From Candidatus Thorarchaeota archaeon (GTDB lineage: Archaea; Asgardarchaeota; Thorarchaeia; Thorarchaeales; Thorarchaeaceae): DNA of 64,000 nucleotides. Positions 1-64,000 of the stretch are shown here, one piece after another. The notes beneath the pieces are model-generated. The model saw only the letters and a list, made by a program, of their open reading frames with translations, was not told the DNA's origin and did no database searches. A program made the position numbers and the translations under genes. The stretch spans positions 1-64,000 of the forward strand of contig JBHLRP010000008.1 of NCBI GenBank assembly GCA_048882485.1, given 5' to 3'. Position 1 is the stretch's first letter. Each line of letters begins with the position of its first letter.

Positions 1-279
1 GGATTCACTGAATAATCATCGAAAGGCTCGAATCCAGTGATTAGTGCTTTTGGCATGATGTTCTATCATTTACATTGATTTTTTAAAAAGTGTACTACCT
101 TACCATTAAAGAGCAATTCAGCCCAAGAATCGCGAAGGTGAAGGTCAATAAAAGGAAGAAAAGGGGAGAATCATCTCGATAGCAAATCCATCATTTATTA
201 TTCTAAGAAATAATTTATGGAGTTTGCTTCTTTTCAGCGTTTAGCGTGAGCGTAATTGCCTGTATATCCCCAATCGTTT

Positions 280-1452
280 CTATAGTGGCGGAAGTCCCAA
301 GAGCATTTTGCCCACCATCTCCTTGAGTTTCTCGGAATTGGAAAAATGCAGGGTGAGGCCTCTGGCATCGCGGTAGTAACGCTCGAGCGGGAGCTCCCGA
401 CTATAACCGGTTCCTCCATACACCTGCAGAGCCTTATTAGCTACATCAATCGCCATTTCGGTCGCGTTGAGCTTGGCCATATATAGCGGAAGCGGCGAAG
501 GCGGTTGCTGACTATCTAGCTGCTGAGCGGCTGAGTACGTCAATTCTCTCGATGCCGCCAGCGCTGTAGTCATCTCCGCTATCAGAAACTGAATACCTTG
601 ATAGCTGGAAATAGGCTTCTCGCCATTCTGCCTTGTCTTGGCATGTTCGGTCGCAGCATCGACCGCAGCCTGAGCAATCCCTAGTGATATAGCCGCCATG
701 CCCAGCATACTATGGCTAGCATATGCTGGGCCGACATTCATATAACCGTTCTCAGATCCCAGAAGATTTGTCTTGGGCACCCGGCAGTTTTTGAAGACCA
801 AATCTCCATTGGAAACGCCACATAGCCCCATAAAATCTGACTTTTTGCCAAAAGAGAAGCCTGGAGTACCTTTCTCGATGATAATGGCAGATAGGTCGAG
901 GGGTGTTTTCGCTCTATCAGTACGGAGCACGATAATGTAAACCTGTGCCTGTTCGGCTCCTGTTATTAGAGTCTTCGTCCCATTGACAATGAAACTGTCA
1001 CCGTTGGCCACGGCTTTGGTTGCTATCGCTAGAGAGTTGGAGCCTGAAGCCGCCTCGGTGACGGCGAGTGCCCCCAGTTTCTTTCCAGCAATCATCGCGG
1101 ATAGAAGTTTCTGCTTCTGTTCATCGGTGCCGGCCACGGCAAGCGCTCTGGTTACTAAGCTGTGTGTCAAAAAGACCAGGGCCGTTGAGGCACAACTTCT
1201 TGCGACCGCCTCGATCGCCAGCACAAACGAAACGTTATCAGCACCTCCACCGCCAAGTGCCTGAGGGATAGTCAGTCCGAAAAAACCAGCGGCTCCAAGT
1301 TTGTTGAGTCCATCCAACGGGAAAGAACTTTCTTTGTCCACCCGGGCGGCCTGGGGGGCGAGTTCTTTCAATGAGAGGTCTCGAGCTGCTGCTTGTATCT
1401 TTTTCTGAGCATCTGATAAATTCATGTTTTTCACATCACCAAATTCGTTCAT
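280..1452 (-). CDS. Acyl-CoA dehydrogenase-superfamily flavoprotein (non-canonical active site)
   Basis: ACAD motifs ALAVTEAASGS, NGTKTLITGA and LQVYGGTGYSRELPLERYYRDAR. The usual catalytic-Glu segment (IYEGT) reads TLHFSNS. Confidence 0.9.
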   Translation of the reverse strand: MNEFGDVKNMNLSDAQKKIQAAARDLSLKELAPQAARVDKESSFPLDGLNKLGAAGFFGLTIPQALGGGGADNVSFVLAIEAVARSCASTALVFLTHSLVTRALAVAGTDEQKQKLLSAMIAGKKLGALAVTEAASGSNSLAIATKAVANGDSFIVNGTKTLITGAEQAQVYIIVLRTDRAKTPLDLSAIIIEKGTPGFSFGKKSDFMGLCGVSNGDLVFKNCRVPKTNLLGSENGYMNVGPAYASHSMLGMAAISLGIAQAAVDAATEHAKTRQNGEKPISSYQGIQFLIAEMTTALAASRELTYSAAQQLDSQQPPSPLPLYMAKLNATEMAIDVANKALQVYGGTGYSRELPLERYYRDARGLTLHFSNSEKLKEMVGKMLLGLPPL

Positions 1453-1741
1453 AACATCCTAGAAATAAGAATTATAATTAGCTTCATTTCTGCATTTAAA
1501 CGCATTACGTAATTAATAAATTAAATATAATGTCATCTAATTATCTTAAGGTGATAAGATCTGGGATGAGAAAAGCTTATTCATTAGAGTCAAATCTTCG
1601 GTGAGGTGGATATTCCGCATTCTCTGGGCGCATAACTACTCACATATGCCACTCTAATCATGTACACTTTACACCATTATTGGAAACAAGGACATTATCC
1701 AGCTGAGTTAGGTGTTTCGTGAGCGGAAATAAGCCTGCATT

Positions 1742-2401
1742 CTACAAGATCGAGAACACAATGAACCATAGACCCAAGAGGATTTGAAATACTCCTATTC
1801 CAACACTGACCCAGTTGATTCCACCCACCTTTACAGTCTTGGTTGCCTTGTCCGAGCCAAGTGATAGAAACGCCCCGAAAACGAAATCTGTAGAAATGTG
1901 GGTGAGGTACATTAAAACGCCTGCAAGGAAGACTGTGCCAATGCCAACCTGTAGCTCTGCTACCAACAGCGTCACGCTTGAAAGACCTATGGCAAACCAC
2001 CAGAGGAGGAAGTATGGCGAGAGAAGGCTGACCACCGCTCCTTGAGCTGTCGCCTCTATCATAGTAGATGCAGTGCTCCTCTCCTCATTGTCTGGAAACC
2101 GACTCTCATCCTTATGGCGATAGTCTTTCAGTGCCAGAAATCCAAAGAGAATGACAACAATGCCTCCGAATCCTGCAATAAGGTCTATTGCAAAATCAGT
2201 TAGTTCAAGGGATTCAACGCCAACGATAATCGCTACAATGATTCCCAGCTCAATGATAGCATGACCAACCATTGGGAGTATCCCATGGATCTTGTCGTGT
2301 CGACTAGCCTGCATGACCACGGCTGCTGAGAGTGGTCCTGGTGCGAGCGCTCCAGTCAGAGAGACCATCCACCAAAATGCTAGAATTTCGACTACTCCCA
2401 T
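1742..2401 (-). CDS. LysE-family translocator
   Basis: N-terminal SLTGALAPGP motif, GH, internal SPYFLLWW, about 6 TM helices. Confidence 0.85.
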   Translation of the reverse strand: MGVVEILAFWWMVSLTGALAPGPLSAAVVMQASRHDKIHGILPMVGHAIIELGIIVAIIVGVESLELTDFAIDLIAGFGGIVVILFGFLALKDYRHKDESRFPDNEERSTASTMIEATAQGAVVSLLSPYFLLWWFAIGLSSVTLLVAELQVGIGTVFLAGVLMYLTHISTDFVFGAFLSLGSDKATKTVKVGGINWVSVGIGVFQILLGLWFIVFSIL

Positions 2402-2579
2402 GTGTCAACCTCTCCAATTTCAACGTTCAACACCTCAAAAACGTGGTGCTATAGCTCTGGATATAGCTCAGCACTATATCTCCATGTATCACGTGTATTA
2501 CAGACATTATACATTCGTTTCTAGAAAGCCTTAAGAGCTAAAAAATCGGAGCCGAGTGCAATCTCGGAGCTGCACGCAA

Positions 2580-3731
2580 GTGAAACAAGTCCAGATAGTC
2601 GTACCCTTCGAGAAGACTGAAGCGGTTTACGATTTTCTTCTAGATGGTCTCAACGTGAAGAACATTATGAAGTTCACGTCAGATAATGCGCATCTACTCA
2701 CCTTTAGGATTCCTGATGATGGTGCATTAGAAACTATGGAGAAACTCAAGTCACGAGGGGTCGGAGTTGAGTATGGATTCATAGATATCCTCGACTTAAA
2801 GGCATCTCTACCAAGAGAGAGTGAGGAAGTTCGAGAAGGCATTATGCAAAGAGACGCGTCGCTTGCTGTTGAAGAGATCTATGAGAATGTAAAATCTCAA
2901 TCATCCTTAAGCTTCGATTTCCTTGCCTTTACAATTTTCGCCGCAGCAATGGCTGGATTCGGTCTCATTATGAATAATGTAACAATAATCGTCGCTTCTA
3001 TGTTGCTAAGCCCGCTGATGGGCCCTATGCTAGCTGTTGCTTTGGGCTATGTGGTGCAAGATCGAAATCTGTTTGTCAAGGGAACAGTGAATGAGCTAAT
3101 ATCCTTGGGACTATCCCTTGCCGTGGGCTTAATTCTCGCTCTAATCATCGCAGTCGCCAGTCCCAATTTCATGACGGTTGTAGAGAATGATGTTGCTTCC
3201 GAAGTTTATACAGAGATCACCAGACGCGGTGGATTACCTTCCCTTTTCTTTCCTTTCTCATCATGGGATATTGGTGTCGCTATCTTCTCAGGAGCTGCAG
3301 TAGCAATATCAGTCACCAGAGGAGATATGTCATCACTTGTTGGTGTTGCTATTTCAGCTGCGCTGATGCCGCCAGCAGTGAATGCCTCCCTAATGGTTGT
3401 GCTTGGTGCTCTCACGGGTTCTTCCGTTGGGGTGTCAATTGGAGTGAATTCATTCCTTCTACTTGGAATGAACATAATCTTCATCGACGTATTCGCAATT
3501 GTGATGTTCAGAATCAAGAGGCTAACTCCCTTGGCGGATAAGTCAGCGACGTGGAGGGCAGTGACAGAGTTTAGACAGACCCGTTCTGAGAGTCTTTATC
3601 ATATTCCGAACAATGAGTCTGCTACCAAGTCAGATGAGCCGGAGTCGGCTGCAACTTTCAAACCCGCACCAACCGCTACACCCACGCCATCGAAGGACAA
3701 ACCAGAAAGCTCGAAGGATTCTGCTGAATAG
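2580..3731 (+). CDS. DUF389/TIGR00341-family membrane protein
   Basis: IIVASMLLSPLMGP and VGVAISAALMPPAV motifs, soluble N-domain, low-complexity tail. Start set at GTG 2580 (ORF track gives 2556). Confidence 0.85.
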   Translation: MKQVQIVVPFEKTEAVYDFLLDGLNVKNIMKFTSDNAHLLTFRIPDDGALETMEKLKSRGVGVEYGFIDILDLKASLPRESEEVREGIMQRDASLAVEEIYENVKSQSSLSFDFLAFTIFAAAMAGFGLIMNNVTIIVASMLLSPLMGPMLAVALGYVVQDRNLFVKGTVNELISLGLSLAVGLILALIIAVASPNFMTVVENDVASEVYTEITRRGGLPSLFFPFSSWDIGVAIFSGAAVAISVTRGDMSSLVGVAISAALMPPAVNASLMVVLGALTGSSVGVSIGVNSFLLLGMNIIFIDVFAIVMFRIKRLTPLADKSATWRAVTEFRQTRSESLYHIPNNESATKSDEPESAATFKPAPTATPTPSKDKPESSKDSAE

Positions 3732-3813
3732 TGGGTAGAAATCCGCCCCTGGTAATACTCGCTTTCTTAGAATTCTAACCAGGGTTAACACTTGATTGGA
3801 GTCCTGATGAAAG

Positions 3814-4086
3814 ATGGGTAAAGTCAAGGGAACAAAAAACAAGCTGTTCAAGGGTTTGACCGAGCACGATGTTCTCACATTTGAAGAAGAGAAGATGCGA
3901 TTCCAGCGAAGAATGGGAAGAAAAGTCACAGATCTTGAGTTCCTACGACATCTGCTGATGTCTGCATCCCGACCACTGATATCTGTGAAAGAAGGATTAT
4001 CCGAAGGATATCTAGCGGGCAGCCGACCCATCTACGACAAAAGCGATACAATTCTTTCACGCTATCGGGAGCAGGCCAAGGACTGA
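3814..4086 (+). CDS. Small basic hypothetical protein, possible ribbon-helix-helix DNA-binding fold
   Basis: ATG-initiated 90-aa ORF filling a gap. Strand-helix-turn-helix-like pattern KNKLFKGLT..EEEKMRFQRRMGRKVTDLEFLRHLL. Confidence 0.55.
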   Translation: MGKVKGTKNKLFKGLTEHDVLTFEEEKMRFQRRMGRKVTDLEFLRHLLMSASRPLISVKEGLSEGYLAGSRPIYDKSDTILSRYREQAKD

Positions 4087-4105
4087 TTCAAAGAATGATT
4101 GGAAC

Positions 4106-5689
4106 TCATTGTCCGTAGAAGCGTGCAAGGAATTCTTTGAAGTAGGGACACAAGCTTCCCATCCAATATAGATTGCCAAAGCATTCCTTGGCCAATGCCT
4201 TCCGCTCAACGCGACACTCGAAGTTTCTCTCACCGTCAAAGAACACGCATAGGTCGCTTTCAATGTTTGAGTCATCGTATATCCTTCTGCGGACCTCTCT
4301 CATCAAATCTGAGTCACTAGAGCTAAGCCATTCCTCTGACTTGCCCATCAATTCGTCAACCGATTTGACAATCTCTGGGTCTGGCTCTTCTTCCTTTGCC
4401 CATTGAGTCACGAGTACACTCATGTCTGCGTTGAAGGCAGAGAGCGGCCATCCAATGTCATCAGAGACCTCCCTAGCGCGCTTATAGAAGACGATTGCAT
4501 CATCGTACTCCCCGGTGAGGAAATGAGCATCTCCTGTCAAGAAGAGTGCAAGGACGAGAAATGACTTCATGCCAGCATCTTCTGCTAGCTTGATGGATTT
4601 TTCATAGAGGTCTGAGGCTTCAGCGATGTTCCCCTTCCTAAGCTCGACATCACCTAGATTAGCTGTTGCAGTTGCGATTCCTATAACATACTCGGCTTCA
4701 TGGCTGATTTCTAGAGCTCGTCGGTTGTAGGTTTCCATTTGATCAATTTGACCTAGCGCCCTATCAATTTCTCCAACATTGATTAGTGTCTTAGCGAGGC
4801 CAACCTGGTTGTTCAGCTGTTGCTGAATTATGAGCAGCTCCTCGAATGTATCCCTTGCATCTTGAAGCTGTCCAATGTCTAGGAGGATGACTCCCTCTGT
4901 GTTCCTGGCGTCCGCCAAACCTGCCAAATAGCCCATATTCTCGTATTTATTGATAGCCACAGCAATGAGTGTCTTGGCACGCTCGTATTCGTACCTCTCC
5001 TCCAAGATTCTGGCACGATTATATGTAATATCTGTCAAAGCCAGTTGATGATTCAGGTGTCTAGCCGTATCTTCTGCGGAATCAAGGCGTATGAATGCCT
5101 CTTCGCGTGAGATTGCAATGCTTGCGATGTAAGCCTGGATGATTCTTGCCCTCAAGAGAGCGGCCTGCACCTTAGTTCTGATGTCTTGATTCTTAGAGGA
5201 TTCCTTAGTAACTCTCTCGATACTCTCAGAGGCGACTTGCATAGCGTGGTCGGTATAACCCAAATCAATGAGGACAGCTGAGAGTTCTCCAGATAGCTCT
5301 GCAAATACGACATAGTCTTTCGCTTGCCATGCTTGGTTTGTGATGTTTCTGAGATTATTCAACCACCGAGGGTCAAGGCTCTGTCTGCAATACGATGAGG
5401 CGGCATACCCTTTGCATGCAAGATTGGAAGTGCCTCGGGCCAGAACCTGATTGAATCCATACTTGCCTCTGAGATAGCTTGCTTTTGCACACATTGCCAG
5501 AAATGCATCGCTTCGATTCTTCCATTCTCCACTCCCTATAAATTCGAGGAGCACATCAGTGAATTGCATAAAGGGATCCTTATCGGTTCTACGTTCTGCT
5601 ATCATTCGGCTTTCGAGCTGTTCAATCTCAGAGGGCTCAAGGCCCTGAGAATACATCATGAACTCGGGTATTATTGGATTCGTTGTCAA
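4106..5689 (-). CDS. Tetratricopeptide-repeat protein with C-terminal 4-Cys domain
   Basis: ~40-aa TPR units (AKTLINVGEIDRALG, ATANLGDVELRKG, LFLTGDAHFLTGEYDDAI). Four Cys in the last ~50 aa. Confidence 0.85.
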   Translation of the reverse strand: MTTNPIIPEFMMYSQGLEPSEIEQLESRMIAERRTDKDPFMQFTDVLLEFIGSGEWKNRSDAFLAMCAKASYLRGKYGFNQVLARGTSNLACKGYAASSYCRQSLDPRWLNNLRNITNQAWQAKDYVVFAELSGELSAVLIDLGYTDHAMQVASESIERVTKESSKNQDIRTKVQAALLRARIIQAYIASIAISREEAFIRLDSAEDTARHLNHQLALTDITYNRARILEERYEYERAKTLIAVAINKYENMGYLAGLADARNTEGVILLDIGQLQDARDTFEELLIIQQQLNNQVGLAKTLINVGEIDRALGQIDQMETYNRRALEISHEAEYVIGIATATANLGDVELRKGNIAEASDLYEKSIKLAEDAGMKSFLVLALFLTGDAHFLTGEYDDAIVFYKRAREVSDDIGWPLSAFNADMSVLVTQWAKEEEPDPEIVKSVDELMGKSEEWLSSSDSDLMREVRRRIYDDSNIESDLCVFFDGERNFECRVERKALAKECFGNLYWMGSLCPYFKEFLARFYGQ

Positions 5690-5833
5690 TGTGTATTATT
5701 CTCCGCTCGTAAAGCAAAGGCTCCCTGCGTGCATCCTTATGCAAGGCTCTGCAGACCTTGTCAAAAGGCTTGTAAGAAAACTGCCCGCAGAGTTATCAAC
5801 ACGCTGAATTACTTTTATCTCATCCTATCATGT

Positions 5834-6229
5834 CTAGAGGGAGGCTCGAAGCCTGCTGTCTGGTGCTACCTTCTTGATTAACTCAATCAAGTCGTACATA
5901 CTGAATGGCTTTTGCAGGTATGCTCGCGCTCCTGCTGCCAAGATGGTTTCTGTGTAATCTTCCACAAGGTCTGATATTGCTATGATTGACAATGAGGAAT
6001 CAATATCCAGTAAATCCTCTACCAGTCGAATGTTATCATCATCTTCGAGTTCCAAATCCAATATCACGACATCAGGATTCTTCTTCAGGCAGGAAACAAT
6101 AAGGTCAGTTCGGTTGGTGACTTCATCAACAACTGTGAGCCCAGCATCTTCTATTGCCATCTTCAATAGGACTCTTAGGAAGGGGACATCTCCAGCAATT
6201 ATCACAGCCAAGGTGGACTCAGCCGTCAA
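5834..6229 (-). CDS. Single-domain response regulator (atypical receiver)
   Basis: PDVVILD and AGARAYLQKPF motifs; the beta1 acidic pair is degenerate (IAGD). TTG start at 6229 after GAGGTG. Confidence 0.85.
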   Translation of the reverse strand: MTAESTLAVIIAGDVPFLRVLLKMAIEDAGLTVVDEVTNRTDLIVSCLKKNPDVVILDLELEDDDNIRLVEDLLDIDSSLSIIAISDLVEDYTETILAAGARAYLQKPFSMYDLIELIKKVAPDSRLRASL

Positions 6230-6276
6230 TTGCTGCCACCTCTCCCAATACATTTATGCAACTCACGATTTGAACC

Positions 6277-6639
6277 TCAGTCGGATACCGCTTTCTCAAC
6301 TAGATCAAGCATGTGTCGTATTGTAACCGGCTTCAGACCAAACGAGCGTGCTCCCCCGTTTAGCGCCTGTTCACGTACATTGGCATCCGCACTGATGAAA
6401 ACGATCTTGGCACTTGGCTCGATTTCAAGTATGTCTTTCATTGCATCTAGGCCGTCACGGTTGGGCATTCTATGGTCTAGAATAATGACTTCCGGCTTGG
6501 GATTCATTTCTTTGTATTTCACAACGGCCTCTTCACCATCGAATGCGTCTGCGATTACCTGATGTCCCTTGATCGCAAAGACGTCTTTGTAGAGCCTGTG
6601 CAGAATGGCTTCGTCGTCGATGATGAATATGCTTACCAT
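6277..6639 (-). CDS. Single-domain CheY-like response regulator
   Basis: IIDDE, ILDHRMPNRDG, FISA and LKP motifs all intact. ATG start at 6639. Confidence 0.92.
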   Translation of the reverse strand: MVSIFIIDDEAILHRLYKDVFAIKGHQVIADAFDGEEAVVKYKEMNPKPEVIILDHRMPNRDGLDAMKDILEIEPSAKIVFISADANVREQALNGGARSFGLKPVTIRHMLDLVEKAVSD

Positions 6640-6714
6640 TGTGCTCGTGCCCACCTTTCGATGTCTTGAACTCTGTAGATGCACCCCTTTCCTCTCTCAG
6701 CATAAGGAACAGGG

Positions 6715-6739
6715 CTAACTCACTATAGTGATAAGTTAG
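6715..6739. promoter_or_regulatory. Palindromic putative transcription-factor site upstream of the receiver genes
   Basis: TCACTATAGTGA perfect palindrome (6720-6731) flanked by CTAACT/AGTTAG. Confidence 0.35.
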
Positions 6740-6839
6740 TCTTCTCCTTGGCGTTATAAATGATATTGGTGCTGGTCTGCATTTGCGGAGTACGAGCCTC
6801 GATTTTCAATTGCAGTTGCCCTTAAGTCTAGAGGTATGA

Positions 6840-7800
6840 CGCAATATCGCTTTGTGGATTTCCACTCCAAATTAGACTATCATTGCGTTGTCAAATCGCA
6901 TGCTTGCCCATTTTCTAGCTATCCGCTTACTCTCAATTCTGCGCTCAGACCTTGCCGATATTTGGAAAGGATTTCCATTTTATCTAATTTATTTGTCATC
7001 GAAATAATTCAAGTTTTATCTATACTATTGTTCCGCATATGCAATAATATTATATTATATGATGGGGAATACCTAGAAACATACCTGAGAACAAAGGACA
7101 TACTTCCATCTGGCCTGATGTTATTTCTAGATCTGACCTTTGGCATTCTGTTGCTAGGGCATGATTTTCCTGTATTCACTTTTCGAATACACTAGTACAC
7201 TCTACCCTCTGATATGGTCGGAAGCTATACTCACTTATCGTGTACTACTACACTTTTCCGAGGATAATCAGGGTTATTTCGTTAACTTTTCTTGCCATAG
7301 ACAATATAACACGGTTTCTGAGTATACGTTGATATGGACAAGGACGACTTACTATGGAAATAAGCGCTCTGAGAATAGCAAATGAGGCCTTGTCTTCATG
7401 ACCTGATGTGAAATAGAACTCGATTGTAAATGCCGCATATGCCCGCATAATGGTATTAATATTTCCATCATGGGGTAATTATATAATATCAATTATATAG
7501 TGGAAAAAATCGTCTAATGTTTTAGGAAATAATTGCTTAACAAGTCACTCATAAAAGACATATGTCCATAAATCGAGGAACTGGTCGAAAATTAGAGGAT
7601 TTCATTATGTGATGATGAGATTGCATCGTTGAAGAAGAACCGTCTGCTGGCTACGTGGTCTGCGTTATCCAATAGGATTTGAATATCCAGGTGATCAGAG
7701 AATTTGCTCTTACTCTTGGAAAGCATATTCATCAGTACACACTGGATGATGATTGATTATATGCAGTAAATGCTAGCTGGCATGTATTACAAGGTCCAAA
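6840..7800. other. Long AT-rich non-coding region, candidate replication origin
   Basis: No credible ORF. TTTCCA/TGGAAA at 6859, 6963, 6972, 7355, 7462, 7501 and 7717; very AT-rich core ~7450-7560. Confidence 0.35.
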
Positions 7801-7821
7801 ATAGTATCTTTCATACAATAG

Positions 7822-8092
7822 TTGCGTACACGTTTGGCCTTAGTGCCGTTGTGCGAATCACTGGTATTCTCTCCTACTCTCTCTCCGAAACAGGAAGTGC
7901 GGGACAAGGCAAAAGCTTACTCCAACAACTCCCCGAATCCTAGCGTGTACCGACAAGTACTCTTGACAGGAGTGCTCCAATCAACCTGCCCTGGCAAAAC
8001 ACAACCCCAATCCGTCGAAGCGGTCGGTACACGCTTACTTCCTCTCAAGACGGTTCTCGTTGAGGCCGACGTTTACTAACTCTAGTTGGTAC
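7822..8092 (+). ncRNA. Putative structured non-coding RNA of unknown class
   Basis: 13-bp perfect helix 7942-7954/8023-8035 abutting an 8-bp helix 7892-7899/8036-8043. Several internal and flanking hairpins whose mismatches are G-U on the + strand. Confidence 0.55.
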
Positions 8093-8152
8093 ACATATGC
8101 ACTCCCATCGGTAATTGTTATCAAGGAGGAGGCTTGTTCATCTTTTCTTGAG

Positions 8153-9352
8153 ATGGGATACGATACCGACGTGCTCATCATAGGAGCAGGGCCCGCTGGT
8201 CTTTCAGCTGCAAAACAGCTAGCTCTGATGGACATGCCTTACATTCTGATACATCGCGAGAGAAGTCCTTGCGAAAGGAAGGCTTGTGGTGGATTCATTC
8301 CTCTTAGGGCGCTTGAGAGATTCGAGATTGAAGATTTTCCGGGTGCATATCCTGTTGAAGCTGTAAGGATGAGATTTCCAGGCACTGATTCCTCAGTTGT
8401 AGAGTTCGATGAGAAAGTTGGCGTCAATGCAACCAGATATGACATAGGCCAAGCTCAATTGTCGTCTATCAGCCAAGCAGACAGCATTTGGTCAGAAACC
8501 GAAGCGGTCCGAGTTGATATCACAGCAGATAGATGTGTTACAATGATTGTCAGAGATGAGCAAACTGAAGAAACCTCATCACAGATAGTAATCGATGCCA
8601 GCGGAGTTAATCCGTTTACACAACGTTTGGTGCCAATAAGAGATAGGATTCCTAACACATCAATGGGATACGCGGTCCAGTATCAGATGCGACTCGGATC
8701 TGATTCTGAACAATTGAGAGGAGTTAATGATTTCATCTATGGTAGTGAATACTCACCCGGTGGATATGCGTGGGCTTTTCCCAGGGGCAAGGAGGTTGCC
8801 GTTGGTATAGGCGGCCTGATAGAACGTGTTCGGAACAGTAAGAAACGAGTCAAGGATTATCTCGATGATATGCTAGCTTCATTTGAACCATTGAAGAGTG
8901 AACTGGAAAATGCAACGGTGTTTAGGCAGGAGTCTGCACTTATGCCCCTCGCTGGAATTGTCCGTCCATCATACTCCCAACGGCTTATGCTAGCTGGTGA
9001 TGCAGCGGGCCATTGTTCTCCAATTACAGGTGAAGGAATTTTCTATTCTATGATTGCAGGAGAATTAGCTGCTATGACAGCTCATGAGGCAATTAGGAGA
9101 GATGACATCACTGCAAATCAGCTAGCAAGATACGAGAAAAGATGGATTCAAGAATTTGGCTCAGATCTGAAATGGGGGTTGTGGCTTCAAAGGAGGTTCT
9201 TGAGAGAGGGCTCAACGTCGATGGGATCGGTCTTTCTTCGGTCAAAGAGATCGCAAAGATTGATTGCTGAGATGCTCCTTGGGAAGAGATCGGTGAGGGG
9301 TACGATAGTGCGCGCAATACCAAGCTACATCCGTTCAAAGCTTGGAGTCTAG
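8153..9352 (+). CDS. Geranylgeranyl reductase-family FAD-dependent oxidoreductase
   Basis: DVLIIGAGPAG, KACGG, GYAWAFP and AGDAAG..PITGEGI motifs. Start at ATG 8153. Confidence 0.9.
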   Translation: MGYDTDVLIIGAGPAGLSAAKQLALMDMPYILIHRERSPCERKACGGFIPLRALERFEIEDFPGAYPVEAVRMRFPGTDSSVVEFDEKVGVNATRYDIGQAQLSSISQADSIWSETEAVRVDITADRCVTMIVRDEQTEETSSQIVIDASGVNPFTQRLVPIRDRIPNTSMGYAVQYQMRLGSDSEQLRGVNDFIYGSEYSPGGYAWAFPRGKEVAVGIGGLIERVRNSKKRVKDYLDDMLASFEPLKSELENATVFRQESALMPLAGIVRPSYSQRLMLAGDAAGHCSPITGEGIFYSMIAGELAAMTAHEAIRRDDITANQLARYEKRWIQEFGSDLKWGLWLQRRFLREGSTSMGSVFLRSKRSQRLIAEMLLGKRSVRGTIVRAIPSYIRSKLGV

Positions 9353-9547
9353 GTCCGTTTCACATTCATTTGTTAAGAATCTCTGACTCGTCCAAGAAGT
9401 TACAAATGAATTAACTTGCATTAAGTATAGTTACAGAATGTTTTTATTGGAGTTCGGCAAATGTTTGGCAACTTTCAATTTGAACGTAATCGTAACCAAT
9501 CGGTTAGAAATTGGGACTTGCCGGAAGTCCGGGAGAATGAGAGAGGT

Positions 9548-10318
9548 TTGACGGAGTCGCACAGCGGCTACTCTGCTAGTCGCTCATCACGTCCGCTAGA
9601 TCGTATTATGGTCTTGGTATGCGTGATGTTCGTCTTTGCGATGTGCACTAGTTTCAGTGCAGCAGCGCAGAATCCAAACCTATTGGACCAAATGGAAGAC
9701 GACCTTAACGACCTCTCAGCCAAAGCCATCTCTTGGTCGGTAGTTTCTGAATCAATTAATGACAACATAGCTCTTATTGACACTATTGAACTAGGGTCGG
9801 AAAATGCTCATTGGGTCCTTGAACCAGAAGACGGATACATTGAGATAACTGACTACTACCTACCTGAAGGAGATATACCCCTCTGCATTGACCAAGCCTG
9901 GCTTGATCAATTCTATGTGGTCGTTCATGTATATGGCGGCTACGAACTCCTTGAGATGGGTCTGTGGTTAGAACAGAAGGATGTTTGGTACCGCATCGAC
10001 ATCGTGCTCCTTGATTGGCGCGAAGGATGCGGTGAAGACTGGTATGTATTTGGTCTGGCACTACCGGATGGAGTGGAGAGTTATAGCTTTGATGCGAATA
10101 ACTTCCCAGAAGTTAGTCCACCATTCGAGATTTGGCATGATCCAGACTATGATGACCTACAGAAGGAGATTAATGTTTACTTCTGCAGCCTATGGACAGG
10201 CTGCGACTTACCGGCCCAGGAGTTCACGATTTCCTTAGTTCATTGGTCAATAAGAGCTGTGTGTCGCCTCTTCTGGCGACACCCACTGGTTTTTGATGGC
10301 TATTCAAACTATAGCTGA
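9548..10318 (+). CDS. Hypothetical secreted/anchored acidic protein
   Basis: Signal-like segment MVLVCVMFVFAMCTSFSAAA followed by a Trp/Asp/Cys-rich domain. Start uncertain (TTG 9548 after GAGAGGT, or ATG 9608). Confidence 0.65.
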   Translation: MTESHSGYSASRSSRPLDRIMVLVCVMFVFAMCTSFSAAAQNPNLLDQMEDDLNDLSAKAISWSVVSESINDNIALIDTIELGSENAHWVLEPEDGYIEITDYYLPEGDIPLCIDQAWLDQFYVVVHVYGGYELLEMGLWLEQKDVWYRIDIVLLDWREGCGEDWYVFGLALPDGVESYSFDANNFPEVSPPFEIWHDPDYDDLQKEINVYFCSLWTGCDLPAQEFTISLVHWSIRAVCRLFWRHPLVFDGYSNYS

Positions 10319-11709
10319 AAGTCTCCGTAAGCAAGTGCTACTTCTTCAGCTAGCGCAGAGATTTGATTGTGGGGGCTTTCCAGCGCCTCCCTCAATATTT
10401 CCTGGGCAAAATCCACAGGAAGTTTCATGACATTGGATATGATCTCAAGTCCCACTTCTTCTTCCGGGTCCTTAATCAACTGAAAGAATAACTCCCTTGT
10501 ATCATTGTCATGTAATTCGATGAGTATTCTCGCAAGGTCTTTCCTGACACTAGGGATTTTGCTATTGGCTAGCACCATTAGTGCTGACTTCGTGCTTCTT
10601 TGTCTTTGCTTCACTGATATTGCGGACGACATCATTTCAGCGAGCTCAATTGAATCCGCCTCCGATGGGTCGCTGACTGAGATGGGCGATTCAAGAGCAT
10701 TCAATCTCGCCAACCCTCGAGCCGCTAGCGCACGTTCAGATCGTACTTTTGAATCCAAGAGGGTGTTCAAGATATCCTCGGATGCAGGGTCTCTTGTGTT
10801 GACTAATATGTCAATAATGACTCCTTGATGGTGGGTGGCCATTGTCGGTTGTAAGGCAATGAGATTTCTGTTGTAGTGCCGAGTTCGAAGACTTTTGATC
10901 TCTTTCAGGAGTGCTAACTGATTTAGGCCACGAGGGCCTCCTTCTTCTAATCCTTTAATCGAGGCATCCAGCCGCTTTAACGCTTCTATCTCATCTCTGG
11001 GTTGCTTTCCCACCCTAAACAGTGTTGAATGAGGGAGCGCTTCGTCAAGCGATTTTACAGAGGCATACCAGTCATCCGGAGGGATCTCTTCAGACATTGA
11101 TTCTGGCTCAAATCCAAGGCCAGCAAGAATACTGGCTATTTCAGTCCACACTTGCTTGTCAACCACTGATTCGATTTCTGATTCTGAAAATGTTTGGAGT
11201 ATAGAACTGCCATACTTGGTATTTCGAAGATGACCGATATAGTAAAGCTGTCTAACAGTTGTTCGGGTGTGTTTTTCTGTGAAGGGAACCTTGCAGTCTC
11301 TGATTTCTTGAATTCGTTTCTGCAATATTTCGGGTAAGAAAATCGAATACGGTGATGGCGCAGCCCTTTCAACTCTGACCGCGCCTGAATTGAATTGCTG
11401 AGATTGAGATTCAAAGAGGGTATGAACATATTCAAAGATCAATTGAATGGCCGTATTCCTAGTTCGCACACCTTTCAAGATATCAAAAAGATCGTATGAC
11501 GGTATCTCCAATGCACAATAAATCGGGTCTATCGCAAGGAAATGCGCCACATGATCTCGTATTCTTAGGTCTCGATTCTCTCTGAAAGCAGAATAGAGTG
11601 ATTCCTTCAACTCTAGTATATTCTCTTCCCTTACAAATTCCAACAATAGATTCGAGCTACTGTGAAAATCAAACCTGCTAATCGCAGCCAGCAACTCAGT
11701 AATACTCAA
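10309..11709 (-). CDS. HEAT-repeat-containing protein
   Basis: LLDSKVRSERALAARGL, NSKIPSVRKDLARIL and LIKDPEEEV HEAT-like units in the C-terminal half. Confidence 0.7.
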   Translation of the reverse strand: MSITELLAAISRFDFHSSSNLLLEFVREENILELKESLYSAFRENRDLRIRDHVAHFLAIDPIYCALEIPSYDLFDILKGVRTRNTAIQLIFEYVHTLFESQSQQFNSGAVRVERAAPSPYSIFLPEILQKRIQEIRDCKVPFTEKHTRTTVRQLYYIGHLRNTKYGSSILQTFSESEIESVVDKQVWTEIASILAGLGFEPESMSEEIPPDDWYASVKSLDEALPHSTLFRVGKQPRDEIEALKRLDASIKGLEEGGPRGLNQLALLKEIKSLRTRHYNRNLIALQPTMATHHQGVIIDILVNTRDPASEDILNTLLDSKVRSERALAARGLARLNALESPISVSDPSEADSIELAEMMSSAISVKQRQRSTKSALMVLANSKIPSVRKDLARILIELHDNDTRELFFQLIKDPEEEVGLEIISNVMKLPVDFAQEILREALESPHNQISALAEEVALAYGDFQL

Positions 11710-11810
11710 GGTCAGTCACTAAAACTCTATGCCCGAGTAGAGTATATGTAGATGTTCCTGGCCGCACCGGCCAGCAACAACTCCATACTTGTGTTAGCAT
11801 CAAATGTCGT

Positions 11811-12083
11811 CTAGGATCCCGTGCCTTTCATTTTGTGCACGATAAAACATTTTTTTCGGTACGCCTCATCGTCTAGGTTGTTAATGAAGTTCTCGAGCTT
11901 CTTGACCCGTGTGAACTCCTCATGGATACCCAGGTCTCTCACAGAAATCATTGCTTTCTTCTTCTCGATTCGAACGTAGACTCCACCGAGGCCCACTGAG
12001 TGCTTCATATATACTGGATCCTCTTGGTTCTTAACTCGATAGAATCCCTGTCTTCTCAACATTCGTGTGACCATGTTCATCAT
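11811..12083 (-). CDS. Small basic hypothetical protein
   Basis: 90-aa ATG ORF with upstream GGAGGG and TATA-like TTTATA; natural protein composition. Confidence 0.7.
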   Translation of the reverse strand: MMNMVTRMLRRQGFYRVKNQEDPVYMKHSVGLGGVYVRIEKKKAMISVRDLGIHEEFTRVKKLENFINNLDDEAYRKKCFIVHKMKGTGS

Positions 12084-12470
12084 AGCTGTCTAGCCCTCCC
12101 GGCGGCTGACAGTTTCATAGTAAACGCATACCTCAATATAAAGTCATAAGGTGAAAATGGTAAACGTTTGTTCAGCATGTGCATAATGAGATGTACAAAT
12201 AAATATTTAATAGGAAAAAAGATGCACAAATAGCCAATAATTGCCTGATATATGCACAAGAATCGATTTGTATGCCATTATAGCTTCCAACGCGCCAAAT
12301 GAAAATAATACGTGTACGAGATGCTTCGAGAGCCCCTTGCCGTCAATGAGAAACGTTTACGACGTATTTGGCCGCTGCCATTCCAAGAAATCCGCTACCT
12401 TTGCTATATTCAATGAAGACAACGCTTAAAACTGAGGCAAAGAAGTCGGGCTGCAACTGTGGGAATAATC

Positions 12471-13025
12471 ATGGATCTCTGGAGTGATTTCATAGGTTTC
12501 TTCACAGGTATTCTTGAGCCTGTAGCCAACCCTCCATTCAGTGCTGTATTCATTCTGATTGTTAGTGTATCCCTTGCACTTATCGCATCATGGGCAACTA
12601 TGCGGTTCAGCAATGTTGAGCAGACGAAGGAGAACATGAAAGAGATCTCCGAATGGAGAAAGAAGCTTGATGAAGCGCGGAAGACAATGGACCCTATGCT
12701 GCTCCAGGAAGTCCAAGATCAGCAGGCAAGAATCATGCGCCTAAATGCTGAGCTGATGAGCTCGCGATGCAAGCCCATGTGCATCTATTACATCCCATTC
12801 ATAATCATCTTTGGAATACTCAATGCGTTGTACGCTAATGTCCCGGTTGCAATCCTCCCTTTCAATGCACAGAAATTGCTCCCATTTATAGATCCAATGT
12901 TGGGAACCAATATCGCTGGAGGAGGCTTCGGACTCTGGTTCTGGCCATGGTATCTCTTATCAAGCCTTGGCCTAGGAAACCTCATTCGCAAATTCCTGGG
13001 CGTTGGCGTTGAGCTGGGAATGTAA
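12471..13025 (+). CDS. EMC3/TMCO1/DUF106 (Oxa1-superfamily) membrane insertase
   Basis: TM1, coiled coil, KPMCIYYIPFIIIF, and C-terminal WYLLSS motif. Confidence 0.88.
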   Translation: MDLWSDFIGFFTGILEPVANPPFSAVFILIVSVSLALIASWATMRFSNVEQTKENMKEISEWRKKLDEARKTMDPMLLQEVQDQQARIMRLNAELMSSRCKPMCIYYIPFIIIFGILNALYANVPVAILPFNAQKLLPFIDPMLGTNIAGGGFGLWFWPWYLLSSLGLGNLIRKFLGVGVELGM

Positions 13026-13026
13026 A

Positions 13027-14199
13027 CTACTGTGCTTCCTGTTCATCTTTGGTTTTGACGAGAAGCAGAGCAATTGTGGCTATCAGAGCCAGAATGATTG
13101 AATATTGGAAAGCCATCAGTGGTCCTATTGCATCCCAAAGGTACCCTATGATAATACCAGCTGGCAGTGCGCAGAGGCCTATAGACATTTGAAATGCTCC
13201 CAATATACTTGATCGCCTTTCTTCTTCAACGAGATCCGAAACTAGCGCTGTCTGAACTGGATCGAGTGCGCCATTCATGAGACCAAAGAGAATGAACAAG
13301 GGTATCACTGTCACCCAGTCATTTGCAATAAAGGCCCATGCAGAGGTAAGGATTAGCAGAATGAATGCCATTAAGAGGATTGGCTTTCTCCCAAAGCGGT
13401 CAGATGCTCGACCAAAGGGATATGCACTTGCTGCATAAACCGCTGTGAAGAGGATATAGAGGAGAGGCAGCTGTGATTCAAGATATCCAAAGCCCTGAGA
13501 GAAAAGTATGAGGAATGAATAGCTGAATGTTGCCATAGCAAACAGAATTGATGCAAATAGGAATATCTTCAGGTTTCGATTCAATCCTCGAAAGCTAACT
13601 CCCTTGAAGACATCCTTTCCCTTTTTCTCCTCTATCAGCACTGCGACCACTATGACACTTCCCACACCTGGAAGAACTGCCAAAATGATGATGCCAGTGT
13701 AACCAAGATACACAAACAATAGTGCTGTGATTACAGAACCCAGAACCGCTCCTGCTGTGTCCATTGCACGCAATACTCCGAAGGCTCGCCCTCGTTTTTC
13801 TTCGTCAGCAAACCCAGCTACAATCGCGTCTCTAGGCGGTCCACGCATCTTTCCCAATCTATCAGTGGATTTAAAGAACAGGATTTGATAGAACCCTGTC
13901 GCAAGCAGGAAACCTAATCTCGAGATTGTAGAGAGAAAGTATCCGGCCGAGATGAAAGTCTTCCTTCTACCTGTTCTATCGGAAGCATAGCCCGCACCTA
14001 GCTTTGATAATGATGTTATCGTTAAAGCCAGTCCATCAACAATTCCAATCTGGAAGAACGAAAGACCAAGACGAATCTGCAAGAACGTTGGCCAAATGGG
14101 TGCAATCATGTCGGAACTTGTATCGCTCAGAAACGAAGCAGTTCCGAACACAAGGGTCGGATCACGCTCGCTTCTATTCTTGGCATCATCAATGAACAA
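13027..14199 (-). CDS. MFS transporter
   Basis: Motif A GYASDRTGRRK and GRASDRFGRK; DRLGKMRGPPRDA; 12 TM helices. Confidence 0.92.
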   Translation of the reverse strand: MFIDDAKNRSERDPTLVFGTASFLSDTSSDMIAPIWPTFLQIRLGLSFFQIGIVDGLALTITSLSKLGAGYASDRTGRRKTFISAGYFLSTISRLGFLLATGFYQILFFKSTDRLGKMRGPPRDAIVAGFADEEKRGRAFGVLRAMDTAGAVLGSVITALLFVYLGYTGIIILAVLPGVGSVIVVAVLIEEKKGKDVFKGVSFRGLNRNLKIFLFASILFAMATFSYSFLILFSQGFGYLESQLPLLYILFTAVYAASAYPFGRASDRFGRKPILLMAFILLILTSAWAFIANDWVTVIPLFILFGLMNGALDPVQTALVSDLVEEERRSSILGAFQMSIGLCALPAGIIIGYLWDAIGPLMAFQYSIILALIATIALLLVKTKDEQEAQ

Positions 14200-14316
14200 A
14201 TCTTGAATTCCCTCCTGCTCGCCTATTCACTCCCAGCATTTATTTCATTGCCAGAAGAAAGGAGAGTTGATTCCTAGTTCACAAGCGTTTTATTATCCAA
14301 TTCTATCTGTGCCGCT

Positions 14317-15519
14317 ATGAGTCCTAGTAGGTCGAAAGTCTACTTTGGATCTGTGAAACATGGGAACACGGGTCGTTTCGCCTCATTTGGGGCAAAAGTG
14401 GACAAGGTTATCGAACTTCTTGACTTCTCAACTATAGAGAAGAAAGATAAAGTCGCTATCAAGATGCATTTGGGTTTTCACGACGGATATCAGACTGTGC
14501 CCGTCTTCTTTGTACGTCGGCTGGTCAAAGCGGTAAAGAAGGCTGGCGGATACCCATTCGTGACTGACAATCCCACTGCAGTCTATAATGCCGCAGAGCG
14601 TGGATATACAGCTGAAACATGTGGCTGTCCTATCATTCCAGCTGCTGGAGTTAAGGATGGCTATACAAGGAAAGTGGAGTTCAACTTTGGAAACGTCGAC
14701 ACCCTAGAGATGGGTGGAGTACTGGCGGACGCTGATGTGCTGATTGATTTCACTCACGTTAAAGGTCACAACTCATGTGGATATGGCGGAGCGGTGAAGA
14801 ACATCGCTCTGGGTGGATATCATGGCCCAAGCAGATGGCAGAAGATACATGGTGTCGAGACCAGCATTCCCTATTGGGATCCAGAGAAATGTACTCCTGA
14901 ACATGCGAAGAAACTAGTTGAGATATGTCCGGAAGAGTGCATAAACTACAAAGAAGAGAAGCACAAGCTCACGGTCGCATTTGGAATGTGTAACCAGTGC
15001 TGGAAGTGCATGGAGGCGGACAAGGATGTTGGATGCCTTGATCTGAAACCAGAGAATTACGCGATGTTTCAAGAACTCATGGCCAGGGCTGCAAATGAAG
15101 TCTTGAAGACATTCGATGAGAACAAGAAATTCTTCCTGAACTTTGCCATAGACATCACTGGGATGTGTGATTGCTGGGGAATCGCTCAGCCGCATGTTGT
15201 GAACGACATTGGTGTCCTAGGAAGCAGGGATATTGTAGCCATTGAACAGGCATCACTGGACTTGGTTGCACAGGAGGGTCTCATTGAAAGCATGATTCCT
15301 CCCTACTATAGGAATCTGAACCTGGATCCTGAGGCTGATCTCCATCCATTTGCGAGGCTGCACGGGCCTATGAAGAATCCCTATTTGGTGACTGAATATG
15401 CTGAGGGATTAGGAATGGGCTCAAGGGACTATGAGCTCATAGAGGTCCTCTCAGTAGAAGAAACCATGAAGATGAAGCCTCCATCAGGAGTTTCTGAAGC
15501 TGCTCCGTCGTTCTTCTAG
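14317..15519 (+). CDS. DUF362-family iron-sulfur protein
   Basis: VAIKMHLG, HVKGH..GYGGAVKNIALG, ferredoxin-like Cys cluster, CDC and DIVAIEQAS motifs. Confidence 0.88.
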   Translation: MSPSRSKVYFGSVKHGNTGRFASFGAKVDKVIELLDFSTIEKKDKVAIKMHLGFHDGYQTVPVFFVRRLVKAVKKAGGYPFVTDNPTAVYNAAERGYTAETCGCPIIPAAGVKDGYTRKVEFNFGNVDTLEMGGVLADADVLIDFTHVKGHNSCGYGGAVKNIALGGYHGPSRWQKIHGVETSIPYWDPEKCTPEHAKKLVEICPEECINYKEEKHKLTVAFGMCNQCWKCMEADKDVGCLDLKPENYAMFQELMARAANEVLKTFDENKKFFLNFAIDITGMCDCWGIAQPHVVNDIGVLGSRDIVAIEQASLDLVAQEGLIESMIPPYYRNLNLDPEADLHPFARLHGPMKNPYLVTEYAEGLGMGSRDYELIEVLSVEETMKMKPPSGVSEAAPSFF

Positions 15520-15653
15520 TAATATAGGGGATTAAGTAGCTGCAGAGGTAACACTCAGTGAGAGCTTGCACCAAATATCAGACGACTTAGCATCGCATAC
15601 AACATAAGAATCTTTAATATATGCTAGTAATATAGAATATATGACTGGCTCTT

Positions 15654-16121
15654 GTGAGTCATGAGAAGGTGGGACGCCAGATGACTGAGAGTCTAACGCC
15701 TGAAGACAGACTTCGCAAGTATAAGGAGTTCATCTCAGGACTTGCACATGCAAATGACTCCCAGCGTAGGAACCATTCCTCTGGTCTAGGCAGTACTACT
15801 TCTGAAGCGAAGAAGCCTCCAGTGAAGAAAGAACTCATTGCCGCTCTTGCGGTGCTCAAGGATGCCCAGGAGAAGATGGAGTCTGCTCTTACTGAAGGCC
15901 AATCAGCTCGAAAGAATGTCATGCTGAAGATAAAGGAGAAAGCCCTAGAGTCTTCAATGCTTGAAATACGAGATGAGAAACGCAGATTGCAGCGCAAACT
16001 TGAGAAAGGCGAGATCACAAAGGCAGAATACGAAGCTGAAATTCAGAAACTTGTTCGCAAGGGAAAGAGCGTCCTAAAAGAGCAATCCATTGTTGCAGCA
16101 AAAAAGAATGGCTTAGCCTAG
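15654..16121 (+). CDS. Coiled-coil hypothetical protein with SHOCT-like C-terminus
   Basis: Charged helical sequence; LEKGEITKAEYE motif. Confidence 0.65.
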   Translation: MSHEKVGRQMTESLTPEDRLRKYKEFISGLAHANDSQRRNHSSGLGSTTSEAKKPPVKKELIAALAVLKDAQEKMESALTEGQSARKNVMLKIKEKALESSMLEIRDEKRRLQRKLEKGEITKAEYEAEIQKLVRKGKSVLKEQSIVAAKKNGLA

Positions 16122-16234
16122 TTCTTCTTAATACCATTTAATCCTTCAAGCTTCTGCCTAATTCATTCCAAATGCGGATGAAGAATCTAGCTTTCTTAAA
16201 TTCTGATTTTTCCGGCATCTGCTGAGGTAGAGGA

Positions 16235-18760
16235 ATGAAAAAAGCCGCTACACTGCTGTTAATTGTGCTTCTTATTGCTCCCTTATTTGTTGCTGTAGCT
16301 TCACCAGATGCTGCAGAAGGGATAGATTCGATGCAAGACATAGAACCAACGATTTCTTTCAAGGAATCGATGATGGCTTCCCGGAATATTAGGGTAGCAA
16401 TCTATGATGAGTCCAACACCACCGTACCATTGAAGTCAGATGCCCTTGGTCTGACAAACAATATCACCGAAGTAGCCGCAATACTCGTGGGTGCTGGCTA
16501 TCAAGTCACTTTAATCACGACTGATGATATACTTGACTACAGGTTGACGACGGCATCCTTTGATGTGTTCATTATGGTCAACAATCTTCCTAGAGAGAGT
16601 ATCTCCAAGCTTGTGAAGGACTTCTGGCTGGGTGGCGGAGGGCTATTGACCTTCCACGGCGCGCTGAGTTATCTGTATTATGAAAGCATCATCATCCCCA
16701 GCTGGGACGTTGATGTTGGAGATGGAATGTATTGGGGATACTTCTCAAGTGACAATCAAAATGTGACAGCGCGTCATTCGACAATGAAAGACTATAATGT
16801 TGGTGATGTTCTTACTGAACGAAACAACCTTTGGGCCACTGCATGGGAAAGAGTATTGATAGGCACATTAGGATTTGAAGCCGAAGCAACAAAAGCTGAT
16901 GATTTCACGATCCTGATGAACAATGGGAATACAGCTGACTTCATCACCGCATTCTCAATGGATAATACTCATGAAGGCGGTAGAGTAGTTCATCTTCCTG
17001 GGGATGGATACTCGATTCCTGCGGCGTTTGAAAGCATCATCACTGACTCAATACATTGGCTTGCTCCAAGGCCAAAGGCAAAGATTCTCTATGATCTTTC
17101 ACATGACCCATGGCTCACTGCAGATCCATGGGATGGTGGCTATGAGGCATTCTACTTCTCACCTTGGAGAACCGGGCTAGTTAATCGATCATATACTGTC
17201 GACAAACTCCATCCATCCTCCGAAGGCAATCTCACGTATCCAAATCTAGAGCCGTATGATATGCTTGTGGTCAATCAACCAATGGCAGACTATACGCAAG
17301 CTGAGGTTCAAGCTGTCGAACAATGGGTTCAGGATGGGGGTGCCCTATTTGTTGTTGGAGATAATGCGGGAGTTCCTGATAACTATCGTCTGAATGAGCT
17401 TATCGAGCCATTCGGTATACAGTTCAATCACACGCTTCCTACCTATGTTGGAGTCTTCTCAGACTATGACATGCATCCCACAACTGAGGGTTGTGCTTCC
17501 CTTTCATATATCGGCTCAGCAAGATTGAACATATCTGGTGCTGCATATCCAATTTGGAGGTACACGCCTGGAGATATTGCTGTAGCTGCAACTGAATACG
17601 GTCATGGTCGAGTGCTTGTAATCCCTGATGCAAATTCAGTTGTCGATGCGTGGATTGGGGATGCGAATAATTTCCATTTTGCTATGAATATAGTGAATTG
17701 GCTTACTTCCTATGATGCCAAGACTCTTGTCTACGTCGACACTGCATCGCATGATCCAAATACACTCCTTTATCGAGGACCAGTTGCTCAAGCACTGAAT
17801 GATATTGGATTGAAGTTCCTGCTGACATATTCGTACACCTACTTCAATTTGAGTCTTCATTCCGAGAATTGGGAACTGGTAGTCTACGACAACATCAATT
17901 ATGGCACTTCTATTATCTTTGAAGAGATACTAGATTACGTTCGTGCAGGTGGCAGGATGGTCTTCAGCACATGGACCTATAGTAATGCTCTGGCAACAGA
18001 GTTGAATAACTACATCGGATTTGAATATGCAGGCAATTATTTCAGTCCTCAACCACCAATCCATGTCTGGAATCCCGGAGCTGGCATATTCAATAATCCA
18101 AATCCGTACGGAGCAGGAAATATCAGCTCGAATATTGACTATTCCTTTGGATTGGAGTGTCAGAATCTGACAGTGTTTGACAACGCCACTGCTTTGGCAG
18201 GACTTGATTCCACAACATCAACGACTAATGCGAGTATCGTTTTGGGTGCTGGTGGAAGAGTCATTGTAAATGGCATGCTACTATCAATGTACATGAATGA
18301 CACAGATGACTCGACCTATCCTGATGCAGTTGAGATTTGGGAGAATGAGATTGCGTTTCTCATGAAACCAAGCATAGATGCTCCTGCTGACGTTGAATAC
18401 ATAGAGGGGACTACGGGCAATCTCATCGCGTGGCATCCTGACAGCCTCATCCCATTCAAATATGAGGTTGAGATGGATGGCGTTCCTGATGGAACTGAAC
18501 CATGGGATGGCGGGCCGGTTTCGTATGGCATTGATGGACTCGCGAATGGAACCTACGTGTTCACAATCACCATCTTTGATCGGGCAGGCTACACTGCAGT
18601 GGATGAAGTCACTGTGACTGTACTTGAGATTCCCCCGACAACTACCGAACCACCCCCAATGCCTCCATTGGATACAACCATATTGATTATCATTGCAGCT
18701 GCTGCTGGAGTTGTGATAATAATCATGTTGATAGTCATGCGGAAGCGCGGAGCAGAGTAA
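16235..18760 (+). CDS. Cell-surface protein: signal peptide, three GATase-like (DUF4350/GIFT) domains, Ig-like domain, C-terminal TM anchor
   Basis: MKK plus hydrophobic signal; repeated GGGLL/GGAL/GGRM and GGRVV/GRVL motifs; Pro/Thr linker, TM and RKR tail; many NxS/T sequons. Confidence 0.85.
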   Translation: MKKAATLLLIVLLIAPLFVAVASPDAAEGIDSMQDIEPTISFKESMMASRNIRVAIYDESNTTVPLKSDALGLTNNITEVAAILVGAGYQVTLITTDDILDYRLTTASFDVFIMVNNLPRESISKLVKDFWLGGGGLLTFHGALSYLYYESIIIPSWDVDVGDGMYWGYFSSDNQNVTARHSTMKDYNVGDVLTERNNLWATAWERVLIGTLGFEAEATKADDFTILMNNGNTADFITAFSMDNTHEGGRVVHLPGDGYSIPAAFESIITDSIHWLAPRPKAKILYDLSHDPWLTADPWDGGYEAFYFSPWRTGLVNRSYTVDKLHPSSEGNLTYPNLEPYDMLVVNQPMADYTQAEVQAVEQWVQDGGALFVVGDNAGVPDNYRLNELIEPFGIQFNHTLPTYVGVFSDYDMHPTTEGCASLSYIGSARLNISGAAYPIWRYTPGDIAVAATEYGHGRVLVIPDANSVVDAWIGDANNFHFAMNIVNWLTSYDAKTLVYVDTASHDPNTLLYRGPVAQALNDIGLKFLLTYSYTYFNLSLHSENWELVVYDNINYGTSIIFEEILDYVRAGGRMVFSTWTYSNALATELNNYIGFEYAGNYFSPQPPIHVWNPGAGIFNNPNPYGAGNISSNIDYSFGLECQNLTVFDNATALAGLDSTTSTTNASIVLGAGGRVIVNGMLLSMYMNDTDDSTYPDAVEIWENEIAFLMKPSIDAPADVEYIEGTTGNLIAWHPDSLIPFKYEVEMDGVPDGTEPWDGGPVSYGIDGLANGTYVFTITIFDRAGYTAVDEVTVTVLEIPPTTTEPPPMPPLDTTILIIIAAAAGVVIIIMLIVMRKRGAE

Positions 18761-18770
18761 TTCTATTTTC

Positions 18771-18810
18771 GAAGCCCGGCTTTTCGGGCTTCATTTTATT
18801 CCTTTTTTTT
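18771..18810 (+). terminator. Hairpin plus T-tract terminator
   Basis: GAAGCCCG-gctttt-CGGGCTTC followed by ATTTTATTCCTTTTTTTT just after the stop codon. Confidence 0.7.
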
Positions 18811-18981
18811 GGTTCTTCATATGATGAATTGAGAACAATACAATCATAGAAAAGTGAAAAAGGACCACGATATTCAAGAATCCTGCTAATAGGGAGGCTG
18901 AATGCGCTGGCTAAGGGCAAATCTGGCAAGGTTTCCAAAAGAGCCAAGTCGGATGAGGCCTATCTGCAGCAGTTTTGTGAA

Positions 18982-19815
18982 TTGAGTAGACGTGCAGCAA
19001 TTGACCAGCTATCGGAATTGATGAAGGGTTATTGGACTGATAAGATTGAATATCCCCTTCATCGCTTATGCAAGATAATCGAGAAGAAATGGAAAAAGTC
19101 TGGCAATGAAGAAGAAGCTATTGAACAGCTAATGCTTGTTCGGGACGGTATCTTTGGAGCTCTTGACATGCTCTCCCTTTCATTGCCCCTCGAAGTAGGC
19201 ACAGACACCATCATTCAGAAGCTCATAAAGGGAACAGACTGGGATGACGGCAGGAAGCGCGTTCGAAGTGAATGCGCACAAATCATCAGTGGCATGATAT
19301 CAGCAAGGAAAATTGCTCATGTTATCCCTTCAGGATTAGAACGAGACGGTTTCACCTTTCTTTTGCCTGAACTGAGAGAAGCCCTGTTGAAAGATGTCAA
19401 AAAGGCTGAGCTAAGAGCCCGAAAGGGTAGTGTAAGCTTGGTTGGGCTTTCACGTTCAGTTCTTGGAAGGCGACTGCTGAGAGAACAAATGATTGCGGAT
19501 ACCAAGATTCCTGAAGAAGATCCGCGACTGACACCTTTGATGGAAGCATATGACAAGCTTCTAGTTGAGGTGGAATTAGATCAACAGGTCGCATTCCCAT
19601 TAGAAACTCATCAGGTGACTTTCAACGGGAAAGTAGCGGAAGACGAAATGGAATACATGGATTCGGCAGCTGGTGCTGAGCCCGCAAGTGTTCAGTCTGA
19701 GTTAACGGAATACATCACAAGCCACAAAGAGGTAAAGCGCAAGCCGAAGAAAAAGGCAGGGAAGAAGCCTAAGAAATCATCAGGCCGCAAGAAGAAGAAG
19801 AAGGGAGGAGCATGA
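18982..19815 (+). CDS. Hypothetical helical protein with Lys-rich C-terminal tail
   Basis: 277-aa ORF ending KRKPKKKAGKKPKKSSGRKKKKKGGA; 1 nt upstream of the next gene. Confidence 0.8.
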   Translation: MSRRAAIDQLSELMKGYWTDKIEYPLHRLCKIIEKKWKKSGNEEEAIEQLMLVRDGIFGALDMLSLSLPLEVGTDTIIQKLIKGTDWDDGRKRVRSECAQIISGMISARKIAHVIPSGLERDGFTFLLPELREALLKDVKKAELRARKGSVSLVGLSRSVLGRRLLREQMIADTKIPEEDPRLTPLMEAYDKLLVEVELDQQVAFPLETHQVTFNGKVAEDEMEYMDSAAGAEPASVQSELTEYITSHKEVKRKPKKKAGKKPKKSSGRKKKKKGGA

Positions 19816-19816
19816 A

Positions 19817-21310
19817 ATGTCCCCTCTTTCTGCCGATTTCCTAGCCCTCGAAACTAAGAAGCTTGCAGAAATGCGAAAAGCCGCATGGAATCTTGAATCA
19901 GCCAAACCTGAGCTCATGTATGAAGCAGTCCAGACTCTCACAATGTACAGTGTCAATCGAACTCTTCTTCCATTTGTGATGCATCATTTACTGGCTGATG
20001 ATATCTTTGTGCGGAAGATTCTCTTCAGGACAGCTGGCAGGAATATCTATGGTGAGTATATTCCCGAATTCTTCTCTCATTTGCCAAATCTGCCGCCAGC
20101 AGAGGTAGCTCAAGTACTTCAAAGCGTCAAAGAAGCCTTCAGGGAAAATGGACCCCCATTAGAAAAGCCGGAGTTGAAAAGATGGATTACCGCATTGGAG
20201 AAACTGGGTCGTGAACACCAACCCGGTATCGTTGAGATCATGGCTACACTCGGAAACTATGGATATCGATGGGTAACCAAGCTAATTAGAAATGACCTAG
20301 AGGGCTTGAATATAGGTGCAATTGCTAGCATCAGGGAATTTCCTGAGAAGCATAGGGCTGCAATTGTGCGGCTCCTCTGTGAAGAAGCCTCTCACCGAAA
20401 GCCAGACTTATTGACATACATCGCAGGAGTCACTGATTCAAAAACCGCTAGATTCCTGAAGTCTTTCCTGTCAGCTGGGAATTGGAAAGATCGGAAAGAG
20501 GTTGCTGAAGCTGTGGGTCGTGTGGGAATTACCTCCGCATCGGGTCTTGTGAGAGACCTTCTGAATGATCCTGATTGGAGAGTCAAACAAGCTCTAGCTG
20601 ACAATATCGATGTATCTAAATCAAAGCTTTCAAGCCTACTTAGAATAATGGAGATTCTTGTTGCAGATTCTCACACCAGGGTGAAACGTTCAGCGGGGAG
20701 AACACTACTCAGAATGGGGCTAAAGCCATGTATGGGTGTTAGTCTAAACGCCCAACGCGACAAGCTGATGAAACGATTTAGAGGCCAACTGTTGAAAGCG
20801 GCACCATTGAACAAGGAGATCGATTCAACCTGGTTGGGTGTTGATCTATCCGGAGAGAGTCCCTTCCCATCTAGTGCTCCCGAAGACGCCCCAGATTCAG
20901 CCAAACCGCAACCAGTGGGACTTGGCGATCTTGCATCAGCCTTGTCAACAAGGAAGGCCGAATCTACAAGTCCAGAAAGCGAGGTAGACCTCCGAACAGC
21001 GCTGCTCAAGAAGATGTTGGAGTCTAAAGAATTAGCAGATGCATCTGCGGCAATTGCAGAACCTACAACTAGCGACGCCTCGAAGATAGATCAAGACCTC
21101 CCTCCACCTGCGCGATTCCTAGCACTAATGGATGAACTATCATCGACTCTTGGCAAAGCCCTTCCAGTCATGGTGATGAAGGTAAAGGCTCCGGAAATTG
21201 AGTTATCGTCTGAAGAGTTTGATGAGGTACTTCGTCAGTTAGTGAAAGAAGGCACAGTCTACATGGTTGATGAGGATACTGTACGGCGAGCAGACATAAT
21301 GACCGAATAG
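19817..21310 (+). CDS. HEAT-repeat protein with disordered linker and C-terminal winged helix
   Basis: WKDRKEVAEAVG, LLNDPDWRVKQALA, LVADSHTRVKRSA; terminal EEFDEVLRQLVKEGTVYMVDEDTVR. Confidence 0.8.
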   Translation: MSPLSADFLALETKKLAEMRKAAWNLESAKPELMYEAVQTLTMYSVNRTLLPFVMHHLLADDIFVRKILFRTAGRNIYGEYIPEFFSHLPNLPPAEVAQVLQSVKEAFRENGPPLEKPELKRWITALEKLGREHQPGIVEIMATLGNYGYRWVTKLIRNDLEGLNIGAIASIREFPEKHRAAIVRLLCEEASHRKPDLLTYIAGVTDSKTARFLKSFLSAGNWKDRKEVAEAVGRVGITSASGLVRDLLNDPDWRVKQALADNIDVSKSKLSSLLRIMEILVADSHTRVKRSAGRTLLRMGLKPCMGVSLNAQRDKLMKRFRGQLLKAAPLNKEIDSTWLGVDLSGESPFPSSAPEDAPDSAKPQPVGLGDLASALSTRKAESTSPESEVDLRTALLKKMLESKELADASAAIAEPTTSDASKIDQDLPPPARFLALMDELSSTLGKALPVMVMKVKAPEIELSSEEFDEVLRQLVKEGTVYMVDEDTVRRADIMTE

Positions 21311-21373
21311 ATGGTGCTTGGGTAACACTAATCAGAACTTGGTAGTCTTTACCACAAAGGCGAGGAGAGAAAA

Positions 21374-22696
21374 TTGTCTGAGAGCACATTGATTCAGGAT
21401 GGCCTGGTCGTCACCGGGGACCGCAAAGGCACGATTTATTCAGATGGATATGTAAGAATCGAAGGCAATCAAATTGCTGAGCTAGGAAAGGGCAAGCCGA
21501 AAGGCAAAGCTGACAATGTCATTGATGCTAGGGGATGTGTTGTCATCCCTGGGCTAATCACGGCTCATACGCATCTCTATGGCATTCTTCTACGGGGTGC
21601 AAGTCTCGACATAGACCCTCCCACTGATTTCGCTCAGATACTTCAAAGAGTATGGTGGCCTCTAGATGAGACAATGAATCTTGAGGACGCACATGCTAGT
21701 GCACTCTCAGCCTCTGCGGATATGCTTCGCAATGGCTCAACTTTCTTTGCCGACACCTATTCTGGTCCCAACTCAATTGAAGGTGTGCTAGATAGTGTTG
21801 CTGATGGGTCAAATAGAGTCGGAATGCGGTCCATGCTTGCATTTGAAATGACTGAGCGAGATAGCGTCGAGATTGGTCACAGGGGGCTTGACGAGAATGT
21901 GAGATTCTCAGGGTGCGCGAAATGCGGAGGTCTCGCATCGTTGATGATGAGCATCCATGCATCCTTCACAGTTACCGATGAACTCATCCAAAAAGCAGTT
22001 GAAGAGGCTCGAAGATTGGATGTGCCCATCACGATTCATACTTCTGAGGGCCTTGTAGACCTGTATCACAATTTGGAGCGCTATGGAGAGCGGACAGTAG
22101 AGCGCCTTACAAGACTCGGTGTTCTTGGTCCTAAGACGGTTCTAGCACATTGTGTTCATGTCAATGACAGAGAGCTCGATCTCATTGCTGAACACAAGGC
22201 ATCAGTTGCTCACAATCCGATGTCAAATATGCTGAATGCAGTGGGAACTGCTCCAGTTCCCGGTATGCTGAAGCGAGGAATTCCAGTAGGATTGGGAAAT
22301 GATGGGTGGATATACGATCCTTTTGAAAACATGAGATGTGCCCTGACAGTTCATCGCCTCGAGCATAATGACCCTAGCATCATTGGCCCAGATGATGTGT
22401 TCAGAATGGTTACCCTCGATGGTGCTCGATGTTACGGTCTTGAAGACCAAATCGGAAGTCTAGAAGTGGGCAAGCTGGCTGACATAGCAATTCTGAATGG
22501 TACGCGAGTTCCTACGCCGTTGACTCCTGATTCAGTGATTGGACACCTCATAAACACCTTTGGGGGAAGAGATGTTGCTCATGTATTCGTAGATGGTGTT
22601 CAGGTAGTGAAGGATGGTAAGCTTACACTCATATCAGATGAAGAGGTTTCAGAGGTTTCTCGAGCAGCCAGTGCGAAGCTATGGTCAAGGTTATAG
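21374..22696 (+). CDS. Amidohydrolase (MTA/SAH deaminase / SsnA-like)
   Basis: PGLITAHTHL, IHTSE, LAHCVH, GLGND and GSLEVGKLAD motifs. Confidence 0.9.
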   Translation: MSESTLIQDGLVVTGDRKGTIYSDGYVRIEGNQIAELGKGKPKGKADNVIDARGCVVIPGLITAHTHLYGILLRGASLDIDPPTDFAQILQRVWWPLDETMNLEDAHASALSASADMLRNGSTFFADTYSGPNSIEGVLDSVADGSNRVGMRSMLAFEMTERDSVEIGHRGLDENVRFSGCAKCGGLASLMMSIHASFTVTDELIQKAVEEARRLDVPITIHTSEGLVDLYHNLERYGERTVERLTRLGVLGPKTVLAHCVHVNDRELDLIAEHKASVAHNPMSNMLNAVGTAPVPGMLKRGIPVGLGNDGWIYDPFENMRCALTVHRLEHNDPSIIGPDDVFRMVTLDGARCYGLEDQIGSLEVGKLADIAILNGTRVPTPLTPDSVIGHLINTFGGRDVAHVFVDGVQVVKDGKLTLISDEEVSEVSRAASAKLWSRL

Positions 22697-22742
22697 AGGC
22701 ACCAGATGCAAACCGTTTTCAACTGGTCGTTAGTCGCCAAGA

Positions 22743-23702
22743 GTGGTGCTATCTCTGAATCCCAACTTCACCTTTAATCATCCAATCTTCGATGCACACA
22801 CCCATGGAATCGACCCTGACTCACTCGACCTTTTAGTCAGTATTCAAGAGGGATATGGGATTAAAAAAGCAGTCCTCATCTGCCACAGTCCCGGAATAAT
22901 GGAATATGCCAGAAGCACGTATCCGGGTCGTTTCATCTGCGCCAAGTACTTCTCTGGTGCAATGCGATTCACTGAGGGCCCGCACAATCTTGCTCGAGAG
23001 GTTCTTGCAGCTCCTGAAGAGGGCTATGACCTTGTGAAAATGCAATCAGCTCCAGTAATGAGGGCCCGAGCCAAGGCAGACCCCGGTGAGCTTCGTCTTG
23101 ATGGGGATGAGATGTCACCGATGTTTGAAGCAGTAATTGATGCTGACATTCCATTCATTCTCCATATGTCAGATCCGGATACCTATTACGCTAGTAGATA
23201 CACCGACACTGACTATTTCGGGACTAAGGAGAGAGACCTCGAAGAGCTGGAGGGAGTGCTTTCGAAATATCCAGAGATCAAATTCCAGATAGCTCACTTC
23301 GCGGCTCAACCAGAGATTCACCGTCTGGATAATCTTTCAAGATGGTTCGATTCTTACAGAAATTTCAATATAGACACAAGTTCAGCTAGATGGGTGTCAA
23401 GAGAATTGAGCAAGGATGCGGAGCGGGCGAGCAATTTTCTGGATAAGCATAGTGATCGCATTCAATTTGGGACTGACTGCGTGGCATTCACAGATGATTC
23501 AAGCTACTACAATGGACGTCTTCTTGCTCTCAGACTTCTTCTGGAAAGTTCAGTTCGTAATAGTCCATTGCCCTTTGAGGATGCAGACACAATCAATAGT
23601 GGTGGAACAGCGATAAACGGGCTTTCGCTCGAGATGTCAGCATTGAAGAGGATTTACTGGGACAACGCCCTTAGATTCTTTGACTTATCAGAAATCAAAT
23701 GA
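22743..23702 (+). CDS. Amidohydrolase_2-family metal-dependent hydrolase
   Basis: FDAHTH, ILHMSDP, IAHF, IDTS, FGTD and IYWDNA motifs. Confidence 0.85.
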   Translation: MVLSLNPNFTFNHPIFDAHTHGIDPDSLDLLVSIQEGYGIKKAVLICHSPGIMEYARSTYPGRFICAKYFSGAMRFTEGPHNLAREVLAAPEEGYDLVKMQSAPVMRARAKADPGELRLDGDEMSPMFEAVIDADIPFILHMSDPDTYYASRYTDTDYFGTKERDLEELEGVLSKYPEIKFQIAHFAAQPEIHRLDNLSRWFDSYRNFNIDTSSARWVSRELSKDAERASNFLDKHSDRIQFGTDCVAFTDDSSYYNGRLLALRLLLESSVRNSPLPFEDADTINSGGTAINGLSLEMSALKRIYWDNALRFFDLSEIK

Positions 23703-23732
23703 TATCTATGCTCTCAAGGACTCATACTGAAC

Positions 23733-24293
23733 CTAGTAGGTAACAGATCTAATCCCTGCTTCTCTTGCATTCTGAATCGTATTGAGGCTCTCTCGAACTG
23801 ATCCCATCCCATTCATTCCCGTGGCAATTATGGACTCAACATAATCCATCCCAAGATACCTACAGATTTCCTCAAACATACCCACTGTATGCCGAGCATA
23901 ATGTGAGTTTCCTCCCCCCATTGGAATTGCGAGGATGACTCGCTTACCTTGGAAGGTTGACTGGTCCACACCATACCATCTATCCAGAAATGCCTTGAAT
24001 TGTGCTGTAGGTCCCCACCAGTAAATTGGAGTTCCCAAGACCCAAACGTCACTCTTCTTCATCAACTTAAGAACATGTTTCATGTCGTCGTCCTGTACAC
24101 ACTTCCCTATTGTCTGACATCCATTGCAGGCTTTGCAGGGAGATATGTTGAGGTCTCTGAGGGTGGCCTTTGCAGCTTCGGCTCCAGCTTCCACTGCTCC
24201 AGCCAGGACCTCATCGACCAATGTCTCTGTATTTCCTCCTCTACGAGGGCTCCCCACAATCCCCAGAACATGTTTATAGCCTGAGGTCTCCAT
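23733..24293 (-). CDS. Iron-sulfur flavoprotein / flavodoxin-family protein
   Basis: GSPRRGGNT, CKACNGC..C.QDDDM, GTPIYW and KAFLDR motifs. Confidence 0.9.
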   Translation of the reverse strand: METSGYKHVLGIVGSPRRGGNTETLVDEVLAGAVEAGAEAAKATLRDLNISPCKACNGCQTIGKCVQDDDMKHVLKLMKKSDVWVLGTPIYWWGPTAQFKAFLDRWYGVDQSTFQGKRVILAIPMGGGNSHYARHTVGMFEEICRYLGMDYVESIIATGMNGMGSVRESLNTIQNAREAGIRSVTY

Positions 24294-24317
24294 AGCTCCT
24301 CCTCCACAACTGATGTT

Positions 24318-25259
24318 TCATTTCTCCTTGCGATAGATAAGGAATTTCTCGAAAGCTGTGAACTCGGGTTTCATTCTGACAATTGCTGCCGCTTCTACTC
24401 CATCTGTACTGAATCCGAAACTGGATATAATTGGAACATCAGTCCAACCAGCTTCTTTACAGTCCTTCGCAAGCTCCACCAGAAGTCGCTCCCAAGCATA
24501 GTCGTATCCCGGCTTCAAGGCTCTGAACCTAAGGATTAGTCGCTCACCGTCAGCTGGGATGTTGACGGTTTCGGGGCTGGTTCGTAGAGCGGCTGTTGCT
24601 CCAACAGCCTCATCGCCATCAAACAGAATTATCGGGGCTCTATTTGGGAAGACACGATCCTTGAAGTAGGATACAAACCCCTCTCTATCTGTGAATGCTT
24701 CTCTGAGACGCTCGTCAGCCAAGCACAAGTCAACCAGCTTATCGATATCGTCTTCAGTTGCTTTCCTTGCTTTCAGTTTTGCCGCCTTCCCCTCCACTTC
24801 CTTCTTGGCTGTTTCCTTGACATCAAAATCGACGCTGTACTGGTAGTATGTTTCATGGTCCGTAAATCCGAGTTCCCGGAAGAACTTATCCTGCTTGTCC
24901 TTAATCTTTGAACGAAGGACAATGCCCGTGGTGATTCTGTCGATATCCTCTTTGCTCTTGAGATATTCGAACTGCTCGGTGAAGAGCTTTTTCTGTACTT
25001 CCGGGGGACAATCTGGCATGGTCCAGCAATATCCAATATTCGCCCTACCAGGTTCATCATCAGAAACATTTGAAGTGACATATGCAAGGGGCTTACCATC
25101 TTCCGTCAATGCGTACCTAGTTGCATCTTCGCCGCGTTGGATGTTGCGGTCTCGAATCTGCCAACCCTGAGCTGGAAGACCTGAGGCCTCAGTATAGATC
25201 TGGGCTTGAATATCCTCCAGTCCTTCATCGGCATTCCATTTCTTGTATACAACCTTCAT
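24318..25259 (-). CDS. Tandem GNAT-like hypothetical protein
   Basis: Two GNAT-like halves (DGKPLAY..FFRELGF; RKATEDDIDKL..DEAVG). Start at ATG 25259. Confidence 0.6.
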   Translation of the reverse strand: MKVVYKKWNADEGLEDIQAQIYTEASGLPAQGWQIRDRNIQRGEDATRYALTEDGKPLAYVTSNVSDDEPGRANIGYCWTMPDCPPEVQKKLFTEQFEYLKSKEDIDRITTGIVLRSKIKDKQDKFFRELGFTDHETYYQYSVDFDVKETAKKEVEGKAAKLKARKATEDDIDKLVDLCLADERLREAFTDREGFVSYFKDRVFPNRAPIILFDGDEAVGATAALRTSPETVNIPADGERLILRFRALKPGYDYAWERLLVELAKDCKEAGWTDVPIISSFGFSTDGVEAAAIVRMKPEFTAFEKFLIYRKEK

Positions 25260-25452
25260 TCTACTTCTCCTCTCAACACTATCCGAATCGAATACCGGAA
25301 AAATATGCAGTGTGCATACAAATATTGTATATAATAAACCTTTGCTCTCACAACCATTTGTTCGACAAAATGCGAATTCGCTTAAAACCCATAAATCGGT
25401 AGGATAGATTGATTCTAACAAGTCAGAGGATGAGTGAGATTCTGGCAGATTC

Positions 25453-25752
25453 CTATTTCTTCTTTCGTCTTCTTTTCGGCTTTAGGAACTCCTCCAGTGA
25501 GCTCTGCTGAATTGGCCCAAGCTTCCAACTCTTGCCGTCAGGATTTCTCTCTACAACATTCTCTCGCTCCATATTATGCAGATGATAGAGGATTGTCGCT
25601 GTTGTCACCTCGACACTTTCAGCAATCTCTCCCACGGTTTTCCATTCTTCACTAGCCAGTGTCTGCAGTATCTCAGTTCTACGAGAAAGTCCTCTCTCAA
25701 TATTCCTAATCCAATGAAGGTATGCCCTGCGGTCAAGAGTCAGAGTGTTCAA
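25453..25752 (-). CDS. Winged-helix (ArsR-like) transcriptional regulator with basic tail
   Basis: RRTEILQTL..TVGEIAESVEVTTATILYHLHNMERENVV; ends KPKRRRKKK. Confidence 0.85.
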   Translation of the reverse strand: MNTLTLDRRAYLHWIRNIERGLSRRTEILQTLASEEWKTVGEIAESVEVTTATILYHLHNMERENVVERNPDGKSWKLGPIQQSSLEEFLKPKRRRKKK

Positions 25753-25796
25753 CCCTTCAATAGTTGCACGCAGAACGAAATGTGTGTTTCTCTTCC

Positions 25797-26075
25797 CTAT
25801 TTCCTTGAAAGACCCATTAAATCAAGAAAGGCCGCAGGTTCGCTCCCTTCGGTTATGGGTCTTATCCTGTATTTTGGATACGTGTGACTCAACTTCGCCG
25901 CAATTCTTGTGCCGTAGAGTTTCTTGAACAGCTGAGCTTTGGCTCCTCGCCAAAGATAGATCACTTTCTCATCATGATCAATAAAGACCAGAACCTTATC
26001 AGTTTCAATAGTCGAGGCGCTTGCTTCAGTCTCAGTCATCTTAGCGTCTGAGTCTATTTCAAAGGCCTCTACCAT
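25797..26075 (-). CDS. Single-domain gelsolin-like protein (Asgard ProGel type)
   Basis: Gelsolin-repeat signatures VLVFID..VIYLWRGAKA and ITEGSEPAAFLDLM; 92 aa from ATG 26075. Confidence 0.8.
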   Translation of the reverse strand: MVEAFEIDSDAKMTETEASASTIETDKVLVFIDHDEKVIYLWRGAKAQLFKKLYGTRIAAKLSHTYPKYRIRPITEGSEPAAFLDLMGLSRK

Positions 26076-26222
26076 CAATATCCCTCGCTTGAAGGTTACA
26101 AAGAAGGATGCATTCTCTCTTATGATACTTTTCCAAATGTATTGCATTATTTTTCGGCTATGATTAAGCACGAGCAACCTACAAAAAGGATTCATTCAGT
26201 CATCTTTCCGAGGGTGGAAAGG

Positions 26223-26948
26223 TTGACTGAAGAAATCCCATCACGGGTCAAATTCATTGATAGAGCAAGACGGCGAATCGAGATTCAGATGAATGGTGTT
26301 ACGCTTCAATTCCCCTTGAACGCAGTTCCTGATCCATTATACCTTGCCATGGCAACAGCCTTCGATGGTGATGAGCAGGTGGAGTGCAAGCTCCTGGCGG
26401 CTTACCATGATACAGTGATGAAACCCACACTTTGTTCTTCAGAACCCACCAGTATCTTCAAGGTCACCACAGCAACGAAGATAGTGAGACTCACTCTGAC
26501 TGATGAAGAGATTGAGAATCAGATAGAGGAGATTGAGGGTGAGATTCTATCATTTCAGGGGCGCCCATTTGAAGAAACCATCGATGAGAGAATCGAGTTG
26601 TACAAGAGAATCTATCTTGACGACACAAAGATTGACAGGTTTCGTTTCGGTGCGGCAGAGATGTACGGCGACACAACTTATGGGAACATTAGACAGGATC
26701 CTAGAGTTGTGTTAAACTTTCAATGGTTCAAGCCTGAGGAGAATGTATATCGTGGCTATCAGGTCAACTGCATCGCTGAGATTGTGCTACCAGGAAACCC
26801 CTTTTATCGATTCATGAGGAGCATGAGGTCTTTATTCGTACGGCGTTTCATAGACCTTCGAGCATCAGAATATCCTGCCGCTTACAAGTTCCATGTCTGT
26901 GAGGCACATGACAAGAGCTTGTCTACTAGGCCCGGGTTCGTCCCCTAG
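26223..26948 (+). CDS. Split-barrel flavin-binding (PNPOx-like) hypothetical protein
   Basis: TYGNIRQDPRVVLNF..GYQVNCIAEIV resembles a pyridoxamine-phosphate-oxidase-like barrel. TTG start. Confidence 0.55.
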   Translation: MTEEIPSRVKFIDRARRRIEIQMNGVTLQFPLNAVPDPLYLAMATAFDGDEQVECKLLAAYHDTVMKPTLCSSEPTSIFKVTTATKIVRLTLTDEEIENQIEEIEGEILSFQGRPFEETIDERIELYKRIYLDDTKIDRFRFGAAEMYGDTTYGNIRQDPRVVLNFQWFKPEENVYRGYQVNCIAEIVLPGNPFYRFMRSMRSLFVRRFIDLRASEYPAAYKFHVCEAHDKSLSTRPGFVP

Positions 26949-26952
26949 ACTG

Positions 26953-29496
26953 CTAATAGTTGGTGAGTCGTAGCAATCTCTCTGGGAGTTCTTCAACGGC
27001 ACCTATGTCTAGCACGACGCCGTGTGACTTCTTTGCTAGCTTATCTGCCGCATTCAGGTCGTAGGAACTCTTTGGAACAAGAATAATCATCTTGATGTCC
27101 TGATGCTTGAATTTCTCAGCTAGTCTTTCACATTCAGCTTGGTCGCTTAAGTAGGCGTCAGTGGCGAAAATGAAGATCTTCTCCTTGGCCCGAGTTTCCT
27201 CAAAATTGTTGAGAGCCCACTGCAGTGAAGTCCTTCCTCCGGTGCCCCCACTTGCTCGTACATCCAATAGGTCCGCTGCAACCTTCTCCACTGGTACCTG
27301 ACGCTGGTCAATTCTCTTCACAACGTGCATCACGCTATCAAACAGACACACGCCAAAATCGTCCTTCTGCACCCCATATAACCCAGCCATCACACTGATC
27401 GCAAGCATGCCAAGCTTCTCAGGTGAATGCATAGACCCGCTCTTGTCGAGGGCCCAGACGAAGGAACGGTGTCCTTGATAGGTTTCACAAATCAAAAAGT
27501 CCTCCACATCAAGAATCTTGAAATTGGTGCGACCCTGTGATAAGAGTGAATCAATTGTTTCTTCCAAGTCAATGAGGTCGATGTCGTCACCAATACGGAA
27601 TGGTCTGACAGTAGTTGATTGCTGTATTCCGCCAAGCATTGATGATCCCATTGTTGCTCTAGCGTATCTCTTTCCAAGGTCTATAAGGAGCCTCTTTGCG
27701 ATCTCCTTGAGCCTCTGCTTGATATGGTCTGGAAGAGAGTCTCTATAGGCATACCAAATCTTTACGATATTTGTTGCTGGTCCGCCAAGCAATCCTCCGA
27801 AAACCATGTTAGCCCTTTCATCATCTATGGGTCCAGCTTGTCCAGGACGTCCCCCATAACTAACAGCGCGTCCATATTGCTGTCTTGTACCCATTCCCAT
27901 TGCAGCACCAAAATTCTCATGAGCGATAGCTCCAAGTGCTGACTGATTTCCAGTCTGAGCTGATAGGTCTGCCAGCTCACGAAGTTGATGTTCAGTTAAC
28001 CCAGCCGATGATATGAGGTTGTGAAGTCGCTCAAAGTCTTGTACACCCTGTTCGATAAGCTTCTTGATGACACGATAGGATGGATTGAGCAGCTCCAGAA
28101 TCTCCTCTTCTGTCATGCCTAGTTTCTCGCCAGCTTCCCGTACGGCTTTCTCCGAGGGCACAATACCCTGGCGAGAGAGTTCTCTCACTGTCTTTCTAAG
28201 GTGGGTCTTCGTCGGGGAGCGTTTGACGGCAGCATCAGCTAAATCTTGCTTTGCCGTATCCCATGATTCCTTTGGTTGATGCCCACTCACCTTCTCGTTG
28301 AGTCTTGACATGTCATTGATTTTCTGCCTGAGATAATCTGACGGCGATGACCTAGAATCAGCACGCTCGATGGTTTCTTGGACTTTCTTGTTGAGAAGGC
28401 TCTTCCACGCCTCATTGTTTCTTGCGTTCTCAGCTAGCTGCCGAAAGTCAACATTGGTCGAAGCTCCCTTGTCATATTGCTGGTCATATTGCTCCAGAAT
28501 ATCATCCATTAGATCAGTGTTGTCAGGTGTGTGACTCTTGACAGTATCGGCAAACTCAGCAGCGTCTGCTAGTTGGTATATTTGTGGCGCGCCTTCCAAA
28601 TGCTCAGCAATGTTGTCCGGGAGCCTCTCAAGGTGCCTGACATAGGCTGCCACTTCACTAAGATTACCTAACGACTCTTGAAGCGCCTTACCCATGGCCT
28701 TTCTCTGGGCTTTTGTGCCAGCTTCCATGTCTTCCATGTGTTTTAGGGCACGTGCGGCAGTTGCTGGATCTCTGTCAGCAAGTTCCTTGAACTCCTCGAC
28801 AATTCCTTTGTCTCCACGATGAGCTCTGGCCGCAATGCTTTCCGCTGCGTTTGAAGATTCTGCCACATTGTCCAAGACTCCCAGTGTCTTTGCATCCATG
28901 ATATTCTGTGATGATAAGCTGCCCATATCCTCGAGCAGCTCCGCTGAAGCTTCTCTTCGAAGATCCTCGTCACTTGTAAGCCCACGGAGTACCACATCAC
29001 CCTCGTTCAGGTAATGCATTGCTGCGTCGTATAGCGCAGTATCTTTGCGTTTTCTTAAGTCTTGAAGATACTCAAAGCCTGCCTCAACCTTGTCCTTGTC
29101 GATCTTTTTGGCTAGATCTTGCTCTCTCTTGATCTGTTCCATGACAGCTGATAGAGCATCCTTTTTCACTGTGGAAATTGTCTTGGCTTGCGGTTTGCTA
29201 GGCTGAGGAGCTGATTCTCTTTTTTCCCGACCCAGGATGATGTCTTCTGCAACTATACGTGCGATGGCTTGATCTGATGGATACGTAGTGCGGACGGCCG
29301 CATCTATGAAATCATCCAGTGTTAGTGCTCCGTTTCGAAAGTACCTCGCGGAGAGTATCTGTGGAATCGCTTGAGTTTGCCTCACACTAGGTCTAATCTT
29401 GACATCAGACCTTGCTCTCATCCTCTTCACAAACTCATGTGCAAAGTGTATTGTATTGCTTGGAAGCGGTGATATCCTGGGTTGAGTTTGAGCCAT
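26953..29496 (-). CDS. vWA-domain (CoxE-like) partner of MoxR ATPase
   Basis: DLEETID, MIDAS motif LDKSGSM, GGT and TD; long helical middle region. Confidence 0.88.
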   Translation of the reverse strand: MAQTQPRISPLPSNTIHFAHEFVKRMRARSDVKIRPSVRQTQAIPQILSARYFRNGALTLDDFIDAAVRTTYPSDQAIARIVAEDIILGREKRESAPQPSKPQAKTISTVKKDALSAVMEQIKREQDLAKKIDKDKVEAGFEYLQDLRKRKDTALYDAAMHYLNEGDVVLRGLTSDEDLRREASAELLEDMGSLSSQNIMDAKTLGVLDNVAESSNAAESIAARAHRGDKGIVEEFKELADRDPATAARALKHMEDMEAGTKAQRKAMGKALQESLGNLSEVAAYVRHLERLPDNIAEHLEGAPQIYQLADAAEFADTVKSHTPDNTDLMDDILEQYDQQYDKGASTNVDFRQLAENARNNEAWKSLLNKKVQETIERADSRSSPSDYLRQKINDMSRLNEKVSGHQPKESWDTAKQDLADAAVKRSPTKTHLRKTVRELSRQGIVPSEKAVREAGEKLGMTEEEILELLNPSYRVIKKLIEQGVQDFERLHNLISSAGLTEHQLRELADLSAQTGNQSALGAIAHENFGAAMGMGTRQQYGRAVSYGGRPGQAGPIDDERANMVFGGLLGGPATNIVKIWYAYRDSLPDHIKQRLKEIAKRLLIDLGKRYARATMGSSMLGGIQQSTTVRPFRIGDDIDLIDLEETIDSLLSQGRTNFKILDVEDFLICETYQGHRSFVWALDKSGSMHSPEKLGMLAISVMAGLYGVQKDDFGVCLFDSVMHVVKRIDQRQVPVEKVAADLLDVRASGGTGGRTSLQWALNNFEETRAKEKIFIFATDAYLSDQAECERLAEKFKHQDIKMIILVPKSSYDLNAADKLAKKSHGVVLDIGAVEELPERLLRLTNY

Positions 29497-29499
29497 CGC

Positions 29500-30441
29500 C
29501 TACGAACTCCCAGGGACACTTGGAGTACTAGAACCGCCTGAGCCGAGAACCCGTCTCACCAGTGAGTTGACCGCAGGTTCGGGATCTATGCCTGGTCTAA
29601 ACCTCAATGCTCCAGTTAGGACATATGTGGCTGCCTTTGAGAGGATTCCATGTGTTATGTTTTTCTTACCCTCTCGCTTCGCCATTTGCGCAGAGAGTCT
29701 TGCAACTGAGATGCCTGCACGAATTGACGCCGGTATTTCAATATCCGTACTCATTCTAGTGGCTGACACTAGTCCATAAATGCTCTCTAGAGTTTTGTCT
29801 GAAAGATTATACTCCGGACAGTTCAGCTTTACTATCTCAATCTCCGTGGATTTTCTCGGGTAGCCGAGTCGAATCCACACCCTGATACGATCTCTTAATG
29901 CCTCGCTCAGTCGATGTGCTCCTGCCATCTCTTCAGGATTAAGAGTCAAGACAGGGAAGAAGTCATCTGCGGCTTTGATTCTGCCCAATCTCGGCACAAC
30001 GGCACTCCACTCTTCAAATGGCTCCAACAAGCTATTCTGGACATACTCTGCTAAGCGGTTTGCTTCGTTAAGGCCAAAGACGCCTCCGAATATCATGGAT
30101 TTCAGAAGCGGGCCTGGGTCAAATGACTCCAGAGTGAAGCCCTTGCTCAACACTAAGCTAGGATTGAATGAACCTATCAGATGTGCTGGTCGAACCCCCT
30201 CATCGCCAGTCAGCCACTCAAAGTCACGGTTGCTCTTCTCTGCGTATGCCCTCAAAAGCAAAGTTTTCCCCACTCCGGGAGGGCCTATCAAAGCTGGAAT
30301 AAGTCCTGAGTTCTCACAGTCCTCAAGAATCTCGAAGGCCTCCTTGTATTGTTCTTTGATGACAATCCGGACCTTCTCTTTCTTAGCAGCCTTGAGGCGC
30401 TCATCAAACTTCTCGGAAAAATCCTTAGCTGTTTTTTGCAT
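29500..30441 (-). CDS. MoxR-family AAA+ ATPase
   Basis: Walker A GPPGVGKT, variant Walker B VFGLNEANR, QNSLL, LSEALRDR, ASIR. Confidence 0.92.
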   Translation of the reverse strand: MQKTAKDFSEKFDERLKAAKKEKVRIVIKEQYKEAFEILEDCENSGLIPALIGPPGVGKTLLLRAYAEKSNRDFEWLTGDEGVRPAHLIGSFNPSLVLSKGFTLESFDPGPLLKSMIFGGVFGLNEANRLAEYVQNSLLEPFEEWSAVVPRLGRIKAADDFFPVLTLNPEEMAGAHRLSEALRDRIRVWIRLGYPRKSTEIEIVKLNCPEYNLSDKTLESIYGLVSATRMSTDIEIPASIRAGISVARLSAQMAKREGKKNITHGILSKAATYVLTGALRFRPGIDPEPAVNSLVRRVLGSGGSSTPSVPGSS

Positions 30442-30575
30442 TATTCTATGCCCCCATAGATCAAAATGTTGTGACTTGAAACCATATTAAAGCATGTCCT
30501 TTCTGCGTTAGGCGAAGCAGGCGTGCGTGAGTTGATTCCTTCTGTAGTTACAAAAAGCTTGAGGTTTCTGATATC

Positions 30576-31565
30576 TTAGCTCCCCAACAATTGCGAGCCA
30601 TAATTGAACAGGGCTGGCGAGCCTCCAGTATGCCAGAAAATTGTGGGCTCATCTGAAGCTATCTCACCTCCCATGGCCATTCTAAGCAATGCTACTCCAG
30701 CTTTAGCTGTATAGACTGGATCCAGGATGATGCCTTGAGATTTCGCAAACATCTGGATAGCGCTTCGAACAGAGTCTTCCATCTCCCCGTACCCCTTTCC
30801 TGTGAACCGATCATCAACTTTGATTTCAGGTTTGAATCTGTCTATCAGTGCAGGATACGCATCAAACATTCGGTCTATCATTTCACCGACCTTTTCTTTG
30901 GTGGTCTTTGCATCGCGGAGTACACTGATTCCTATGACGTCAGCATCAAACTCCGCGAGTTTCGCACCAATTATCATTCCTGCCAGAGTCCCTCCGGTAC
31001 CAACAGGGTGGAGTATCTTCTTTGGCTCTATGCCAAGGTCGTCACATTGTTCCCTCAATTCCATCATTGCCTGAACATATGCTATGCAGCCTACAGGCAT
31101 GAATGCGCCAGCTGGTATACCATAGGGCCTTAGACCCAAATCTCTGAGCGTATCAATGATTGAGTCCATTCTTTGAGAGACCTGGTCGAAATCATCTTCT
31201 GGGAAGAACTGAATCTCTGCTCCAAACAGCCTGTCTAGAAGCACATTACCAGTGTAATCTTCTGGTTCAGTTCCTGCTAGTAGCAAAATACACCTCAGTC
31301 CATTCTGAGCTGCTCCAGCGGCAGTCTGTCGGCAATGGTTGCTTTGAACAGCTCCGACAGTGACAAGAGTATCCGCCTCTTGCTGAAGGGCATCTCCTAT
31401 CACGTACTCGAGTTTGCGTGTCTTGTTGCCGCCAAATGAAATGCCGGTGAGGTCATCTCTCTTTATCCAGAGTGACTTCATGTCCAAGGAATATGCAAGG
31501 TTCTTCATTTCTTGAAAGGGCGTTGGAAGATTAGCTAGTTTTACTCTTGGAAGGATTTCAAGCAT
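30576..31565 (-). CDS. D-cysteine desulfhydrase / ACC deaminase family PLP enzyme
   Basis: IKRDDL..GGNKTRKLEY, QSNHCR, GTGGT, LDPVYTAK and HTGG motifs. Confidence 0.92.
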   Translation of the reverse strand: MLEILPRVKLANLPTPFQEMKNLAYSLDMKSLWIKRDDLTGISFGGNKTRKLEYVIGDALQQEADTLVTVGAVQSNHCRQTAAGAAQNGLRCILLLAGTEPEDYTGNVLLDRLFGAEIQFFPEDDFDQVSQRMDSIIDTLRDLGLRPYGIPAGAFMPVGCIAYVQAMMELREQCDDLGIEPKKILHPVGTGGTLAGMIIGAKLAEFDADVIGISVLRDAKTTKEKVGEMIDRMFDAYPALIDRFKPEIKVDDRFTGKGYGEMEDSVRSAIQMFAKSQGIILDPVYTAKAGVALLRMAMGGEIASDEPTIFWHTGGSPALFNYGSQLLGS

Positions 31566-31567
31566 CG

Positions 31568-32215
31568 CTAATGCCCCGCTCCTGTGAAGGCTGCGATGAT
31601 GTACAAGAGAATTGCAGTAGCGATTCCTGCGAGAAGTGTCTTTGCTCCATAAATCCAGATGTTCTTCCTGGATATTGTTCCCAAGAATAGGCCAAGAGCA
31701 AAGAGAAGTCCCATGCAGATGATTATCGCAATATAAAACGCCATAGAAACACTGAGTAATCCTGATGGCACCAATAGCAATGGAGTGATGATAATGAATG
31801 CGGCAACTGAAGGGGCGAGTCCATCAACTAATGCGACAACTGCAGAAGTTGTACGTGTTGCCTTGGCGTACATCGTGTTGCTCATGTCCGATAGCATTGC
31901 CTTGCCTATTTCCTCAACCTCGCGGTCTCTCTCTGCACTTTCCGCAAGATAAGATCCACTGAATCCTGAGACCGCCATCGCGACGCTAGTACCAACCGCT
32001 GCGAGCAGAAGAGCGTCGAACACCACCTCTGGATTGGTGGTCTGCATAGTGATGAGACCGCCAAAAATCAGTCCAAGCATGGTGAGCGCGCCGTCAAACG
32101 CGTTCATCGCAAGGTAACGGCGGGCTATTTCAACACCTTGTGTGAGTTCCAGTGCCCTCATAGTCCTCTCAATTAGTCCAGGGCCCTTTTGCAGGTCATC
32201 TTCTGGTTCTGTCAC
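31568..32215 (-). CDS. VIT1/CCC1-family (TIGR00267-like) membrane protein
   Basis: RRYLAMNAFDGALTMLG and SYLAESAER motifs; 5 TM helices. Confidence 0.85.
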   Translation of the reverse strand: MTEPEDDLQKGPGLIERTMRALELTQGVEIARRYLAMNAFDGALTMLGLIFGGLITMQTTNPEVVFDALLLAAVGTSVAMAVSGFSGSYLAESAERDREVEEIGKAMLSDMSNTMYAKATRTTSAVVALVDGLAPSVAAFIIITPLLLVPSGLLSVSMAFYIAIIICMGLLFALGLFLGTISRKNIWIYGAKTLLAGIATAILLYIIAAFTGAGH

Positions 32216-32334
32216 AGATACTTAGCTCCGTGAATCATGTCCAGCCTAGCAGGTTTCCCTACATGATATAAGCTATCCGGAATCACAGATATCTGTTGAT
32301 GCATGATTGCTAACGATATGGCTCTATGATTCTG

Positions 32335-32517
32335 CTAGTATAGCCAGAGCACCTCTGCGAATAGAATCAGGAAAATAAGTATCGCGATTAGGATGATTGC
32401 ACATATCACCTGGACTGAACATGTGCAGCATCTTTCACAGCAGCCCTCTTGCTGCTGTGGTTCTCGAGGACTTGGTGTGTAGTCATCTGGCATCGGAATC
32501 TCTGTCATAGGAACCAC
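32335..32517 (-). CDS. Small Pro/Gln-rich, Cys-rich tail-anchored membrane protein (CYSTM-like)
   Basis: PSPREPQQQEGCCERCCTC followed by a C-terminal hydrophobic helix; sits in an otherwise empty gap. Confidence 0.65.
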   Translation of the reverse strand: MVPMTEIPMPDDYTPSPREPQQQEGCCERCCTCSVQVICAIILIAILIFLILFAEVLWLY

Positions 32518-32628
32518 ACTAGCTTCAAAGTGCTTCTTTCAAAGCCTGCTATCTGTGATAACTATCCTTCTTATGAGGATTACGTGGTTGTCTACAGATA
32601 CGGCCGCAAAGGTTGAAAAGCGAAGAAG

Positions 32629-34164
32629 GTGAGTTTATGGCGAAGCGTGTGGAGACCAGGAGAATTGTCGGAGAACGAAAAACCAACCACAATTTTCGAT
32701 AGACCATTTGGCCTGCGGATTATTGGGCTGACTCAGATGGCTTTTGGAGTCTTTGGCCTGCTTGCAGCAGTAGGTATCCTAGTTGCCTCTTTTGGAGCTG
32801 CTCCAGCCTTTGCTTTAGTGGGACCTTTGTACGCCTTAGTCATTTTCGTTGGAGTTGCGCTACCTTGCCTGATTATAGGAAATTACGTTGACGATCTCAG
32901 AAGAAACGCAGTGATTGGTCAAGCACTCTACAGTATCATCGCAGTTGGCTTGACAACCTACTTTTTGTTGAATTGGGGAGTCGCATACAGTTGGACTGTG
33001 CCTTGGTTTGAACTCAGCTTCAACATACAGATTGGAAATATTGCAGTCTTTGTGTTGGCGACTCAGGCAGCTTTTCTGTTCTACATGCTGATTTATTGGA
33101 ACCGAATAGCGCCACCATCAGGAACCGTCATCGTCAGAGACCGGAGACGTGCACGCCTCCTTGAGGAAGGGTTGATGGCTGTTCCACTCACACCAGCGCT
33201 ACTGAGCTCAGATGGTTCTGTGCTGTCTCAGGATGAGGCACAAAGAATCATTGATGTTCGAAAAGTCACTACCACTGAGGGCATGGCGATTCTTTGCTCA
33301 AATTGCGATGGGGCGACACCTCTGACTAAGATGGTGGATGACAACACAGTAGTTTGTGATTACTGTGGAGTCACTCTTGCTGTGAGCAGTGTCTTTGTCC
33401 CATGTGAAGACCATCCAGAGTATCTCGCGGCTACAAACTGTGCCGTCTGTGGGGAGCATTTCTGCCGAAGATGTCTAACTGCACAGGATCCTCCTATAGA
33501 CAGGCGTTGGAAAGGCTCCACTGTCTACCTCTGTAGAAACTGCTTCGAGGGTAGATATCGTCCAGCTGTCACAACCACTTCACTTGTCTTGCCAATTGAA
33601 GACTTGTTTGGTCAGGCTGGGGGACGATTCTCAAAAGTAGGTGGAATGTATCGACGGTTTCTGGGAGCCTATGGAGGCGCAATGGCAAAGGTATTCAGAG
33701 CCTCAATCCATATCTTCTCTTCATTGGACTGGTCCAGCGGCGCGAGCTCCAGCGGAAGCAGCTGCGGAGGAGGAGGAGGGGGTGGTGGCGGAGGCGGCGA
33801 TGAATGCTGTGGAGCAATTCTTGTGATCATAATCATTATCATCGCGATTCCTATCCTAGTTGGCCTAGTGATGCTTCTTGGAGCGATAGTCATTGTACCA
33901 GTTCTCTTCTATGCTGGACTCATTGGAGTGACAATAGAGGCAATCAGAATCATCCGAAAAACGGATTTCGTATCATTAGAGCAGGCACGGGAGAAGGGCT
34001 TGCTTGAGGGTCGCAAGGTTGAGGTCGAGCAGACTCCGCTTCGCAATGAAAGCCGGCCTTGGATGGATGACCGCAGAGTCAGAGAAACTGAGAGGCAGTA
34101 TGAAAGAGATAGAGCTCATGAGAGAAAAGAGGTTCCTGCCGATTCGTTCTGGAGGAGATACTGA
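32629..34164 (+). CDS. Membrane protein: 4 TM, zinc ribbon, B-box-like zinc finger, Gly-rich linker, CC-TM hairpin
   Basis: CSNC..CDYC; CEDH..CAVCGEHFCRRC..CRNC; poly-Gly followed by ECCG and a long hydrophobic segment. Confidence 0.85.
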   Translation: MSLWRSVWRPGELSENEKPTTIFDRPFGLRIIGLTQMAFGVFGLLAAVGILVASFGAAPAFALVGPLYALVIFVGVALPCLIIGNYVDDLRRNAVIGQALYSIIAVGLTTYFLLNWGVAYSWTVPWFELSFNIQIGNIAVFVLATQAAFLFYMLIYWNRIAPPSGTVIVRDRRRARLLEEGLMAVPLTPALLSSDGSVLSQDEAQRIIDVRKVTTTEGMAILCSNCDGATPLTKMVDDNTVVCDYCGVTLAVSSVFVPCEDHPEYLAATNCAVCGEHFCRRCLTAQDPPIDRRWKGSTVYLCRNCFEGRYRPAVTTTSLVLPIEDLFGQAGGRFSKVGGMYRRFLGAYGGAMAKVFRASIHIFSSLDWSSGASSSGSSCGGGGGGGGGGGDECCGAILVIIIIIIAIPILVGLVMLLGAIVIVPVLFYAGLIGVTIEAIRIIRKTDFVSLEQAREKGLLEGRKVEVEQTPLRNESRPWMDDRRVRETERQYERDRAHERKEVPADSFWRRY

Positions 34165-34988
34165 TGGCCTATCACACAGAGAACATCCTATGTCCTGTTT
34201 GTGGAGGTCGAATCGGTGTCGAGTTCACAGACAAAGTCAATCGCTGTGAGTACTGTGCCAGTTCGGTCCTAGGACCGAGTCAAAGCAGAAACTGTGTCAA
34301 CCACTCAGACATCCTAGCAAAGGCATCCTGTAATGTATGTGGTGATCTCATCTGCGAAGAGTGCATGCATACCAGGATTGGAGATTATGGAGGAAAGCTT
34401 CTAACCATTGTGCATTGCAACAAGGATACTTGTATAGCAGAAAGTGATTGGGCAAAGTCCCTCAATAGAGAGTTTCAGGAACTGACCAACTTCGATTGGT
34501 CTGATAATGAGGACAACATTATCCTTAGAGTCGTTGGATTGGGTGCAATCCTAATGATGGTCTTCGAACTCTTCTTCATTCTGGCAATGCTATGGATTCA
34601 ATACTTTGATCCTTGGGGACAATCAGTTCCTTCGCCGATTCCATTCCTTTTTGTTCGGGGCGACACCATTGTTATTCTAAATATCATCGGAAATGCATTG
34701 TCTGCCGTCATACTTCAAACGGCCCTGCAGATTTACATTCATGAAAGACAACTAGGATCAGGTGTATTCTTGCTTGGATTTCTGCTCCTCGAGGCGGCAT
34801 TTCTCCTTGCCAGAGGACTCTACTTCAATCTATTAGCCTACCCAGGAACTTGGCTTGTTCCATTCCTGCTTGGAGCATTTGGCGTCGCCACACTGATGAT
34901 ATTCTTTGGTTCATTAGCAGGTATCTATGTGGGATGGAGGAAACATAGCCAAATAGCTGATGCAAAGATAAGACTTGGTCTTGAGTGA
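34164..34988 (+). CDS. Membrane protein: zinc ribbon, B-box-like zinc finger, 4 TM
   Basis: CPVC..CEYC; CVNH..CNVCGDLICEEC..HCNKDTC; TGATG overlap with the upstream gene. Confidence 0.85.
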   Translation: MAYHTENILCPVCGGRIGVEFTDKVNRCEYCASSVLGPSQSRNCVNHSDILAKASCNVCGDLICEECMHTRIGDYGGKLLTIVHCNKDTCIAESDWAKSLNREFQELTNFDWSDNEDNIILRVVGLGAILMMVFELFFILAMLWIQYFDPWGQSVPSPIPFLFVRGDTIVILNIIGNALSAVILQTALQIYIHERQLGSGVFLLGFLLLEAAFLLARGLYFNLLAYPGTWLVPFLLGAFGVATLMIFFGSLAGIYVGWRKHSQIADAKIRLGLE

Positions 34989-35016
34989 GAAGTGAGATTT
35001 GCTTAACTCATTGTCC

Positions 35017-36765
35017 TCATTCTTTCGGGGTATCAAATAGGTCGATGAATCTAAACCTATCAACATCAACCAGGCCCCTATCAGTTATCTTGAGTTTAGG
35101 TATCACAGGCAAAGAGAGGAAAGCCATGGTCATGAAGGGCTCACTGAGTGTACTTCCGATGGTCTTTGCGGCATCTTTTAGTTCCTGTATCTTCTCACTG
35201 ACCACTTCTATTGTCTGATCTGACATTAGACCTGCAATAGGAAGTGGCAATGAAGCAATGACCTTCTCATCTCTCACTATCGCCAATCCGCCTTGCATTC
35301 GGACAATCTGAACTGCAGCTGCTATGAGATCTCTGTCGTTGGTTGCTACCGCAACTATGTTGTGACTATCGTGAGCAATGGAACTGACCATAGCTCCTTC
35401 TTTTAGACCAAGACCTTTCACAAATCCTATACCCGTCACGTCTGATGCATTGTGCCTTTCAATGATTGCAATCTTTGAAATGTCTCTGTCCACATCAGGA
35501 ATTGCTAGCCCATCCTCAATCCTAGTGTCCTCAACAAGATGTTCAGTGATAATCTGATCAGGTATAATGCCTATGACGTTCATCTTATCTCCCCGGGCCT
35601 TGACCTGGAAATCTTCTGGATCTAGCCATGTTATGTTGACCGATCTTCGGAGACGTGGCTGTTCGTGCTCTCCGATGTCCCAAATTAGCTTCCCTTTGGA
35701 AGCCACCATTTCACCATTCTTGTAAACGCTATGGACGTTGATGTTCTTAAAATCATCAAGCACTGCAATGTCCGCATGATAGCCTGGTGCAATGGCTCCC
35801 CTATACTGTAGACCGTAATGTCGAGCTGTCGATATAGTGGCTACTCGAATGGCTTGGACAGGATCTACACCATAGGATACTGCATCGCGAATCAGACTGT
35901 CAATATGCCCTCTTTCAAGTAAATCCAATGTGTTGCGGTCATCGGTCACAAAACTGCAGAGCAATGAGGTGTGCGGCTGGATAAGCGGTGAAAGGTCCTT
36001 GAGGTTCTTTGCAGTTGATCCCTCCCTGATATGAATGTGCATCCCCACGGCAAGCTTGGCCTCCGCTTCCTCCAATGTGTAGCACTCATGTTCGGATGTT
36101 ATCCTAGCGGCGGCATAGGCGTTCAGTTCCATCCCTGCGAGGTCAGGTGCATGACCATCAACTCTCTTTCCTGTTGCCAGTGTCACTCTGATTTTCTCCA
36201 GAATGTCGGGGTCTCTGTAGACAACTCCGGGGTAGTTCATGGCTTCTGCGAGTCCCAATACATAGTGCTCGGAAAGGAGTGGTTTGATGTCTAAGAAATC
36301 CAGCGCTACCCCATTTGTCTCCAAATCGGTTGATGGCACACATGATGGGAGCATGATGTAAAACTCGAGCGGGCCTCCTCTCATGGACTTGGACATGTAC
36401 ATGATTCCCTCAAGTCCCAACACATTTGCGATCTCATGAGGGTCGGCAACAACTGCCCCTGTCCCATGGGGCACCACAGCTCTGGCATATTGAAGTGGCA
36501 TGACCATGGAAGACTCCACGTGTACATGGGCATCAAAGAATGAGGGTACGACATACTTGCCCTTGAGGTCAACAGTGTTGCTGCCAACATACTTTCCAAT
36601 GCCTGCGATATAGCCCTGATGGATCGCGACATCTCCTTCGATTATATCTCCAGAAAAGACGTTGACCACTGAAGCATTTTTCAGGACGAGATCGGATCGA
36701 GTTCTTCCAGCGGCAACATCAATCATCTGGTCAAGGGGGTAGGTGTCGGTCTGCGTTGTAGCCAA
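35017..36765 (-). CDS. ade: Adenine deaminase
   Basis: DAHVHVESSM, DPHEIANV, DGHAP, IREGS, TDD, SIAHDSHN, PIAGLMS and LSLPVIP motifs. Confidence 0.96.
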   Translation of the reverse strand: MATTQTDTYPLDQMIDVAAGRTRSDLVLKNASVVNVFSGDIIEGDVAIHQGYIAGIGKYVGSNTVDLKGKYVVPSFFDAHVHVESSMVMPLQYARAVVPHGTGAVVADPHEIANVLGLEGIMYMSKSMRGGPLEFYIMLPSCVPSTDLETNGVALDFLDIKPLLSEHYVLGLAEAMNYPGVVYRDPDILEKIRVTLATGKRVDGHAPDLAGMELNAYAAARITSEHECYTLEEAEAKLAVGMHIHIREGSTAKNLKDLSPLIQPHTSLLCSFVTDDRNTLDLLERGHIDSLIRDAVSYGVDPVQAIRVATISTARHYGLQYRGAIAPGYHADIAVLDDFKNINVHSVYKNGEMVASKGKLIWDIGEHEQPRLRRSVNITWLDPEDFQVKARGDKMNVIGIIPDQIITEHLVEDTRIEDGLAIPDVDRDISKIAIIERHNASDVTGIGFVKGLGLKEGAMVSSIAHDSHNIVAVATNDRDLIAAAVQIVRMQGGLAIVRDEKVIASLPLPIAGLMSDQTIEVVSEKIQELKDAAKTIGSTLSEPFMTMAFLSLPVIPKLKITDRGLVDVDRFRFIDLFDTPKE

Positions 36766-37071
36766 TCCTCTTCACTCCTTTAGTTTCTCTACTCAGACAG
36801 ACAACAAGAAAGGGTTTCCGGTGTCATCATATTATGCACGGTTTTTTCCATATGCACTTGACCCGAGTCAAGGTTAACTTGTTAAACCTCACTCCGTGCC
36901 TCCCTCTAGGTTTCACCTTGATTCAGCTAGAGCGGTCATACCCATTTTCCGAATCAGAAAAATCATCCTTCAAAGGCCTCGAAATTTCAGGTTCATATAC
37001 TCAGAAACCGAATATGGAGGCCAATAGAAAATAATGCTTGTTTAGACATAGTAGAATTGCCTAACCCGGTG

Positions 37072-37836
37072 TTATTCCTTCTTCACACCAACAACGATTA
37101 GCCTTCTAGCTGTGTTATCATATACGCTACCATCAAGTCCACCATAGGCACGCACATCTACGAATCCCGCTGATCTAAGTAATGACTTCAGCTCTGTGGC
37201 TGAGTAGATATAGTGAGTGACAATCCATTCATGTCTTGTCCCATCTTGTGTAATCAATATCCAAGTGTTGTGAAATTTTCTCCAATCATCAGCGGGCTTT
37301 CTTCGTTCAAGATAGATGCCATACTCCCCTTCGCTCCAGTCCGCCTCTTTGTATATTCTTGCTAGAATCTCCTTCCCCATTACATCAATAATGAACCGAC
37401 CTCCAGGTCTGAGAGATTTGTATACATTATCCAGCACAACCATTTGCTGACTATCGTCATCGAAGTATCCAAACGAAGTGAACATACTCAAGACAACATC
37501 AAAGCTTTTCTCTCGCACAAACTCTCTCATGTCCATCAGCACAAACTCAGTTGAGAGGGCTTCATTCTTTGCTGTGCCCTTCGCTATCTCTAGATAGGAC
37601 TTGGTTCTATCAACGCCGGTGACCTTGTATCCTCTTCTTGCGAATTCATTTGAATGCCGACCGATTCCGCAACACAAGTCCAAGATTTCATCTTCAGTTG
37701 ACATCTCTAATAGCTCGATGGTCTTGTCTACTTCTTCGATGGTCATCTCAATCCTTTGTTCACTGAACATGACCCGGCCAAATCTCTCCCACAGTTCATC
37801 CCTTTCATACCAGGGTGTCTTATCATCAGCTGGCAT
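37072..37836 (-). CDS. Class I SAM-dependent methyltransferase
   Basis: ILDLCCGIGRH, DMR, FTSFGYF and LRPGGRF motifs. Start at ATG 37836. Confidence 0.92.
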   Translation of the reverse strand: MPADDKTPWYERDELWERFGRVMFSEQRIEMTIEEVDKTIELLEMSTEDEILDLCCGIGRHSNEFARRGYKVTGVDRTKSYLEIAKGTAKNEALSTEFVLMDMREFVREKSFDVVLSMFTSFGYFDDDSQQMVVLDNVYKSLRPGGRFIIDVMGKEILARIYKEADWSEGEYGIYLERRKPADDWRKFHNTWILITQDGTRHEWIVTHYIYSATELKSLLRSAGFVDVRAYGGLDGSVYDNTARRLIVVGVKKE

Positions 37837-37992
37837 GGCGAATACCACGATAGACAATCGGATGAAGGTCCATTTCAACTTTCGGTCAAGAGTTGTTGTC
37901 CAATTCCATTTCGTTTGATTTTTAACGGACATCTGGCGGGAACAGATAGAGCTTCAGTTGCGACTGTAGCTTTTGAGCTATGGAGACAATTA

Positions 37993-38676
37993 ATGATGAC
38001 GTGGCTGGAAAGACACCCCATCAGAACGGACTCCAAGAGCATTGCCCTTCTAGCTATCTTTACAGCGATGGTGATAGCCATTGAGGCATTTCCAATACCG
38101 GGGATAACTGACATCCCACTGGACCCCTCTGGCGGATTCACAATAGACCCTACGGGCATACCAATTGTGATTGTATTTGAGGGACTTGGATTCCTCTTTT
38201 CGTTGATCATGATAGCTGCAATGTGGATCGCAATTGGATACCGAAATCCAATCGGTGCAACCTTCAAGGGCTTTGCTGAGTTCTACACCATACTAGGTAT
38301 GATAGTTGCGAAGATAATAGTCAGACGCCGGAGATATGACCGAAGGGTACGTATCATCCTGTACTTGATTTTCGGATGCCTCTTCAGAGCGGTTGGTATG
38401 TTCTTAACCAACATTCCATTGTTACAAACGCTTTATGGACTTCCTTTCGACATAGCTGTAGCAGGGTCTGCAGCATATGTTGCCCTTAACATCATTCAAG
38501 CAGCTATCAACGTAGTTGGCGGACTCATACTCTATTACCTAATCCCCGAGAATTTGGCACTTCAGGCGGGCCTAGGGGATGACGCCGGCAGCGCGTCTTC
38601 TAGGGTTGAAGAGCTTCCGTTAGAAGAAATTGAGAGTTCTCAGCCAGATGACCCCGCGTTCCGAGGTCAGGGATGA
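37993..38676 (+). CDS. ECF-transporter S-component-like membrane protein
   Basis: KSIALLAIFTAM N-terminus, IDPTGIP, about 6 TM helices, NIIQAAIN. Confidence 0.7.
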   Translation: MMTWLERHPIRTDSKSIALLAIFTAMVIAIEAFPIPGITDIPLDPSGGFTIDPTGIPIVIVFEGLGFLFSLIMIAAMWIAIGYRNPIGATFKGFAEFYTILGMIVAKIIVRRRRYDRRVRIILYLIFGCLFRAVGMFLTNIPLLQTLYGLPFDIAVAGSAAYVALNIIQAAINVVGGLILYYLIPENLALQAGLGDDAGSASSRVEELPLEEIESSQPDDPAFRGQG

Positions 38677-38683
38677 ATCAGCA

Positions 38684-39439
38684 ATGAAGAATCGAGAACT
38701 CACCATAGTGCCAATTCGGGAGATTCCCCTGATTAAACCAGGGGATGACCTCCCCTCTCTTTTTGCTGAGAAGCTGAGGGGCATTAGCGAGGAGCTTGAA
38801 TCTGGCGATGTCCTCGTGGTATCTCATACCATTGTGTCTATAGCTGAGGGGCGACTCTATTTACTGTCAGAGATTGAAGTTTCTGATAAAGCAAGGCAAC
38901 TGTCATCGAAATTGGAAAAAGAACCAGAGTATGTACAGCTGGCATTGGACAACTCAGTCGAAATAATCCGTGAAGCACCTGTATTGATTACAAGAACTGC
39001 CCAGGGGCTCATTACTGACTTTTCTGGTGTCGACAAGAGCAATGCTCCGCCTGATCATGCTTTGGCACTTCCCATGGACCCGGACAATTCGGCTCAGGCG
39101 ATACATGATGCGATTTCTAATGAGCTTGGCATTGAGATCCCTGTAATCATAGCTGACACTCAAGGTCGGCCTTGGAGGAGAGGTGCAATCAACTTAGCAA
39201 TTGGTATTGCTGGCATGACGCCCTTTACTGAGAATGCCGGCAGACTGGACCGCTTTGGAAGAACACTTCAGACTTCCCGCGTGTGCCTTGCTGATGAACT
39301 TGCGGCGGCAGCCGAGCTTGTTATGGGCCAAGCTGGAGAAGGAATTCCAGCTGCCATAATACGGGGATTGAATCTTAAGAATGAACATGGGTCTGCTAAA
39401 GATATCCTAAGAGACCCCGAACGAAACCTCTTCAGGTAG
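38684..39439 (+). CDS. cofE: Coenzyme F420-0:L-glutamate ligase
   Basis: IPLIKPGDDL, SIAEGR, GVDKSN, DTQGRPWRRG, ADELAAAA and LFR motifs. Confidence 0.93.
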   Translation: MKNRELTIVPIREIPLIKPGDDLPSLFAEKLRGISEELESGDVLVVSHTIVSIAEGRLYLLSEIEVSDKARQLSSKLEKEPEYVQLALDNSVEIIREAPVLITRTAQGLITDFSGVDKSNAPPDHALALPMDPDNSAQAIHDAISNELGIEIPVIIADTQGRPWRRGAINLAIGIAGMTPFTENAGRLDRFGRTLQTSRVCLADELAAAAELVMGQAGEGIPAAIIRGLNLKNEHGSAKDILRDPERNLFR

Positions 39440-39443
39440 AAAG

Positions 39444-40022
39444 CTATCCCATCAACAGGGCTAATGTTTCAGCCATATCATGCTCACTCCAGAGACCTAC
39501 ATGATACCATCTTAGATATCCCTCATTATCAATAATCACAATGGAAGGGATGTATTGGACATTGAGGTAGTTGCTAAAGACACTCTGAGTATCAAGACCA
39601 TGTGGCCAGGGGAGGTCCTTGTCTTCCATGTAGGCTGCCATCATGGCTTCGGTTTCACTAGTATCAACGGTGAGGGATAGCAAATAGATGCTGTCACCCA
39701 TGTTGTTGTACAGGGTTTCCAAATCCCCATTCTGAATCGCGCAAGAGCTGCACCACGTAGCCATAAGATCGATGACCACGAAGCGGTTTCGTAGCGAATG
39801 AAGTGACACAATGCTTTCATCGGACATAACGAGGTTCCAATCAGGCAATTGTATTCCCCGATTTCTTAGGTCAACATCCTGTGCAATGTTGTCTGTGGTT
39901 GTGTTCGTGTGCCCATTATTGTTGGAGCCTCCATCAAATGTAAGGAACGTTAAACCAACAGCAAATCCAACAACAACAATGCACGCAACGGCTATGACTA
40001 AAAGTGCCTTCTCTGGTTGCAT
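39444..40022 (-). CDS. Membrane-anchored TlpA-like thioredoxin
   Basis: N-terminal TM, ATWCSSC, IPSIVIIDNEG. Confidence 0.88.
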   Translation of the reverse strand: MQPEKALLVIAVACIVVVGFAVGLTFLTFDGGSNNNGHTNTTTDNIAQDVDLRNRGIQLPDWNLVMSDESIVSLHSLRNRFVVIDLMATWCSSCAIQNGDLETLYNNMGDSIYLLSLTVDTSETEAMMAAYMEDKDLPWPHGLDTQSVFSNYLNVQYIPSIVIIDNEGYLRWYHVGLWSEHDMAETLALLMG

Positions 40023-40163
40023 TTTGTAACCTCAACAGAGTCCGGACGTGCATACTTATCGCACACTGTTAATAAGAATTGGGAAGTAGACAAAGTCTTG
40101 AAGGTGAAAGTGCACGCCACAGATATCCTTAGATATTCTAGAACTCATCTCCTCCTGAGCAAA

Positions 40164-41111
40164 ATGGCAGAAGGAAAAAGAAGGTTCATACCTGCATTCA
40201 TTTTCACAATTGCTGGCATTGCTGCAGCGGTATATGCGGTCGTCAGGGTCACTGGGATAATCGGTGGTCCATTGGCATCAACTGACCTCGTTCGACAGAT
40301 AGACGGTGGATTTGCAATTGATACGATTACTGTCATGGCCATTGTGCTACCAATCTATTTCATAGAGTTCATCTTGCTTTCTGTTCCATTTGCTGCTATC
40401 ATGATGCTTATGAACAGGCTCTATCGCGCGAAATCCTACACCCAGAGTGTAATACCTGTTGGAAATAGATTCGGAGCCGTGCGCATCATTCGAAGAGCTC
40501 TAGTGCCTTCACTATTTGCATTGTCATTCAGTGAAATCATGATCCAAATATTCCCTGATACAATCTTGGCCGTTCCAGTATATCCTGCGGAAGTTGCCTA
40601 TACTGGTGTTGTACGCCTAACTGAACCACTAATCTGGCTTCTAGGAGCTCTGATTGCCGTGGTACTTGCGGTTCCGCTGTATTCACCAACCTGGATTCTC
40701 AATGACTCTGGTATTGTGACTCATTTGAAGAGGAATGAATTAGAGATTAGGAGATGCCCAGATACGGAGGGCGTGGGCAAATGGTTCGGTCAGTATCTAA
40801 CTGGATTTGCAATTTTCTCCTACCCAGTTGCGATTGCTAGCAAGTTCATTATAGCTCTGCCGCGACTCATTCTTGAACGTGGAGGAACAATAGGTTTGGA
40901 CTATATCTTTGAAAGCCTTGTCTGGATAGCTGGTTTGCCTCTTATCGTGATGGCATTCATTCTGCCTGTGATTATTGTGAGCGAATTCGCTCTCCCCAAA
41001 ACGTCATCCATCATACAAAGGGTTGCACGAAGTTTCGGTGCGGAAGACCTCAGACTTGAGGACGTAGAGCCGGTTCTAAATCGGGATGATACTGGGTATT
41101 CAGTGCAGTAG
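40164..41111 (+). CDS. Hypothetical polytopic membrane protein
   Basis: About 6 TM helices, WILNDSGI motif. Start at ATG 40164. Confidence 0.75.
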   Translation: MAEGKRRFIPAFIFTIAGIAAAVYAVVRVTGIIGGPLASTDLVRQIDGGFAIDTITVMAIVLPIYFIEFILLSVPFAAIMMLMNRLYRAKSYTQSVIPVGNRFGAVRIIRRALVPSLFALSFSEIMIQIFPDTILAVPVYPAEVAYTGVVRLTEPLIWLLGALIAVVLAVPLYSPTWILNDSGIVTHLKRNELEIRRCPDTEGVGKWFGQYLTGFAIFSYPVAIASKFIIALPRLILERGGTIGLDYIFESLVWIAGLPLIVMAFILPVIIVSEFALPKTSSIIQRVARSFGAEDLRLEDVEPVLNRDDTGYSVQ

Positions 41112-41709
41112 GGCTTGGTTCCCATGGAGTATCGACGAATAGCACCCTATACGGTCGTGATTTGCGATCGATTATGACATGACCTCTCTCTGCTAGCATC
41201 TTGACATACTTCTGGACTTTCCCCTTCTTGATTTCGCTCCTTGCAGTGAGGTCTGCGTATGTCCCTCCTCTGGATTGCTGTATGACACAGAGCAGCTGAT
41301 ACTCGGGTAGATTGAGAACCACCGATCGCAGTGCGTCGTTTTCGCGGAGCATACCCTCCTCATCTGCTGAGAGTAGCCTGGAAACCTTTGCCTTCAACTT
41401 CGAGATTTCAGCCAGGAGCGTGACTCTGTCAGATTCAAAACGAGAGAAGATGCCGCTTGAAGTATGCAGTAATTCGGCACTCAAGTCATTGGCGAGCCCA
41501 TCAATAGCTTCTCTGGACGCTAGCCGTGCCTCTCTCACTAGACCAGTGAGGTCACTAGAGTCAAGCCATTCCCCAGCAATGAGTTTCTCCAATTCAGAAT
41601 AGTAATTCTCCAATCGACGGACCCAGAGATCACGTTTGCCTTGAAGCACACCAGCTATTCTCAGTGTTGATCTTGCCGCAGTATCTTCATGACTACTCAT
41701 GTGGCTCAC
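41050..41709 (-). CDS. Coiled-coil protein with C-terminal winged-helix domain
   Basis: Helical N-terminal region; YQLLCVIQQ..TYADLTARSEIKKGKVQKYVKMLAERGHV. Converges on the neighbouring gene with a 62-nt overlap. Confidence 0.7.
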   Translation of the reverse strand: MSHMSSHEDTAARSTLRIAGVLQGKRDLWVRRLENYYSELEKLIAGEWLDSSDLTGLVREARLASREAIDGLANDLSAELLHTSSGIFSRFESDRVTLLAEISKLKAKVSRLLSADEEGMLRENDALRSVVLNLPEYQLLCVIQQSRGGTYADLTARSEIKKGKVQKYVKMLAERGHVIIDRKSRPYRVLFVDTPWEPSPTALNTQYHPDLEPALRPQV

Positions 41710-41780
41710 TCTAGATTCTACTGCACTGACTGAAAATAGGAGCTAGTGTCACGTGGATATGATGGACTATCATACATGGT

Positions 41781-42470
41781 CTAGATCCAAGTAATGGTGT
41801 CCAGTAATTCTTCGATGGGTCGTGGGAAGTAGTCTTGGTGCCTTAATCTAGAGTCCGCAGCAAGTTCAGTGCCTTCATCGAAGACCAGATGCTCAAGCTT
41901 CATCGCTCCAAAGATGGAAGAGATGTTCAATGTATTGAAGTGATTGCCATTCAAAAGCAGATATCGCAAGTCTGTGAATCTTGCAAGTGGTGATAGGTCT
42001 AGCCGCGCTAGGTTGTTGTTAGCTAGAACCAAGTACTGCAGACGGGTGCATCTGACTAAGGGCATGAGATTCACTTCACTTAGCTGGTTGTTTGAAAGGT
42101 AGAGCCACTTGATGCCTCTTAAATCCGCAAGAGGTGAAAGGTCGATAGTGCTCAGCTTATTCTGTGACAAGTCAAGAGCTTGTAGCTTAGATGATCGGCT
42201 AAGAGGAGAAAGATCGATTGTCCCAATCTGATTGTCGCTTAGAATCAGCATCCTCATGTTGGCACATTCATACAAAGGACCAAGATCAACTTCTGATATG
42301 GCATTGGACTTCAAGTTCACAGTTTCCAAGTCCCTTAGCGAGGCTAGTGGGACCAAGTTTATACTGGCTATATTCATGCCTTTCAGGTCGAGGTCAGTGA
42401 CATAGATGTCTTTGTCTGTTTGAAGTTGCTCGCCTACCTCTGTGGTAAATCTAATTACGACCCTACCCAG
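41781..42470 (-). CDS. Leucine-rich-repeat protein
   Basis: ~24-aa repeats LxxLxLxxNxLxxIDLSPL. Frame is open upstream of ATG 42377 to a probable CTG start at 42470 behind GAGGAG. Confidence 0.88.
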   Translation of the reverse strand: MGRVVIRFTTEVGEQLQTDKDIYVTDLDLKGMNIASINLVPLASLRDLETVNLKSNAISEVDLGPLYECANMRMLILSDNQIGTIDLSPLSRSSKLQALDLSQNKLSTIDLSPLADLRGIKWLYLSNNQLSEVNLMPLVRCTRLQYLVLANNNLARLDLSPLARFTDLRYLLLNGNHFNTLNISSIFGAMKLEHLVFDEGTELAADSRLRHQDYFPRPIEELLDTITWI

Positions 42471-42638
42471 TTCTACCGACTCCTCTCTCAGGCTGATTTT
42501 TACAATACAAATTGCCTCATGACTTTTACGCTATTCGCGTGCCGCACATATTTCCATTTGTGCATCGATGTAAAAAGGTTCTGGGAAGTGCAAAATAAAA
42601 CCAAATCATGCCATTTGTATGGAGCGGAATGTTCGCTC

Positions 42639-43196
42639 CTAGTACTTAACAATACGAGTTTTCTCGACATGTGCCCATGGAATCGAATCTGGTGTTGTGC
42701 TCTTTATTCGATTCACAAGTTCTAGCATCCCTTCTGGGTTATGAATGTCACCAAACTCCATTGTAGCTTCCTCCTCCTCGTCCTTTGTATATATTCTGAG
42801 GGCGCCGAGATTTATCACCCTAGAATGAGGTGGGGTATGAATCTCGAACCTGTCAATCTCATCATAGAAGACTCGAGTTGTCATTCTATTATACGAGCCT
42901 TTCATCACACGCAGATTCCATGTTGTGACAACATAGACAGTGTATCTTTTCTTGTATTCCCCAATGCCCCATAGCAGCAGAGCGAAGAGCATTCCTCCCA
43001 TGCCCAACCACCACGCAAGCTCATCATAAGCAACGACTCCCGCAGCTACTGATATCATGAAGAGCCACCCTATAACGAAAAACACGGCACCGAGAACATA
43101 CAGGTACAAGAATCCTGTTCGTGCGGGATGAAATGTCGCCAGAAGTTTCTCGCGGTTCTCCTGCGGAATGCTTAGCTGCTCGGTCATGGGAATCAC
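42639..43196 (-). CDS. Two-TM protein with bacterial PH-like (bPH_2/DUF304) domain
   Basis: 2 TM then YVVTTWNLRVMKG..R.INLGALRIYT..F.DIHNP. Confidence 0.75.
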   Translation of the reverse strand: MIPMTEQLSIPQENREKLLATFHPARTGFLYLYVLGAVFFVIGWLFMISVAAGVVAYDELAWWLGMGGMLFALLLWGIGEYKKRYTVYVVTTWNLRVMKGSYNRMTTRVFYDEIDRFEIHTPPHSRVINLGALRIYTKDEEEEATMEFGDIHNPEGMLELVNRIKSTTPDSIPWAHVEKTRIVKY

Positions 43197-43240
43197 GGAA
43201 GGTGACCATCATATCGGTCTTATCAAGTTGTCGCGGGCGA

Positions 43241-43879
43241 TCATCTAGGAATTATCGATCCCTCTTCGGGAATGATACATTTTCCATCAGGAAATTCATA
43301 TTGGAATTGCCTACAGAACGATTTTGGCCTCCTAAAGAGCCAATGCATGGGAACGACAGTTGGGAGAGGAGTATTGAACTTGGCCAGTTGCTCAATAGCA
43401 GAATTTGGGGAGGTAGCGACAAGGCCACTAATTGGAAGTGCGAAGAGGTCCAGATCCTTGTCGCCAAATCGCTCCAGGTTGACTGAATCTCCGCAGTGAC
43501 CAAAGGCGAATCCATTTGATTTAGCAATGACTCCATAGACTACAATCCCTCCAAAGAAACCATGTTCACATTCTACGAATTCGAGAGTGAATTCATCGAA
43601 GTTTAGCTTCTCGCCCAGCTTTGCTTCGACAGCCCTCTCTCTCCATTTTCCCAACGCATCTATCACCTGTCCATTTCCAATTAGTAATGCCTCAGGATTT
43701 CGCTCAAGGAAAATGCCTACTCCTCTTGTATGATCAAGGTGTTTGTGAGTACAATAGACAACATCGCCATCAAGATCTCCTGATTTCTTGTTTGACGGAT
43801 CAATTAGAAGGCTCTTAGTCCCAAACCTAATGTGAAATCCCGATTGCCCCAGGAATTTGATTTCTGGCCATTTTGACAT
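43241..43879 (-). CDS. MBL-fold metallo-hydrolase
   Basis: FLGQSGF, LIDP, THKHLDH, HCGDS and VPMHW motifs. Confidence 0.9.
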   Translation of the reverse strand: MSKWPEIKFLGQSGFHIRFGTKSLLIDPSNKKSGDLDGDVVYCTHKHLDHTRGVGIFLERNPEALLIGNGQVIDALGKWRERAVEAKLGEKLNFDEFTLEFVECEHGFFGGIVVYGVIAKSNGFAFGHCGDSVNLERFGDKDLDLFALPISGLVATSPNSAIEQLAKFNTPLPTVVPMHWLFRRPKSFCRQFQYEFPDGKCIIPEEGSIIPR

Positions 43880-43948
43880 ATTTGACACCAATGCACAATG
43901 CTTCAGATGATTGACATGCGCTCAGCTTTATATTCATTCAGGAGAATC

Positions 43949-43995
43949 ATACCCCGAGTCTGAGACTTTGAATCCCTCAGACTCCCTCGGGGTGT
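43949..43995 (+). promoter_or_regulatory. 5'-leader hairpin of the NfeD-like gene
   Basis: ACCCCGAG/CTCGGGGT and GAGTCTGAG/CTCAGACTC arms between TATA-like TTTATATT (43927) and ATG 44006. Confidence 0.5.
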
Positions 43996-44005
43996 ATTAG
44001 CGAGC

Positions 44006-44941
44006 ATGCAGGATGTCGTGGTAATTGCGGCTTTACTTAGGGAGATATCATTTGGAATACTTCTCGTTGGACTGTTCTATACATTTGGAATGTTTCTGAT
44101 TGGTAGACTAGTTTCAGCAATAGGGGAGCATGGCACAGATCATGATGTCGAGAAGGAGGTTGACCATGATGTGGAACATGACGTCGACCATGGTGAGATA
44201 GAACATGAGGTGGACCATGAATATGATATGGATCATGGAGACATCGATCATAGTATTGAACATGAATATGAGGCGGACCACGAGCTAGATGCTGGTTACG
44301 AACACGAGATTGGGCATGAATTGGAAAAGGAAATTGATCATAGTATTGACTATGATGTTGACCACGATGTGGACCATGATGTGGATGTTGACCATGACGT
44401 GGAGAAAGAATGGGATCAAGAGGTTGATATCGACCATGAACTGGATGTGGAGAAGCAATCAGGTTTCTTCGAGAGCGATAGAGGGGCACCTCTTGGTGTG
44501 ACGATCGGAACTACATTGCTAAGTTTTGGCTTCTTTGGTTCTATCATCTACTACGATGGGATTGTGATTCCATTTGCAGGTAAGTTCCTTCTTCATTTTC
44601 TTGGAGCTGCTTTAGTGGTGTACGCAGTTAGAACAGTTCTTGGAAAAGTGTTTGTTGAGTCTGGATTCATGATAGAGCCGCGTCATCTTGTAGGCAGGCA
44701 TGTTGAAGCAGTTTCAACTATCAGTGACTATTTTGGCGAAGTGCGAACTGACACTGAAATGGGCCTGAGACGGTTTCATGCGCGTCCCTTTCAGAAAGGT
44801 GTTGCTTTTGAGAGAGGTACTGACCTCTATGTGGTGTCCGCGAACGAGAAGTTTGTCTATGTGGATCCGCGAAAAGAAGCCCTGAAGTGGAGTCATAGGC
44901 AAAGCCAGAAACGCCGTGAAACTGAAAAAGAAGAAGCCTAG
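44006..44941 (+). CDS. NfeD/YqiJ-like membrane protein with His/Asp/Glu-rich repeat loop
   Basis: TM, (D/E)H repeats, LLSFGFFG TMs, and C-terminal OB-like LVGRHVEAVSTI..GEV domain; lies upstream of a flotillin. Confidence 0.8.
   Translation: MQDVVVIAALLREISFGILLVGLFYTFGMFLIGRLVSAIGEHGTDHDVEKEVDHDVEHDVDHGEIEHEVDHEYDMDHGDIDHSIEHEYEADHELDAGYEHEIGHELEKEIDHSIDYDVDHDVDHDVDVDHDVEKEWDQEVDIDHELDVEKQSGFFESDRGAPLGVTIGTTLLSFGFFGSIIYYDGIVIPFAGKFLLHFLGAALVVYAVRTVLGKVFVESGFMIEPRHLVGRHVEAVSTISDYFGEVRTDTEMGLRRFHARPFQKGVAFERGTDLYVVSANEKFVYVDPRKEALKWSHRQSQKRRETEKEEA
44126..44455 (+). repeat. Intragenic DHDV/EHE-type repeat (110 aa, 18 His)
   Basis: Recurrent GACCATGA/GATCAT units encoding DHDV, EHEV, DHSI. 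Confidence 0.9.
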
Positions 44942-45213
44942 AAGGCATTTCTGTGCGCAGGTTTATATCAAGAGAAATCGATAGTCACACAGGTGCGTCT
45001 GACCTCAGTGAACTACCATCTGAGAGATGATTCAACAGGAGATTCGAAGGCAAGGACTGAATCCACGAGGGCCAAGTCTGACTCAGAGAGTCTGCATGTG
45101 ATGGATGCAGGGGCCAAGGCAATGACTTGGAAACTGAAAATGCATATTCAGAGGACAATAGGTCAACTGAGGAGGAGTACTTGAAAACACAATTGTGTGA
45201 GTAGAAAGAAAAA

Positions 45214-46533
45214 ATGCAAGCAGGAATACTTGATTGGTTAGCAGCAAACCCAGCTCTTGCCATCGCACTGTTTGGCATTCTGGGAATACTTTTGCTATCC
45301 TTCTACATAGTGAAGTATGTCAGGATCTTTGATCCAAACATTTTCTATGTACATCTTAGGAAGGGTAAGGCAATTAAGCAAGGAGAGGGCGGCATGGTAA
45401 TTCGAATTCCATTCTTGGATAGAATACTTGCCGTGGATAGAACCGTCCAGCAGCTCAATATCTCTGCTGAGTCTGTGCTCTCAAAGGAGAAGCAGAAGAT
45501 TCGATTGAGTGCTGTACTTCAATGGCAGGCAGAGAATGCTATCGCCACGATAAACAATGTGAAATGGGGAGAGATACCTCCTCGGCTTACAGCTATCATT
45601 GAATCGGTCATCCGTACCTCTTGTGCCCAATTGGAGGTCGAGAGTATTCTCGAGGAACGTCAGCTGATCATCGAGGCAATCAAGAAGGAACTGACTGACA
45701 TCGTCAGTGAGTGGGGGCTCAAAATCGTAACAGTCGAATTAGTAGACGTAGTAGTGGTTAACGAGTTATTTCTCCAAGACATGTCAAAACCCAGAGAAGC
45801 AGAAATGCATAGGCTTGCTCAGATTGCCCAAATCGAGGCAGAGCAAGAAACAGGTGTCAAAGACATCGAGAGATCAAGGATGCTAAGGCAGAAGGAAATC
45901 GAACGCGATCAGCAAATTGGCGTGCAGGAGCAAGCCCAGCTCAGAGCTATTCAAGAATCAGAGAAGCAACGTGAACAAAGCGTTCTCGAGATAGAGCTTC
46001 AGAAAGATCTCATGCAGAAACGATACGAAAAGCAGCAGGCTGAGGTCGAAGCCGCCAAGGATCTAGAAGTTGCTAAGTTTGCTGCTGAAGCTGAGAAGCA
46101 GAAGAAGATAAAGCAGGAGGTTGAAGTACAAGCTCAGAGGATTCTGCAAGAAGCGAAGGCTGATGCAGAGAAGATCAGCATGGTAGCTTCAGCTGATGCT
46201 GAGAAGATCCTAAAAGTCACAAGCGCTGAAGCTGAGGGTATCAAAAAGACTCTAGCCGCTGCGAAGGACTATACGCCACAGGCGTTTGCGAGAGACTTTC
46301 TCCAGATTCTTCCCCGGATTTATGAGCAGATAGACATTGGCGACATCACGCTATTTGGCGGTGGAAGCGGTAATGGTTCAGATGCTGGAGAGGAAGGAGG
46401 AGGCGCCGGTGCATTCCAGATATTCGGAAATGTGCTTCTTCCCATGATGCTAATGGCTAGAATGATGGGCTTTGATTTCCAGGGCTTGATGAAGGACTCG
46501 CTTGGGAGCATGGCGGTCGAAAAAGCTGCTTAA
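45214..46533 (+). CDS. SPFH/flotillin-family protein
   Basis: N-terminal TM, SPFH domain (RIPFLDR, WGLKI), AEA/EAE coiled-coil flotillin repeats. Confidence 0.9.
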   Translation: MQAGILDWLAANPALAIALFGILGILLLSFYIVKYVRIFDPNIFYVHLRKGKAIKQGEGGMVIRIPFLDRILAVDRTVQQLNISAESVLSKEKQKIRLSAVLQWQAENAIATINNVKWGEIPPRLTAIIESVIRTSCAQLEVESILEERQLIIEAIKKELTDIVSEWGLKIVTVELVDVVVVNELFLQDMSKPREAEMHRLAQIAQIEAEQETGVKDIERSRMLRQKEIERDQQIGVQEQAQLRAIQESEKQREQSVLEIELQKDLMQKRYEKQQAEVEAAKDLEVAKFAAEAEKQKKIKQEVEVQAQRILQEAKADAEKISMVASADAEKILKVTSAEAEGIKKTLAAAKDYTPQAFARDFLQILPRIYEQIDIGDITLFGGGSGNGSDAGEEGGGAGAFQIFGNVLLPMMLMARMMGFDFQGLMKDSLGSMAVEKAA

Positions 46534-46548
46534 CACATAGATTCCAAA

Positions 46549-46579
46549 GCCTGGGGATGGATAAAATCCCTCTCCAGGC
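46549..46579. terminator. Hairpin between convergent genes
   Basis: GCCTGG..GGAT-aaa-ATCC..CCAGGC. Confidence 0.5.
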
Positions 46580-46605
46580 CACTCTTTTGCGAGATGGTCC
46601 AACCA

Positions 46606-48396
46606 CTAGAAACCTTTGTAACAAGGCTTGCTCAGCATTTGAAGAAGTTCCTTTCTCAGATTCTGCTCCTGAATGAATCCATTCAATTCTATGTCACAGA
46701 GTTTTATTGTAGGCAATACGGGCATCTCATCTTCAGGCAATTCTACACTAGGATCATCAACATTGATTGATTCTATTATTGAGCTAGCAATGCTGAGTTC
46801 TTCCATGAGTCGTAGCAACAGGTCGTAGACAGGTTCGCACCAGAAGCAGTGAGTCGACTTATAGAAGGTGATGCATTTCTTGCCACCGCAAGGCAACTCA
46901 GTTTCATCGGTCCACGCTGGGAAGACACAGACAAACTTGGCTCCCTGTGACGGGTCTCCTTCAACGCGATCCTCAACCCAAATCTGCCCATTGAGACTTC
47001 TTACAATATTGTCAGCCAGCGTAAGTCCAAGGCCTCTCCCAACCACTTGAGCATCAGGATGCCCGCTCCTCTTGAAGATGAACTCCTTTAGAGGATCTAG
47101 AATGCCGGGACCGTAGTCAGCGAACTCTATGCGTACAAGCCGTGAGTCAATAATTTGGGCAATGATGTCTATCTCCACCAAGTCCCTCTCATCATACATT
47201 GCAGAATTGTGGATTATGTTGAATAGAACTTGCGAGAGGTACTGATGGCCTGGTATGTGGAACTTCCCCTCAGTGATATTCGTATTAACCTTCAATTCCT
47301 TCCAATGGAAGTCTATTCTTACTGATTCGACTGCGGCAACAAGGTGACTATAGATATCTGTCTTCTCTAGACTTGGCGGTTGGTCTCTAAGTGCCATGAT
47401 TGTCCTCATATTAGCAATCATTCTAGCAGATCGTCTGACATTCCAATTCGCCTGTTCCATTTGTGCCTGCAAGCTTCCTGGGATTTCCATCTGTGATTCT
47501 AACAAGCCCATAGCAAACAAGATAGATTGGTTGATGTTGTTGAGGTCGTGAGTAGCAACTTCTAGATAGAGATTCGCCCTCTCCTCTTCCATCCTCTCTC
47601 TTCTTTCTGCAGTCTTTCTTCGATCAATATCAAGGGCCATTAATCCAATTCGACTGGATTTGCCCGGCTTGTCCAAAGGTCCGGCTGTGACACTTACCCA
47701 AATGGGCTTTCCATCAGCCCTCCTCATCATGATCTCTACTCCGTTAACTGCTCCTCCTTGAAGTATCTCATTGAAGACAAGCTTTCCTGCTTGAGCATCA
47801 ATTGGGTCTCCTGGAAGGAAGGTTTCAATATTCCTTCGAATCATCTGTTCTTCTTTATGTCCTAAGAGTCGCATTGCAGCCTGATTGACCTGAAGAATAA
47901 TACCTCTAGGGCTTAGGGTGAAGTAAGCTATTGGTGATGAGTCAAACAGCTGACGATATCGCGATTCAGATTGCTCAATCGCAGCTTCTAGTTTGAGCTG
48001 TTGTGTGATGTCGCGTACAATCCCAACTTTGGCAGGTGCTCCTTGGTAATCAAAGTCTGCAAGACTGATTTCCGCCATCACCGAACGCCCAGTCCTAGTG
48101 ACCAAATGGATTCGATGGCTTGGGGAAATGTCTGACGATATTTCAAAACTCTCAATCTGCTCTTTGAACTGATGAGAAGATGCTGGATTAAGTAGGCTGA
48201 CAAAGTCCTTTCCAAGAAGTTCGCTCTCTTCAAACTCTAGTAGCTTTGAGAATGCTGGATTGACCATTGAAATCAGGTCGTCCTGAATCACCACTATTCC
48301 ATCATTCGCCATCTGGAGGATGCTCTTGTACCTGTCATTTGATTCAATACGTTCCTCAGGCACATGAAACACATCCGGCATGCAGTTAGCGTACAT
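46606..48396 (-). CDS. PAS-PAS sensor histidine kinase with C-terminal thioredoxin-like domain
   Basis: Two PAS/PAC domains, H-box THDLNN, N-box NIIHNS, DYGPGI, GRGLGL; tail FYKSTHCFWC..INVD..LPTI. Start may be 48381. Confidence 0.9.
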   Translation of the reverse strand: MYANCMPDVFHVPEERIESNDRYKSILQMANDGIVVIQDDLISMVNPAFSKLLEFEESELLGKDFVSLLNPASSHQFKEQIESFEISSDISPSHRIHLVTRTGRSVMAEISLADFDYQGAPAKVGIVRDITQQLKLEAAIEQSESRYRQLFDSSPIAYFTLSPRGIILQVNQAAMRLLGHKEEQMIRRNIETFLPGDPIDAQAGKLVFNEILQGGAVNGVEIMMRRADGKPIWVSVTAGPLDKPGKSSRIGLMALDIDRRKTAERRERMEEERANLYLEVATHDLNNINQSILFAMGLLESQMEIPGSLQAQMEQANWNVRRSARMIANMRTIMALRDQPPSLEKTDIYSHLVAAVESVRIDFHWKELKVNTNITEGKFHIPGHQYLSQVLFNIIHNSAMYDERDLVEIDIIAQIIDSRLVRIEFADYGPGILDPLKEFIFKRSGHPDAQVVGRGLGLTLADNIVRSLNGQIWVEDRVEGDPSQGAKFVCVFPAWTDETELPCGGKKCITFYKSTHCFWCEPVYDLLLRLMEELSIASSIIESINVDDPSVELPEDEMPVLPTIKLCDIELNGFIQEQNLRKELLQMLSKPCYKGF

Positions 48397-48498
48397 TCCA
48401 ATGTTCTGTGATACAGTGCAATAGATTTAGCTGATTTGGAACGCTCATAATGTTTGCTGGTCTAGTGTTATCATCATCATTCAAAGGGCCGCATAGAT

Positions 48499-48524
48499 AA
48501 TATTTTAATAGTTATTCAAATGTT
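48499..48524. promoter_or_regulatory. Putative SmtB/CadC-type operator
   Basis: Imperfect inverted repeat AATATTTTAATAG/TTATTCAAATGTT immediately upstream of the ArsR gene. Confidence 0.55.
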
Positions 48525-48532
48525 AAAATGTT

Positions 48533-48856
48533 GTGACTACGGAAGTGAATGACCAAGATGAGGCTGACCTAGACCAGATAGACGCGCAGAATATATCGCG
48601 GTTGTTCAGCGCACTTAATGATGAGTCAAGGGTTAGAATAGTCAACCTGCTAATGCGGGAAGAGAAGATCTTTGTTTCTGAGATTGCAAAAAGGACAGGC
48701 CAGCATATCAGTAGCGTGAGTCACCATCTGCGAATTCTCAAAGACCTTGGCTTTGTTAGACATGAGCGTGACGGAAAGCATGTCTATCACATGCTCGACG
48801 ACGACTGCATCAGAGACATCATGGAGAGAGCGATAGAACATGTTGCTGGAAAGTGA
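48533..48856 (+). CDS. ArsR/SmtB-family metal-sensing repressor
   Basis: FSALNDESRVRI, VSHHLRILK, RDGKHVY; alpha5 DDC..EH. Confidence 0.92.
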   Translation: MTTEVNDQDEADLDQIDAQNISRLFSALNDESRVRIVNLLMREEKIFVSEIAKRTGQHISSVSHHLRILKDLGFVRHERDGKHVYHMLDDDCIRDIMERAIEHVAGK

Positions 48857-50744
48857 AGCAGCTTGCACTCATTGTGCAAAGCAAGAGGAAGAAGACACCA
48901 AGACAAGTATGACTGAAAGGTATGTCATTGCAGTACTTGCTTCTATCACTTGGGCGGCAGCAATTCTTGTTGAGCTGCTTTTGCAGAATCAGTTGTTTGT
49001 CTATGGACTATCAATCGCCGCACTCCTAATGGCAGGGAGATGGATCATCCCAAGGGGACTCCGAGGTGCCGCAAAGATTCATCTGGACATCAATTTCCTG
49101 ATGACATTTGCAGCTTTTGCTGCACTTATCATAGGTGCACCCTTGGAGGGAGCCGCAGCCATGTATCTCTTCTTCATTGCCAATCTTCTAGAGGACCGAG
49201 CAAGTGAACAGGTTCGGAATGACATACAGGGACTGCTAGAGCTAGCACCACCTATGATCTCGATTAAGACCTCTGGAGGAATAGTGGATGCGCCAGTAGA
49301 ATCAGGCCAGATAGGTGAAGTCTTCGTTGTCAAGCCAGGGGACAGAATCGGCCTTGATGGAATTGTTGCTTCAGGCAACACTAGTGTGAATCAGAGTCCG
49401 ATCACCGGAGAATCCATGCCGGTCTCAAAACAGGTTGGCGATACAGTATACGCTGGAACAATAAACATGGATGGCTCTGTTGAGATTGAAATCACCCATC
49501 CGTCCAATGAAACCGTGCTCTCTCGAATAGTTTCACTTGTAGATGATGCCCGTAGCAAGAGATCGCCAACTGAAAAATTGGTCTCCAGGATTTCTCATCG
49601 GTACACTCCAATGGTAGTGCTTGCGTCCGTTGCAATGGCCTTGCTAACGTTCGCCTTCGGATTCACATTAGAGGAGGCTATTTACAGAGGACTTACATTG
49701 CTCGTCACATCTTGTCCGTGCGCATTTGTAATCTCAATTCCAGTCAGCATGGTCAGTTCAATTGCTGGATCGGCAAGAAGTGGTGTTCTCGTCAAGGGGT
49801 CCGAATACATAGAAGCACTGAGCAAATCATCAGTGGTTGCATTTGATAAGACCGGCACCTTGACTGAGGGAGTGCTTCAAGTCGAGAGCATTACACCTGC
49901 AAATGGAGCGACCAGAGAGGAAGTTCTGAAACTCGCAGGATCATTAGAGATGTTTTCGGAACACCCCATTTCCCGAGCAATCACACAACTAGCTGAGATA
50001 GAAAGGGTGACTCCAAGTGAAGTAGATTCCTTTCAAGCAATAGCTGGACGCGGTGTCATGGGCATAATTGCTGGAGAAAGAGTTGCAGCAGGAAACAAAG
50101 GTCTCATGGCAGATGAAGGGATTGATATTGATGGCGGGGCATCTTCAGCTATTGGGACTAATGTCTACGTCGCAAGGAATGGAACTCATGTTGGGACTAT
50201 AAGACTCATGGATTCAGTCCGACACACCGCGAGGAGAGCAATCCAAGATCTTTCTGCCATGAACATAAGGTCGATAATGCTCACTGGGGACAACCAGGCT
50301 ACAGCTAGCTATGTCGCAGAAATTCTCAATGTTGATGAGTATCACGCGGACCTCCTTCCTCATGAGAAGGTAGAACAAGTTGAAGCTATCTCTGATGAGG
50401 GGACTCATCTCTTCATTGGCGATGGAATTAACGACGCGCCTGCAATGGCTGCATCTGATGTTTCCGTTGCGATGGGCGTGATCGGGTCTGATTTGGCTTT
50501 GGAAACAGCGGATGTGGCTTTGATGGAGGATGACTTGGAGAAGATTCCCATTCTAATTCAACAAGCCAAGAGGACAATGTCTATTGTGAAACAAAACATT
50601 GCGGTTTCAATTGGCATAAAAGCAGCGGTGGCAATCTTGGCCATAGCAGGATTGGCAACACTCTGGCTTGCGGTTGGAGTGGGTGACATGGGAGTTTCAT
50701 TGCTTGTGATTGCAAATGCTCTAAGACTTGCTGTGCGTCGCTAG
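48840..50744 (+). CDS. P1B heavy-metal-translocating ATPase (ZntA/CadA type)
   Basis: TGES, CPC, DKTGT, SEHP and GDGINDAP motifs; N-terminal CTHC; GDMG in the last TM. Confidence 0.95.
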   Translation: MLLESEAACTHCAKQEEEDTKTSMTERYVIAVLASITWAAAILVELLLQNQLFVYGLSIAALLMAGRWIIPRGLRGAAKIHLDINFLMTFAAFAALIIGAPLEGAAAMYLFFIANLLEDRASEQVRNDIQGLLELAPPMISIKTSGGIVDAPVESGQIGEVFVVKPGDRIGLDGIVASGNTSVNQSPITGESMPVSKQVGDTVYAGTINMDGSVEIEITHPSNETVLSRIVSLVDDARSKRSPTEKLVSRISHRYTPMVVLASVAMALLTFAFGFTLEEAIYRGLTLLVTSCPCAFVISIPVSMVSSIAGSARSGVLVKGSEYIEALSKSSVVAFDKTGTLTEGVLQVESITPANGATREEVLKLAGSLEMFSEHPISRAITQLAEIERVTPSEVDSFQAIAGRGVMGIIAGERVAAGNKGLMADEGIDIDGGASSAIGTNVYVARNGTHVGTIRLMDSVRHTARRAIQDLSAMNIRSIMLTGDNQATASYVAEILNVDEYHADLLPHEKVEQVEAISDEGTHLFIGDGINDAPAMAASDVSVAMGVIGSDLALETADVALMEDDLEKIPILIQQAKRTMSIVKQNIAVSIGIKAAVAILAIAGLATLWLAVGVGDMGVSLLVIANALRLAVRR

Positions 50745-50745
50745 A

Positions 50746-52329
50746 CTAGCGGTATGAGTTCATTGCACGGACTCCTGCTTCTAGAAACATGAAAACAATT
50801 GTCAATGTGAAGAACGGAAGCGCGACAAGTATCAGTTGCTCATGAGCTAATGCAGCAACCAAGCCGATTAAAGTTGCACCCAATGTGAGGTTAACAACTG
50901 GAAATGAAAATGCCAAAGGAACGGGCAGTACCTTTGGGTCATTTGTGATAACTGGGACATATGCACCGATAGCTACACCAGTAGCTGTAAACATCAGAAT
51001 CAGAGGAGCTGCTAGAGTAAGCAAAGACGCAAAACCTTCCACACGGAAGAAATAGGATAGGAACCCTAGAACTGGAATTGTCGCCAGTCCTACCTCAATG
51101 AGACTAAGTAGATATTTCGCGAGAACTATATCCATGGGCTTGAATGGACTCGCCTTCAAGAGGTAGATGTTTTCTTGTTCATCTACGAAACTTAGGAGAC
51201 TAGTAACACTGCTAAGCTGTATAAAGAGGAGTACAATGAGCAGAAAGGCTGGAACCGCAGTTGCGCTAAGCTCAGGAGGAATCTGAAGGGTAGCGAGACT
51301 GGCAGGTCGAAATACGTTGAGGTATACCACGAAGATCGTCCCGAAGATGACATAAACATATTTCCAGAACTGAAGAGGGCTCCGCATTCTAGACCAGAAG
51401 TCTTTGAGCATAATCCATGACATCGGGTCTGAAAATCTGGTTTGTGTGAAGTCGACTTGTCCTCTGACGATTTTGCTGAAGCGGCCCTCGACTTTTTCTC
51501 TGCCTACTGCGGCCGCAAAGATCTCGTAGTAATCGAAATCACATAGGGCAGCTAGGAAAAGAAATGAGATGAGAAAACCAAGAATGAGGAAAACTAGACC
51601 CAAGTTTGGACCATATCCCCAAGCCAAGATCCCTGTGACTTCAGTCAATATGTAAGCATAGGCGTTTGAAGGAAACACAAGGGCCTCTGGGTAGCTTCCC
51701 GTTATCTGAGGGAGCGTTGGAAGAAATGCGGCTAATCCGAAAAGAACAACTAGGAAATGCCTTGCAGGATTACGAGTGCGCTGCTGAACCTTGATCCTAA
51801 GGTATGATGCAATGCCTGCCAGGAAGTAATTCACTTCAAAATAGCCAATTGTGGTGACAAGAAGCAGAAACATGGGAATGAACAAGAGATTTGCCGAGGT
51901 CACTATAGGCAATATTGCAATGACTCCTGCAAGAGCAAAGATGAGTTTTCTAATGAATCTGCGAACGTATCTGCTCATAAACAGCTGAAATGGCTTAACA
52001 GGTGCACCCAGGATAATTGACTCATCATCATCAGTCAATGAAGCAGCGATGCCGATTCCGAAATATCCCCCCACAACAGATGATAATGTCAGGATTCCCA
52101 TCCCAGCGAATATTGTTCCACGTTCAAGAACTTCTTCAATCATTGCCCCTACCGTGTACACCACTTCGCGAAAGCTTAGGACTGTTGATAATACTGTACT
52201 GACAAAATACACACCAATAATGGTAATTCCATAGAACATCAACATCGCTGGAGTTCTAATAGCACGCTTGAATTGGTTCCACAGCATCCTGACTTCATTT
52301 CTAGCCAGTGAATAAGTAGTGTTGACCAA
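50746..52329 (-). CDS. ABC-2-type exporter permease
   Basis: About 12 TM helices, EQENIYLLKASP..IVLAKY; downstream of an ABC ATPase. Confidence 0.8.
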   Translation of the reverse strand: MVNTTYSLARNEVRMLWNQFKRAIRTPAMLMFYGITIIGVYFVSTVLSTVLSFREVVYTVGAMIEEVLERGTIFAGMGILTLSSVVGGYFGIGIAASLTDDDESIILGAPVKPFQLFMSRYVRRFIRKLIFALAGVIAILPIVTSANLLFIPMFLLLVTTIGYFEVNYFLAGIASYLRIKVQQRTRNPARHFLVVLFGLAAFLPTLPQITGSYPEALVFPSNAYAYILTEVTGILAWGYGPNLGLVFLILGFLISFLFLAALCDFDYYEIFAAAVGREKVEGRFSKIVRGQVDFTQTRFSDPMSWIMLKDFWSRMRSPLQFWKYVYVIFGTIFVVYLNVFRPASLATLQIPPELSATAVPAFLLIVLLFIQLSSVTSLLSFVDEQENIYLLKASPFKPMDIVLAKYLLSLIEVGLATIPVLGFLSYFFRVEGFASLLTLAAPLILMFTATGVAIGAYVPVITNDPKVLPVPLAFSFPVVNLTLGATLIGLVAALAHEQLILVALPFFTLTIVFMFLEAGVRAMNSYR

Positions 52330-52348
52330 ATTCGATCACCTGCATAGG

Positions 52349-53260
52349 CTATTCTGGGATACCTCCAGTGAGTTCGAGAAAGACTTCTTCCAGATTCGTT
52401 GCACGTTTGCTCTCATTGAGCAGATCTTTCAGAGTCCCGCGTCCTACGACCTTCGCTTCATTCATTATGACAAATCGATCACACAGACTTTCAGCCACTT
52501 CCAAGATATGAGTGGATATGAGAATAGCCGACTTCTCCTTCTTCAGATTATTAAGATGTGCTTTGAGGCTCCAAGCACCGCGTGGGTCAAGTCCATAGAT
52601 TGGCTCGTCGAAAGCCAGCACGAAAGGTGGCTCTCTTACAAATATGCCAACCAAGAGGGCTCTTTGCAGATTTCCCTTGGAGAGTGTTCCAATGTAGTTG
52701 TCTAAATACTCCCGAAGCTGGAACATGTCAAGATAGTGACTCATGCGAACCAGAGTCTCTTCATTTGGAACATCGTAGATTCGACCCATGAACATCAGGT
52801 ATTCTCTTACCGTTAGACTGGGATAGCAAGTGGGCTTCTCTGGAATATATCCGATGAGGTCTTTCGCTGGAATTGGCGATTTCTGGATATCATGACCACC
52901 AACATAGACTTCTCCTCCACTCGCCTTGATGATCCCTGTCAAGACACGCAGTGTTGTCGTCTTCCCTGCACCATTGGGTCCTACAAGACCAACAATCTCT
53001 CCCGGAGAAACTTTGAGGTCCAGTTTGTCCACTGCCAATGTCTTACTGAAGCTCTTGGACATTCCCTTGATTTCGAGGGCAGGATCAGGCAACATCTTTC
53101 GCTTGTCACTTCTCTTGTCCTTTCTCTCCTGCATGGCTTTAGTCAATTCTTCGATAAGCCAGATTCGCTTGACAGTACGACTGGCTATTGGCACTTTCAG
53201 AATCCGCGCAAGTCTCACAAGTTCTTCATCGGTCATCCTCTGAATCGTAGAGAGTTCCAC
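52349..53260 (-). CDS. ABC transporter ATPase with N-terminal helix-extension-helix (Rho_N-like) domain
   Basis: GPNGAGKTT, LSKG, FDEP, STH; N-terminal extension IQRMTDEELVRLARILKVP..KRIWLIEEL. Confidence 0.9.
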   Translation of the reverse strand: MELSTIQRMTDEELVRLARILKVPIASRTVKRIWLIEELTKAMQERKDKRSDKRKMLPDPALEIKGMSKSFSKTLAVDKLDLKVSPGEIVGLVGPNGAGKTTTLRVLTGIIKASGGEVYVGGHDIQKSPIPAKDLIGYIPEKPTCYPSLTVREYLMFMGRIYDVPNEETLVRMSHYLDMFQLREYLDNYIGTLSKGNLQRALLVGIFVREPPFVLAFDEPIYGLDPRGAWSLKAHLNNLKKEKSAILISTHILEVAESLCDRFVIMNEAKVVGRGTLKDLLNESKRATNLEEVFLELTGGIPE

Positions 53261-53370
53261 ACTCAGTCGAAACGCCTCCAGCCACCATGTTAGTGAACAG
53301 TCAATTGGTCAGACTTGAATTCATGACATAAGAAGTCATGGGTACAAGTATATAACATTCAATATAATAC

Positions 53371-54075
53371 TCAGAACTCTTGGACGTATGGGATAACCCG
53401 TTGGAACTCTAGCGACCAATTCTTGACCTCTGTCACCAATGGGTAGACCTCTACCCCTTTCTTATGAGCGCTCTTTAGCTCAAGTGCGAATTTAGGATCA
53501 GTGTCCGCTTTCGGAGAGAAGACTTCCGCATCAGGTCTTTGGATAACAAATACAACTGCAGCCCTGTTCGCCAATCCGTCTTGAATTGACCTGGCAAGAT
53601 TTCTGAGATGTCTAGCTCCTCTTTCAGTTGGCGCATCTGGAAAGAGGGCATGTCCATCCTCAACTAGTGTGCAGGATTTGACCTCGATGAATGTAGCCCC
53701 TTCGGCACCCTCTAACTTGAAGTCGAAGCGACCGTCATAAATCCGAGGCTCAGCAATGACAGTATCATAAGGCCGAAACCAATCAAAGGCATGATTCAGT
53801 AGGTTGGATTTCATGAAACGGTTAGGCAGATTGGAGTCAATAGAGATCAAGACTCCATCGTGGGAAACACCGATCATGTCATACTCTGTCTTACGATGGG
53901 CACTGGCTTTACGTCGAAGGTAGACCTGTTTGCAAGGAATCATCAATTCATGCATTCTCCCAGGATTTGGAATGAAAACCTCAATGATTCTTCTGTTGAG
54001 CTCGACTCTTCCAAGGAATCTATTCGGTCTGTCGACAAACCGAGCTTCTAATACTTCACCATCCGCAACCATCAT
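53371..54075 (-). CDS. sfsA: SfsA DNA/RNA nuclease
   Basis: RPNRF, PNPGRM, RFDF, IEVKSCTL and FPDAPTERGARHL motifs. Confidence 0.95.
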   Translation of the reverse strand: MMVADGEVLEARFVDRPNRFLGRVELNRRIIEVFIPNPGRMHELMIPCKQVYLRRKASAHRKTEYDMIGVSHDGVLISIDSNLPNRFMKSNLLNHAFDWFRPYDTVIAEPRIYDGRFDFKLEGAEGATFIEVKSCTLVEDGHALFPDAPTERGARHLRNLARSIQDGLANRAAVVFVIQRPDAEVFSPKADTDPKFALELKSAHKKGVEVYPLVTEVKNWSLEFQRVIPYVQEF

Positions 54076-54145
54076 GAGACGAGTGCGATGAATCGGTGTT
54101 GCACATTGCTCTTCCGGTCTGGCAATAAACTAGCTTACCAGCATT

Positions 54146-55246
54146 TCAGAAGAATTCAGAAAGGATTGATTGAGCACTTCCTTCGGAGAGACCAGATACT
54201 TTCACGCCAATGAGTCTCAGGTACTTGGCCGGATTCCTCTTTCTATCGAAGATTTCAACTGCGATTTGCTGGAGCATATCTTGGTCATCGGTTTCCACCG
54301 GGATTGACTTACTTCTCTGGATAGTTGAGTAATCCGCATATCGCATCTTGACAGTGACTGTCTTGAACTTGAGAGATTTCTGTCGAAGCCTGTCACCTAT
54401 CCTTCCACACATTCTCGTAATTGTTCCATGAAGGTAATCTACCTCATCTGGATCAACATCCATCATGAATGTGAAGTCCTTTGATATAGACTTCCTTATG
54501 CGAGGTCCATTGTCGAGCAAAGGTCGGTCATCTATTCCATGTGCCCGATTGTATAACCAGCGCGACCCTCTTCCCATTATAGGCCAGAGGTCAGTGATTG
54601 TCATCTCATGTATCTGACCCAGCGATTCTATGCCCGATTTGCAAAGTCTTTGGGCAGTCTTTGCACCAACTCCATTGAGTGCATCAACAGGCAATGGAGC
54701 TAGAAATCTAAGTATTTCCTCCGGGTCATGACCCACCAGTGTGATTCCTAGAGGTTTATTCATTCCCGTGGCAATTTTAGCTACACTCATGTTCGGAGCT
54801 ACACCGATTGAACAGGGCAGCTTTGTCTGCAGTCGGATTTCACTTTGGATCGTCTGTGCTAATGAGTAGGGTCCTTCATAGTCTTGAACAAGCTTGGTTA
54901 CTTCTATGTAGGCCTCATCGATGCTGGCTCTTCGCACCCTGCCTTCATCTGAGAAGCCTCGAAGGACATCCATTACTTCTGCAGAAGCTTCTCCGTATGA
55001 TGAGAACTCGCCAGACACGAAAACAGCATCTGGACATAAACGATAAGCCTTCGAAACTGGCATCCCCGAGTAAATGCCAAATGCCCTTGCTTCATAGGAC
55101 GCAGTTCTCACCACGCCTCGCCCTCGACCACCCTTTGGATCATGACCTACGCAGACTGGCATTCCAGCTAATTCAGGATGATTTCGGTACTGTTCTACCG
55201 CGGCAAAGAACGCATCCATATCCACGTGCATTATCCAGCGTTCCAA
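54146..55246 (-). CDS. dinB: DNA polymerase IV (Y family)
   Basis: HVDMDAFFAAVE, ASYEARAFG, SIDEAY, AKIA..NKP and RLIGV motifs. Confidence 0.95.
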   Translation of the reverse strand: MERWIMHVDMDAFFAAVEQYRNHPELAGMPVCVGHDPKGGRGRGVVRTASYEARAFGIYSGMPVSKAYRLCPDAVFVSGEFSSYGEASAEVMDVLRGFSDEGRVRRASIDEAYIEVTKLVQDYEGPYSLAQTIQSEIRLQTKLPCSIGVAPNMSVAKIATGMNKPLGITLVGHDPEEILRFLAPLPVDALNGVGAKTAQRLCKSGIESLGQIHEMTITDLWPIMGRGSRWLYNRAHGIDDRPLLDNGPRIRKSISKDFTFMMDVDPDEVDYLHGTITRMCGRIGDRLRQKSLKFKTVTVKMRYADYSTIQRSKSIPVETDDQDMLQQIAVEIFDRKRNPAKYLRLIGVKVSGLSEGSAQSILSEFF

Positions 55247-55411
55247 CTTTTTTCCCGAGTCTTTACTATCCGAAACTGTTTTTGCATTTCTCCAGTCCTT
55301 TATACTATTGGACGAATTCTTTGCGGACGGGGAGTTGACCGAACCTATTGCTCTTCCAACAGAGTGATATGGACCATCTCAAGGCCAAGCGAGTACTCTG
55401 GAGGAACACAT

Positions 55412-56020
55412 TTGACCGATTTTGACAGGCTTTCTCAGCAGATGCGTTTCATTGTGGAGATAGACAAACTCAAACACGTTGTTCGACAGTCCGCTCTGAC
55501 TGATGGCACCCGGCAAGAGAACGACTCTGAGCACTCCTGGCATATTGCAGCCATGGCTGTCCTTCTGTCGGAATATTCCAATACTCAGGATATTGACCTT
55601 CTCAAAGTCATTAAGATGCTTCTAATTCATGACCTTGTAGAGATAGATGCTGGCGATACATTTCTATACGATGTCATTGGGAATTCCACTAAGGCCAAGA
55701 GAGAGCGAAAAGCTGCAGCAAGGATATTCGGAATGCTACCTGAAGATCAAGCTGAAGAGATGCTCTTGCTTTGGGAGGAATATGAGGCACGAGAAAGTCC
55801 AGAAGCCAAGTTCGCATTTGCTATGGATGCAATTCAGCCTCTCATCCTCAGCTTTCACAACAAAGGGTGGTCATGGAAGAAACATAGTATTGTCAAATCT
55901 CAGATTGTAGACAAGAAGAAACCTCTGAAGATCGGTTCAGAGAAACTTTGGGAATATGCCCAAACATTGATCGCAGAGGCTGTGAATGAAGGCTTTCTTA
56001 TAGATGATGAGGCGGCCTAG
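55412..56020 (+). CDS. HD-domain hydrolase (YfbR/HDDC2-like)
   Basis: EIDKLK..R, ENDSEHSW and IHDLVEIDAGD motifs. TTG start after GGAGG. Confidence 0.9.
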   Translation: MTDFDRLSQQMRFIVEIDKLKHVVRQSALTDGTRQENDSEHSWHIAAMAVLLSEYSNTQDIDLLKVIKMLLIHDLVEIDAGDTFLYDVIGNSTKAKRERKAAARIFGMLPEDQAEEMLLLWEEYEARESPEAKFAFAMDAIQPLILSFHNKGWSWKKHSIVKSQIVDKKKPLKIGSEKLWEYAQTLIAEAVNEGFLIDDEAA

Positions 56021-56967
56021 ACTGCATACTGTGAGAAGAACTGTTCCAAGTCCACATTTCCTCCGCTAAGTATGACTCCTATGCGTCGTTCCTTCAGCTG
56101 ATCACTTATCTGTAAAAGAGCCGCAAGAGAAACAGCACCTGATGGCTCCACAACGATTTTCATTCTTTCCCAGAGCAGACGCATTGCTCTCACGATTTCT
56201 TGATCACTCACTGTGACGATTCTGTCTACATTCTTCCGGATTATTGAGAAGGTCAACTCGGAGAGTGAAGTTAGAAGTCCATCAGCGATGGTGTGTGGAT
56301 TCACCGAGGGATGAATCTCTCCAGTTGTAAATGAGCGATAAGCGTCGTCAGCACCCTTTGGTTCTCCTGCAATGACTTGAGCTTCAGGCATGAGACCTTT
56401 AGTAGCAATAGAGGTGCCGCTCAAAAGTCCTCCACCTCCAACAGGCACGAAAACTAAGTCAAGAGACCCTATTTCCTTAATGAGCTCGTAGGCAGCTGTT
56501 CCTGCTCCAGCAATGATGTTGGGGTTGTCATAGGGATGTACGAGAGTATATCCATGCTTCTCAATTAGCGCCGCAGCAGTGCTTTGCCGAGAAGCTAATG
56601 TTGGCTCGCATATAACGACCTCTGCGCCATAACCTTTGGTGGCTTCCATCTTCACTGCAGGAGAACTGCTTGGCATGACTACCGTGCATCTCACGCCTTG
56701 TTTTGATGCCGCTAGTGCTAGAGCTTGGGCGTGATTCCCCGAGGAATGAGTTATCACCCCTCTCTTGCGCTCCTCTTCACTTAGCAATGAAACCGCGTTG
56801 AAAGCGCCGCGGAACTTGAACGCTCCGACGCGCTGGAAGTTCTCACATTTGAAGAAGACATCGGAGCCGGTGAGTGCATCAATAGTGGTTGAAGTCATTA
56901 CGGGAGTCCTTACAACAGAGTCCTTGACTCTCTCATATGCAGCTTCAACATCTGAAAAGACTACCAT
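56017..56967 (-). CDS. Serine/threonine dehydratase / serine racemase family PLP enzyme
   Basis: KCENFQRVGAFKFRGA, SSGNHAQA, GGGGL, EPSGA and SGGN motifs. Confidence 0.93.
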   Translation of the reverse strand: MVVFSDVEAAYERVKDSVVRTPVMTSTTIDALTGSDVFFKCENFQRVGAFKFRGAFNAVSLLSEEERKRGVITHSSGNHAQALALAASKQGVRCTVVMPSSSPAVKMEATKGYGAEVVICEPTLASRQSTAAALIEKHGYTLVHPYDNPNIIAGAGTAAYELIKEIGSLDLVFVPVGGGGLLSGTSIATKGLMPEAQVIAGEPKGADDAYRSFTTGEIHPSVNPHTIADGLLTSLSELTFSIIRKNVDRIVTVSDQEIVRAMRLLWERMKIVVEPSGAVSLAALLQISDQLKERRIGVILSGGNVDLEQFFSQYAV

Positions 56968-57098
56968 AGATGGAAAGCACTTTATCCTGCAGAAAAGGAT
57001 TGCTTTCATTCGCTAAAGAAAATTCGAAAGGCTTAATCCTCGCCGTTGACGAATGACTCGAATCAGTGAATCAGTATTTCTAGGAGTATGATTCTCAG

Positions 57099-57839
57099 AT
57101 GGGTAACAAGTTCCTAAATACACAAATGGATTACATTCGAGTTCTTGTTGTTATTGTAATCCTAGGACTGGAAGCAATTGCTGCATTCACAGGAATAGCA
57201 AATCCCTGGTTTCTAGGTGCCTCAGTCGCCCTAGTGATACTGGCTATTGCCAACTATATTGATGTTCGATCTGAAGAGTGGTCACGCTATGCATTGTTTC
57301 TCCTAACGGCAATGATTTGTGGCTCAATTGGTGATTTCTTGTTGGCGGATATCTTCCGTATAACACCAATCCCAGTCTTGAATGGCATAATCTTTTTCGG
57401 AATTGGTCATGTTTTCTACCTCCTGGGGCTTCGAGATAGATCTAGCATGCTCCTCCGCTCTCCAGGAGCAAATCAATCCAGATTGGTGACAAAAAATCTT
57501 GCAATGTGGTTGGTGGTTTCTATTCTTGTGGTTTTACTCTTCGTGACGACAATCTTCAATCCAGCAATGCTCGAGCTTGGAATTGGAATGCTAGCCTATG
57601 GTATTCTTCTTGGAACAGTTTTGGCGTTCGCTATCACAAAATGGTTTGATGACTTTCCATCCAAATTTACCTTCTGCATATCAATTGGATTTCTCCTCTT
57701 CTTCTTCTCAGATTGGTTGCTTGGCTATCATATGATGACCGATGCAAGCTTCCTTTCTGGTCCGTATGTCGGATTGACATACATCATTGGGCAGCTACTG
57801 ATTCACCTATCAACCATGTTTGGTTCAAAAGGAACCTGA
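57099..57839 (+). CDS. YhhN/TMEM86 lysoplasmalogenase-family membrane protein
   Basis: IGDFLL, FFGIGHVFY, FFFSDWLLG and TYIIGQ motifs. Confidence 0.85.
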   Translation: MGNKFLNTQMDYIRVLVVIVILGLEAIAAFTGIANPWFLGASVALVILAIANYIDVRSEEWSRYALFLLTAMICGSIGDFLLADIFRITPIPVLNGIIFFGIGHVFYLLGLRDRSSMLLRSPGANQSRLVTKNLAMWLVVSILVVLLFVTTIFNPAMLELGIGMLAYGILLGTVLAFAITKWFDDFPSKFTFCISIGFLLFFFSDWLLGYHMMTDASFLSGPYVGLTYIIGQLLIHLSTMFGSKGT

Positions 57840-57873
57840 AAGATGAAACATCAGCAACCTTGGTAGTGATACG

Positions 57874-58365
57874 ATGCGAGGCATTCGAAGAAAAGAGAAG
57901 GAGATTACAGAGACTGCAGAAATGATTGCTATTCTGAAGCAGGCAAAATACATCACTGTAGCTATGTGTCTGGATGATGAGCCATACCTAGCGACATTGA
58001 GTCACGGCTTTGATGTTGAGAATAACTGTATCTACTTCCATTGTGCTCAAGAGGGGAAGAAGATCGACATTCTAAAACAGAACAACCTGGTCTGGGGACA
58101 GGCTCTGAAAGACGATGGATATGCCATAGGCAAATGCGACCATCTGTATGCTACCACTCAATTCAGAGGGAGAGTCACTTTCATTATTGATGAGAACGAG
58201 AAGAGGCATGCTCTGAGAGTGATGATTGATCAATTGGAGGAAGCACCGAATGAAGTCTATGCAGAGCAGGTGACAGACAAATCAGTCAAGCGAGTGGGCA
58301 TTGGACGCATTGATATCGAGAGGATGAGTGGCAAGAGAGCCTCAGAGGTCATAATCCAGACATAG
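57874..58365 (+). CDS. NimA/pyridoxamine-5'-phosphate-oxidase-family flavin-binding protein
   Basis: IRRKEKEI, PY, IYFHCAQEGKK and MSGK motifs. Confidence 0.9.
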   Translation: MRGIRRKEKEITETAEMIAILKQAKYITVAMCLDDEPYLATLSHGFDVENNCIYFHCAQEGKKIDILKQNNLVWGQALKDDGYAIGKCDHLYATTQFRGRVTFIIDENEKRHALRVMIDQLEEAPNEVYAEQVTDKSVKRVGIGRIDIERMSGKRASEVIIQT

Positions 58366-58770
58366 CTAAGGATTGTCCGAGAGGGCTTGAAGCACCTCCA
58401 ATGCTTCCTCACCATCTTCAAATGGCACAAAGAGATGGTCATGGTAGTAGGCTGAAACTACATTCACGCTAATTCCTTCTTTGGCGAGTTCCGTCGATAT
58501 CTTTGCAATGAAGCCAATGGCCTCAAGGTCTGAGTGGACTGACAGTGTGATTAACGCCCAAGTCGCTAGATACTGGAGCTTACGGGAGTCAGCTATGCCT
58601 CTCTCAACAATGAAAGTGACTCCCTCGTCTTCTCTGAACATAAGAAGCGCGTCATCTTTGAGGTCTTCGATAAGACTCTCTTCAACTGAAACGAACACGT
58701 ATTCCACATCTGACAGTGTGGGTTCCATTGACCTGAGAAGAGTGCCTAGATCGTGTTCGCCACGTTTCAT
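58366..58770 (-). CDS. ACT-domain protein (DUF2241 / CASTOR-like)
   Basis: GEHDLGTLLRSMEP, FREDEGVT, VHSDLEAIG and SAYYHDHLFV motifs. Confidence 0.88.
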   Translation of the reverse strand: MKRGEHDLGTLLRSMEPTLSDVEYVFVSVEESLIEDLKDDALLMFREDEGVTFIVERGIADSRKLQYLATWALITLSVHSDLEAIGFIAKISTELAKEGISVNVVSAYYHDHLFVPFEDGEEALEVLQALSDNP

Positions 58771-58790
58771 CCGATTCTCCTCGCAATGAC

Positions 58791-59306
58791 TTAGCTTCTC
58801 TCTCCGCCAAAGGTCTCCCAGGAAACAATTTCATCCAGCGAGCGTCGATTGCTTGTCCTTTCTTGGTTTCCATAGCCTACTGAAACTGAGCAAACAACTC
58901 TAAGAATATCAGGTACGTTCAAGAGTTTCCGGAATACAGGCTCGATGGCTGTGTCTCGTACCCCCATCCAGCATGTGCTCAATCCCTGCCCGTAAGCGGC
59001 TAGCAGCATGTTTTGAACAGCATTGTGAGGATCAGCCAAGTTATATCTCTGGTGTCTGGCTGGCTCACCAAGGACCACAATGACGACAGGTGATTCCTTC
59101 ATGAATCGTCCATATGTGTGAGCATCAGCGAGTTTTTCACGCATTGCCTTGTCACGGACTACTATGAAATGCCAAGGCTGCCTGTTTGAGGCTGAGGGCG
59201 CCCATTGTCCGGCTTCCAGAATCACCTTCACCTTGTCATCCTCGACCTCAGTGTCCTTATACTTTCTAATGCTTCTTCGGTTTCTAATTGCTTCCAGAAC
59301 ATCCAT
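58791..59306 (-). CDS. Nitroreductase-family protein
   Basis: RRSIRKY, APSASNRQPW, QNMLLAA..GLSTCW motifs. Confidence 0.93.
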   Translation of the reverse strand: MDVLEAIRNRRSIRKYKDTEVEDDKVKVILEAGQWAPSASNRQPWHFIVVRDKAMREKLADAHTYGRFMKESPVVIVVLGEPARHQRYNLADPHNAVQNMLLAAYGQGLSTCWMGVRDTAIEPVFRKLLNVPDILRVVCSVSVGYGNQERTSNRRSLDEIVSWETFGGERS

Positions 59307-59439
59307 CTTTAGTCTCGATGCGAATGATGCATGACCAATATAAGCCATCGCACATGGCACTCGAATGATAATGTCTTGATGGCAAACCTAAAAGGAGCAT
59401 AGTGTTGGCCCTGAATCATCCGGGACGGCGAATTCTACC

Positions 59440-60879
59440 ATGCGAATTAAGACTCACCAAAAACTGTTGACAAGCGTTGGCGTCGACATTGGCACTTCTA
59501 CATCACACGTTGTCTTTAGTAGCATCCTTCTTGAAAGAAACCTAAAGAGCCGTACCGAGAAGTTTGAGATCAAAGAAAAGAAAGTACTTCACAAGGGGCC
59601 CATTCATTTCACGCCCCTCTCTGGCCCAGACACAATCGATTTTGAGGCTCTCAGGAATCTCATTCTTGCAGACTACGCTGATGCTGGTTTCGAGCTTACT
59701 CAAATAGATACAGGCGCCGTGATTATCACAGGGGAGACCGCACGCAAAGAGAACGCTGAGGAAATAGTGGAAGCTCTTGCAGGTGAAACCGGAAAATTCG
59801 TGGCAGCAACAGCTGGACCCAATTTTGAAAGTGTCTTGGCGGCTCATGGTGCTGGAGCTGTGATGAAGTCCGCAGAAAGAGGTCTGACCATTTTGTCTTG
59901 TGACATCGGGGGTGGGTCATCGAATATTGCAGTCTGCAGAGATGGGAAGGTGTTCGCGACCGCAGCGATCAATGTTGGCGGTCGTTTGGTAGCAACTGAT
60001 GATGCAGGTACTATTATCCGACTCGAGGAAACTGGAAAGCGACTTGGCGAAAAGGTCGGCCTCAGCCTGAAGCTGGGCCAATATCTTGACGAACCCTCAA
60101 AGCAACTATTGGCACAAGCACTTGCTGATGCTCTCATTGAAGCCATAGAAGGGAAGCAGGGGTCAGAGATCACAAACATGCTAATGATGACTCCTCCTCT
60201 CGCCTTTCAGGACAAAGTGGATGAAGTCATGTTCTCTGGCGGCGTTGCTGAGTTTATCTATGGGCTAGAAACCAATGAGTATAATGACCTAGGACAATTG
60301 CTGGCTCAATCAATTGTGAAATTGGTCGATAAGTACGAGATTCCAATGGCGGAGCCAGAACACCGCATCCGCGCAACTGTGATTGGTGCAGGCCAATCAA
60401 GTCTTCAAGTGAGCGGGTCAACAACCTTCCTTTCCTCAGGGCTGGAATATCCACTGAGGAATCTGCCCGTCATCACTCCCCATGTGCCGAAAGGAAAGAC
60501 AACAATGGAGAAAGTGCGGGATGCAATCCAGAATGCTCTCAAGAGATTTGATATCAAGGAAGGCATTGATCCTCTTATTCTTGCTTTTGAGGATGCAGTC
60601 CGTCCATCCTATGAAAGCCTCACCGAATTTGCCAAGGGTATTGTAGCTGGTTTGCCTAGAACCACTGCTAATAGTTCGCCTATTTTGATGTGCTTTGACA
60701 CAGATATAGGCAATAGTGTCGGAAATGTGATTAAGCGCGAGACTGGGGTGACCAATGAGATTCTTTCCATTGATGAGATATCTCTGCATGAAGGTGATTT
60801 CGTCGACATTGGCGAGCCTATAATTGAAAACGTCGTGGTTCCAGTAGTCGTAAAGACACTGGTCTTCGAGGAACGATAG
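59440..60879 (+). CDS. eutA: EutA-family (ethanolamine ammonia-lyase reactivating factor) ASKHA ATPase
   Basis: SVGVDIGTSTS, GAVIITGETARKENA, FVAATAGPNFES, DIGGGSSN, IRATVIGAG and VPVVVKTLVF motifs. Confidence 0.9.
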   Translation: MRIKTHQKLLTSVGVDIGTSTSHVVFSSILLERNLKSRTEKFEIKEKKVLHKGPIHFTPLSGPDTIDFEALRNLILADYADAGFELTQIDTGAVIITGETARKENAEEIVEALAGETGKFVAATAGPNFESVLAAHGAGAVMKSAERGLTILSCDIGGGSSNIAVCRDGKVFATAAINVGGRLVATDDAGTIIRLEETGKRLGEKVGLSLKLGQYLDEPSKQLLAQALADALIEAIEGKQGSEITNMLMMTPPLAFQDKVDEVMFSGGVAEFIYGLETNEYNDLGQLLAQSIVKLVDKYEIPMAEPEHRIRATVIGAGQSSLQVSGSTTFLSSGLEYPLRNLPVITPHVPKGKTTMEKVRDAIQNALKRFDIKEGIDPLILAFEDAVRPSYESLTEFAKGIVAGLPRTTANSSPILMCFDTDIGNSVGNVIKRETGVTNEILSIDEISLHEGDFVDIGEPIIENVVVPVVVKTLVFEER

Positions 60880-60887
60880 GAGGGCAA

Positions 60888-62183
60888 TTATCCTTCATCT
60901 GTCACCCACAAGTCGTCAGATTTGGCCCAATCTGCTTTATGAGGATCTGATTCTGAGCTCGAACCAATCTCCGATGATGATTCCATTTTCGAAGGTTCTA
61001 GGCTCGATTTAGTATCATGTGCAGATTTAATGTTCGGTGACCGCAGGCTCCTTAGTTTCGAGAGTATCAAATATGTAAAAGGAACTCTTACAGTGACGTG
61101 AGCTTCGGAATGAATAGCCTGCTTTCCTGATGGCGGGTTGCCCATTACCACAATCTCTGGATCCTTCTCAAACCACATCTGGACTGCCTTATCTTCCCAA
61201 ATGGTTTGCCTGGGAGGAATCTGCTTTTGGAGAAAGACAACTAGAAAACCTAACACAATCAACACGGGGATTGGGAAAGCTGTCATAAATGGCGATATAA
61301 TCATGAAGAAGGCAGCTGGCGCTATAATCGATAGTGCAGCATAGGCAAGAACCCTCGTCTTTTCAGTGTGAGTCTGTATGTATTGAAGAACTGAATATGC
61401 AAATACAAGCGAGAAAATATTCATCAAATATGTCAAAATCACGCCAACTGCGGGCAATATGTAGAATGAAACGTAACCATATCCAAAGCCTGACGTATAG
61501 TATCCTATCCAAATTGCCGTTGTCATACCAAAATTCAATCCCGTCTCGTAGGGACTGAAGTAAGAGTAGAAATACGCAATGCTTGGGAAGCAGAGTGCTA
61601 TTATCCCTAGGATATAACTTAGAATCCCGAATCTGCCTGGGCGAATGCCCCCTTCATGAATCAAGGACTCGGGTGTCTGAGAGAAGTACGCTGCTTTTCT
61701 GTCAGAGTCAATATACGAACCCTGCCGACCCAACACCGGAAGGACCACAAACACTGCTATCACCCATGGAACAATCGATTGAATCATGGAACCTCCATAG
61801 TATGGCACAGGTACATACGGGCTGCCATAGGGCACAAGAATCGACAGAGGATATACTATGAGTGATATGAAAACCGCCGCAGCTAATGCCATCTTCTTGA
61901 TTGCCTTTTCCCTAGGTTGCTGAGTCAGCCATCTAGTGAAATAGATTCCAGGAAAACACACGGCAATTGCCAGCCCAATTGTAAGGAAATCGAAGGAGAT
62001 TGGAGAATAGGATGGAGGCTGCATGTAGTAGTCATAGTATGGGTACATTCCAAATGAGAAGATTAGGGATACGTATTGAAAAGATATGGGAACAGCAAAT
62101 TCAATGTTTAGAGCAAGAGGTACAATTAAAATGGCAATCATCCTGATGATAGTCTTGGCCAGGAAACTTCGATTCAAGTCCAA
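60888..62183 (-). CDS. Hypothetical polytopic membrane protein
   Basis: Multiple Tyr/Pro-rich TM segments and a Ser-rich soluble tail. Confidence 0.75.
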   Translation of the reverse strand: MDLNRSFLAKTIIRMIAILIVPLALNIEFAVPISFQYVSLIFSFGMYPYYDYYMQPPSYSPISFDFLTIGLAIAVCFPGIYFTRWLTQQPREKAIKKMALAAAVFISLIVYPLSILVPYGSPYVPVPYYGGSMIQSIVPWVIAVFVVLPVLGRQGSYIDSDRKAAYFSQTPESLIHEGGIRPGRFGILSYILGIIALCFPSIAYFYSYFSPYETGLNFGMTTAIWIGYYTSGFGYGYVSFYILPAVGVILTYLMNIFSLVFAYSVLQYIQTHTEKTRVLAYAALSIIAPAAFFMIISPFMTAFPIPVLIVLGFLVVFLQKQIPPRQTIWEDKAVQMWFEKDPEIVVMGNPPSGKQAIHSEAHVTVRVPFTYLILSKLRSLRSPNIKSAHDTKSSLEPSKMESSSEIGSSSESDPHKADWAKSDDLWVTDEG

Positions 62184-62316
62184 CCCTCAGTTCCTCTTGA
62201 CAGGTGAACTTTCGCATCTTTCTCTAATAAGCCTATCAATAGAATGAAGTCTGTATCACTTGGTGCTTTGGGAGAATTGAAATAGGTGAATATTCCGACA
62301 CGAGAAATGAATTGAG

Positions 62317-63237
62317 ATGATGCAGGAAACTCCTCCCGATTTCTTAGTCGATCCGATTGCCTATCTACAATTCTACTGGAATCAAATTTCACCCTATGTT
62401 TTCCTTGTAGCTACGCTCATCGTTATCGGGTTGATCTACATTATTGTGACAAGATTGGCAAAGAGATCCTTGCTGGCTCTTGGAATGGGAAGAGAGGCTA
62501 CAATTGGACTTGTACTCATTCTCAGGCTTATCTTCTTCATGTTTGCAGTCTTAATGCTAGTTAGCTTTTTCGAAGCGAGTTATACAGCAATACTCTCAAT
62601 ATCAGCGATTTTTGGTACTGCACTCGGTCTCGCTTTCTCAACCGCCCTTAGCAATATTGTGAGCGGTCTCTATGTGTTAACTGCTAGACCTTTTAGAGTA
62701 GGAGACTACGTGCGGATTGGTTCAGTCGAAGGAATAGTCCGGGAAATTACTCTCAACTACACTCGCGTCTTATTGACTGATGAAAACATTCAGCTTGTGC
62801 CGAACAATAAAGTTGTCAGTAGTGAGGTCACAAATTTCAGGATAGACCTGTCGAAATACATTGAGAAGAAACAGGAGGAGGCCCTTCAAGAAGCAGATAC
62901 TAGGCATTCATACCGAGAAACACTTGATGAAGCATGGAAACAGCTCAAAATGCTTACATCAGAAGAATTCGCGTATAGATATACCTTCGACATTAATGTC
63001 CATATGAATCAAGATCACATGGCGATACTCAAGACTTTTGATGAAGTCTGTGATAAGTGGTCGAATGTATTCTTAACCCGCCCCAATTACATCGTGTGGG
63101 CCAAGCCAGTTGCTGCCATCACTTACAGATTCTCATTCATAGTAAGTGATCCCATGGTGATCATCAAAAGAGGCTCTGACTTTATGCAAGAACTCCTGAC
63201 CAACTATTATGAATCCACTGAATCCATTCAAGAGTGA
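62317..63237 (+). CDS. mscS: Small-conductance mechanosensitive channel family protein
   Basis: LGLAF..LSNIVSG..RPFRVGD..GIVREITLNYT..VPN motif. Confidence 0.88.
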   Translation: MMQETPPDFLVDPIAYLQFYWNQISPYVFLVATLIVIGLIYIIVTRLAKRSLLALGMGREATIGLVLILRLIFFMFAVLMLVSFFEASYTAILSISAIFGTALGLAFSTALSNIVSGLYVLTARPFRVGDYVRIGSVEGIVREITLNYTRVLLTDENIQLVPNNKVVSSEVTNFRIDLSKYIEKKQEEALQEADTRHSYRETLDEAWKQLKMLTSEEFAYRYTFDINVHMNQDHMAILKTFDEVCDKWSNVFLTRPNYIVWAKPVAAITYRFSFIVSDPMVIIKRGSDFMQELLTNYYESTESIQE

Positions 63238-63313
63238 AAGCAGAGAGTATGAGAAAGAAGAGAATAGAGGCATAAGCGTTTACTTCGTCTATGCCTCCAA
63301 ATAATAACAAGCT

Positions 63314-63817
63314 CTAATATCTGCGATCACGGTCGCGTTCTCGATATCCGCCGCCGCCACGTCTATCTCTGTAGCCACCACCACCGCGACGGTCTCTGTA
63401 GCCTCCCCCGCCGTAGCCGCCACGTCCTCCATATCTCCTTGGTGGACGTTCATGCTCTTCGGCTGAGAGATCGTTTTCCTCGTTGACTTCTTCAATTGGC
63501 TCCTCAGCTTCATTGATGATGCCGTATCTACCAATATTGAGTCGAAGATTCCTCTGAAAGAGTCCAGTATATCCGTTTTCAAGCTTGTAGGTCTTGCCAA
63601 CCTCCAGTGCGTCAATGGAGTCATCCCATAGGGGCATTACGACTATGCCACTGGCATCTCCAATGACAATGTCTGCAACACGATGGGTTTCGCCATCATG
63701 CCTTGAGGTCACCTCGCGAGCCTCGCCCTTTGATAGGACCTTGAACGAAATTGTCAGGTTCTTCATACGGGGTTTAAGGTCTGAGATGATAGCAAGAACA
63801 GGTTCCGGTTCGCTCAT
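63314..63817 (-). CDS. ssb: Crenarchaeal-type single-OB SSB with RGG/RD-rich tail
   Basis: ISDLKP..V..K..RVADI.IGDASG..LWD..NGY..LNIGRYG; acidic linker and Gly/Arg tail. Confidence 0.88.
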   Translation of the reverse strand: MSEPEPVLAIISDLKPRMKNLTISFKVLSKGEAREVTSRHDGETHRVADIVIGDASGIVVMPLWDDSIDALEVGKTYKLENGYTGLFQRNLRLNIGRYGIINEAEEPIEEVNEENDLSAEEHERPPRRYGGRGGYGGGGYRDRRGGGGYRDRRGGGGYRERDRDRRY

Positions 63818-63857
63818 GTTAAATCACTCTAGTTTCGGAGTAACAGGTTTGCAAAAC

Positions 63858-63936
63858 GAGTAGGGGTCATCCGGGAATCGGCCCGGGAATCGGGATCGTA
63901 TTCATTGGTGACGACAGGCTCGTCTTACCTGCACTC
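63858..63936 (-). promoter_or_regulatory. Structured 5' leader of ssb
   Basis: 11-nt direct repeat CCGGGAATCGG (63871-63881, 63883-63893), each a mini hairpin on the minus strand; hairpin at 63907-63929; TATA-like TTTATTA ~63956-63962. Confidence 0.45.
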
Positions 63937-64000
63937 CTAGACCACTCAGTTTTCCTAATAAAGCTGTGTGAGGGGTCGAAATGTCATCTATCCCTAGCCT

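Follow-up and report, generated by a model that had tools for sequence, protein, structure and literature searches.

In small RNAs of the CsrB/RsmZ type, a repeated short motif sequesters several copies of one protein. On the DNA side, Ss-LrpB of Sulfolobus is served by three regularly spaced operator boxes. To our knowledge, cis- or trans-acting structured RNAs of archaea are few in general, and we know of no described element that combines repeats like those of a sponge small RNA with the phasing of an operator. A search of the literature found neither an RNA of such a kind in Thorarchaeota or Asgard archaea nor the sequence box described below as a known binding site.

The element considered here lies in a 64,000-nt stretch of Candidatus Thorarchaeota DNA (the window), at the 3' end of a 1.47-kb gap between a gene of the geranylgeranyl reductase (GGR) family (8153-9352, + strand) and, on the far side of the gap, a response-regulator gene (6277-6684, - strand). 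It is conserved, lineage-specific and outside known RNA families, and we regard it as very probably an RNA. That the + strand yields a functional RNA of one sort or another is, in our estimate, likely; this estimate comprises a stand-alone RNA, a leader of the GGR mRNA and, for the remainder, unspecified RNA readings. The first of these, a single-copy structured ncRNA gene of Thorarchaeota running from ~7815 to ~8100, with its own promoter and with boxes that would bind a putative factor, is given a little less than an even chance of being correct.

Such an RNA would resemble CsrB/RsmZ in being an ncRNA of a few hundred nucleotides that carries several copies of one short motif. The motif, however, is a 9-nt, genome-rare sequence rather than GGA; its copies stand at fixed distances of 20 and 29 nt instead of in hairpin loops, one copy is locked with its inverted counterpart in a long helix, the binding protein is putative, and the host is an archaeon. 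Like cis-regulatory leaders and riboswitches, the element is non-coding, precedes a single metabolic gene on the same strand, and has a long-range helix around a structured interior. It differs from them in that the gene's own promoter lies 3' of the element, in that it outlasts both separation from the gene and loss of the gene, and in that no Rfam riboswitch model matches it; its interior varies from genus to genus, so that a common ligand pocket is not apparent. With arrays of the Ss-LrpB type the element shares several box copies at fixed centre-to-centre distances in a promoter region. In contrast to those arrays, its box is asymmetric, the copies are spread over ~300 bp (~900 bp in the source genus), two of them covary together with their flanks as a helix that contains G-U pairs, and no regulator gene is adjacent.

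The archaeal SRP and RNase P RNAs are like the element in size (250-330 nt), in being structured and in having their own promoters. However, both are found elsewhere in the same genome, and neither model matches the element: the genome's only match to RF01857 (SRP RNA) is at C58:5972-6282 (90.3 bits) and its only match to RF00373 (RNase P RNA) at C110:45-382 (162.7 bits), each outside the window. The sequence-only reading had described a base-paired RNA of no recognisable class that lacked SRP, RNase P, tRNA and clear C/D or H/ACA signatures, and searches with databases and motifs bear this out for the SRP, RNase P, tRNA and C/D classes. Rfam gave 0 matches in the window at gathering thresholds, Rfam 15 none inside the element at E<=10, and the Rfam models 0 matches in six orthologous loci at E<=0.5. 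ARAGORN found no tRNA or tmRNA gene in the window, and neither a C box (RUGAUGA) nor a D box (CUGA) is present on the + strand of 7815-8100. The Rfam H/ACA models likewise yield no match to the element; ACA triplets occur in it.

The gene downstream encodes a 399-aa FAD-dependent reductase with Pfam GGR_cat and FAD-binding domains. GGR-family enzymes saturate isoprenoid chains in membrane lipids or quinones. Its product scores 177.7 bits against TIGR02032 (cut-off 158.8) and falls below the cut-off for every equivalog model. The source genome contains at least ten GGR-family matches, 8 of them above the TIGR02032 cut-off, and this reductase ranks eighth by score among ten; it is one divergent geranylgeranyl-reductase paralogue. 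The element with its boxes is found beside this paralogue only, and beside none of the genome's other GGR-family paralogues. Genes upstream of the element vary from genus to genus, and no conserved regulator gene was found beside the locus among the orthologous loci. In L021, L025, L028, L029 and L045, loci from several genera, a small convergent gene (~90-150 aa) that contains MLRRQGFYRVKNQE lies 3' of GGR; no such gene was found within 1.1 kb downstream of GGR in the source window. Within the element itself, an 85-aa ORF (7822-8079) was considered as a gene and rejected: it has no Pfam match, and its frame is broken in close relatives by indels of 1 and 20 nt.

The centre of the fold is a 13-bp helix, P1, whose arms at 7942-7954 and 8023-8035 are exact reverse complements, as had been noticed from the sequence. 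This is the sole 100% complementary, non-overlapping inverted repeat of at least 12 nt within 150 nt in the whole window. The 5' arm consists of a direct copy of the box, GCGTGTAC, with a 4-nt extension, and the 3' arm of the extension followed by an inverted box, GTACACGC. Inside P1, both hairpins that had been proposed, at 7956-7976 (9 bp, two U-G pairs, loop GAC; genus-specific) and at 8013-8022 (3 bp), are present and predicted by RNAalifold; the second shows one-sided changes only, and one of its pairs is broken in G015. The C/A-rich, G-poor segment between them (7977-8011), which had been described as unpaired and is predicted to be single-stranded, is conserved in relatives, and highly so within the genus. 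On the 5' side of P1 lie a small hairpin with a GGC/GCC core (7835-7848), retained by G011 and G015 and weaker in G005, and a CU-rich tract (7867-7886), at which a TTCTCTCCTCC-like polypyrimidine is conserved in g1 and g5. P1 is followed by a CU-rich tail (8036-8046), and a pyrimidine-rich tail is also present in g1 and in part of g5.

The outer parts of the originally proposed fold are of a different kind. A helix between 7892-7899 and 8036-8043 can indeed form in the source sequence (8 bp, one G-U pair), but it breaks in G015, has no counterpart in G004 and is confined to the source genome and its closest relatives, so that the multibranch model that it was to close is not conserved. The hairpin at 8051-8068 falls in a stretch (8045-8068) that is not conserved even within the genus, and just 3-5 bp of the hairpins at 8074-8091 and 7825-7853 are kept in relatives. 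The outer helix and the 8051-8068 hairpin were consequently rejected, being conserved in neither G015 nor G004. As a whole, the + strand of 7822-8092 nevertheless folds better than its composition would predict (-80.1 kcal/mol, z -2.50 against dinucleotide shuffles, 1 of 200 of which was as good), and the preference for the + strand that had been argued from the wobble pairs is seen here too: for the - strand, z is +0.39, and 122 of 200 shuffles do as well. Across 24 orthologues, z averages -2.11 for the + strand and -1.19 for the - strand, with the + strand giving the lower value in 17.

A search for homologues by BLAST finds the element in four same-genus genomes. Its core (7933-8033) is 92-100%, 86-90% and 76-94% identical to that of three of them, a level that most of the coding sequence beside it does not reach. 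With a covariance model built on the core, weak matches were obtained in G070, from another genus, and in G004, a divergent congener; both lie directly upstream of the orthologous reductase, and P1 is kept there through changes on both strands. A third match, in G048 (L014), is inside a coding region and without P1, and was taken as chance. The orthologous GGR gene is present in 67 of the 86 genomes searched.

Compensatory change in P1 is the main evidence for an RNA. In 32 orthologues, 93.5% of the cells in the P1 alignment are paired and 6 of the 12 pairs have changed on both sides; the covariation score is 0.257, as compared with 0.138 in shuffles (0 of 500 reach it), and pairing falls to 14-53% when the partner columns are slid as a control. 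P1 is a long-range helix of 12-14 bp. Beyond the box, its extension of 4-7 nt differs between lineages and matches within each genome, with a mean paired run of 3.57 within a genome versus 1.81 across genomes (0 of 20000 permutations), values that, like the shuffle statistics, overstate independence because the orthologues are related; compensatory events counted by eye are several, not dozens. The extension is weak or absent in g4, g9, g23 and g26. In one orthologue the compensation falls within the box itself (GCAUGUAC with GUACAUGC), and in the G078/G074/G075 group a U-A pair has become C-G, the third genome showing a C-A intermediate. Imperfect pairs in P1 are biased as had been claimed for the fold in general, with 11 G-U cells versus 3 A-C cells. 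Covariation also extends to hairpins: that at 7956-7976 shows a compensatory A-U to G-C change in G002 and a U-G to U-A change in G011, and in g5 both the 5' hairpin and an interior hairpin, P2 (loop GCUGGCC), show compensatory changes, neither of them containing a box. Between genera, the P1 interior differs in sequence, length (53-76 nt) and hairpins; the shared parts are P1 and the boxes.

The box is ~9 nt long, with the consensus ~ACGTKTACT, and the P1 arms are one direct and one inverted copy of it plus the lineage-specific extension, a construction that the sequence-only reading had missed. In nearly all genera, the 350 nt upstream of the GGR orthologue contain 5-9 copies in both orientations, at spacings of 20, 29 and 42 nt that are kept across genera. 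The common layout on the + strand begins with a distal promoter-like motif, an inverted box ~30 nt further on, the hairpin of the 5' side and the CU-rich tract. After these come the three direct boxes, 1 to 3, at distances of 20 and 29 nt, then 53-76 nt of interior and an inverted box, and the layout ends with a direct box d', 41-44 nt past the inverted box, and a proximal promoter-like motif.

In the source genome, the 5' inverted box GTACACG (7826-7832) is ~28 nt past the TATA-like motif, at the predicted, likely start of the transcript; GTACACG or GTAAACG is present 28-32 nt past the distal motif in g1, g3 and g5. Boxes 1 and 2 are degenerate in the source genome. The second, GCTTACTCC (7915-7923), lies 30 nt before box 3 and aligns with ACGTGTACT of g5 and g3, and its G004 counterpart, GCGTTTAC, lies 29 nt before box 3. 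Box 3 is the copy in the 5' arm of P1. Box d' (CGTTTAC, 8070-8076) follows the inverted box by 44 nt, and this distance is 41-44 nt in 38 cases from more than 10 genera, with a spacer that is neither conserved nor structured. A further inverted box, GTACAC (8089-8094), 18 nt past d', occurs in G000 (the source genome), G002, G005 and G011, that is, in 4 of 5 close same-genus genomes; G015 has the variant GTAAAC, and the box is absent from the divergent G004. Pairs of a direct and an inverted box ~20 nt apart, like that at 8070/8089, are also found in g6 and g28.

Three other pairings of the boxes were tried and rejected. A terminal stem joining d' to the inverted box on the 5' side would amount to self-pairing of the box, has uncompensated breaks in G072, G101 and all of g1, and is further opposed by the absence of d' in part of g5. 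An alternative helix between the 3' arm of P1 and d' has no covarying extension, usually contains a C-U mismatch and encloses an unstructured spacer of 35 nt. Pairing with inverted boxes in the GGR coding region (+83 and +267; g5, g3) fails as well: these boxes follow from conserved Tyr-Thr and Val-Asn-Val codons at which synonymous sites are variable, they are also present where the element is separated from GGR, and they are absent in g1.

The box is rare enough for its clustering to be specific. Its 7-mer form occurs 293 times in the 3.96-Mb source genome, and the only cluster of at least three boxes within 150 nt of each other is that at 7826-8076; at the element, 4 seven-mer boxes lie within 317 nt, where 0.023 are expected. 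GTAC (7876 occurrences) and ACGT (6084) are among the rarest palindromic tetramers of G000, as compared with 18,000-21,000 occurrences of CATG, AGCT and TGCA, and GTGTAC and GTACAC are ~2.5-fold under-represented there; this rarity, which may reflect restriction avoidance, makes the box cluster stand out more. In six genomes from six genera, the arrangement "inverted box, ~35 nt, direct box" is found at this locus and nowhere else, one copy in each genome, and the idea of a regulon was rejected, the box cluster and the inverted-box-to-d' pattern being confined to the element locus in these six genomes. On the - strand of C35:9620-9700, the AT-rich promoter region of a 163-aa membrane-protein gene has a pair of GTTTAC-N7-GTAAAC palindromes plus a single GTTTAC, spaced by 29 nt and lacking the CG that flanks the box; a related regulator may use it as an operator, or it may be unrelated.

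When one genome for each of 185,579 species was scanned with a three-box pattern, 25 matches were obtained. All but one are in archaeal MAGs (21 titled Thorarchaeota, 1 Promethearchaeota and 2 "uncultured archaeon"); the 25th, on a high-GC bacterial contig, was taken as chance, ~2 chance matches being expected by estimate. In 21 of the 25, GGR is directly 3' of the element and co-oriented with it. The same scan of metagenomes gave 32 loci, 19 with GGR downstream and 18 with the element on the same strand and directly upstream of it; a separate metagenome scan for an element of the g1 type found none. Of the 13 loci without GGR, L116 and L123 are Thor-like; among the other eleven, at least four have matches that overlap or occur twice and may be repeats with no relation to the element. 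L118:931-1347 and L133:312-723, short contigs without GGR on which the three-box pattern occurs twice, ~313 nt apart, probably represent a tandem repeat of some other organism, with no relation to the element. As judged from these sequence searches, the element occurs once per genome and is confined to one family of MAGs titled Thorarchaeota, in which it spans many genera.

Two promoter-like motifs bracket the element. The distal one, BRE/TATA-like, consists of GTATTACAAGG followed by CCAAAATAGTA (7784-7806) and is conserved across genera, the near-identical ATATTACAAGGTCCAATATAC being found at the same relative place in g1, g3 and g5. The proximal one, AATTGTTATCAAGG (8111-8124), precedes GGR; in most genera a related motif, GATTATTAGG, stands 35-45 nt 5' of the start codon. 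Both resemble the TATA regions of the tRNA, SRP RNA and RNase P RNA genes of the source genome. Among the genomes searched, the element is absent in g7 and g24. Since the proximal motif persists in g7 nonetheless, GGR probably starts from a promoter of its own, with a short leader; the motif is also kept where a gene has been inserted upstream.

The element can, moreover, be parted from GGR. It is intact in G080, where a 192-aa gene on the same strand has been inserted between it and the GGR promoter, in G074, where the two flank an opposite-strand gene of 172 aa, in G075 and L113, where a 420-aa secreted-protein gene has been inserted before GGR, and in G078, where 200 nt separate it from GGR. 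In L116 and L123, the element is intact, GGR has been deleted with no remnant found, and the downstream neighbour is kept (tblastx E 5e-24). P1 is still paired in all seven cases. That it remains intact despite gene insertions or loss of GGR speaks for a separable functional unit. Directly upstream of the element, one Thorarchaeota lineage has a tyrosine-recombinase-like gene (L097:545-1672, L113:2011-3111), and in this lineage a gene for a secreted beta-helix-like protein lies between the element and GGR; this arrangement suggests an integration event at the spot.

How, then, might this locus work? If the element were a long structured 5' leader of the GGR mRNA, a transcript from the distal promoter would read through the proximal promoter and act in cis, with or without a bound factor, the choice between P1 and pairing of its 3' arm with d' affecting RNA stability, translation or transcriptional interference. 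This reading, which we consider unlikely on balance, draws on the position of the element: strict adjacency and co-orientation with GGR hold at ~90% of the loci examined, which argues for a role in cis, the element is directly upstream of GGR on the same strand in 21 of 25 genome and 18 of 32 metagenome matches, and it is the upstream neighbours that differ between genera. The source genome has no T-run of at least four, and thus no oligo-T terminator, between P1 and the GGR promoter, so that read-through into GGR is possible and the element would then be a leader; and the two helices open to the 3' arm of P1, with box 3 or with d', are mutually exclusive. However, the 3' arm/d' pairing has the defects given above, and the conserved promoter-like motif 35-45 nt before the GGR start would give a near-leaderless mRNA. 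Nor is a leader expected to stay intact beyond an opposite-strand gene (G074) or where GGR is gone (L116, L123). For a riboswitch, an aptamer core should be conserved over the whole range, but what is shared consists of P1 and the boxes; the P1 interior varies, and no cross-genus core able to bind a ligand is left. The claim of a structured + strand ncRNA of no known class, tied to GGR, stands; of a stand-alone RNA and a leader, both of which the sequence-only reading had offered, the former is favoured somewhat by retention of the element after separation from GGR or after loss of GGR.

The boxes raise the further question of whether the DNA alone is functional, as an operator array of ACGTKTACT copies for a putative transcription factor dedicated to GGR, with any RNA being functionless. 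One hallmark of such an array is present at the locus, namely, a repeated motif at fixed spacings that overlaps promoter elements. The same central G/T degeneracy, which would break RNA pairs, is seen in both box orientations, and the spacers at the fixed 20-, 29- and 42-nt distances are unconserved and unstructured (mean fold z -0.19 and -0.40). Direct/inverted pairs 18-20 nt apart straddle the putative distal start site and, in g1, g6 and g28, lie just 5' of the proximal motif; in g4 there are perfect palindromes of 18 bp. These features fit protein sites on duplex DNA, and the spacings, the degeneracy and the palindromes do so better than they fit RNA. Boxes are also present 5' of the distal motif (7195, 7241 and 7735 in the source, -474 in g3), and the three in the source would be outside the RNA of the element because they are upstream of its putative promoter. 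The first two belong to a second conserved non-coding island (7165-7335), 86-96% identical to G005 and above its surroundings in this respect, which contains a hairpin GTATTC...GAATAC, two boxes 46 nt apart (inverted at 7195, direct at 7241) and, after a TATA-like CAATATAAC, the box variant GTATAC; the island, which lies in the neighbouring stretch that had been called oriC-like, may be another module of this system. Yet an array of DNA sites leaves unexplained the covarying P1 extension, the excess of G-U pairs, the covariation of 5' and interior hairpins free of boxes, and the stronger fold signal of the + strand. It is also opposed by the lack of a regulator gene conserved beside the locus, by a box geometry found nowhere else in six genomes, which gives no sign of autoregulation or of a regulon, and by retention of the element where GGR has gone, and we judge it more doubtful than a leader. 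Finally, the 13-bp inverted repeats could be recombination sites that flank a flipping segment, a notion to which we attach next to no probability. The repeats are perfect, their arms change together, and an integrase gene is present upstream in L097 and L113. However, the segment measures just 53-76 bp, differences between the arms are transitions that produce G-U pairs instead of identity, and the integrase is absent from nearly all loci. An invertible switch was rejected because a single orientation is seen throughout the orthologues (the loop GCTGGCC points the same way in 12 of 12) and the integrase is found at two loci only.

The stand-alone ncRNA gene is our best reading. An RNA of ~230-290 nt would be transcribed from the + strand under the BRE/TATA-like promoter at 7784-7806, with ends that are predicted from the positions of the flanking motifs. 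Its 5' hairpin and CU-rich tract would be followed by three phased direct copies of ACGUKUACU, an order supported by the comparison of genera. The same comparison shows the third direct copy to be the 5' arm of P1 and an inverted copy to be its 3' arm, with P1 clamping a lineage-variable interior of one or two hairpins. The exposed boxes may be recognition sites of a sequence-specific factor, and P1 would hide one of them. Because boxes bracket both promoter-like motifs in the DNA, the same factor could plausibly also govern how both this RNA and the GGR paralogue are transcribed, the promoter of the latter starting where the element stops. Because it survives gene insertions before GGR and the loss of GGR, the RNA would be a separable unit, not a mere 5' UTR.

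It is conceivable, and in our view improbable, that one factor reads the box in both DNA, at the two promoter-like motifs and within the body of the RNA gene, and RNA, such that the transcript titrates the regulator of its own gene and of GGR. The resulting feedback loop would be formally like that of TFIIIA with the 5S gene and 5S rRNA; if true, an Asgard archaeon would have a TFIIIA-like loop that controls a gene for isoprenoid saturation. The presence of covarying helices, which are RNA-like, and of phased boxes, which are DNA-like, in one element is unusual in itself.

The element is probably a new regulatory RNA of putative function. It offers a well-delimited, testable candidate: a helix supported by covariation, a rare and specific box, and a position at one of ten GGR paralogues. 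Should it be a protein-binding RNA, the box would be a direct bait for its partner. If the element controls GGR, it would provide a first handle on the regulation of lipid chemistry in a relative of the eukaryotic ancestor.
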